A stretch of 26,860 nt of DNA, from the NCBI GenBank assembly GCA_030643125.1, contig DAOWML010000001.1, forward strand, positions 1 to 26,860, written 5' to 3'. This DNA is from Bacteroidales bacterium. GTDB taxonomy: Bacteria; Bacteroidota; Bacteroidia; Bacteroidales; UBA12077. The notes beneath the pieces are model-generated. The model had not been told where the DNA came from. It saw nothing but the letters and a program-made list of their open reading frames with translations, and ran no database searches. Within the stretch, counting starts at the first letter, position 1; every line of letters starts with the position of its first letter. This document shows positions 1 to 26,860 of this stretch, in pieces. The position numbers and the translations under genes were made by a program.

Positions 1-522
1 TTTATAAATATTTTTATTTTCCGTAATGTTTTTATTTCCATTAACCTGAATGTAACCATAGCCGGTTTCTGGTCTGCTGGGCTTTATACCTAAGGTTAGT
101 AATGCATCTTTTTTTGAAGTGAATTCAAGCCCTTCCTTTATCACCTTTTTAAATACATTTTCTTTTAGAATTAAATGATCAGAAGGAGCGGTTACGATAT
201 TCGCATTCGGATTTTTCTTAAAAATCTTATAATTAGCATAAGCAATACAAGGAGCTGTATTTCTACGTGCAGGTTCAAGAAGTATCTGCTCTTTTGTTAA
301 CTCAGGTAATTGTTCAAGAATTATTTCTTTATAAATTATACTTGTAACAATATAGATATTCTCAACCGGACAGATGGATTGAAATCTGTCGAAAGTCATT
401 TGAAGTAAAGTTCTGCCTGTTCCCAATATATCTAAAAACTGCTTTGGTTTATTCATTCTGCTTAAGGGCCAAAATCTGCTTCCAACACCTCCAGCCATTA
501 TAACACAGTAATTATTTTCCAT
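1..522 (-). CDS. manC: Mannose-1-phosphate guanylyltransferase, 5' part (runs off the window start; missing from the ORF track)
   Basis: Manual translation from ATG at 522: MENNYCVIMAGGVGSRFWPLSRMNKPKQFLDILGTGRTLLQMTFDRF...LLEPARRNTAPCIAYA...APSDHLI...LTLGIKPSRPETGYGYIQ. Shows the nucleotidyltransferase GGxGxR(F/L)WP motif and the EP..RNTAP, PSDH and ETGYGYI motifs. Confidence 0.93.
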   Translation of the reverse strand, partial: MENNYCVIMAGGVGSRFWPLSRMNKPKQFLDILGTGRTLLQMTFDRFQSICPVENIYIVTSIIYKEIILEQLPELTKEQILLEPARRNTAPCIAYANYKIFKKNPNANIVTAPSDHLILKENVFKKVIKEGLEFTSKKDALLTLGIKPSRPETGYGYIQVNGNKNITENKNIYK

Positions 523-555
523 TTTAATTTTGTTTTGAGAAATATTTGTATTCTA

Positions 556-563
556 CTAATTTA
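556..563 (-). promoter_or_regulatory. Possible -7 element for manC (TAAATTAG, one mismatch to TAnnTTTG)
   Basis: Reverse complement of 556-563 reads TAAATTAG, about 35 bp upstream of the ATG at 522. Confidence 0.35.
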
Positions 564-630
564 CAAAAAGCAAAAAGAATAAAAAATCTTTATTAAACAA
601 ATGTGTTTAAAAGAAAGTTTTATTATTTAG

Positions 631-638
631 TATATTTG
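631..638 (+). promoter_or_regulatory. Bacteroidota sigmaA -7 element (TATATTTG) for mlaEF
   Basis: Exact TAnnTTTG match 21 bp before the ATG at 660, with TTTA at 606-609 spaced 21 bp upstream as a possible -33. Confidence 0.7.
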
Positions 639-659
639 TACACTCAAATTAGATAATTC

Positions 660-1400
660 ATGGGACTTTTTTATCATATAGGTAAATATTTTTTACTTCT
701 TTTCAGGGTTTTTGCAAAACCCGAAAAGTTTAAGATTTATTATAGAGAAACCATCAAAGAAATAGATAAACTTGGATTAAATTCGATATGGATAGTTGCA
801 GTTATATCTGTATTTATGGGTGCTGTTATTACAATACAAACAGCGTATAATACTGATAATCCAATGTACCCGAAATATTTAATTGGATTAACAGCAAGAG
901 ATACTTTATTATTAGAATTTTCATCAACAATTATTGCTCTTATTTTGGCAGGTAAAATTGGTTCGAACATTGCTTCCGAGATCGGGACGATGCGGATAAC
1001 TGAGCAAATTGATGCTCTGGAAATAATGGGTGTAAACTCAGCTAGCTATTTAATATTACCCAGAATAATAGCCTCTGTGATATTTACTCCTTTCCTGACT
1101 TTGATGAGTATGATTATTGGCATTTTTGGCGGATGGGTTGCCGGAGTCTCAACAGGGGTGATGACAACCCAGGATTATGTCTATGGAATTCAATATGCTT
1201 TTATACCATACTATATAGTTTATGCCCTAATTAAAATAGCCATTTTTGCATTTTTAATAACTACAATATCTGCATACCATGGATATTATACTTCTGGCGG
1301 TTCTTTAGAAGTTGGTAAATCAAGCACTAAAGCAGTTGTGCATAGTAGTATTTTTATTCTTCTTTTTAATGTGATATTAACACAATTACTGCTCTCATGA
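660..1400 (+). CDS. mlaE: MlaE/Ttg2B-family ABC transporter permease
   Basis: 246 aa hydrophobic protein with AGKIGSNIASEIGTMRITEQIDALEIMGVNSASYLILPRIIA, the signature MlaE motif. ATGA overlap with the next gene. Confidence 0.92.
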   Translation: MGLFYHIGKYFLLLFRVFAKPEKFKIYYRETIKEIDKLGLNSIWIVAVISVFMGAVITIQTAYNTDNPMYPKYLIGLTARDTLLLEFSSTIIALILAGKIGSNIASEIGTMRITEQIDALEIMGVNSASYLILPRIIASVIFTPFLTLMSMIIGIFGGWVAGVSTGVMTTQDYVYGIQYAFIPYYIVYALIKIAIFAFLITTISAYHGYYTSGGSLEVGKSSTKAVVHSSIFILLFNVILTQLLLS

Positions 1401-2158
1401 TAGAAGTTAAAAATATAGCAAAATCTTTTAACGGAGTTCCGGTTTTAAAGAATATTGATGTTTTATTTGAGAAAGGTAAAACAAACCTGATTATTGGACA
1501 AAGTGGATCAGGGAAAACCGTTCTGTTGAAGTCTATTGTTGGATTACATGATATAGAACAAGGGAAAGTAATATTTGACGGGACAGTTTTTAATGAACTA
1601 AACTTTAAAGATAAAAAAGAAATGAGAAAGCAAATAGGAATGCTTTTTCAGGGAGGAGCTTTGTTTGATTCTGCTACAGTAGAAGAAAATGTAATGTATC
1701 CATTAAATATGTTTACAGAATTGACATATTCAGAAAAAAGAGATAGAGCGAACGAGTGTCTTAAAAGAGTTAATATTATAAATGCCAATCAATTATATCC
1801 TGCAGAAATTAGTGGTGGAATGAAAAAAAGAGTGGCAATTGCAAGGGCTATTGCTTTAAACCCAAGATATTTATTTTGCGATGAGCCTAATTCCGGATTA
1901 GATCCTCAAACGGCAATATTAATTGATGATTTAATTAAAGAGATTACAGTAGAGTATAATATGACCACAATTGTTAATACGCATGACATGAATTCTGTTA
2001 TGGAAATTGGCGATAAAGTTGTATTTATTTATAATGGTGCAAAATGGTGGGAAGGAACACGAGATGATATTTTTGATTCAGAAAATGAAGAATTAAATAA
2101 ATTTATTTTTGCATCTAAACTTTCACAGAAGATAAGAGATTTAAAAAACAGGCATTAA
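1397..2158 (+). CDS. mlaF: MlaF/Mkl-family ABC transporter ATP-binding protein
   Basis: Walker A GQSGSGKT, Q-loop GMLFQGGALFDS, signature EISGGMKKRVAIARA, Walker B LFCDEPNSGLDP, H-loop THDM. Translationally coupled to mlaE. Confidence 0.92.
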   Translation: MIEVKNIAKSFNGVPVLKNIDVLFEKGKTNLIIGQSGSGKTVLLKSIVGLHDIEQGKVIFDGTVFNELNFKDKKEMRKQIGMLFQGGALFDSATVEENVMYPLNMFTELTYSEKRDRANECLKRVNIINANQLYPAEISGGMKKRVAIARAIALNPRYLFCDEPNSGLDPQTAILIDDLIKEITVEYNMTTIVNTHDMNSVMEIGDKVVFIYNGAKWWEGTRDDIFDSENEELNKFIFASKLSQKIRDLKNRH

Positions 2159-2850
2159 CCTAATGCATATATTTTTTCAAGTCGCTTAATATCTAAAATT
2201 ACAATGTTTTTACCTTCAATTTGAATCAAATTATCTTTTCTGAATTCTGATAATACTCTGATTACATTTTCAGTACTCATGTCGATTAATTCGGCAACTT
2301 CTTTTCGGCTAATTGGCAGATTAAATCTTATTGAACTATAAATATGTTTCGAGAAAAAAAGTAATATATAAGCTATTCTCCCACGTAACTGACGGGTATT
2401 AATATCAATTCTTGTTTTAATTACAGAATCGGAAACAGTACTTATTTTTTCAAAAAAATCGATGGCAAACGTCCCGTTTGTTTTTATGAATTTTTTTATG
2501 ATTTCTAAATCAACAAAACAAACAATAGAATCTTCAATAGCTGTGGTAGAATAAATATGTTTTGTGTTTGAAAAAATACTCAACAGACCAATAAAATCCT
2601 GTGGTTTTGCAATACTTAGAATATGTTCTTTAGTGTTGATCTCTGTTTTATATAATTTCACAAGACCATTTTGAAGGTACATAAAAGATAGAATCTCATC
2701 TCCTTCTGTGCTAATATTCTCACCTTTTCTATAAAATTTTTCTACTTTTTTAGCATTAATGATCTTTAATTCTTCTGCAGATAAGTTTTTAAAAGCCCAT
2801 GACCTATAAATACAACTCTTACAATTACTGACTTTGCGCGATAATTCCAT
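2155..2850 (-). CDS. Crp/Fnr-family transcriptional regulator with N-terminal CxxC
   Basis: cNMP-binding-like beta-roll (YRKGENISTEGD...YLQNGLVKL...DFIGLL) and C-terminal HTH (LPISRKEVAELIDMSTENVIRVLSEFRKDNLI). Start placed at ATG 2850 (MELSRKVSNCKSC) because the ORF-track ATG at 2886 lies inside the operator palindrome. Confidence 0.9.
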   Translation of the reverse strand: MELSRKVSNCKSCIYRSWAFKNLSAEELKIINAKKVEKFYRKGENISTEGDEILSFMYLQNGLVKLYKTEINTKEHILSIAKPQDFIGLLSIFSNTKHIYSTTAIEDSIVCFVDLEIIKKFIKTNGTFAIDFFEKISTVSDSVIKTRIDINTRQLRGRIAYILLFFSKHIYSSIRFNLPISRKEVAELIDMSTENVIRVLSEFRKDNLIQIEGKNIVILDIKRLEKIYALG

Positions 2851-2872
2851 TTTTTTAACCTTAGTTTGAATG

Positions 2873-2902
2873 ATGATATATATCATTAATGATATATATC
2901 AT
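2873..2902. promoter_or_regulatory. Tandem FNR-like operator: ATGATATATATCAT-TA-ATGATATATATCAT (30-bp perfect palindrome)
   Basis: Two identical 14-bp palindromes at 2873-2886 and 2889-2902, each ATGAT-N4-ATCAT (FNR consensus TTGAT-N4-ATCAA), lying between a divergent Crp/Fnr gene and the sqr operon. Confidence 0.65.
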
Positions 2903-2935
2903 AATATATAAAGATATAAATATATTTATATCTGT

Positions 2936-2943
2936 TAATTTTG
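2936..2943 (+). promoter_or_regulatory. -7 element (TAATTTTG) for the sqr operon
   Basis: Exact TAnnTTTG match 49 bp before the ATG at 2993. No TTTG at the expected -33 position. Confidence 0.6.
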
Positions 2944-2992
2944 TAACAGTAAAATCAATTAAAATATAAAAATAACATAAAAATTATCTAAA

Positions 2993-4222
2993 ATGAAAAA
3001 GATTCTGATTTTGGGCGCCGGTACAGGCGGAACAATAATGGCTAATAAATTAAGAAAAGCACTTGATCGAGAAGAGTGGGATATTACTATTGTCGATAAG
3101 CACAAAACCCATTATTACCAGCCCGGATTTTTATTTATTCCGTTTGGCATTTATAATAAACAGGATGTAATTAAACCGAAGGCTGATTTTATACCTGCAG
3201 GAGTAAACATCATTTATAGTGATATAGATAAAATTGTTCCTGATAATAATAAAGTCTTATTGGAAGGAGGAAAGGCTTTAAATTACGATTTTCTTATTGT
3301 TGCAACCGGCACAAGGGTCGACCCAGCAGAAACTCCGGGTTTAAAAGATGAATTGTGGCAAAAAGAAATATTCGATTTTTATACTGTTGAAGGCGCAGTT
3401 GCTTTAAGAGAGTTTTTCGAAACATGGCAAGGCGGCCGTTTAGTAATGAATATTGCCGAATTACCATTTAAGTGCCCGGTAGCTCCGTTAGAGTTTGTAT
3501 TCCTGGCTGATGAATATTTTACTAAAGCAGGGATTCGTGATAAAGTAGATATTACTTATGTAACTCCATTACCCGGGGCATTTACTAAACCAAAGTCAAC
3601 TAAGATGTTAGGTGAGTTGCTTAATGAAAAGAATATTACGGTAATTCCCGATTTTTATTTAGAAAGGGTTGATAATAAAGAAAAGAAAATTAAATCTTAT
3701 GATGGTCAGGAAGTCCCGTTTGATGTTTTAGCTATTGTTCCTGTTAATAAAGGTGATGATATGATTGAGCGTAGTGGTATGGGCGATGACTTGAACTTTA
3801 TACCAACCGATAAGCATACCTTAAGATCGGAAAAGTATGAAAACATTTTTGTTTTAGGCGATGCTTCAAATATTCCTACTTCGAAAGCCGGATCTGTTGT
3901 TCATTTTGCTGCAGATGTGCTTTTTGACAATATTCAGTGTGCAATTAAGGGGCGCGAATTAAGAGCAAAATTTGATGGACATGCAAATTGCTATATTGAG
4001 ACAGGTTTTGGGAAAGGCTCATTAATTGATTTTAATTATGAAACTGAACCTTTGCCAGGAACCTATCCACTGCCGGGTATTGGGCCATTTGGTTTATTAC
4101 AAAATACAAAAATGAACCATTATGGTAAGGTAATTTTTCGGTGGATATACTGGCATATATTATTGAAAGGAAAAGAGCTTCCTATTGAGAATGAAATGAC
4201 AATGGCTGGTAAGAAAAGGTAA
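2993..4222 (+). CDS. sqr: Sulfide:quinone oxidoreductase-like flavoprotein (type III-like SQR / FCSD family)
   Basis: Rossmann motif ILILGAGTGG, HYYQPG, KCPVAPLEF (Cys161), FAD motif NIFVLGDA..PTSKAGSVVH, FDGHANCYIETG (Cys333). Tyr130 (DFYT) stands where type I SQRs have their extra Cys. Amphipathic C-terminal helix. Confidence 0.8.
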   Translation: MKKILILGAGTGGTIMANKLRKALDREEWDITIVDKHKTHYYQPGFLFIPFGIYNKQDVIKPKADFIPAGVNIIYSDIDKIVPDNNKVLLEGGKALNYDFLIVATGTRVDPAETPGLKDELWQKEIFDFYTVEGAVALREFFETWQGGRLVMNIAELPFKCPVAPLEFVFLADEYFTKAGIRDKVDITYVTPLPGAFTKPKSTKMLGELLNEKNITVIPDFYLERVDNKEKKIKSYDGQEVPFDVLAIVPVNKGDDMIERSGMGDDLNFIPTDKHTLRSEKYENIFVLGDASNIPTSKAGSVVHFAADVLFDNIQCAIKGRELRAKFDGHANCYIETGFGKGSLIDFNYETEPLPGTYPLPGIGPFGLLQNTKMNHYGKVIFRWIYWHILLKGKELPIENEMTMAGKKR

Positions 4223-4240
4223 AACCTAAAAACTGAAAAA

Positions 4241-4810
4241 ATGGAAGTTAAAACAGAAAATGTTCAGGAGCAGATAAATCAAATCAATCAAAAGCTTGAT
4301 CTTGTTTTACATTATGTAAACGAACAAAGATTAAAAAGCGAAATGATTGAAGACTTGGTCTCTGATGTTTCAATTATAAGTAAAGACGCATTTACAAGTG
4401 CTGTTGAAGAACTTGATACGCATGGTATAGAACTCAATGTAGATGATATTAAACTACTTGTTTTCAAACTGATTAGAAATGTAAATAATTTCTCTCAGGC
4501 AATGGATATGTTTGAAAGTATTACTGATTTATTAAAAGATGTAGGTCCGATAATTAATGAAGCAGGTATAGATTTTACATATAAACTGCATGAGTTTGAA
4601 CAAAAAGGTTATTTCGAGTTTTTTAAACAAATGGCTGATCTTTTTGATAATGCCGTTGTTGCTTATCAGAAAACAGATTTTGATCAGGACAAGAAATACT
4701 CAATATGGAAAATTATTCGCGAAATGAATAGCCCGGAGATTAAAAGAACTTTAGGATTTATGATTACATTCTTAAAGAATATTTCAAAAGAATCGATAAC
4801 TAATAAATAA
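4241..4810 (+). CDS. DUF1641-type helical protein
   Basis: Predicted all-helical, with N-terminal coiled coil and C-terminal KYSIWKIIREMNSPEIKRTLGFMITFLKNISK resembling the DUF1641 motif. 18 bp after sqr. Confidence 0.65.
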   Translation: MEVKTENVQEQINQINQKLDLVLHYVNEQRLKSEMIEDLVSDVSIISKDAFTSAVEELDTHGIELNVDDIKLLVFKLIRNVNNFSQAMDMFESITDLLKDVGPIINEAGIDFTYKLHEFEQKGYFEFFKQMADLFDNAVVAYQKTDFDQDKKYSIWKIIREMNSPEIKRTLGFMITFLKNISKESITNK

Positions 4811-4833
4811 TTAATCTATTAAAAATTAATATT

Positions 4834-5139
4834 ATGACACAAAAAACAGTAGCAGGTGTAAACCTTGAAGTAACTGACGATGGATACCTGGTAGACTCAT
4901 CTCAGTGGACTGAAAAGATTGCAAAGGAGATTGCAAAAGAAGAAAACATTGAACTTAATGATAAACATTTCGAAGTTATCAAGTTTATTCGCGAAAATGC
5001 TGATTCCGGCTTAACAATTCGTAAAGTAGGAAAATCGGGAGTAGTTGATATTAAAGGATTTTATGATTTATTTCCCGGTGGGCCATTAAAAATGTCGACT
5101 AAAATTGCCGGAATTCAGAAACCATCGAGTTGTGTTTAA
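4834..5139 (+). CDS. tusE: TusE/DsrC/DsvC-family sulfur relay protein (terminal Cys only)
   Basis: 101 aa with DDGYLVDSSQWTEKIAKEIAKEENIELNDKHFEVIKFIR and C-terminal LFPGGPLKMSTKIAGIQKPSSCV. Penultimate Cys100 present; Thr89 at the CysB position. Confidence 0.85.
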   Translation: MTQKTVAGVNLEVTDDGYLVDSSQWTEKIAKEIAKEENIELNDKHFEVIKFIRENADSGLTIRKVGKSGVVDIKGFYDLFPGGPLKMSTKIAGIQKPSSCV

Positions 5140-5156
5140 TTTAAAAATATAATATT

Positions 5157-5660
5157 ATGGCTGAAAAAAAAGATACACAAGTAAAAAAAGTGGCTATGAT
5201 TTGTGCCAAAGGTACAATTGAAGATGTATATGCTACGTTGGTAATGGCAAACGGCGCTGTTATGGAAGGTATGGAAGCAAAGGTTTTCTTTACTTTCTTT
5301 GGTCTTGATGCTATTACAAAAAAATACATGAATAAACTTCATACAGCGACAGTTGGAAATCCAGCTATGCGTATGCCTGGAGGTTTGACTTTCCCAACTT
5401 TACTAGGGGCGATACCCGGAGTTGAAGCAGGAGTTTCTGCTATGATGCGAGGCCAGATGGAAAAACTGGATATTCCTCCGGTAGATGAATTTTTAGATAT
5501 GATTACTGCAGGAGGCGGAGAAATTTATGCATGTAAACTTGCTGTTGATATGTTTAAATTAAAGAAAGAAGACTTAAGCGATCATGTAATTGATATTATT
5601 ACTATTGGCGATTTTTATGCAATGGCTGGTGGCGAAGGGTCTCAGGTTATTTTTACTTAA
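5157..5660 (+). CDS. DsrE/DsrF/DsrH-like (DsrE2-type) sulfurtransferase-family protein
   Basis: KVFFTFFGLDAI and IYACKLAVDMFKLKKEDL (Cys126), ending GSQVIFT, a typical DsrE2 pattern. Last gene before a terminator. Confidence 0.8.
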   Translation: MAEKKDTQVKKVAMICAKGTIEDVYATLVMANGAVMEGMEAKVFFTFFGLDAITKKYMNKLHTATVGNPAMRMPGGLTFPTLLGAIPGVEAGVSAMMRGQMEKLDIPPVDEFLDMITAGGGEIYACKLAVDMFKLKKEDLSDHVIDIITIGDFYAMAGGEGSQVIFT

Positions 5661-5680
5661 ACTAAGTTTTGTATGTAGTG

Positions 5681-5706
5681 AAACCGCCTCTTGGGGCGGT
5701 TTTTTA
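5681..5706 (+). terminator. Intrinsic terminator of the sqr operon, possibly bidirectional
   Basis: Stem AAACCGCC (5681-5688) / GGCGGTTT (5695-5702), loop TCTTGG, followed by a T-run that overlaps the stop codon of the convergent gene. Confidence 0.85.
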
Positions 5707-6405
5707 TTGAATACCAATCTTGTTTTTTAACTCTTTAATAAAAGTTTCTTTATCTTGAATATCAGAATTTATTAGTTTATTATACCAGTGATTAACCATT
5801 TCCATATTGTCCATATTCTTATAAATCAGAATTATGTAATAATACGACAAACCATGAATCTGAGATTGAATATTTATATTTCCTTCTAATACCTTTTCAA
5901 AATAAGGAATTGATTTATTTAATTTATTGTTCTGGTATAAATCAAAACCCTTTTCAAATGCTCTTATTTTTTCATTATGTTCATTGTCTAAAATGATGTT
6001 AAAGAATGAAAAGCAAGCATTATTACAGTTTTCAATCAGGTCAATAAATTTAATATTATCAGATATTTTTTCGAAATAGAGTTTAAATTCAAGTACTTCG
6101 CCGATATATGCAAATTTATGTTGATCTGGGCAAGCGGGAATATTTTCTGATTTTATTAATTGATATACTTCGATTCCTATGGAATTTTTGATATAAATAT
6201 TTTCATCGGCACAAAACCAGCCTCCCTGGCTACGTTTGTTTGTTACTTTTAGTGATATTATTGTTTCACTATCGGTAATCTCAATTTTAGTTATTTCAAG
6301 CTCCGGATGACTTTGCTTACCGGCAATAGGATTTTCATATACCTGGGCTTTAGCTAAAAATGGCAGGCAGAAAAGAAAGGCTATAGCTAAAATTTGTTTT
6401 TTCAT
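5704..6405 (-). CDS. Secreted hypothetical protein, beta-rich N-terminal domain plus TPR-like C-terminus
   Basis: Signal peptide MKKQILAIAFLFCLPFLAKA|Q, four Cys in the mature domain, helical tail AFEKGFDLYQNNKLNKSIPYFEKVL...LSYYYIILIY resembling a TPR. Confidence 0.6.
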   Translation of the reverse strand: MKKQILAIAFLFCLPFLAKAQVYENPIAGKQSHPELEITKIEITDSETIISLKVTNKRSQGGWFCADENIYIKNSIGIEVYQLIKSENIPACPDQHKFAYIGEVLEFKLYFEKISDNIKFIDLIENCNNACFSFFNIILDNEHNEKIRAFEKGFDLYQNNKLNKSIPYFEKVLEGNINIQSQIHGLSYYYIILIYKNMDNMEMVNHWYNKLINSDIQDKETFIKELKNKIGIQ

Positions 6406-6476
6406 TATATTTAATTTTTTATAATAATCTAGCAGGGTAAAGGTATTAAAATTATAATGTGTTTTTACTTGGAATA

Positions 6477-6553
6477 ATTGCGTAGCAATGATACTATGGT
6501 AGAAAATTAGTACAATTAATTTTTAGAGCTGCGTAGCAGCGATAGGTTATTTG
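6477..6553 (+). repeat. REP-like units A1 and A2 (13-bp hairpin plus GATA..GTAG tail)
   Basis: A1: ATTGC-GTA-GCAAT + GATACTATGGTAG (6477-6502). A2: GCTGC-GTA-GCAGC + GATAGG.. (hairpin 6528-6540). Both lie immediately after the tnpA stop codon. Confidence 0.8.
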
Positions 6554-6555
6554 TA

Positions 6556-7017
6556 TTATTCATAAAACTGAAATAAATATTGTTCACTAAATTCTATTTT
6601 ATTCTTCTTAAGCAAATGTAAATATTCATCTCTAAACGATCTTTTTTTATGATGATTTTCCTGTTCTATTATATATTTAATTACTGTATCTCTTTGCGAT
6701 CGGGAATATGAAAATGCTCCGTATCCCCTTTGCCATTCAAATCGTTCCGGAACAAGATGATTTTCATTTATCCATTTAGAAGAATTGGATTTAATAACGT
6801 GTAAAACTTTTGATATTGAAATATTTGGGTTTAATTCGAAAAATACGTGAACATGATCTGTAAAACCATTTACCGCCAACGGAAATAATCCCATACCTTT
6901 TATAATTCCGCTAATGTATTCAAAAATACGGTTACGGATTTCCTTTTTCAAAATATTTTCCTTGCCTTGAATTGCAAAAACTGCATGAATGTTAATTTGT
7001 GTATAGGTATTTGCCAT
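6556..7017 (-). mobile_element. tnpA: Stand-alone HUH Y1 transposase, IS200/IS605 TnpA superfamily, REP-associated (RAYT-like)
   Basis: MANTYTQINIHAVF..., HUH motif DHVH, WQRGYGAFSYS, and catalytic helix VIKYIIEQENHH. No tnpB adjacent; flanked by hairpin repeats on both sides. Start placed at ATG 7017 because the 41 extra codons from 7140 are repeat-derived. Confidence 0.88.
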
Positions 7018-7019
7018 AT

Positions 7020-7290
7020 AATGGTTTCTATTGTCCTTATAGGACTTACTTTTGTTGATTGCTACGATACTATTGTTGTCCTTACAGGAACAAATCACAT
7101 TAATTAATGAAAATACTAAAAAACAAATATAATTATTCATTTTATAATATTTCTAATTTACTACCATACTATCGTCCTTCCAGGACTTACTTTTGTTAAT
7201 TACTATTATACTACCATACTGCTGTCCTTACAGGACAAGTCTATTGTTTGTGCATATTGTTATATTAATATACTGTGATTTCTATAGGAC
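7020..7290 (-). repeat. REP-like units B1-B5, inverted relative to the A units
   Basis: GTCCT-nnn-AGGAC hairpins at 7033-7045, 7078-7090 (ends AGGAA), 7174-7186 and 7224-7236, with a degenerate copy at 7278-7290. B3 and B4 are preceded by CTACCATACT, so B3 reads GTCCT-GGA-AGGAC-GATAGTATGGTAG on the minus strand. Confidence 0.8.
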
Positions 7291-7312
7291 AAAACATGAA
7301 TAATTGTTTTAT

Positions 7313-7394
7313 AATAATTGCGTAGCAATGATATTATGGTAGAAAATTATTGTAAATATTTTTTTAAAGCAGCGTAGCTGTGATAGTATTCTAC
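7313..7394 (+). repeat. REP-like units A3 and A4, direct repeat of the A1-A2 block
   Basis: 7313-7349 matches 6473-6509 at 36 of 37 positions (offset 840). A4 is GCAGC-GTA-GCTGT + GATAGTATTCTAC (7369-7394). Confidence 0.8.
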
Positions 7395-7452
7395 AAATAT
7401 ATAATTGAATTTTTTGTAATCTTAATATTTATTAAACTCTGGCGGGGTTTAA

Positions 7453-7485
7453 TTAAAAATGCCCTTCAATATACTCGAAGGGCAT
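7453..7485 (-). terminator. Intrinsic terminator of the FadL-like gene
   Basis: ATGCCCTTC (7459-7467) / GAAGGGCAT (7477-7485), a 9-bp perfect stem followed on the minus strand by a T-run, 22 bp past the stop at 7508. Confidence 0.75.
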
Positions 7486-7507
7486 GTAAATATCAAATTA
7501 TTTTTAA

Positions 7508-9100
7508 TTATTCAGACTTTTTACCGAATTTAAAATCAAAGCCAATAGCAATAAATAAATTGTCTCTGTTGTAAGTTTCTGTAACAGTTTCTATATTAGT
7601 TGGGCTTCCTGCAATATTATAATCGAATTTTTTATCATCTTCAACATACATTGTATAAGCAACAGCCAGATTTAAGTCGATCTTTGGAGTAATTGAATAA
7701 GCACCACCTAAACCATATGTATTTGAAGAAATCTTATAATCCATATCAGTCTGGAATTCCTCACTTACACCTGATTGTGCCCTTAAATAACCACCACTAA
7801 CAAGTATTTTATCTGAAATATTGTATTCAAGACCTAATGCCCATTCCCAGTAATTGTTATCTATTATATCTTCATTTTTGATAGCGTTACCAAGAGCATC
7901 TTTATGGCCATAGTCTGCAGATTTATCAAAATAATAGTGCATTCCGGTTGATAATAAGAATTTGTCAGTGATTTTATAATCTGCACCAACGGTTAATAAA
8001 GCTGGCATATCATTTCTTTTAATTTCACCGTCAGGGTATTTATATAAAGGTGTTAAACCGTCATAGCCATAAAGAAACCCTTTTCCTTCTTCAACATTAT
8101 TTTCCAGTTCAATTTTGGTTTGGAATTCATACTTTAAACCAATATTTAATTTATCGTTAGGGCTAATATTTACACCAATAATAGGAGTGATGCCTGAGCC
8201 CGTTTGTTCTATATCTGCTGTTTGATCTTCAAGGACTGTAGCTTTTAAATCCATACCAACAGCACCAGCACCAAAAGCTTGAGATGCTTGACTATTTGTC
8301 ATTCCTGATTGATATAACCCGAGACTGGTAAGTATTGCAATTCCAGTTGGATCTGTAAATGGATCATCAGCACCTAAAAATCCACCTGTTATATAATCAC
8401 TAATATCATTTGATGTCGCTTCAAGATCATCGCTTACACCTTCAAGAAATGTGCTTCCGGGTACAATTGTTCCACCCATATTTACGGTAATGTCTTTTAA
8501 ATATCCATTATAAGTATTTTTGGCTGTAACATATCGACCACCTAAATACATAGAAAATACATCATTAATTTCATAAGATACACCTAACTGGTATCCCCAG
8601 AAAACAGAACTGCCTTCTAAATATGCGTTCATATTATAACCTGTAACTCCTTGTGTGGTAAAAGCTGGAACTAAGTCAGCAATCCCCATTTCAAAAGAAG
8701 GTAAACCTTTGCCAAATTCAGCAGTACCACCACCACCAATTACATTAACACCAAAAGAGAAAGCAAATTTACCGGTATTATATGATGCGTATATGCTTGG
8801 AAGTATAGGAACAGTTACAGAACCTTCGTAATCAACAGGAGAGTTATTTAAATACGAGTAGCTTGAAGTTATTGTTCTGTTCTGAAATAATGTTTGGTTG
8901 TTTATAGACACATAAAAGCCATCGCCTAATTTAGTAAGACCGGCCGGATTATAAAAAACAGCATCTAAATCGGTTGTAGCGTCGCGAGCGAACATTCGAA
9001 CCCATGCTGCACTTTGGTTAGTATTGTGAACAATACCACCCGAATAAGAGAAAAATGGCAGGCTTAGTAAACCTACTAAAAGTAAAGTTATTCTTTTCAT
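7508..9100 (-). CDS. OmpP1/FadL/TodX-family outer-membrane beta-barrel transporter
   Basis: Signal peptide, hatch-domain motif DLDAVFYNPAGL, amphipathic beta-strands, C-terminal LFIAIGFDFKF. Confidence 0.8.
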   Translation of the reverse strand: MKRITLLLVGLLSLPFFSYSGGIVHNTNQSAAWVRMFARDATTDLDAVFYNPAGLTKLGDGFYVSINNQTLFQNRTITSSYSYLNNSPVDYEGSVTVPILPSIYASYNTGKFAFSFGVNVIGGGGTAEFGKGLPSFEMGIADLVPAFTTQGVTGYNMNAYLEGSSVFWGYQLGVSYEINDVFSMYLGGRYVTAKNTYNGYLKDITVNMGGTIVPGSTFLEGVSDDLEATSNDISDYITGGFLGADDPFTDPTGIAILTSLGLYQSGMTNSQASQAFGAGAVGMDLKATVLEDQTADIEQTGSGITPIIGVNISPNDKLNIGLKYEFQTKIELENNVEEGKGFLYGYDGLTPLYKYPDGEIKRNDMPALLTVGADYKITDKFLLSTGMHYYFDKSADYGHKDALGNAIKNEDIIDNNYWEWALGLEYNISDKILVSGGYLRAQSGVSEEFQTDMDYKISSNTYGLGGAYSITPKIDLNLAVAYTMYVEDDKKFDYNIAGSPTNIETVTETYNRDNLFIAIGFDFKFGKKSE

Positions 9101-9162
9101 AGTTAATTAGTTTTGATTACCGGACTAAGATAATTTTTCTGTTAAAAAAAAAGAAGAAAAGC

Positions 9163-9194
9163 TCGACCAAAGTTTAAACAATTTTCGACCAAAG
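9163..9194. promoter_or_regulatory. 10-bp direct repeat with 12-bp spacer (LytTR-type operator geometry)
   Basis: TCGACCAAAG at 9163-9172 and 9185-9194 (22-bp period), 63-94 bp upstream of the FadL-like start. Confidence 0.45.
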
Positions 9195-9366
9195 CTTCTA
9201 ATAATCAGTCAATAGATTAGTATATAAGTATTTATAGATTTGCATAATTGAGATTAATAATAATAAAAATAGACTATATGGTTTGTGTAGTCGAAAAAAC
9301 CTCTCTTTAAGAAAGATTTATAGTATAAAAGCAATGTGATCATCTGCAATTAACACCAATCATTAA

Positions 9367-9503
9367 TTAAATCCGTTCCATGGCATATAGCCGTTGCACG
9401 AGCAAATCTTTTCGTGGAATGTTGATAGTCATCGGATGATTCTTTTAAAAATTAAGTTAAAGCACTATCTGTAAACAAGTCATCCGATGACTTGCGGATT
9501 TAA
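9367..9503. repeat. Cluster of nested palindromes (REP/REPIN-like or structured RNA)
   Basis: TTAAATCCG (9367-9375) / CGGATTTAA (9495-9503) enclose AGTCATCGGATGATT (9427-9441) and CAAGTCATCCGATGACTTG (9476-9494), which are inverted copies of one another. Confidence 0.55.
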
Positions 9504-9520
9504 GGTAATAGATAGGTTTG

Positions 9521-9548
9521 TTAATAGATGGGTTAACCCATCTGTTAA
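9521..9548. terminator. Hairpin downstream of the DUF5723 gene (terminator or REP-like)
   Basis: TTAATAGATGGG-TTAA-CCCATCTGTTAA, a 12-bp stem with one G-T pair, 18 bp past the stop at 9566. No convincing U-tract on the minus strand. Confidence 0.45.
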
Positions 9549-9565
9549 TCAGGATATTATTAATC

Positions 9566-11035
9566 TTAAAAAACTGATTTTAATAATGGTTTATCTTTCG
9601 ATTTTAGTTTTTGCATGGATCCAATTGCGATATTTATACCAAATCTAAAATTAAAAGATGTTGTTTTATGCCCCCATAAAGCTGCAGAAACATTATCTGA
9701 GATTAGATATAGTTGCACCGGAGCACCCCCAAGCACGAATCCAAAACCAATATTATTATACGAACCATTCATTATAGAATAACTTAAACTGGCAGATAAT
9801 CCATTTACCGGGTAAACATTTGCCGAAAAAGTAAAAGCCTGGTTTAAATTACTATTGTAAAAATATGAACGTGATAAGAATCCTACATCAAATTTTTTGG
9901 AAATGGCATAATTAGCACCAATATAAATTTTTGTACAAAGTGATGTTGTATATGATTCAGCAGTATTCAAAATAGTAAAACTATTTTTTAAAGAATCGAT
10001 CATTTCGTCAAAAGGATCGGTATCTGATTCTGAATTTCCTATTTCGTCACTTACATCCACTCCTTTAAAGGCGTAACTCCCTTTTAATTCAAGTGAGGTT
10101 ACATCTTTTGCATCCCATTTTATATAACCTAAATCAATTACGCTTAACGATAAGGATAAGTTTTCAATTGGTTTATAATAAATTCCAAAATCAATTCCTA
10201 AACCCATATTATTATGAGCCATCGCAAGATCAATTAAAGAATCAGTTTCTGCATTTTCGATATAGCTGGGAATTTCAAAACCATCAAATTCTCCATCTTC
10301 ATTTGTTGTAGCAATAAGCGGAGACGAAGTATTTATAACTGCATCGGCATTTAAATAAATTGAATCACGACTGGAATACATGCTTATATTATTATCCTTA
10401 AAATCTGATGATGCATTAGCATGACCAAATAGAACCTTTGCTCTAATCCCAACGGATAAATTCGGGTTTATTTCTTTTGAAATTCCAAGCCCGTATTCGC
10501 GATAAAAAGTTGAGTTAACTCCTAAATAACTTAAATCAGCACTTTTATTAATAAAGCTTTGATTTCCTTCCAGGGCCAGTACCATTAAATCTTTTGGATA
10601 GTTTATGGATGTTGAGAATTTTTCTGAAAGATTAAATGAAAAATACCAGGTATTAACTCTAAAACCAAAAGAAATAAGATCGGATCTGAAGTCTTCGTAA
10701 AAGAAATTATTTTCACCAATTTTAGACAGAAAATCAGAAGTATTATAATCGGCATCGGGATGTAAAAAAGTTATTAATGAATCATTAGTAGGATGTTTCA
10801 TTATAATATCGGTTAAAGTTAATCTATTATTACCTGCATCAACTTGTATAGATGAAATCCCGGGGAAGCCAATAAATACATTATAGTTTGGTTGCATAGC
10901 AGGATTCATGAATGTTGTTTGAGGAACCCTGTTCATATAATATAATGTTTGAACATCTTGTGCAGAAATGTATCCTGAAATAAGAATAACTGATACTATT
11001 GTAATTAATAATTTTTTAGATTTATTAAAGCTCAT
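9566..11035 (-). CDS. DUF5723-family outer-membrane beta-barrel protein
   Basis: Signal peptide ending SA|Q, QTLYYMNRVPQTTFMNPA start, alternating beta-strand pattern (GLGIDFGIYY, LSLSLSVIDLGYIKW), and C-terminal FNFRFGINIAIG. Confidence 0.7.
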   Translation of the reverse strand: MSFNKSKKLLITIVSVILISGYISAQDVQTLYYMNRVPQTTFMNPAMQPNYNVFIGFPGISSIQVDAGNNRLTLTDIIMKHPTNDSLITFLHPDADYNTSDFLSKIGENNFFYEDFRSDLISFGFRVNTWYFSFNLSEKFSTSINYPKDLMVLALEGNQSFINKSADLSYLGVNSTFYREYGLGISKEINPNLSVGIRAKVLFGHANASSDFKDNNISMYSSRDSIYLNADAVINTSSPLIATTNEDGEFDGFEIPSYIENAETDSLIDLAMAHNNMGLGIDFGIYYKPIENLSLSLSVIDLGYIKWDAKDVTSLELKGSYAFKGVDVSDEIGNSESDTDPFDEMIDSLKNSFTILNTAESYTTSLCTKIYIGANYAISKKFDVGFLSRSYFYNSNLNQAFTFSANVYPVNGLSASLSYSIMNGSYNNIGFGFVLGGAPVQLYLISDNVSAALWGHKTTSFNFRFGINIAIGSMQKLKSKDKPLLKSVF

Positions 11036-11046
11036 GAGTTCAGGAT

Positions 11047-12726
11047 TTACAAGTCGTTAGAATTTACTTTTACATCAATACCTACACTTAAATTAAAATC
11101 GACCGAATAATCTTCAAAAAATTTGACCGAAATAAGATCTCCGTTTGAGTCGGATGGAGTTTTAAGTCCTGCCCGAATTACTCCGTATCTGACCGTATTC
11201 AAGCTGGCTATTTCCTCGTTAGTGTACTCAACCAGCGATGTTTTAATTCCCGGTGCCATAACTGTATTATCAGAAGGATCTAAAATTCCGGAACTAATAA
11301 CAGGTCGTGAATTTTCAGCAAACAGGGTATCAACATGATTATACACCGAATCTAAGAAATATAGCTGAAAATCAATATCAAGAGGTAATCCGTTTGAAAC
11401 TTCAAGCATTACATTAACTCTTTCAATAAAATCAGCATCTTCATCAATATCTATCAGGTCGAGTTCAATAGTGTCTACAAGAGCAAAACTATCAGCTTTA
11501 AACCACAGTGGTAATATAAACTCAAAATCAATATCAATTTGACTGTTATCGCTTACAAAATTATACGAAGCTTCCGGGCCATCAGGATTTGATGTCGCTG
11601 ATAAACAGTATTCTAATCTTGATGGTAAAAAAGAAAGGAAATCCGAAACATTTGAATTTGTTGTGTTTATCGAAATAGTAGTGTCTTTGTAAATATCATT
11701 ATTAATATAATCTGTTAATGTCGGATATGCATAAGCAAATGTATCCATTGATGAATCAAAAATCATTTCTATGGAATCAACATCAGTTTTAAATCCTGTA
11801 AATCGGGAAATACTTACAGCTGCGGGAACGCCATAAGAGTTCATAATATTAAAATTTATATACGGATTTTCGAACCAAATATATCCTTCGAGTGAATTTT
11901 CAAAAAATCCAAGGTCTACCTCGCCTGTTTCGCTTAATAAATCGTAATTGCCAATATATCCAAAAATAACCTCGAAATCTATATCCTCTATTGTAACAAT
12001 TACCGAAATTCTTTCTCCGGGATTAAATCCGGCACCTGAATTAATAAGTTCAACATGAAAGTCAACAGGCATGTAGCTAAATGTTGAATCGACAGTAACT
12101 GAATCGCTTAAATAAATAGTATATCCATCAAGAACAAAGGGTTCGTTATAAGTAAAAGTACCATCGTCAACATCAATATCAATCGTTTGTGTAAATGGAA
12201 CATTGTTTAACCTGATATTTGGGCAGGTAATAACAATTTGTCCTGTATGTAGAAATTCAGAATAGATATCAAAAACCATAGTTCCTTCATCCAATATCAT
12301 ACTGTCAAGTTGTTCGTTATTTGAAAAGGCAAATGGGAAGTTTTTGGTACGGTCCAGAATAACTGTTTCTCCAATACCCCAACCCGGAGGAATAGTAAAA
12401 TCAGATTCAATAAAAAACTCAAGGAAATCTTGTGGAGGAATTTCCAGTAAATCATCAGCAATATACGAGAATAATGAATCTTCGTAAGTAATTAATAATA
12501 ATCCATCTGCATCAGAACTTATAAAACTCGAACTGTCAAATTCACTAATTAAATCATCAAGTGTAAGTGAGCCATAGGCCAAAGGCGCTAATATTCCTGC
12601 TCTAATTTCAATTTCATCATCAAGTTTACTAAAATCATATTCATCATGCATGCATTGATAAAATAAAAAAATGATAAATATTGGAAGTATGATTTTTAAA
12701 ATCCCGGCAAGTCGTAATTTATTCAT
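11047..12726 (-). CDS. Acidic putative surface lipoprotein of unknown function
   Basis: Basic N-terminus, hydrophobic stretch and non-canonical lipobox FYQ|C, followed by acidic CMHDEYDFSKLDDE. Beta-rich, strongly Asp/Glu-rich. Stop lies 11 bp before the DUF5723 start. Confidence 0.6.
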   Translation of the reverse strand: MNKLRLAGILKIILPIFIIFLFYQCMHDEYDFSKLDDEIEIRAGILAPLAYGSLTLDDLISEFDSSSFISSDADGLLLITYEDSLFSYIADDLLEIPPQDFLEFFIESDFTIPPGWGIGETVILDRTKNFPFAFSNNEQLDSMILDEGTMVFDIYSEFLHTGQIVITCPNIRLNNVPFTQTIDIDVDDGTFTYNEPFVLDGYTIYLSDSVTVDSTFSYMPVDFHVELINSGAGFNPGERISVIVTIEDIDFEVIFGYIGNYDLLSETGEVDLGFFENSLEGYIWFENPYINFNIMNSYGVPAAVSISRFTGFKTDVDSIEMIFDSSMDTFAYAYPTLTDYINNDIYKDTTISINTTNSNVSDFLSFLPSRLEYCLSATSNPDGPEASYNFVSDNSQIDIDFEFILPLWFKADSFALVDTIELDLIDIDEDADFIERVNVMLEVSNGLPLDIDFQLYFLDSVYNHVDTLFAENSRPVISSGILDPSDNTVMAPGIKTSLVEYTNEEIASLNTVRYGVIRAGLKTPSDSNGDLISVKFFEDYSVDFNLSVGIDVKVNSNDL

Positions 12727-12750
12727 AACTATGAAATTTAAAATATTAAA

Positions 12751-15513
12751 CTAATTTACGGAATAATTGTATAAAAAGTTATATTGAGTACCTACAATTA
12801 AATTAAACTGACTACGAGAATCTCCTAAATAACCTATTGTAAATGGTGTATTCCCTTTCAGAGGAAATCCTTCATAAATACTTCCGTTACTATTAAATAA
12901 AAATATTTCGTTGGTTGTTTTGGAAACAACACCTAATTTTCTATCGTCGTACGAAAAATAGTAATAAACAGGCGAAGAATCAATGTTTTTATCGAATTTA
13001 TAATCAAATATTTCTGAACCATCTTGTTTAAACACATCTAATTTGTTTTTATCAAGAAAAATATAATCTTTAAAACCATCAGCATTAATATCCTGGTAAT
13101 CGAAATAATGATTTGATGAATATTTCCCGATTTGTTTTGATTTTACTGTCCCGTCAAGATAAATCATTTTTACAAGGCTTGATGTATCAGTTGTTACAAA
13201 CCGTGGATTGGTATTTGAGTTACCTGTTTCCAGAATAAAATTATTGTTAAATGATTTAGAGAATTGGTTTTTTATATGAATACGTTCTTCGCCTCTTCGG
13301 TTTAAAATATACACTCTGTATTTATCGGCAAAAACAAGATAGTCGTTTGTGTTAATTCTAAAATGCTGAACCGGAGTTGTAACATGCTTATCGGTTTGAC
13401 CAAATTTCCATCCATTCACTAAATTACCTTCGAGATTATATAAATAAACATTTTTGTTTTTGCATGGAATAAGAATTCTGTAATCCAGAGTTTTATTGTA
13501 ATCAAACATTGCCAGGCCTGTTGTTGACGGCGACCTCAATTTAACCGGATATCGCTCTACATAATTACCATTTCTATCGATTAAATGAATTTTATTTTTG
13601 GTGCTAAACAAAAACTGAAGCTTACCGTTTTTATAAAAATCAACCTGGTATATTTCACTATTTATTTTTTCGTTTAATTGTAATTTCCATAAAATTCTAC
13701 CCACTTTATTAATCAGGTAAATCTTATTGTTTAAATCCTGAATAATAATTTCGTTTTCTTTCGTGTAATGATTTATTACTAATATTGGTTTGAAATCCAT
13801 TGAAGCATCCAAATGGCTTTCCCAAACCGTAACAGCTTCCTCTTTAAGCTCAGAAACATATTGTAAGTATAAATTGTTGTAAATCATGCCATTGTTTTGC
13901 TGAAGCTGAACGGCTAAAGCCTGAAATTTTCTAAAACTTTTAATATTTTGATTTAATCCTTTTTTGAGATTTGGGTTTAAAAGTTCAGCAATATATTTCG
14001 GTGAACGAAACATGTTAGTATAAAAATAGAAATTCGATTTTGAAGATAGATAATTTGTGAATTGCTCAAATTTCATATCATTATCCAGTGTTTTATGTAA
14101 TATGTTCGAATGGATAAATTTAGAAACGGATTTTTTGGAACTGCCGATAATAATGAAATTGTCGATAAACGTAGCATGCTGATTTTTAAATTCGGGGAAA
14201 ACATTTCCGAAAAATGTTCTGAATACATTATTAAATGGTAAAGAGTATACTTTGTATTTAGTTTCTTTATCAATTCTTATTTCATTTATAAAACGTGATT
14301 TGTTTACATTGTTTGTTTCGGCAATTTTAGAAATAATTTCATTTAGTTTATTTTCGGTAATACTTTTACCTCTGGTTCGCATTATAATGTATGTATTATC
14401 CTCGAAATTATCGTTTGGTTCGTCAGTAACCACAAGCCCGATTTCTTCGTCAAGATGTTCTTTAAAAAACTGTTCTAAATCAATGGCATACTTATTTTTA
14501 TATAGGTCAATCTGTAATTGATATTTATTTATTTTCCCTTCTTTTTCAAGATAAGATTTATAATCCTTTAAATACTGATCGATATTACTAATTCCTAATG
14601 ATAAAAAAAGGGCCGTGTTCGAAGGAAGAATACTGTTCATCTTATGATCAACGGGTTCTTGTTTAAGAAAAATGTTGAGATAGTTATTTAAAGAATCATT
14701 ACTAAAAGTAAATCCGTTTAATAAAACAGCATCATCTTTTAAATTTATATCGAGCTCTGCCCAATTTCCTAAATTAGAGAATTTAGAAATTACAGATTTT
14801 TGCTTATTGTTTAACGCAAATGATACTATTTCATTAAAGCGGGCAAGGTTTAAATATATATTCGCATCAACATTTCTTCCGGCAGTTTTTTGTACTTTAA
14901 CAAATCCCCTATCATCAAATATCGATTTTTCAGCTTCTGATTGTCTTATTGAATTTTCAACTAAAATTGATGATGAGCTATATATCAGGATCCCTTTATA
15001 AAACGAAAAATGTAATTCTTTATCTGCCGTTTTAACATTGTATATTTTTGTATTGTTGTAATCGCGTGACGATACATTATTTTCAGAACTTAAAAGACTT
15101 GTAATCAATTGAAGAATAAATTTTTTATCACGAAAATTATGCATTCTTACCAGGAATAAAAACTCAAGATTAGCTTTCCCGATTTTGTGAGCAGAAATTA
15201 CTATTTGATTATCTTTTATTAAATCTTGTATAATTTGATTTTTACCGGGAAGATTTGCTATATATTCTAAATCAGAATCAAATTGTTTTACTGCAGGAAA
15301 CAGAACAAGCTCTTCCCAGATTTTGTTTTCTTTCCTGATCTCGGCAATCTTTTCTATAAAATTGGCACTTTCAATTATAATTGCAGCATCAATAGGGATG
15401 GCTTTATACGTATCAAAATCAGGTAATTGTTGTTTTTTTATATATCTGTAACCAAAATACGCTGAAAGAATTATGATTAAAGATGAGATTCCGATTAAGA
15501 CTTTTTTAAGCAT
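12751..15513 (-). CDS. Large membrane-anchored protein, DUF3352-like N-terminus and beta-propeller-like C-terminus
   Basis: N-terminal single TM segment (KKVLIGISSLIIILSAYFGYRY). The C-terminal third has repeated propeller-like units (IYLINKVGRILWKL, IHLIDRNGNYVERYPVKL, VYLYNLEGNLVNGWKF, DINADGFKDYIF). Confidence 0.6.
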   Translation of the reverse strand: MLKKVLIGISSLIIILSAYFGYRYIKKQQLPDFDTYKAIPIDAAIIIESANFIEKIAEIRKENKIWEELVLFPAVKQFDSDLEYIANLPGKNQIIQDLIKDNQIVISAHKIGKANLEFLFLVRMHNFRDKKFILQLITSLLSSENNVSSRDYNNTKIYNVKTADKELHFSFYKGILIYSSSSILVENSIRQSEAEKSIFDDRGFVKVQKTAGRNVDANIYLNLARFNEIVSFALNNKQKSVISKFSNLGNWAELDINLKDDAVLLNGFTFSNDSLNNYLNIFLKQEPVDHKMNSILPSNTALFLSLGISNIDQYLKDYKSYLEKEGKINKYQLQIDLYKNKYAIDLEQFFKEHLDEEIGLVVTDEPNDNFEDNTYIIMRTRGKSITENKLNEIISKIAETNNVNKSRFINEIRIDKETKYKVYSLPFNNVFRTFFGNVFPEFKNQHATFIDNFIIIGSSKKSVSKFIHSNILHKTLDNDMKFEQFTNYLSSKSNFYFYTNMFRSPKYIAELLNPNLKKGLNQNIKSFRKFQALAVQLQQNNGMIYNNLYLQYVSELKEEAVTVWESHLDASMDFKPILVINHYTKENEIIIQDLNNKIYLINKVGRILWKLQLNEKINSEIYQVDFYKNGKLQFLFSTKNKIHLIDRNGNYVERYPVKLRSPSTTGLAMFDYNKTLDYRILIPCKNKNVYLYNLEGNLVNGWKFGQTDKHVTTPVQHFRINTNDYLVFADKYRVYILNRRGEERIHIKNQFSKSFNNNFILETGNSNTNPRFVTTDTSSLVKMIYLDGTVKSKQIGKYSSNHYFDYQDINADGFKDYIFLDKNKLDVFKQDGSEIFDYKFDKNIDSSPVYYYFSYDDRKLGVVSKTTNEIFLFNSNGSIYEGFPLKGNTPFTIGYLGDSRSQFNLIVGTQYNFLYNYSVN

Positions 15514-15586
15514 AAGAGATTAAACCATTTATTCGTTCTTATCAAAAATATTAAATATAATTTTATAACTAAAATTTATATACTGG

Positions 15587-15594
15587 CAAACATA
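15587..15594 (-). promoter_or_regulatory. -7 element (TATGTTTG) for the DUF3352-lipoprotein-DUF5723 operon
   Basis: Reverse complement is an exact TAnnTTTG match, 73 bp upstream of the ATG at 15513. Confidence 0.55.
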
Positions 15595-15638
15595 ATTAAA
15601 AATTGATTAAACCAATAATATCAAAGCTAATCAAATAG

Positions 15639-15646
15639 TAAATTTG
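15639..15646 (+). promoter_or_regulatory. -7 element (TAAATTTG) for the TonB-dependent receptor
   Basis: Exact TAnnTTTG match, 29 bp before the ATG at 15676. Confidence 0.65.
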
Positions 15647-15675
15647 CGCTTTAAAAATGTATACTTTTGTCATCA

Positions 15676-18075
15676 ATGAATAAAAAAACATATCTAATAT
15701 TAATAAGTTTCTTTTTACCTTTTTTTTCTTTTAGTCAAACCCTTTTATTAAAAGATGCAGAATTAAACGATCCGGTTGCGAATGTTGCAATTTATAATCA
15801 GGATCGCACCAAATCAGCTCTTTCAAATTCAAAAGGAGAGGTTTCGTTGAATATTTTTTCGGATAGCGAAATGATTTATCTTCAACATCCATCATATAAA
15901 AAAATACAATTTACTAAATCTGGCATAGATGAGTTTGTTATTTATTTGGAGAAAAAAATTATAGAAATAGAAGAGTATGTAATTTCTGCATATCGGTGGG
16001 AACAAAATAAAGATGAGATTCCAAATAAAATAACAAGGCTTACCCGGGAGGAAATAATATTTGATAATCCTCAAACTACAGCTGATTTATTAGAAAATTC
16101 AAACGAAGTTTTTGTTCAGAAAAGTCAAATGGGTGGAGGTAGTCCAATGATTCGTGGATTTTCGACAAATACTGTTTTATTAGTTATTGATGGTGTAAGA
16201 ATGAATAATGCAATTTACCGTGAGGGAAATTTGCAAAATGTAATTTCGTTAGATGCTAATGTGATTGAAAGCAGTGAAGTGATTTTTGGCCCCGGATCGG
16301 TAACTTATGGAAGTGATGCATTAGGTGGCGTAATGGATTTTCATACTTTAAGAGCAAAGCTTTCAACAGGTGAAGGCACACATTTTTCAGGGAATGTATT
16401 TACTCGATATTCATCGGCAAACAACGAAAAAACAGGACATCTGGATTTTAATATTGGTTCAAAAAAGTGGGGGCTTTTAACAAGTGTAAGTTATAGCGAT
16501 TATGATGATTTAAGAATGGGAAGCAAAAATAATTCAGAGTATCAACGTCCGGAATATGTTAAACTAATTAATGGAATAGATTCAATTATTACGAATAATA
16601 ATCCTGATGTTCAAATTGAGTCAGCTTATAGCCAAATCAATTTAATGCAGAAAATTCGTTTTCGTCCTGGTAAATATTTGGATATGACTTATGCTTTTCA
16701 TTATTCAAAACTTTCTGATGTTCCACGTTACGATCGTTTAATTCAATATAGTGGCGATGATTTAAAATACGGAGAATGGTATTACGGCCCTCAGCTTTGG
16801 ATGATGCACGCATTAAATGTGAATTATTCAAAGCCAAATACGCTTTTTGATAATTCGAAATTAACACTTGCTTATCAGGATTATGAAGAAAGCAGGCATG
16901 ATAGGAAATATCGAAACGTAAATTTAAGAGAAAGAACTGAAAATGTTCTTGCATATAGCTTGAATCTTGATTTTGATAAAAACCTGAAACGCGACAATCA
17001 ACTATTTTATGGTGTTGAAGCGGTTTATAATTCAGTTAATTCAATGGCTCGCAATAAAAATATTGTAAGCGGCGAAATATCTCCTGAATCAACCCGGTAT
17101 CCCGATGGGGTAAATAATTACACAACTTTAGCTGCATATTTAAGTTATAAAGAGAATTTTAGTGAAAAATTTACAACAATTACCGGTTTGCGTTTTAATT
17201 ATGTTAGTCTTTATTCAACTATAGAAGACACTTCGTTTTTCAATTTTCCTTATGATGATATTTCTGTTAATAACTGTGCTTTAAACGGATCAATCGGGTT
17301 TGTATATAAACCAATCAGAAGTTGGCAAATAAACCTGAATTTATCATCAGGATTTCATGCACCAAACATTGATGATATGGCAAAGATTTTTGATTCGGAG
17401 CCCGGTAATGTTGTTGTTCCAAACGAAAATCTTAAACCCGAATATGTGTATAATGTGGATTTAGGAGTTTCAAAAAATATCGAAGATTTTGCTTCTATTA
17501 GTATTACTGGATTTTACACCTTTTTAAATAATGCTTTAGTACGCAGAGATTATACGTTTAATGGCCAGGATTCAATTATTTATGACGGAGAAATGAGCAA
17601 AGTCCTTGCCATTGTTAATGCCGATAAAGCCTGTGTTTATGGTTTTAATGCTGCATTAAATATTAATCTCCCGTTAAAATTAAATCTTAAATCAATAATT
17701 AATTATACCTATGGTGAAGACCAGGACGGATTGCCGTTACGACATGTTGCGCCATTGTTCGGAAGTACAAGAATAACTTATACTAATAAAGGAATAACAG
17801 CATCGGTTTTTGCAAATTATAATGGAAAAATTGAATATGAAGAATTAGCTCCAAGCGAACAGGATAAACCTTATATGTATGCGACTGATAATAATGGCAA
17901 TCCATATTCTCCTTCGTGGTGGACTTTAAATTTTATGTCATCATATGATTTTAAAAATCGGGCAACAATTAACCTGGGTGTAGAAAACATTCTTGATAAT
18001 CGTTACAGGCCGTATTCTTCGGGAATTGTGTCGCCAGGCAGGAATTTCATAATAGGACTGCGCTTATATTTTTAG
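15676..18075 (+). CDS. TonB-dependent receptor (non-SusC type, resembles heme/iron-protein receptor families)
   Basis: Signal peptide, N-terminal carboxypeptidase-regulatory-like domain, TonB-box-like EEYVISA, plug motif GGGSPMIRGF...VLLVIDGVRMNNA, GSDALGGV, and C-terminal NLGVENILDNRY...GRNFIIGLRLYF. ATG 15676 preferred over TTG 15667. Confidence 0.9.
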   Translation: MNKKTYLILISFFLPFFSFSQTLLLKDAELNDPVANVAIYNQDRTKSALSNSKGEVSLNIFSDSEMIYLQHPSYKKIQFTKSGIDEFVIYLEKKIIEIEEYVISAYRWEQNKDEIPNKITRLTREEIIFDNPQTTADLLENSNEVFVQKSQMGGGSPMIRGFSTNTVLLVIDGVRMNNAIYREGNLQNVISLDANVIESSEVIFGPGSVTYGSDALGGVMDFHTLRAKLSTGEGTHFSGNVFTRYSSANNEKTGHLDFNIGSKKWGLLTSVSYSDYDDLRMGSKNNSEYQRPEYVKLINGIDSIITNNNPDVQIESAYSQINLMQKIRFRPGKYLDMTYAFHYSKLSDVPRYDRLIQYSGDDLKYGEWYYGPQLWMMHALNVNYSKPNTLFDNSKLTLAYQDYEESRHDRKYRNVNLRERTENVLAYSLNLDFDKNLKRDNQLFYGVEAVYNSVNSMARNKNIVSGEISPESTRYPDGVNNYTTLAAYLSYKENFSEKFTTITGLRFNYVSLYSTIEDTSFFNFPYDDISVNNCALNGSIGFVYKPIRSWQINLNLSSGFHAPNIDDMAKIFDSEPGNVVVPNENLKPEYVYNVDLGVSKNIEDFASISITGFYTFLNNALVRRDYTFNGQDSIIYDGEMSKVLAIVNADKACVYGFNAALNINLPLKLNLKSIINYTYGEDQDGLPLRHVAPLFGSTRITYTNKGITASVFANYNGKIEYEELAPSEQDKPYMYATDNNGNPYSPSWWTLNFMSSYDFKNRATINLGVENILDNRYRPYSSGIVSPGRNFIIGLRLYF

Positions 18076-18174
18076 AAAAATCAAATTTATTGTAACTTTT
18101 TGGTTCGAAGATTGTAAAGAAATATATTAAATTGGTATTTTTAGTTTTTATTAATTCAACTAATCTTTTCAAGA

Positions 18175-19236
18175 ATGAAAAATATAGTTGCTGCTGTTTT
18201 CTTCCTGTTTGCTTTGAGTTTGTCTCTGTATTCACAAGAAGAGTCACAATCAAATATTATTGATCAGGATAAAAAAAAGTACGAAGAAAATGTATTTAAC
18301 CAGACTTTTGATGAATATTCAGACACTACTGATTCAAAAAGAAAACTGTATGATAGAATTCCCGAAAAACTTCCCGATTGGGTTTTTACACCGATTGATT
18401 TAAGCTCAACTATAAAAATTGTTGGAATTTCGGATCCAAATATGGAAAAGAAGGAAGCATATAAACAAGCTGTATTAAGAGCGAAAGCAATGTATGCATT
18501 AATGAATTTTAGTACAGTAAGTAATATTACCGATGATTATACTAATTTAAAAGAATCAGGGAAGTATTCATTATATACAACAAAATTCCAGGATTTTTCT
18601 CTGTCAAAAGCAGAAATGGCCTATAATGATTCATCAATTATATTAACCGACACTTTTTATACAAAATATAACGAAGGAGTGGTTTTAATCGAAATTAATC
18701 ATAAGTTAAATTCTAAAGAAAATAAAGACACACTATTTGTTAAAGGAGAACATTTACAGATATTTATCGAGAAAAATTTCAGAAATGAAAAGATTGAATT
18801 TTTCAGTTTTTCGATTCAGGATAATTTAGAAAAAAATGATTCTGGCAATTTTTTAGCACAATATAATTATAGAGTAGTTAATCGTGGATATGATATTTAT
18901 TCGATTTATGGTGATAAATCAATTAAATTTAAGGAACGAACGTATAATTATCGAACTGACTTAGAGTTTGCAAAAGATACCACAGATTCTGAATTAAATA
19001 CTTTCAGGTTAAGCCGAGGATTGTGGAATGGGTATTTGACAGGAGTTTTAAGCAATATAACTGTGCTGTCAAAACAATTGGCAAGTCACATAAAAAATAC
19101 AAATGATTATTACACTTTAAAAAACGAAGGTCTTATTCGTACAGTGGCAAGAAATAAAGTTTCATTTGGCTTTAACGATTTTAAAATGTACGAAAATCAG
19201 TTTTATGTTGATTTGCGTGGTGTAATCTTACAATAG
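18175..19236 (+). CDS. Secreted hypothetical protein with an LPP20-like segment
   Basis: Signal peptide ending YS|Q. KLPDWV...IVGISDPNMEKKEAYKQAVLRAKAMYAL resembles the LPP20 motif by eye only. Confidence 0.5.
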   Translation: MKNIVAAVFFLFALSLSLYSQEESQSNIIDQDKKKYEENVFNQTFDEYSDTTDSKRKLYDRIPEKLPDWVFTPIDLSSTIKIVGISDPNMEKKEAYKQAVLRAKAMYALMNFSTVSNITDDYTNLKESGKYSLYTTKFQDFSLSKAEMAYNDSSIILTDTFYTKYNEGVVLIEINHKLNSKENKDTLFVKGEHLQIFIEKNFRNEKIEFFSFSIQDNLEKNDSGNFLAQYNYRVVNRGYDIYSIYGDKSIKFKERTYNYRTDLEFAKDTTDSELNTFRLSRGLWNGYLTGVLSNITVLSKQLASHIKNTNDYYTLKNEGLIRTVARNKVSFGFNDFKMYENQFYVDLRGVILQ

Positions 19237-19270
19237 CTTATATTTGTATAAATAAAGCTTGGGTCTGATT

Positions 19271-21376
19271 ATGAAACGACCTTATTTCCCATATTTAATA
19301 CTTTTTGTTTTTCTATTGATTGGGCACATTGTATTTGCTCAAAACAATAGCGCATTAGTTTCTGTTCAATACAAATTAGTAAAGCCAAAGTCAAATCAAA
19401 TTCCAAATTATTCTGGAGATTTTCAAACACAAACAGCTCGTTTAAAATCAGAAAAACCAGTTAGGATTTTAGTTTTAGATCAGGATAATCAACCTGGTAA
19501 AAATTTAGCCGTAAAACTTCAGAATATTTCTGTTCCTGAGGGCGATAAAAAATTTAAAATTATTGATACCCTTACTTATACTGATACATTGGGAATTGCA
19601 GAAACATATGTTATTTTGGGCTCAAAAGAAGGAATGTATGAAATTTCGGCTCAATTAGTAGAATATCCTGAAACTAATTTTTTGATTTATAAGATTTTTG
19701 CACGGAAAACAAATTGGGTATTTCTTCTTATTGCCGGTTTAATTGGAGGATTGGGATTGTTCCTTTTAGGGATGACAATGATGAGTGATGGAATGCAGAA
19801 TGCCGCGGGTGATAAAATGCGAACAGTATTGAGCCAGATCACACATCACAGGCTTATTGCTGTGGGAGTTGGAACGTTTGTTACTATGATTATACAAAGT
19901 AGCAGCGCCACAACAGTTATGTTGGTGAGTTTTGTTCATTCTAAACTAATTAAATTTAAAAATACCATTGGCATAATTCTGGGAGCAGGAATTGGGACAA
20001 CCATAACGGCACAGTTAATAGCATTTAAATTAACAGATTATTCTCTTTTATTAATTGGAATTGGTTTTTTATTGAACTCGGTTACTAAATCGGTATATGT
20101 ACGAAATATCGGTAAAACCATTTTAGGGTTTGGGATTCTGTTTTTTGGAATGCATATTATGTCAGAGTCAATGTATCCATTGAGATCTTTCACCCCTTTT
20201 ATAGATTTAATAGTAAAACTTGAAAATCCGGTTTTGGGAATACTTGTAGGTGCGGTATTTACTGCCTTAATACAAAGTAGTAGTGCATTTATTGGTATCA
20301 TGATTGTATTGGCAACACAGGGCTTATTGAGTTTAGAGGCGTCTATCTCTTTGCTCTTTGGTGCAAATATAGGAACAGCAATTACGGCAATTTTAGCAAG
20401 TATAAAAACCGATCGTGAAGCAAAACAGGTTGCTTTAGCACATACATTGATAAAAGTTATTGGTGTTCTAGTCTTTTTGTTTTGGATTCCACGGTTTGCT
20501 GAATTAGTGAAAATTATTTCACCAAAAAGTCTTTTGCCTGATGGAGATTTTAATTCTTTAGCCGAAACGGTTCCCCGTCAGATTGCCAATGCACATACAG
20601 TTTTTAATATTGTTTTAACATGTTTAATTCTTCCATTTACAAATACCTTCGGGAAATTTATTGAAAAACTTCTTCCCGTAAAATTTGTTGAAAAACCGAT
20701 TTTAAAACCGATTCATCTTGATTATGGAATGGTAAAGAATTCATCTTTAGCATTGAGCTTAGCAAAAAAAGAAACAATAAGGATGGGTAAGTTGGTTCAG
20801 AATATGACCGGAGATATTATTATTCCATATTTAGTTAAAAAAACAGAAGTTATAAATGAGATAAAACAAAAAGAGAAGGAAGTTAATTTTCTGCGTGATC
20901 AGATTAGTGATTATATATTGAAAATTACGCGCGAAAACCTTAATGAAGAACGTGTAAATGAATCATTTCAGTTACTATATGCGGTAAAAGAATTTGAACA
21001 AATTGCTGATATAGTATCTAAAAACATGATAAAAAAAGCGGCAAGATGGAGTAAAATGGATTTTGAATTTTCTGTTGAGGGTAAAAATGAAATTATAAAT
21101 TATCATACAAAAACCCAAAAACAGTTAAGTAGAGCATTGGAAGTATTCGAAAATGTAAATTTGGAGAAAGCAAAAGCGATGAAAGAAAAATACCGACGAT
21201 ATCGAAATATGGAAATAGAATTGGAGAAGCAACATTTCAAAAGATTGCAGGATGAAATAATAGAAACAATTTCAAGCAGTAAAACACACGTTGAGCTAAT
21301 GACATATCTGAGAGCGATCAACGGGCATGCAACGAATATTGCCAGAATATTGTTAAAATGGCCGGTAAAAAACTAA
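19271..21376 (+). CDS. Na+/Pi cotransporter (NptA/SLC34-like) with PhoU-like C-terminus and an extra N-terminal Ig-like domain
   Basis: Two QSSS repeats (IIQSSSATT, LIQSSSAFI), GAGIGTT and GANIGT motifs, IANAHTVFN, and helical PhoU-like tail ending INGHATNIA. ATG 19271 preferred over TTG 19259. Confidence 0.9.
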   Translation: MKRPYFPYLILFVFLLIGHIVFAQNNSALVSVQYKLVKPKSNQIPNYSGDFQTQTARLKSEKPVRILVLDQDNQPGKNLAVKLQNISVPEGDKKFKIIDTLTYTDTLGIAETYVILGSKEGMYEISAQLVEYPETNFLIYKIFARKTNWVFLLIAGLIGGLGLFLLGMTMMSDGMQNAAGDKMRTVLSQITHHRLIAVGVGTFVTMIIQSSSATTVMLVSFVHSKLIKFKNTIGIILGAGIGTTITAQLIAFKLTDYSLLLIGIGFLLNSVTKSVYVRNIGKTILGFGILFFGMHIMSESMYPLRSFTPFIDLIVKLENPVLGILVGAVFTALIQSSSAFIGIMIVLATQGLLSLEASISLLFGANIGTAITAILASIKTDREAKQVALAHTLIKVIGVLVFLFWIPRFAELVKIISPKSLLPDGDFNSLAETVPRQIANAHTVFNIVLTCLILPFTNTFGKFIEKLLPVKFVEKPILKPIHLDYGMVKNSSLALSLAKKETIRMGKLVQNMTGDIIIPYLVKKTEVINEIKQKEKEVNFLRDQISDYILKITRENLNEERVNESFQLLYAVKEFEQIADIVSKNMIKKAARWSKMDFEFSVEGKNEIINYHTKTQKQLSRALEVFENVNLEKAKAMKEKYRRYRNMEIELEKQHFKRLQDEIIETISSSKTHVELMTYLRAINGHATNIARILLKWPVKN

Positions 21377-21525
21377 GTGAAACAGGTATTGGTGGATTAG
21401 CAAAAAACTGGAAGCCATTTCAGAATTAATTTTGAACCTTTTTGTTCTGATCTTGTTTGATTCAACTATGCCAATTTAAAACAGAATGCATAAACTTATC
21501 TTAAGAATCCATAATTTATTAACGT

Positions 21526-22341
21526 ATGATTAATGAAACCGTATTATTCGCATTTGGACTAACTTTATTTGCAGGTTTATCTACAGGAATAGGAAGCGCT
21601 CTGGCTTTTTTTACAAAAACAACAAATACTAAGTTCCTGTCGTTTGCTCTGGGCTTTTCGGCGGGTGTAATGATCTATGTATCAATGATTGAAATCTTTT
21701 TTAAAGCTAAAGATTCTTTGGTAGCAGAACTGGGAGAAAAAATGGGTTCATGGATAACTGTAGCTTCTTTTTTTGGAGGTATATTTTTTATTGCAATTAT
21801 CGATAAGTTAATCCCTTCAATAGAAAACCCACATGAAATTCGAATGGTTGAAGAAATGGATGAAGAAGCAAAAAAAGAACATAAGCGTAAAAAACTTATG
21901 AAAATGGGAATGTTTACCGCTTTAGCCATTGCTATTCATAATTTTCCTGAAGGTTTGGCAACATTTACTGCTGCCCTTACCGATCCTAGTTTAGGTATTG
22001 CAATTGCAGTGGCGATTGCTATTCATAATATTCCTGAAGGAATTGCTGTTTCAGTACCAATTTATTTTGCAACAGGTAGTAAAAAGAAAGCATTCTGGCA
22101 TTCGTTTTTGTCAGGCTTAGCAGAACCGGTAGGTGCTTTAATCGGGTATTTATTATTAATGCCATTTTTGTCTGATACTCTTTTTGGGATTTTGTTTGCA
22201 GGAGTGGCTGGCATTATGGTATTTATTTCTATTGATGAGCTTTTACCTGTTGCACGAGAATATGGTGAGCATCATTTGTCTATTTACGGTTTAGTATTAG
22301 GAATGATGGTAATGGCAGTTAGTTTGTTGATGTTTATATAG
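21526..22341 (+). CDS. zupT: ZIP-family zinc/divalent metal transporter ZupT (GufA type)
   Basis: [12 protein letters not shown] and [13 protein letters not shown] metal-binding helices, SGLAEPVGA, and [13 protein letters not shown]. Confidence 0.93.
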
Positions 22342-22356
22342 AAAAAAGAATCAAGA

Positions 22357-22469
22357 TTTTAGATATAAGTATCAAGTAAAACTTACTTTAACATTTTCAT
22401 TATTTAGGCTACTATTTCAAATAATAAACCTATAATTATTCATCTCGATACTTGATACAATATCTAAAA
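22357..22469. repeat. Inverted repeat pair between the convergent zupT and trpS genes
   Basis: TTTTAGATATAAGTATCAAGTA (22357-22378) versus the reverse complement of 22449-22469 (TTTTAGATATTGTATCAAGTA), with a 70-bp spacer. Confidence 0.65.
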
Positions 22470-23453
22470 AGGCTTAAACCCAATAATTTCTCTTACTTCT
22501 TTAATTGTTTTAGATGCGCTTTCTCTTGCTTTTTCCGCACCCATATTTGCTACTTTCCTTAAATAGTCATTATTAGCAGAAATTTCCAGTATTTTTTCGC
22601 GAATAGGAGATGTGAAATGTATAATATCTTCGGCAAGCTGCTTTTTTAAATCACCATACCTGATTTCACAATTAGCATATTTTTCTTTAAAGAAATCAAT
22701 CGTGCTTTTTTCTGAAACAACGTTCATTAATGTAAATAAGTTTTGTATAGGTTCCGGCATTTCTGAATTCATTTCAGTGGGGCCACTATCAGTAACAGCA
22801 CGCATAACTTTTTTTCTAATATCTTTAGGATCGTCAACCAGGTAAATTCCATTTCCTTCTGATTTTCCCATTTTTCCCGTACCGTCTAAGCCTGGAATTT
22901 TTATTAATGTCTCACCAAAATTATATGGTTGAGGTTCGGTAAAATATTCAACTTTATACAAGTTATTGAAACGACGTGCAAATTTACGGGCCATTTCCAG
23001 ATTTTGCTCCTGATCTTTTCCCACAGGAACTTTTGATGCATTATGAATAATTATGTCAGCGGTTTGAAGTACAGGATAAGTCAGAAGACCTGCATTTACA
23101 TTTTCAGGCTGTTTTCGTATTTTGTCTTTAAATGATGTTGTTCGCTCAAGTTCCCCAATATAAGCATTCATATTTAGAAGAAGATATAATTCAGCTATCT
23201 CGGGAACATCACTTTGTATATATAAAGTTGAAACTTCAGGGTCTAATCCACAAGCCAGATATTCTGCCATAACTTGCTTAACGCTGCCATGTAAATCCCC
23301 CGGAGTGGGATGAGTTGTTAATGAATGATAATCGGCAATAAAAAAATAGCAGTTATTTGTGTGCTGCATTTTAACAAAGTTTTTCATAGCACCAAAATAA
23401 TTTCCTAAATGTAGATTTCCTGTTGGCCTAATTCCACTAACAACCGTTTCCAT
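22464..23453 (-). CDS. trpS: Tryptophan--tRNA ligase
   Basis: VSGIRPTGNLHLGNY (HIGH motif), LLTYPVLQTADII, VPVGKDQEQNLE, KMGKS (KMSKS motif), YGDLKKQLAE. Confidence 0.97.
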   Translation of the reverse strand: METVVSGIRPTGNLHLGNYFGAMKNFVKMQHTNNCYFFIADYHSLTTHPTPGDLHGSVKQVMAEYLACGLDPEVSTLYIQSDVPEIAELYLLLNMNAYIGELERTTSFKDKIRKQPENVNAGLLTYPVLQTADIIIHNASKVPVGKDQEQNLEMARKFARRFNNLYKVEYFTEPQPYNFGETLIKIPGLDGTGKMGKSEGNGIYLVDDPKDIRKKVMRAVTDSGPTEMNSEMPEPIQNLFTLMNVVSEKSTIDFFKEKYANCEIRYGDLKKQLAEDIIHFTSPIREKILEISANNDYLRKVANMGAEKARESASKTIKEVREIIGFKPF

Positions 23454-23485
23454 AAAATTTTATTTAATTTATTGATTGAATATAG

Positions 23486-23501
23486 TACTTTTGCAAAAGT
23501 A
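23486..23501. promoter_or_regulatory. Palindromic pair of -7 elements (TACTTTTG|CAAAAGTA) for divergent trpS and DUF4834 genes
   Basis: 16-bp perfect palindrome that reads TAnnTTTG on both strands. Confidence 0.6.
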
Positions 23502-23594
23502 AAAAATGTTTGTTAATAATTAACTCCTTCTTTCGCTTTTATGAAAGATGGTTTTTAAAAGAGATACTTTAAGAAAAGAGAAAAATAATATATT

Positions 23595-23831
23595 ATGGTC
23601 TTAGTTAGATTTTTATTGATCGTATTTTTAATTTATTTTATTATTCGAATTTTTACCCGATATATATTTCGATCTTATTTTAAAAAGATGCAAGGTAATT
23701 TTGAAAATCAACAAAACCAATACAACAACAAGAAAGAAGGTGATGTTACCATAAATACAAAATCCGGTAAGAATAAAAAGATTGATAAAAACGAGGGTGA
23801 TTATATTGATTACGAAGAAATAAAAGAATAA
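23595..23831 (+). CDS. DUF4834-family small membrane protein
   Basis: N-terminal TM helix, Q/N-rich linker, KKEGDVTI, and C-terminal EGDYIDYEEIKE. Confidence 0.8.
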   Translation: MVLVRFLLIVFLIYFIIRIFTRYIFRSYFKKMQGNFENQQNQYNNKKEGDVTINTKSGKNKKIDKNEGDYIDYEEIKE

Positions 23832-23919
23832 TTGTTTTACTATCCTCCTTCACTAATTACAGGCTCTAATTAAATATTCATTTCCAGAGGATAATGGAAA
23901 TAAGCTATTGGTATTTTTC

Positions 23920-23991
23920 TCACAACGAACATAATGTAGGCCATTGCCTGCTATGCTTATAGATTTCAAATATTATCTAAAATAGTTGGGT
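23920..23991 (-). repeat. Degenerate attC-like imperfect inverted repeat downstream of rnhA
   Basis: Minus strand reads ACCCAAC-TATTTTAG-ATAATAT...ACATTAT-GTTC-GTTGTGA, starting 14 bp after the rnhA stop. Confidence 0.25.
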
Positions 23992-24005
23992 TTTTGACAT
24001 ATAAA

Positions 24006-24482
24006 TCAAATTTTAAAAAGTGTTTCATCAGAGTTTTCGTAAGCTTCATCAATTAGTATATTTGATTTTTTAGATGCTTCAACTGCAAGCTGGTCACATC
24101 GTTCATTTTCGGGGATATTGGCGTGTCCTTTTATCCAATGGAATTTTACCTGGTGTTTTCGATAAATTTTTAAAAATCTGATCCACAGATCCGGATTTTT
24201 CTTTTTCTTAAATTGTTTTTTCTCCCAATCAAACACCCAGCCTTTTTCAACTGCATCGGCAACATATTTCGAATCAGTATAAATTTCTGCAATACTGTTT
24301 TCAAGCTTTAAGGTTTCCAGGGCAACTATAACAGCTAATAATTCCATTCTGTTATTTGTTGTTTTTCTAAATCCTTCTGAAAGTTCTTTTCTGTGCTGTC
24401 CGTATTTCATTACAATTCCGTATCCTCCCGGTCCGGGATTTCCACGGGCAGCGCCATCAGTATATATTATGATTTTTGACAT
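24006..24482 (-). CDS. rnhA: Ribonuclease HI
   Basis: IYTDGAARGNPGPGGYG, TTNNRMELLAVI, IYTDSKYV, KNPDLW, WIKGHA...NERCDQLA. All acidic catalytic residues present. Confidence 0.97.
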   Translation of the reverse strand: MSKIIIYTDGAARGNPGPGGYGIVMKYGQHRKELSEGFRKTTNNRMELLAVIVALETLKLENSIAEIYTDSKYVADAVEKGWVFDWEKKQFKKKKNPDLWIRFLKIYRKHQVKFHWIKGHANIPENERCDQLAVEASKKSNILIDEAYENSDETLFKI

Positions 24483-24506
24483 AAGTTTTATTTAAGGTAT
24501 AAATAT

Positions 24507-24538
24507 AAAAAAAGGGATGCAATAAAATGCATCCCTTT
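24507..24538 (-). terminator. Intrinsic terminator of the S46 peptidase gene
   Basis: AAAGGGATGCA (24511-24521) / TGCATCCCTTT (24528-24538) with a 6-nt loop. The A-run at 24507-24513 gives a U7 tract on the minus strand. Confidence 0.85.
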
Positions 24539-24560
24539 ACTGATATAAAATTTAAACTGT

Positions 24561-26708
24561 TTATTTAATAATAGTCATTTCTTCAATTAAGTGTTTCGCT
24601 CCGGCAAATTTGTCAATAATAAATAGAGTATATCTTATATCTACACTAATTGTTCGTTGTAATTCTGGTTCGAAAACAATATCACCACTCATAGCTTCCC
24701 AATTGCCATCAAATGCAGTTCCTATTATTTCTCCTTTTCCGTTTATTACAGGGCTTCCTGAATTTCCTCCTGTAATATCATTTGTAGATAGGAATGCAAC
24801 AGGCATTTCACCATTTTTTAATGCATATTGTCCATAGTCTTTATTATTATAAAGTTCTTTTAATTTATCAGAAACTACAAATTCCCAGTTATCCGGATCT
24901 TCCTTTTCCATTACTCCTTTAAGAGTGGTTATATAATTGTAATGTACAGCATCCATTGGGTCGTAATCTAAAATGGAACCATAGCTTAAACGCATAGAGA
25001 AGTTTGCATCAGGATACATAGCTTCACCTTCGTTCATTTCCATAATACCACCAACATATAATCTGTGACCTTTATCGAAATCAGCATAAAATGGTGTTAA
25101 ATTTTTGTATAATTCCCGATATTTATTATATATCGATTTTGAAGCAATATATGCCGGATCTTTTGCTAATGCTTTAGCTGAAGGTTTTTCTAAAAACGCC
25201 CATAGTTTAACTGAATCTGTAAAAAACGATTTATTATACATCCTGTCAATAAACTTTGAATAATCATTTTTGTATTTTGTTTCAATAGTATTAAAAATGT
25301 CCGGTTGATATTTTTTATCCACATTTTCAGCAAAAATTTTAAACATGACTTTAGCCACTTTCTGATCTGTAGGTGCATTGTAGTTTTTGTAAAACTTTCT
25401 GGCTTTTTCTTTAGATTTACTAACTAAAGAATCAATTTCTTCCTTATTTCCTGAATTTAATACTTCTTCAAGATTTTTTGCTCCTGAAGCAAAATACACA
25501 AGTTCTGTACCTCTTAACAGAGTTTCGGAGATATATTGGTTGGTATGAATAAATTCTCCCCGAGACTTAACAGAGTTATCTATTAATGATAATGCATTCC
25601 CATATTTTTCTTTAAGTTCTGGTGACGAATTAAGCCAATCAGTAAATGTTTTCTCATTAACTTTTTTCTTATCAACGATTTTTAAACGTTTTAAAGCTTT
25701 ATTCATTCCTATTGAATACTTCCAATAATTTGTTGATCTTGAATATTTTGATGCATATTTAATACGAATAGCATCATCAGCGAGCATATCTTCTAAAAGA
25801 ATTTCCTGACGGATACCACGAATATAAATTCTGTTTGCATTGGTTATGTTAATTGCCTCCTCAACTTCTGTTGATATCATATATCTGTCAGTTCCTCCGG
25901 GATAGCCTAATATCATTGCGAAATCATTTTTCTCAACTCCTTTTAACGAAACAGGTAAATGATGTTTTGGTTTATAAGGAACATTATCCGGAGAATAATC
26001 AGCCGGTTTATTATCTTTATCAGCGTAAATTCTAAAAATAGAAAAATCACCGGTATGACGAGGCCACATCCAGTTGTCAGTATCGGCACCAAATTTCCCA
26101 ATTGATGATGGAGGCGCTCCAACCATTCTTATATCAGTAAATTTTTCATAAACCAAAAGAAAAAACTGATTACCTCCATAAAAACTTTGAACTCTTGCAT
26201 TGTAATGTGTTCCCTCAGTAGCTTCTTCAGCAATTTTACTTCCTACTTTATAAGCAGTATCTTGTCTTTCTGTTTCAGACATTTCTTGTGTGAAAACAGA
26301 ATTTATTTTTTCAGTTACATTTTCAATACGAACTAAAAATGTTACTGTTAGTCCCGGGGTTGCAATTTCTTCGTCCTTCGACATTGCCCAAAAACCTTTT
26401 TTCAAATAATCATGATCGGGAGTACTATGTTGTTGAATAGCTCCATAACCACAATGATGGTTAGTTAATACTAATCCTTGATCAGAAATTACCTCACCGG
26501 TACATCCACGCCCAAAAATTACAATGGCATCTTTTAAGCTGGTATTATTTACACTGTAAATTTCTTCAGCTGATAATTCGCAACCCATTTGTTGCATTTT
26601 TTCAATATTAAATTGTTGGATAAGTGATAATAACCACATTCCTTCATCAGCTTTTACTGAAATATTCAGAAGCAAAATGATACTTAAAATCGATAATAAT
26701 TTTTTCAT
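24561..26708 (-). CDS. dpp7: S46-family dipeptidyl peptidase, DPP7-type
   Basis: Signal peptide then DEGMWL, LTNHHCG (catalytic His), NWMWPRHTGDFS, DITGGNSGSPV (catalytic Ser), and AFDGNWEA with Gly at the S1 determinant. Confidence 0.9.
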   Translation of the reverse strand: MKKLLSILSIILLLNISVKADEGMWLLSLIQQFNIEKMQQMGCELSAEEIYSVNNTSLKDAIVIFGRGCTGEVISDQGLVLTNHHCGYGAIQQHSTPDHDYLKKGFWAMSKDEEIATPGLTVTFLVRIENVTEKINSVFTQEMSETERQDTAYKVGSKIAEEATEGTHYNARVQSFYGGNQFFLLVYEKFTDIRMVGAPPSSIGKFGADTDNWMWPRHTGDFSIFRIYADKDNKPADYSPDNVPYKPKHHLPVSLKGVEKNDFAMILGYPGGTDRYMISTEVEEAINITNANRIYIRGIRQEILLEDMLADDAIRIKYASKYSRSTNYWKYSIGMNKALKRLKIVDKKKVNEKTFTDWLNSSPELKEKYGNALSLIDNSVKSRGEFIHTNQYISETLLRGTELVYFASGAKNLEEVLNSGNKEEIDSLVSKSKEKARKFYKNYNAPTDQKVAKVMFKIFAENVDKKYQPDIFNTIETKYKNDYSKFIDRMYNKSFFTDSVKLWAFLEKPSAKALAKDPAYIASKSIYNKYRELYKNLTPFYADFDKGHRLYVGGIMEMNEGEAMYPDANFSMRLSYGSILDYDPMDAVHYNYITTLKGVMEKEDPDNWEFVVSDKLKELYNNKDYGQYALKNGEMPVAFLSTNDITGGNSGSPVINGKGEIIGTAFDGNWEAMSGDIVFEPELQRTISVDIRYTLFIIDKFAGAKHLIEEMTIIK

Positions 26709-26816
26709 GTTTTATTAATTTTGATTAAATAAATTTCCAATAGAATGGTAGAATATTCTTAGATTACTTAATTAGCGTAAAGTTTAATTTAAAAATAAAA
26801 ATATTGTTTTTTAACA

Positions 26817-26824
26817 TACCTTTG
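26817..26824 (+). promoter_or_regulatory. -7 element (TACCTTTG) for a gene beginning at the window end
   Basis: Exact TAnnTTTG match, 21 bp before an ATG at 26846. Confidence 0.6.
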
Positions 26825-26845
26825 TTTCGAATTTATCAATTAATT

Positions 26846-26860
26846 ATGACAGAAAATAAA
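26846..26860 (+). CDS. First five codons (MTENK) of an unidentified gene truncated by the window edge
   Basis: ATG in an AATT-ATG context downstream of a consensus promoter. Too short to identify. Confidence 0.4.

Follow-up and report, generated by a model that had tools for sequence, protein, structure and literature searches.

What does a sediment Bacteroidales bacterium do with a type III sulfide:quinone reductase (SQR) gene that is followed by genes for a DUF1641 protein and two small sulfur carriers, and in which direction does sulfur move through their products? Judging from the sequence, the locus is a four-gene operon with a divergent Crp/Fnr gene, and its most likely role is the oxidation of toxic sulfide. 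A literature search found no paper describing this gene combination, in agreement with an earlier note on this DNA that knew of no characterisation of the arrangement; the interpretation given in that note is, as a whole, partly supported. The features discussed below lie in the window (the whole stretch of DNA analysed, 26,860 nucleotides) as follows.

2155-2886, minus strand: Crp/Fnr-family regulator (Pfam cNMP_binding and HTH_Crp_2)
2874-2885 and 2890-2901, no strand assigned: two FNR-type palindromic boxes, TGAT-N4-ATCA (motif matches)
2936-2943, plus strand: candidate promoter motif TAATTTTG (read directly from the sequence)
2993-4222, plus strand: type III SQR-like flavoprotein, Cys form, 409 aa (NF049943)
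4241-4810, plus strand: DUF1641 protein, 189 aa (PF07849)
4834-5139, plus strand: TusE-type sulfur carrier, 101 aa (PF04358, TIGR03342)
5157-5660, plus strand: DsrE2B-like (DrsE_2 family) soluble sulfur carrier, 167 aa (PF13686)
5680-5703, plus strand: intrinsic terminator hairpin (folding energy against shuffles)

The four plus-strand genes, in the order SQR, DUF1641, single-Cys TusE, and DsrE2B-like, are separated by gaps of 18, 23, and 17 bp and form one unit facing the Crp/Fnr gene, so that the earlier description of four co-oriented genes 17-23 bp apart agrees with the open reading frames. The single terminator described there is also present: a hairpin with a GC-rich 10-bp stem and a 4-nt loop, followed by a T-run, closes the operon and adjoins the stop of a convergent gene at 5704. 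Its folding energy is -14.4 kcal/mol (z = -3.41), a value that none of 200 shuffles reached, although a consensus terminator scan did not pick up the hairpin. As for the shared promoter motif, TAATTTTG is indeed found 50 nt 5′ of the SQR start codon and matches the Bacteroidota -7 promoter consensus, but TANNTTTG occurs in the window at chance frequency (47 found vs. 46.7 expected), and the match therefore carries no weight by itself and offers weak evidence for a promoter. Metatranscriptome contigs from four sediment libraries of three studies cover the whole set of genes and run across the SQR/DUF1641 and TusE/DsrE2 junctions; these are sequences of relatives, 80-95% alike, in which DNA carry-over is possible.

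The regulator, listed as an ORF of 243 aa, matches cNMP_binding (2.2e-16) and HTH_Crp_2 (6.8e-16) and reaches no NCBIfam equivalog cut-off in the profile search. Its true start is probably Met13 (base 2850), because the resulting 231 aa fits the orthologues (commonest lengths 226-232 aa), and with this start both TGAT-N4-ATCA boxes become intergenic. Among the 70 Bacteroidota loci fetched, 42 have this gene divergent from the SQR gene. Cys22, Cys25, and Cys123 (243-aa ORF numbering) are kept in 38-39 of 39 orthologues, and two more Cys residues, present in 25/39, are replaced by Ser and Asn here. The two boxes, 16 bp apart from centre to centre, are the only matches in the whole window and are the probable operator of the divergent regulator; of 39 orthologous Crp-SQR intergenic regions, 33 contain the same box, and 14 of these have two, spaced 16-17 bp apart.

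The SQR was carried by 59 of 300 sampled Bacteroidales species (~20%). The gene-neighbourhood search that the earlier note had proposed revealed a conserved order, SQR-[DUF1641]-TusE-DsrE2, in 70/70 fetched Bacteroidota loci, in 80 named loci, and in essentially all 150 fetched loci, whose genomes are labelled with about ten phyla. Clustering of these 150 loci gave SQR in 150, TusE in 139, DsrE2 in 134, and DUF1641 in 126, many loci counted as lacking a gene ending before its place is reached. Wherever the downstream sequence is long enough, TusE and DsrE2 are both present, the one exception being L207, in which no TusE was detected. Sequence comparison thus supports the cassette as a conserved functional unit, and the SQR tree suggests that it is horizontally mobile. 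Metagenomes containing this DNA are those of cold seep, mat, marine sediment, and volcano, and carriers also include the cultured isolates Lutimonas halocynthiae (CECT 8444) and Rhodohalobacter, which we take to be aerobes, as well as Opitutaceae bacterium MBA3-11.

With regard to the flavoprotein itself, it scores 657.8 bits against NCBIfam NF049943 (type III SQR, selenoprotein subtype; cut-off 525), which assigns it to type III among the SQR types that had been left to be distinguished. Its FAD motif GAGTGG occupies residues 8-13, the C-terminus forms an aromatic amphipathic helix, and examination of the sequence found no signal peptide. The closest solved relative, human SQOR (E 2.6e-52), aligns over the whole length, and both of its active-site cysteines align with Cys161 (FKCPVAP) and Cys333 (HANCYIETG), which are invariant in 68/68 orthologues. 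One relative has a TGA exactly at the Cys333 position with homology continuing in frame beyond it and is, as predicted from its sequence, a selenocysteine (Sec) variant; this form was seen once among the 150 best representatives.

The TusE protein (PF04358, 87.7 bits, 8.4e-25; TIGR03342, 76.3 bits vs. cut-off 53.5) ends in KPSSCV and has a single Cys, Cys100, which is invariant across 69 sequences, none of which has a second Cys; in the alignment to Allochromatium vinosum DsrC (1YX3), Thr stands at the position of CysB, the second DsrC cysteine. The DsrE2B-like protein matches PF13686 (DrsE_2; 93.7 bits vs. cut-off 25, 1.4e-26) and scores 98 bits against the DsrE2 equivalog NF047629, under its cut-off of 210. 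Its Cys126, invariant in 68/68 sequences, aligns with the Cys of the best solved relative, 2QS7 (E 2.9e-14). Two diverged natural fusions, P0130 (581 aa) and P0164 (562 aa), each join a complete SQR through a flexible linker to a TusE domain with one Cys, and a DrsE_2 gene follows the P0130 gene. Together with the Sec variant and the four invariant candidate cysteines (Cys161, Cys333, Cys100, and Cys126), these fusions support the direct coupling of SQR to TusE that had been suggested earlier.

The DUF1641 protein, treated earlier as a passenger, is all-helical, lacks Cys, and matches PF07849 (36.6 bits vs. cut-off 21, 4e-09); its gene lies directly 3′ of the SQR gene in 11/11 Bacteroidota genomes found by the DUF1641 protein and fetched. 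A profile built from 46 orthologues hits ForE1/YjgD (PDB 8RQZ) over ~120 residues (E 1.4e-07). Since a fold search with the AlphaFold2 monomer (six helices, pLDDT 85, pTM 0.34) gave no solved relative, this link to ForE is one of sequence. The family members HucM, ForE, and Ncp are now known as quinone-transporting scaffolds for Huc, ForC, and Ndh, and in each of the three characterised cases this protein builds a hydrophobic tube for quinone access (PMC13524794). ForE is required for MK-7 binding, and ForC without ForE loses MK-7 as well as formate:menadione activity (PMC8808070). By analogy, the DUF1641 protein is proposed to be a scaffold or quinone conduit for SQR. That it carries no quinone and merely oligomerises, docks, or stabilises SQR, with bilayer quinone reached via the SQR C-terminal helices as in other SQRs, goes against the properties of the tube and of ForE and is rather unlikely, although several observations fit it. 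The amphipathic helix is alike in loci with and without DUF1641, so SQR may bind the membrane without its help, and sequence comparison found no residue that tells SQRs encoded beside DUF1641 from the others. The SQR tree also shows repeated loss of DUF1641, with some six or seven separate absences, and DUF1641 is thus not essential. In addition, membrane binding of the type III SQR of Caldivirga depends on oligomeric state (Lencina et al. 2020, as cited in PMC13047784).

On balance, it is somewhat probable that the four co-transcribed proteins constitute a cytoplasmic sulfide:menaquinone oxidoreductase system that passes sulfur to TusE/DsrE2, for which we infer the catalytic, binding, and transfer steps and the direction as follows. 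HS- would be oxidised by SQR on the Cys161/Cys333 pair and FAD, and menaquinone made by the futalosine route would take the two electrons, the DUF1641 protein serving as an oligomeric scaffold by which the flavoprotein is docked at the membrane and reaches quinone. The enzyme-bound sulfane sulfur would not be let go as polysulfide; the Cys100 C-terminal arm of TusE would take it over and exchange it with the DsrE2B-like protein at Cys126. Menaquinol could be re-oxidised through cytochrome bd and fumarate reductase, both found in the genus. In Bacteroidales, the divergent regulator would control the operon via the two boxes. Genes of the MqnA/D type are present in the genome of the window (G000), and cytochrome bd and Frd cytochrome b558 in both same-genus genomes; a search of the assembly that contains the window, 79% complete, found neither cytochrome bd nor Frd.

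Rhodanese, TusA, Dsr, Hdr, and MnmA genes are all missing from the window, as noted earlier, but the pathway is not the self-contained, minimal one then envisaged, because the same genome encodes elsewhere both MnmA and a YeeE-TusA-rhodanese (x4-5)-DsrE2 paralogue-TusA-MvhD-HdrA-like island. This island is fragmented across contigs C99, C194, C59, and C104 and contiguous in a complete same-genus genome (G503), about 120 kb from the operon; its TusA, rhodaneses, and Hdr/MvhD-like proteins could provide the onward sulfur route. Among the usual partners sought in the genome, MnmA was thus found, and TusB/DsrH and DsrA were found neither there nor in four relatives.

It is improbable that the system, while still oxidising sulfide, serves assimilation, SQR being a protein persulfide source independent of cysteine desulfurase, and TusE/DsrE2 feeding thio-cofactor, Fe-S, or tRNA thiolation pathways, with neither detoxification nor respiration as its purpose. 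In E. coli, TusE-family proteins hand sulfur to MnmA, and the genome has MnmA with no TusB/DsrH found. The retention of the carriers at every long-enough locus bar L207, even fused to SQR, suggests that persulfide is the wanted product. Against this, an abundant, strongly conserved quinone-linked enzyme would be much machinery for a trace sulfur demand, and the patchy, seemingly mobile cassette is typical of an environmental-stress module, not of core biosynthesis.

A very improbable possibility is that the system runs in reverse as the cytoplasmic sulfur/polysulfide reductase of an anaerobe, with sulfane sulfur collected by DsrE2 passing to TusE and released as H2S by the flavoprotein and menaquinol. 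In Ignicoccus hospitalis, an obligate sulfur reducer, a DUF1641 protein and its neighbouring FAD oxidoreductase are up-regulated along with a polysulfide-reductase subunit (PMC3149612). The regulator is Fnr-like, and the YeeE-TusA-rhodanese-Hdr/MvhD-like island would be fit for the import and reduction of oxidised sulfur. In known Tus/Dsr relays, sulfur passes from the DsrE-type to the TusE/DsrC-type protein (TusD to TusE, DsrEFH to DsrC), a polarity that agrees with reduction and is opposite to the enzyme-to-carrier flow proposed here, which weighs against our proposal. However, electron transfer from menaquinol (about -74 mV) to S0/polysulfide (about -270 mV) is strongly uphill, and a monotopic flavoprotein cannot use the proton motive force. 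H2S, moreover, acts as the inducer of the closest characterised operon while sulfide is being oxidised (PMC10205796). The habitat is sulfidic, which disfavours reduction further, and the cassette also occurs in the two apparently aerobic isolates. Because of thermodynamics and these carriers, sulfide oxidation is favoured over reduction, a choice that the earlier note had left open.

That the module handles selenide or selenopersulfide instead of sulfur is hardly credible: there is a Sec-containing subtype within the SQR family, SelD is encoded in the genus, and DsrE-like selenoproteins are known, but the SQR of the window and all 68 orthologues examined use Cys, just one of the 150 best representatives looks like a Sec form, a Sec/Cys pair is the sign of a redox-active site and not of a selenium substrate, and SelD is not linked to the operon.

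The preferred sulfide-oxidizing system most closely resembles the operon MFUM_v2_0219-0221 of Methylacidiphilum fumariolicum SolV, which encodes a type III SQR, a TusA-like, and a DsrE2-like protein and is induced about 1.7-fold by H2S in cells oxidising sulfide to S0 (PMC10205796). Both operons combine a type III SQR with two genes for small sulfur carriers on one transcript, and one of these carriers is DsrE2-like; the other carrier there is TusA and not TusE, and no DUF1641 gene was reported. The host is an aerobic acidophilic methanotroph.

The SQR of Caldivirga maquilingensis is likewise of type III with the same two catalytic cysteines and is monotopic, binding the membrane via C-terminal helices and oligomerisation; in the available parts of the sources, this archaeal protein is studied as a lone enzyme with no partner proteins described (Lencina et al. 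2013, 2020, as cited in PMC10205796 and PMC13047784). In Cupriavidus pinatubonensis, a fusion of SQR with a rhodanese-type domain (Rhd442/DUF442) tethers SQR to a sulfane-sulfur acceptor, as in P0130 and P0164, whereas its acceptor is a rhodanese and not TusE/DsrC, its SQR is of another type, and it is coupled to a persulfide dioxygenase pathway (Xin et al. 2016, as cited in PMC11094781).

As in Ndh-Ncp (YjlD-YjlC), ForCE (YjgC-YjgD), and Huc-HucM, the DUF1641 gene adjoins that of a quinone-reducing enzyme which is soluble or peripheral. The flavoprotein superfamily with two dinucleotide-binding domains includes both NDH-2 and SQR. SQR is not among the described DUF1641 partners and, unlike the enzymes of those scaffold complexes, keeps its own amphipathic C-terminus, as predicted from its sequence. 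The hosts here belong to Gram-negative phyla, whereas Ndh-Ncp was found in Bacillota only (survey in PMC13524794). Finally, the carriers resemble those of the TusA-TusBCD-TusE-MnmA and TusA-DsrEFH-DsrC-DsrAB relays in combining TusE/DsrC and DsrE families with a Cys-persulfide on a C-terminal arm. They differ in that DsrE2B-type proteins are homo-oligomers and not DsrEFH, and in that the terminal partner is a flavoprotein, from which sulfur is proposed to flow to the carrier.

The operon lies on contig C26 of a 79% complete assembly of 2.3 Mb in 340 contigs; close homologues are labelled Bacteroidales in public records. The operon comprises four genes, for a sulfide:quinone reductase (SQR), a DUF1641 protein and two sulfur carriers, TusE and DsrE2, facing a divergent regulator gene, and all five ORFs match their families above the Pfam cut-offs:

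2155-2886, minus strand: Crp/Fnr regulator (Pfam)
2993-4222, plus strand: SQR-like flavoprotein (Pfam and NCBIfam NF049943)
4241-4810, plus strand: DUF1641 protein (PF07849)
4834-5139, plus strand: TusE/DsrC-family protein (Pfam and TIGR03342)
5157-5660, plus strand: DrsE_2-family protein (PF13686)

The four co-oriented genes are separated by gaps of 18, 23 and 17 bp on the plus strand, as the earlier note had claimed. The terminator that it described closes the operon at 5680-5703: a hairpin with a GC-rich stem of 10 bp (-14.4 kcal/mol, z -3.4), followed by a run of T. The claimed promoter motif, TAATTTTG, is present at 2936-2943 but carries little weight, since the AT-rich window contains it no more often than expected by chance. 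A scan of the window for sigma-70 consensus promoters and terminators gave background level only and missed the real hairpin. A second palindrome, CTGTTA-N6-TAACAG at 2932-2949, covers the -7-like promoter motif. On the 3′ side, a genus-specific secreted protein gene (5704-6405) is located between the operon and an IS200/IS605-type Y1 transposase gene (6556-7140, minus strand; PF01797, 5.5e-25), which lies 850 bp 3′ of the operon. Outside the operon the window is without sulfur genes, and the claim of absent sulfur partners is upheld for rhodanese, TusA, Dsr, Hdr and MnmA.

The gene order, whose conservation was to be checked, recurs widely. An SQR orthologue was detected in 59 of 300 species genomes sampled evenly from the same order (identity 59-92%, internal stops in none), and a DUF1641 homologue in 12 of 400 genomes sampled evenly from the same phylum, with an SQR gene preceding it in all 11 fetched. 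As far as the contigs reach, the order SQR-(DUF1641)-TusE-DsrE2 is found in all 70 loci fetched, and also in 80 named loci of a species-representative collection, whose phylum assignments are those of the record labels. These labels are Bacteroidales, Flavobacteriaceae (with the isolate Lutimonas halocynthiae), Cytophagia, Chitinophagales, Ignavibacteriota, Calditrichota, KSB1, Marinimicrobia, Chloroflexota, Ca. Zhuqueibacter, Verrucomicrobiota (with the isolate Opitutaceae bacterium MBA3-11), and Balneolota (Rhodohalobacter sp. 8-1). One label looks wrong: locus L159 (G131:C3) is named 'Deltaproteobacteria bacterium MAG213' at NCBI, whereas genome taxonomy places it in the window's own class.

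When every ORF of the 150 loci was clustered without bias, SQR was recovered in 150, TusE in 139, DsrE2 in 134, and DUF1641 in 126, and no other gene recurred broadly. The loci that lack DUF1641, among them that of Rhodohalobacter sp. 8-1 (L190), fall at about six or seven separate positions of the SQR tree, whereas both carriers occur in every sufficiently long locus except L207, in which only DsrE2 was detected. Because the carriers are kept and DUF1641 has been lost repeatedly, the conserved core of the Cys-form cassette is SQR-TusE-DsrE2, with DUF1641 as a frequent but dispensable fourth member. In addition, a FadL/TodX-type outer-membrane channel gene adjoins the cassette in 15 of the 150 loci, under several phylum labels (L024, L026, L027, L032, L069, L070, L088, L165-L167, L180, L191, L192, L195, and L200). 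The window has a FadL-like gene of a different homology cluster at 7508-9100 (minus strand), 1.8 kb downstream of the cassette. Hydrophobic molecules are what FadL channels transport, and since S8 is itself hydrophobic, a connection with the export or import of sulfur is conceivable.

The window SQR scores 657.8 bits (cut-off 525) against NF049943, 'type III sulfide quinone reductase, selenoprotein subtype', and its closest solved structure is human SQOR (E 2.6e-52). Cys161 (FKCPVAP) and Cys333 (HANCYIETG) align to both active-site cysteines of SQOR and are invariant across 68 orthologues; they are the counterparts of the canonical type III cysteines named Cys159/Cys339 (PMC13047784). The protein lacks a signal peptide and starts with an FAD Rossmann motif, which indicates that it faces the cytoplasm. 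Codon 333 is TGC, inside an open frame of 409 aa, so that Sec is absent there and the window SQR can be assigned to the Cys form of the NF049943 family. The selenoprotein subtype, in turn, is predicted to have Sec exactly at the Cys333 site, which marks this residue as a catalytic redox residue. The homologue P0140 stops one residue short of the site, the stop codon on its contig is TGA, and homology resumes in frame behind it (...DGHAT-U-LVVTG...). The relative with the Sec form is locus L122. Sec forms are rare (1/150 among the best representatives), and the one Sec-form relative examined has an SQR-DUF1641 pair without the two carriers, which indicates that the parts of the cassette are modular. 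Beside the Sec-form SQR-DUF1641 pair of L122, a molybdopterin oxidoreductase (485-2392, minus strand) is called as adjacent genes of 135 aa and 495 aa, a split that may reflect another in-frame TGA (Sec). Since SelD is present in the window's own genome (G000:C216:2791-3621) and in two complete genomes of the same genus (G503:C1:1043297-1044223 and G624:C8:54055-54972), the genus uses selenium, yet its SQR is the Cys form. In the latter two genomes SelD sits in an open frame of 738-753 aa and is probably fused to a further domain.

With regard to the carriers, TusE matches TIGR03342 with 76.3 bits (cut-off 53.5) and ends in ...KPSSCV, the penultimate Cys100 being invariant in 69 of 69 sequences. 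It is best read as a TusE-type persulfide carrier and not as a redox-cycling DsrC. DsrC proper, a redox-active protein with two cysteines, was ruled out: alignment to Allochromatium vinosum DsrC places a Thr at the position of the second Cys, which in DsrC lies 10-11 residues before the last one, and no second conserved Cys was found among the 69 sequences. The E. coli-type TusE of the 2-thiouridine relay (NF008562) was also rejected, with 64.4 bits against a cut-off of 191 and no TusB partner found; neither dsrA nor dsrH/tusB (PF04077) was detected in five genomes, the window's own and four relatives, two of the latter being single-contig assemblies. The DrsE_2 protein scores 93.7 bits against PF13686 (cut-off 25) and 98.1 bits against the equivalog NF047629, below the cut-off of 210, and belongs to the wider DrsE_2 family. 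All 68 sequences compared share Cys126, which corresponds to the Cys of the nearest solved relative, 2QS7; this relative is listed as a homotrimeric DsrE2B protein (PMC11094781).

Two SQR homologues, P0130 (581 aa, 48% identity to the window SQR) and P0164 (562 aa, 36%), consist of a complete SQR and a single-Cys TusE domain that ends in ...PKPRGCV or ...PKPVGCI. Gene fusion is a classical indication that two proteins act on one intermediate. On the contig of P0130, a DrsE_2 gene directly follows the fusion and a DUF1641 gene is absent; the linker of this protein is clearly low-complexity, and its origin as a DUF1641 remnant was ruled out by hhalign (probability 0.1%). A third kind of fusion is seen in P0134 (568 aa), an SQR homologue with a C-terminal pair of CBS domains.

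The DUF1641 gene, for which the earlier note had no function, lies directly 3′ of the SQR gene in 126/150 loci. The protein matches PF07849 through its C-terminal residues 150-183 (36.6 bits, gathering score 21), and a profile of 46 orthologues matches ForE1/YjgD (PDB 8RQZ; E 1.4e-07) over about 120 residues, profile positions 104-223 to chain residues 34-159, which extends beyond the 39-residue DUF1641 core. An AlphaFold2 monomer model is all-helical with six helices (pLDDT 85) but has a pTM of only 0.34. With this low-pTM model, Foldseek found nothing below E 7 in the PDB, and VIA-align wide returned generic coiled coils only (Z ~6), which counts neither way for the family. The window SQR retains an aromatic amphipathic C-terminal helix. 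A comparison of DUF1641-partnered and unpartnered SQRs, the C-terminus especially, gave no discriminating column; by eye, the last 15 residues of partner-less SQRs look more basic. NDH-2, the partner of the DUF1641 protein Ncp, is a structural cousin of SQR. Members of the family are now known as quinone-carrying scaffolds: HucM, ForE and Ncp/YjlC assemble into tetrameric tubes, hydrophobic on the inside, which dock a soluble quinone-reducing enzyme at the membrane and bring menaquinone to it (PMC13524794), and ForC without ForE loses MK-7 and formate:menadione activity (PMC8808070). In an Ignicoccus proteome table, a DUF1641 protein is reported to rise together with the FAD oxidoreductase encoded next to it (PMC3149612). 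No paper linking DUF1641 to an SQR was found in the literature. From these homologies, the DUF1641 protein is probably a scaffold for SQR and a probable quinone conduit.

Two TGAT-N4-ATCA palindromes, the only ones in the window, occur at 2874-2885 and 2890-2901. Of 39 orthologous Crp-SQR intergenic regions, 33 contain the same box, in many cases as a pair spaced by 16-17 bp, and this strong phylogenetic footprint points to control by the divergent regulator. The core of the FNR operator (TTGAT-N4-ATCAA) is matched, with the outermost base A/T-swapped in the window (ATGAT...ATCAT). As annotated, the start codon of the regulator overlaps the first box; a start at Met13 (base 2850) avoids the overlap and gives a length typical of orthologues. 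The description of this regulator as Cys-bearing is borne out for Cys22, Cys25 and Cys123 (numbering of the 243-aa ORF), which are conserved, but it has Ser and Asn in place of two further cysteines that 25 of 39 orthologues share, and the protein is therefore not a textbook four-Cys FNR. FNR proper, an oxygen sensor with a [4Fe-4S] cluster on four cysteines (three N-terminal and one central), was thus ruled out, also by a score of 58 bits against NCBIfam Fnr models with cut-offs of 228-300. Candidates for its signal are O2, an Fe-S cluster and sulfane sulfur. In lineages other than Bacteroidales, the place of the divergent Crp/Fnr gene upstream of SQR is occupied by a MerR-family gene (L024-L029 and L164-L194, about 18 loci), so that the same four genes are wired to different sensors according to lineage.

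The view of the operon as a self-contained module does not hold at the level of the genome, since a second set of sulfur genes is carried both by the window's own genome and by the same-genus genome G503, and a search for mnmA showed that MnmA is encoded in the former. In the window's own genome, six rhodanese domains are found on contig C99, TusA on C194 and C59, and YeeE on C194, while a DrsE_2 paralogue, MvhD and several HdrA-like genes are spread across C59, C104, C194, and C76. In the complete genome G503, the sulfur genes form one island (locus L128, G503:C1:3990800-4003500), about 120 kb from the SQR operon and flanked by two Crp/Fnr genes. It comprises genes for TusA, YeeE, four rhodaneses (interspersed with a porin gene), a DrsE_2 paralogue, another TusA, MvhD, two HdrA-like flavo-FeS proteins, an ArsR-like protein, and an Fe-S protein. 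By gene content, the island looks like a cytoplasmic thiosulfate- or sulfur-handling system. As for the electron chain, classical menA was not found in the genus, and the window's own genome has two MqnA/D-type genes of the futalosine route. Both same-genus genomes encode cytochrome bd and the b558-type cytochrome of fumarate reductase, neither of which was found in the window's own, incomplete genome.

In the favoured reading, of which we infer every catalytic step, SQR would act as a cytoplasmic sulfide:menaquinone oxidoreductase in the direction from sulfide to menaquinone, with DUF1641 as its scaffold and probable quinone conduit. The sulfane-sulfur product would be taken up by TusE Cys100, and sulfur would be exchanged between TusE Cys100 and DsrE2 Cys126. 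Because sulfur moves from the DsrE-type to the TusE-type protein in known relays, the polarity of this exchange is uncertain. By standard potentials, transfer from sulfide to menaquinone is downhill and the reverse strongly uphill, and some isolates that carry the cassette are presumably aerobic. These two points favour sulfide oxidation, as do the sulfidic habitat, the window DNA being present in marine sediment, cold seep, volcano and microbial-mat metagenomes, and the type III SQR-TusA-DsrE2 operon of Methylacidiphilum, which is H2S-induced during sulfide oxidation (PMC10205796).

The exact DNA of the window was not found in the RNA runs searched. Four metatranscriptome libraries of sediment, taken from three studies, contain contigs of relatives (mostly 80-90% alike) that cover all four genes and bridge the SQR/DUF1641 and TusE/DsrE2 junctions. 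The cassette genes of relatives thus appear in RNA libraries, where DNA carry-over is possible and neither a single transcript, nor its ends, nor an expression level is implied. In a survey of Bohai Sea sediment, type III SQRs were the most numerous SQR type, and Bacteroidota sqr transcripts went up after sulfide addition (PMC12345210).

A wider proposal, which we consider unlikely, is that SQR-DUF1641 represents an unseen, Gram-negative class of quinone-tube complex with TusE Cys100 as obligate sulfur acceptor, and that the most abundant sediment SQR type is a protein-persulfidating enzyme. Rather than release polysulfide or S0, it would feed a cytoplasmic carrier network of DsrE2, TusA, rhodaneses and an Hdr-like complex. 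Should a quinone scaffold and two dedicated persulfide carriers be the normal partners of this SQR type, an extra, protein-bound step would have to enter the models of how sulfide is detoxified and of what becomes of zero-valent sulfur in heterotrophs. The principle of the DUF1641 quinone conduit, known from enzymes of Bacillota and Actinobacteria, would then also apply to the sulfur metabolism of many Gram-negative phyla. With the natural fusions, the Sec variant and three cultured carriers of the cassette, the hypothesis is directly testable.

As the earlier note had supposed, no described precedent for an SQR with DUF1641 and a dedicated TusE/DsrE2B pair was found in the literature. Each of the protein families was known already; what appears to be new is their combination, conserved across genomes labelled as about ten phyla, together with the SQR-TusE fusions and the Sec variant. 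The fusions have a precedent in a Cupriavidus SQR fused to a rhodanese domain, cited in PMC11094781, and the closest studied system to the cassette is the Methylacidiphilum operon, whose carriers are TusA and DsrE2.

Follow-up and report, generated by a model that had tools for sequence, protein, structure and literature searches.

The window, a stretch of 26,860 nt, corresponds to positions 1-26,860 of contig DAOWML010000001.1 (GCA_030643125.1) from a Bacteroidales bacterium (UBA12077) whose genome was obtained from marine sediment. It contains a cassette in which a gene for a Y1 HUH transposase, tnpA, is embedded in short hairpin-plus-tail units; on one side the cassette is neighboured by a 233-aa protein, which has no Pfam match and an N-terminal signal-like sequence (judged by eye, unscored), and on the other by a FadL-like barrel. 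Sequence reading and a repeat finder gave the order A1, A2, tnpA on the minus strand, five inverted B units (7020-7290), A3 and A4:

6406..7453, no strand: the whole cassette, defined as an indel by comparison with congeners; borders are approximate, the intergenic DNA being too diverged.
6477..6502, plus strand: unit A1, type u3; hairpin 6477-6489 ATTGC-GTA-GCAAT, tail 6490-6502 GATACTATGGTAG; 38.1 bits with covariance model R1.
6528..6553, plus strand: unit A2, type u4, gene-proximal; hairpin 6528-6540 GCTGC-GTA-GCAGC, tail 6541-6553 GATAGGTTATTTG, without TGGTAG.
6556..7017, minus strand: tnpA, a 153-aa Y1 HUH transposase assigned to IS200-like subclass 1.2; motifs DHVH, WQ and YIIEQENHH.
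7020..7045, minus strand: unit B1, type u1, gene-proximal; GTCCT-ATA-AGGAC, tail AATAGAAACCATT, without TGGTAG.
7062..7091, minus strand: unit B2, a decayed u2; 4-bp stem with a bulged A, tail AATAGTATCGTAG shifted by 3 nt.
7161..7186, minus strand: unit B3, type u2; GTCCT-GGA-AGGAC, consensus tail GATAGTATGGTAG; 38.7 bits with R1.
7211..7236, minus strand: unit B4, type u2; GTCCT-GTA-AGGAC, tail AGCAGTATGGTAG; 30.6 bits with R1.
7270..7290, minus strand: unit B5, a relic that has lost the 3' arm of the hairpin on its own strand; 0 kcal/mol.
7317..7342, plus strand: unit A3, type u3; hairpin 7317-7329 ATTGC-GTA-GCAAT, tail 7330-7342 GATATTATGGTAG; 40.7 bits with R1, the top match in the genus.
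7369..7394, plus strand: unit A4, type u4; hairpin 7369-7381 GCAGC-GTA-GCTGT, tail 7382-7394 GATAGTATTCTAC.

The initial annotation had described nine 26-bp units with four different stems. The four stem types, the order of the units, the inversion of the B units and the spacing of about 50 bp (50-52 bp between adjacent units) all held on re-reading, as did the absence of tnpB from the locus; the nine units, however, proved to be eight hairpins (5-bp stem, 3-nt loop) and one decayed unit, B2 is bulged, and the tail TATGGTAG is intact in only four of them (at 6490, 7161, 7211 and 7330). When folded as single-stranded DNA, eight units gave a 5-bp or 4-bp hairpin at -2.7 to -4.8 kcal/mol, and the ninth (7270-7290) stayed unfolded; an intact form of B2 is present in the orthologous locus of a congener, G024. 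The middle stem pair differs between A2 and A4 by a compensated change (T-A to A-T), and the closing pair of A4 is G.T. GTAG is found at tail positions 10-13, 9 nt past the hairpin foot, just where the annotation had placed it; the full TGGTAG is missing from the tails of A2, A4 and the ATG-adjacent unit (7020-7045). With up to three mismatches allowed, the tail occurred 15 times in the window, 8 of these within 6490-7394, compared with 5.6 +/- 2.5 times in shuffled sequences, none of 100 of which reached 15. The foot of the B1 hairpin lies 15 nt ahead of the tnpA ATG, and the stop codon lies 3 nt past the A2 tail.

TnpA matched Pfam Y1_Tnp (2.7e-25, 89 bits) and the NCBIfam IS200 model (NF033573; 72.6 bits, cut-off 55); the REP_Tyr_transpos model (NF047646) gave 22.1 bits against a cut-off of 80. 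Its tyrosine motif, YIIEQENHH, is of the Y---Q--HH type and not the Y---NP of RAYTs, and Y...Q..HH was found in 77 of 84 homologues. The homologues begin MANTY, are mostly 153 aa long and share 22 invariant alignment columns, with F128, E131, Y132, L136, Y147 and F149 invariant; a 194-aa open reading frame reaching 7140 was rejected as an upstream extension that they do not share. An AF2 model of TnpA (pLDDT 91) found its best Foldseek matches in the ISDra2, IS608 and IS200 TnpA proteins (~1e-7), and 4ER8, which served as the RAYT test, ranked 30th by fold (1.3e-4) and was absent from phmmer matches at E up to 1. An identity as RAYT/TnpA_REP, and with it the REP-RAYT system proposed at first, was rejected on the basis of the 22-bit score, the lack of Y---NP and the IS200/IS605 transposases as best PDB relatives. 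The Y1_Tnp domain, the above-threshold IS200 score and the TnpA fold are all features of IS200/IS605 (subclass 1.1).

Within the IS200-like enzymes, subclass 1.2 was described by Quentin et al. 2018 (BMC Genomics 19:475, PMC6006769) by DH[IV]H, WQ and Y---Q--HH motifs, a length of ~148-150 aa and a conserved C-terminal domain of ~30 aa; its members are low-copy, with paralogues ~36% identical, occur in Bacteroidetes or Cyanobacteria and showed no IS-like multiplication or IS properties. The window TnpA, with DHVH, WQ, YIIEQENHH, 153 aa and conserved C-terminal residues, is placed in this subclass by its motifs, HMM scores and modelled fold, the assignment resting on the motifs and not on those authors' own HMMs. 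The same study gives no REP for subclass 1.2, and its Table S1, which lists REPs found by manual inspection, holds neither an entry for it nor a comparable unit. REP-flanked TnpA genes are indeed known from Bacteroidota, as the initial annotation had noted, but these belong to subclasses 2.4 and 2.6, not 1.2 (PMC6006769).

The units were then compared across 84 homologous loci from Bacteroidota and neighbouring phyla, with titles naming Bacteroidota, Ignavibacteria, Balneolaceae and Acidobacteria. A perfect 5+3+5 hairpin ended exactly 7 nt upstream of TGGTA at 207 of 773 TGGTA sites, while no other offset between 0 and 30 yielded more than 10 perfect hairpins. When sites were chosen by a 7-nt linker of the form R-N4-T-W, so that pairing was not selected for, all five pairs were present in 175 of 295, compared with 3 of 729 at a control offset. 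The 185 distinct units fell into 25 stem sequences, with the loop GTA in 99 of them. The unit is 26 nt long: a stem of 5 bp whose 5' arm is rich in C, a 3-nt loop that usually reads GTA, and the 3' tail G-A-n-A-n-T-A-T-G-G-T-A-G. The stems had been called interchangeable; 25 of them do occur across the loci, but exchange is not free, the 5' arm being constrained to G/A-Y-C-C-C. The near-fixed tail is kept by sequence and the stem by pairing, and TGGTA starts 7 nt after the foot across the loci. A position table of the units revealed only a conserved A at -1 where an IS608-type 5' guide tetranucleotide was sought, and the GT[AG]G which marks the 5' foot of REP hairpins was likewise absent, GTAG lying on the 3' side. 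These comparisons support the hairpin-plus-tail unit as a genuine DNA element that is under selection and belongs with the enzyme lineage of the window TnpA.

Most loci carry a hairpin 6-40 nt ahead of the ATG and another 2-30 nt past the stop. The nearest upstream hairpin was on the sense strand in 40 of 45 loci and the nearest downstream hairpin inverted in 46 of 51, so that the gene-nearest hairpins are mutually inverted and their tails face the gene. The downstream hairpin begins 2-8 nt past the stop in 21 loci, which places the stop inside the tail. In IS200, the left end carries a terminator hairpin and a stem occludes the ribosome-binding site. By this precedent and from the positions just given, the hairpins could be terminators, insulators or translational controls of tnpA, with the tail conserved for that role and not as a single-stranded DNA substrate. 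We consider this highly improbable: with just 5 bp the stems are short (-3 to -5 kcal/mol as DNA), and they lack a T-run; units are found in either orientation, in arrays and also well away from any tnpA; and conservation of a 13-nt tail whichever way the unit points would be hard to explain at the RNA level. An Rfam search of positions 6200-7600 at E up to 1 also matched no family.

The source assembly (G000) encodes three other Y1 genes, 32-39% identical to the window TnpA and all with an NQ-EHH type motif; these represent three other subclass 1.2 clades, each bracketed by its own set of inverted hairpins lacking TGGTA. Flanking inverted hairpins were present in all four subclass 1.2 clades examined, a trait that contradicts the published description of the subclass but is not one of its defining criteria. 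The hairpins of the other paralogues are all low-copy, the highest count being 15 for GGGC-N4-GCCC. Of 17 genomes in the genus that encode a homologue at 44% identity or more, 16 had 1-24 model matches, while 8 of the 14 genomes lacking such a homologue had none; units without a close homologue were found in four genomes. Together these data link the unit to its enzyme clade across the phylum.

The history of the locus was read from its congeners. BLAST coordinates place the gene that starts at 6405 just 8-170 bp from the FadL terminator (~7455) in at least 10 further species of the genus, and where the sequence was read, 12-25 bp separate start codon and terminator in cassette-free congeners. 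In a contig of a different sediment metagenome, position 6414 is followed directly by 7454; it looks like an empty-site relative, with only 28 nt on one side. The whole cassette is thus an insertion relative to congeners, which gives it an IS-like history. Contigs from four sequencing runs contained no excision or circle joint. One joint that "goes back 837" comes from the left doublet of a relative, which aligns better to A3-A4.

The gene has been inherited vertically under purifying selection and at low copy number. It keeps the same neighbours in four species (G000, G024, G018 and G050) at a dS of ~0.2 or more, and dN/dS between G000 and G024 is 0.30. The source assembly, 2.3 Mb and 79% complete, holds one copy, although collapsed copies are possible, and no near-identical copies accompany it.

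These findings bear on whether the locus is simply an ordinary, nearly inactive IS, in which two hairpins, tnpA and two hairpins move as a whole, the hairpins are the ends and gene-less modules are internal-deletion derivatives. The cassette indel with its clean empty sites, the tight bracketing of the gene by hairpins in every clade examined, and the HMM and fold matches to IS200/IS605 transposases all fit such an element, as does a gene-less module elsewhere in G000 (C156, below), whose end order is the same and whose u4 and u1 tails meet as they would after loss of tnpA. We nevertheless judge it unlikely, as each clade has one copy per genome, with only distant paralogues; the locus has kept its site across four species; its ends are inverted, with conserved tails inward, where those of IS200/IS605 are direct on one strand; the gene is missing from further arrays and from tails-outward doublets; and Quentin et al. 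2018 (PMC6006769) found no IS properties for subclass 1.2.

In searches for dispersed units, a degenerate tail pattern (RWWAKTATGGTAR) did no better in five genomes than its reversed control and was replaced by a hairpin-aware pattern, then by the covariance model. With the hairpin-aware pattern, five other genomes, four of them from isolates and one a MAG, yielded about 5-14 matches, and the reversed control 3-13. Model R1 matched 5 units in G000 and at most 24 per genome among 37 genomes of the genus, well below the more than 100 per genome typical of a REP-like family; the abundance expected of a REP system was not borne out, and a copy number so far under that of REPs offers scant evidence that the enzyme is still copying the units. 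The genus maximum of 24 belongs to G008, followed by G005 with 21, in which the tnpA orthologue is split over two reading frames.

In G000 the unit family occurs only at the tnpA locus and at C156:2348-2445. The C156 module is gene-less, with the end order u3, u4, u1 (plus u2 in G024); it is an insertion common to G024 and absent in seven congeners, although its exact borders are blurred by diverged intergenic DNA. Gene-less modules with an inner u2-u3 doublet, tails outward, were found in isolate genomes of Pedobacter and Seramator, and Labilibaculum has gene-less four-unit modules as well.

Most of the dispersed copies amenable to inspection lie within MITEs bounded by terminal inverted repeats (TIR) and target-site duplications (TSD). 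G005 has seven copies of a ~250-bp element with the TIR CACTATTGTCCGG and mostly 9-bp target duplications. In the G000/G024 group, modules adjoin the TIR GTAACTAATCAG, which belongs to a MITE family that has 8-bp duplications and also exists free of hairpins; its hairpin-free members in G000 had 8-bp TSDs in 3 of 4 pairs, TIR and TSD were read by eye in one copy of the G024 group (L137), and C156 in G000 retains the left TIR only. No such borders are seen around the tnpA cassette. A CACT-type end was also present in G011 and Labilibaculum. HUH enzymes do not produce 8- or 9-bp target duplications. The location of the dispersed copies inside such MITEs points to spread by another enzyme.

The hairpin modules might be part or cargo of TIR MITEs moved by a DDE transposase, their adjacency to tnpA reflecting insertion preference or capture with no Y1 action at all. 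Although the MITE-borne copies speak for this, we regard it as quite improbable. The CACT-type TIR had 1 match beside tnpA in the 84 loci, compared with 4 for the reversed control; throughout the phylum the gene keeps its hairpin bracket, with the stop inside the tail; every enzyme clade is paired with hairpins of its own; and the Pedobacter modules inspected by eye have no TIR. That two unrelated MITE families carry the module looks like capture and not origin. CACT-type TIR pairs 1-2 kb apart, as a possible autonomous element would have, were sought in G005, G011 and Labilibaculum and none were found.

The explanation we prefer, with confidence a little better than even, is that an IS200-lineage Y1 HUH enzyme (subclass 1.2) and its own DNA sites form a self-contained cassette, which is built like an IS and behaves like a REPtron. 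The hairpin-tail units are likely the DNA substrate of this subclass, which has been reported without any. On the tnpA sense strand, the minimal cassette consists of u2 (TGGTAG tail), u1 (tail without GGTAG), the gene, then u4 and u3 inverted, with all four tails facing the gene; the window's extra units come from duplicated modules. We infer binding, cleavage position and biological role as follows. The enzyme would bind the single-stranded hairpin by shape and arm composition, read the tail by sequence, and cut in or adjoining TGGTAG, a position which would be akin to the right end of IS608, with cleavage ~10 nt 3' of the hairpin. By an IS608-style rule, the excisable piece would then be the tails-outward doublet (u2 inverted, then u3) and not the gene, which would fit a stationary gene together with gene-less doublets and four-unit modules elsewhere. 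Entry of the cassette into its site once suggests that the gene can also move with its hairpins, which that rule does not predict.

Several observations count against the preferred explanation: the low copy number, the MITE-borne copies, the split G005 orthologue in a genome with 21 units, the units without a close homologue, the single entry of the cassette and the lack of a conserved 5' guide tetranucleotide.

Rather doubtful, in our estimate, is a third kind of Y1-DNA partnership besides IS200/IS605 ends and RAYT-REP, in which specificity and cleavage would both reside in the 13-nt tail 3' of a minimal 5-bp hairpin, the gene would be locked in place by inward-facing sites, tails-outward doublets would be cut and pasted and ride on unrelated TIR MITEs, and each clade would co-evolve with private sites.

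Y1 HUH enzymes serve as sequence-specific tools for cutting and joining single-stranded DNA, and for transposase domestication RAYTs are the textbook example. The 2018 description left subclass 1.2 an orphan, near the IS200 transposases, with no IS behaviour and no partner DNA reported. A defined 26-nt candidate substrate with exact geometry, 25 stems, tail variants and the alternatives of other clades in one genome makes the subclass testable in vitro. The system shows how recognition can move from the 5' foot of a hairpin to a 3' tail, and it stands between IS and REPtron, sharing architecture and insertion history with the former but resembling a domesticated gene in copy number and inheritance. 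The arrangement is found repeatedly across Bacteroidota.

Among known systems, IS200/IS605 elements (IS608, ISDra2; PDB 2VJV, 2XM3) are the closest relatives in sequence and fold; their transposases recognise subterminal single-stranded hairpins, and cleavage at the right end, ~10 nt 3' of the hairpin, corresponds to the position of TGGTAG here. Their ends are direct and cleaved outside the hairpins, whereas those of the cassette are inverted with tails facing the gene, and the cassette has no conserved 5' guide tetranucleotide, tnpB or multiple identical copies. REPtrons (E. coli TnpA_REP RayT/YafM with REP/BIME; group 3 RAYTs with REPINs; PMC3333891, PMC3479197, PMC8266576) resemble it in their single-copy, vertically inherited Y1 gene, cognate hairpins on both sides and in both orientations, a hairpin with a short conserved GTAG motif, and gene-less inverted doublets elsewhere. 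They differ in their class 2 protein with Y---NP, the window TnpA scoring 22 bits on the RAYT model; in having GTAG immediately 5' of a longer stem (8 bp in the S. maltophilia REP, PMC8266576, against 5 bp with a 3-nt loop) where the unit has a 13-nt 3' tail; and in numbering hundreds of copies against 5-24 units. The TnpA_Y1 enzymes of subclass 2.6, from Bacteroidetes, and of class 3 (PMC6006769) are also flanked by unusual, manually found hairpins with copies elsewhere, but subclass 2.6 proteins have 179 aa and YIH[QN]NP, class 3 hairpins have CnGA at the 5' foot, and the published structures carry a 5' foot, not a 3' tail. Subclass 1.2 itself (PMC6006769) agrees in motifs, size, C-terminal domain, low copy number, divergent paralogues and occurrence in Bacteroidetes; it was published without a REP, whereas here every examined clade is hairpin-bracketed and the clade of the window has a defined 26-nt unit.

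The tnpA gene of the window lies in a cassette of flanking hairpin units inserted between two minus-strand genes:

5704-6405, minus strand: left neighbour, 233 aa, no Pfam match, N-terminus signal-like by eye
6406-7453: cassette region between the 233-aa gene and the FadL-like gene, with tnpA as the sole gene inside
6556-7017, minus strand: tnpA, 153 aa
7455-7486: hairpin ATGCCCTTC, 9 nt, GAAGGGCAT, downstream of the FadL-like gene
7508-9100, minus strand: right neighbour, FadL-like outer-membrane gene

Comparison with homologues placed the start of TnpA at MANTY, giving 153 aa rather than the 194 aa of the longest ORF. The hairpin at 7455-7486 is kept in all genus members, forms the right border of the empty site and is probably the terminator of the FadL-like gene. 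The source, G000, is a metagenome-assembled genome (2.3 Mb, 340 contigs, 79% complete, 31% G+C), in which the window is contig C26.

Units A1 and A2 lie on the plus strand to the left of tnpA, five inverted B units lie to its right, and A3 and A4, again on the plus strand, lie at the far right. The A1-A2 pair is repeated directly as A3-A4 over about 74 bp (85% identity), and a compensatory change between the A2 and A4 stems is present in the sequence. The initial annotation had counted nine units with interchangeable stems. Their order held, and eight of them fold as single-stranded DNA into the expected small hairpin (-2.7 to -4.8 kcal/mol), but the ninth (7270-7290) is a relic with no such fold, and the tail TATGGTAG is intact in only four. 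The tails of A2, A4 and the unit adjoining the start codon are alike at their start and are without GGTAG; decay has affected the unit at 7062-7091. In the window the tail motif was matched 15 times, against 5.6 +/- 2.5 expected, a count reached in 0 of 100 shuffles; an Rfam search of the region matched no family. An 840-bp direct repeat is also present, and an excisable unit delimited by it was unsupported by the layout analysis.

By comparison across sequences, the hairpin-plus-tail unit is real and conserved phylum-wide. Eighty homologous loci (47-65% identity) were fetched along with four from the genus; record titles named Bacteroidales, Flavobacteriales, Cytophagales, Chitinophagales, Sphingobacteriia, Ignavibacteria, Balneolaceae and some Acidobacteria, and isolates among the 80 include Pedobacter psychrophilus, Labilibaculum filiforme, Seramator thermalis and Alkalitalea saponilacus. 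In the homologous loci, a perfect 5+3+5 hairpin ended exactly 7 nt upstream of 207 of 773 TGGTA sites, every other offset from 0 to 30 accounting for at most 10. In a test blind to pairing, all five pairs formed in 175 of 295 sites with the 7-nt linker R-N4-T-W, against 3 of 729 at a control offset. A position table of 185 distinct units from 52 loci gave A at -1, a 5' arm of G/A-Y-C-C-C, a loop that is mostly GTA, and a tail of G-A-n-A-n-T-A/T, TGGTA, G/A and then an A-rich stretch; stems took 25 different sequences, and no 5' guide sequence was conserved. These comparative data suggest sequence recognition of the tail and shape recognition of the stem, as first proposed; the stems are not freely interchangeable, however, because their arms are compositionally polar.

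The enzyme itself does not bear out its earlier designation as a RAYT, the REP-associated class of Y1 transposase. TnpA matched Pfam Y1_Tnp at 2.7e-25 and the NCBIfam IS200/IS605 model at 72.6 bits (cut-off 55), but the REP-associated tyrosine transposase model at 22 bits (cut-off 80). By sequence, the nearest solved structures were IS200/IS605 transposases, and the E. coli TnpA_REP structure gave no match at E up to 1. For an AlphaFold model built with 48 homologues (pLDDT 91), fold matches to ISDra2, IS608 and IS200 TnpA were near 1e-7, and that to 4ER8 reached only 1.3e-4. The motifs (DHVH, WQ, YIIEQENHH), protein length, 30 conserved residues at the C-terminus and paralogues that are divergent and low in copy number place TnpA in the IS200-like subclass 1.2 of Quentin et al. 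2018 and not among the RAYTs. Subclass 1.2 is described as near IS200 transposases yet without IS properties; its entry reads "REP: no", and the table of manually identified REPs has no subclass-1.2 row (PMC6006769). A search of later literature found no paper on subclass-1.2 partner DNA.

Nor did a genome-wide search for units find the REP-like dispersal that had been expected: elsewhere in G000 the family occupies one place, C156:2348-2445, with three gene-less units. Multiple identical copies of tnpA, named at the outset as an observation against a REP-RAYT system, were not found in the 79%-complete G000 assembly. Three further Y1 genes, all subclass 1.2, share 32-39% identity with the window TnpA:

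C17:2000-2452, Y1 paralogue
C201:196-639, Y1 paralogue
C271:3481-3894, Y1 paralogue

With a single further unit site and paralogues this divergent, G000 has no dispersed REP family of high copy number and no multi-copy IS. The subclass-1.2 tyrosine motif is shared by all of 40 loci fetched for the other paralogues across the genus and order. These loci divide into three additional clades, each flanked by its own inverted set of hairpins, none of them with TGGTA; every enzyme clade examined thus has private hairpins. The loop of GGGC-TAAA-GCCC contains the stop codon in the C271-type clade. Paralogue hairpins in G000 are GC-rich and low-copy, GGGC-TAAA-GCCC alone exceeding 10 copies.

A covariance model of the unit was run over 37 genomes of the genus, a homologue being scored as present at 44% identity or more. 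Units (1-24) were found in 16 of 17 genomes with a homologue, and 8 of 14 without one had zero, these being related and not independent genomes; a few orphan units occurred in four genomes. G005 had 21 matches, second in the genus to G008 with 24. The G005 orthologue of tnpA (L017, G005:C8:222300-223900; 69% identity) consists of two overlapping pieces, each in its own reading frame, which may be a true frameshift or an assembly error.

Read on the tnpA sense strand, 40 of 45 loci have their closest upstream hairpin oriented with the tail facing the gene, and in 46 of 51 the closest hairpin downstream is inverted. This downstream hairpin starts 2-8 nt past the stop codon in 21 loci, placing the stop codon inside the tail. 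GGTAG is missing from the gene-proximal unit types u1 and u4 and present in the outer u2 and u3; neighbouring units of the same orientation are about 50 nt apart. The minimal form, in G018, has exactly four units. G000 and G024 carry an extra module upstream of tnpA, G024 another downstream, and G008 three tandem modules, four-unit copies of roughly 236 bp (L004:1960-2480). A ten-unit tandem array with a period of about 95 bp lies downstream of tnpA in one Bacteroidia MAG (L042:2049-3094).

In at least ten other species of the genus the flanking genes sit next to each other, with only 12-25 bp between the left-gene start codon and the FadL terminator in those where the sequence was read. The cassette occupies the window site in G000, G024, G018 and G050. 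G052, whose left gene is 92% identical to that of G000 and as near as that of G024, has lost it: what remains at the locus syntenic to 6406-7453 (L203, C106) is a single unit whose TGGTA has become TGATA, plus a TACCA remnant of a tail; the roughly 100 nt between them are foreign palindromic DNA that includes a long, unrelated inverted repeat (GTGATTTTTAGTGTTTTTGTG with its complement). It follows from the empty sites, the site shared by four species and the G052 remnant that the cassette entered here a single time, was passed down vertically and can be lost. Between G000 and G024, dN/dS was 0.30 at a dS of 0.21. A left flank that looks common by eye suggests that the copies in G005 and G008 (69% identity) share another site.

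Modules also occur without the gene. The C156 module is an insertion that G000 and G024 have in common and seven congeners lack; its order, u3 u4 u1 with u2 added in G024, is that of the cassette minus tnpA, and its u4 and u1 tails abut (GATAG-TTTT-CTATC). The terminal repeat GTAACTAATCAG opens related modules in G024, G052, G053 and G002, and an 8-bp duplication is seen at one copy (L137). The repeat is that of a MITE family with terminal inverted repeat GTAACTAATCAG(T), 210-280 bp long with unrelated interiors, of which one subfamily bears the four-hairpin module. Hairpin-free members in G000 lie at:

C96:11869-12082
C142:4516-4777
C292:2655-2875
C306:6721-7003

Three of four G000 MITE pairs showed 8-bp target duplications (GTTTATTT, AAATTCTT, AAAAGCTT). 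In G005 an element of roughly 250 bp, present at least seven times, holds u1 u2 u3 u4 between CACTATTGTCCGG repeats (L013-L020, e.g. L014:120-370; TIR CACTATTGTCCGGTAAAA), and most copies have AT-rich 9-bp target duplications. Its terminus resembles a truncated unit of which one arm and 7 nt of tail remain, ending where TGGTA would start; similar ends occur in G011 (L190) and, in partial form, in Labilibaculum (L113, L114). HUH enzymes are not known to make target duplications, and the MITE-borne module therefore probably spread by hitch-hiking on another transposase. Pedobacter and Seramator have gene-less four-unit modules in which u2/u3 form an inner doublet with tails outward, and no terminal repeats were seen at them by eye.

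The IS608 and ISDra2 transposases bind to single-stranded DNA at a subterminal hairpin and, at the right end, cut about 10 nt 3' of it. A GTAG conserved beside the hairpin is bound in REPtrons and helps choose the cut (PMC8266576). For the window system the unit, geometry, clade link, layout and evolutionary dynamics are observed, and we infer binding, cut position and excision by analogy with those systems. Since TGGTAG lies at positions 8-13 past the hairpin foot, it is the strongest candidate for what the enzyme would bind and cut. With all tails facing tnpA, the IS608 rule would leave the gene in place, and the small piece open to excision would be the doublet with outward tails (inverted u2 followed by u3), like a REPIN. 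Against this mechanism, or unexplained by it, stand the low copy numbers, the lack of a conserved 5' guide, the insertion of the cassette once and as a whole, and G005, with many units yet a tnpA split over two reading frames.

Relative to the literature found, two points are new: inverted hairpins do flank subclass-1.2 genes, and the site of this clade is sharply defined as a hairpin plus 3' tail; the system is open to direct testing. The locus is closest to a REPtron in how it would work and to an IS200-type element in how it is built, and neither number nor geometry makes its units REPs.
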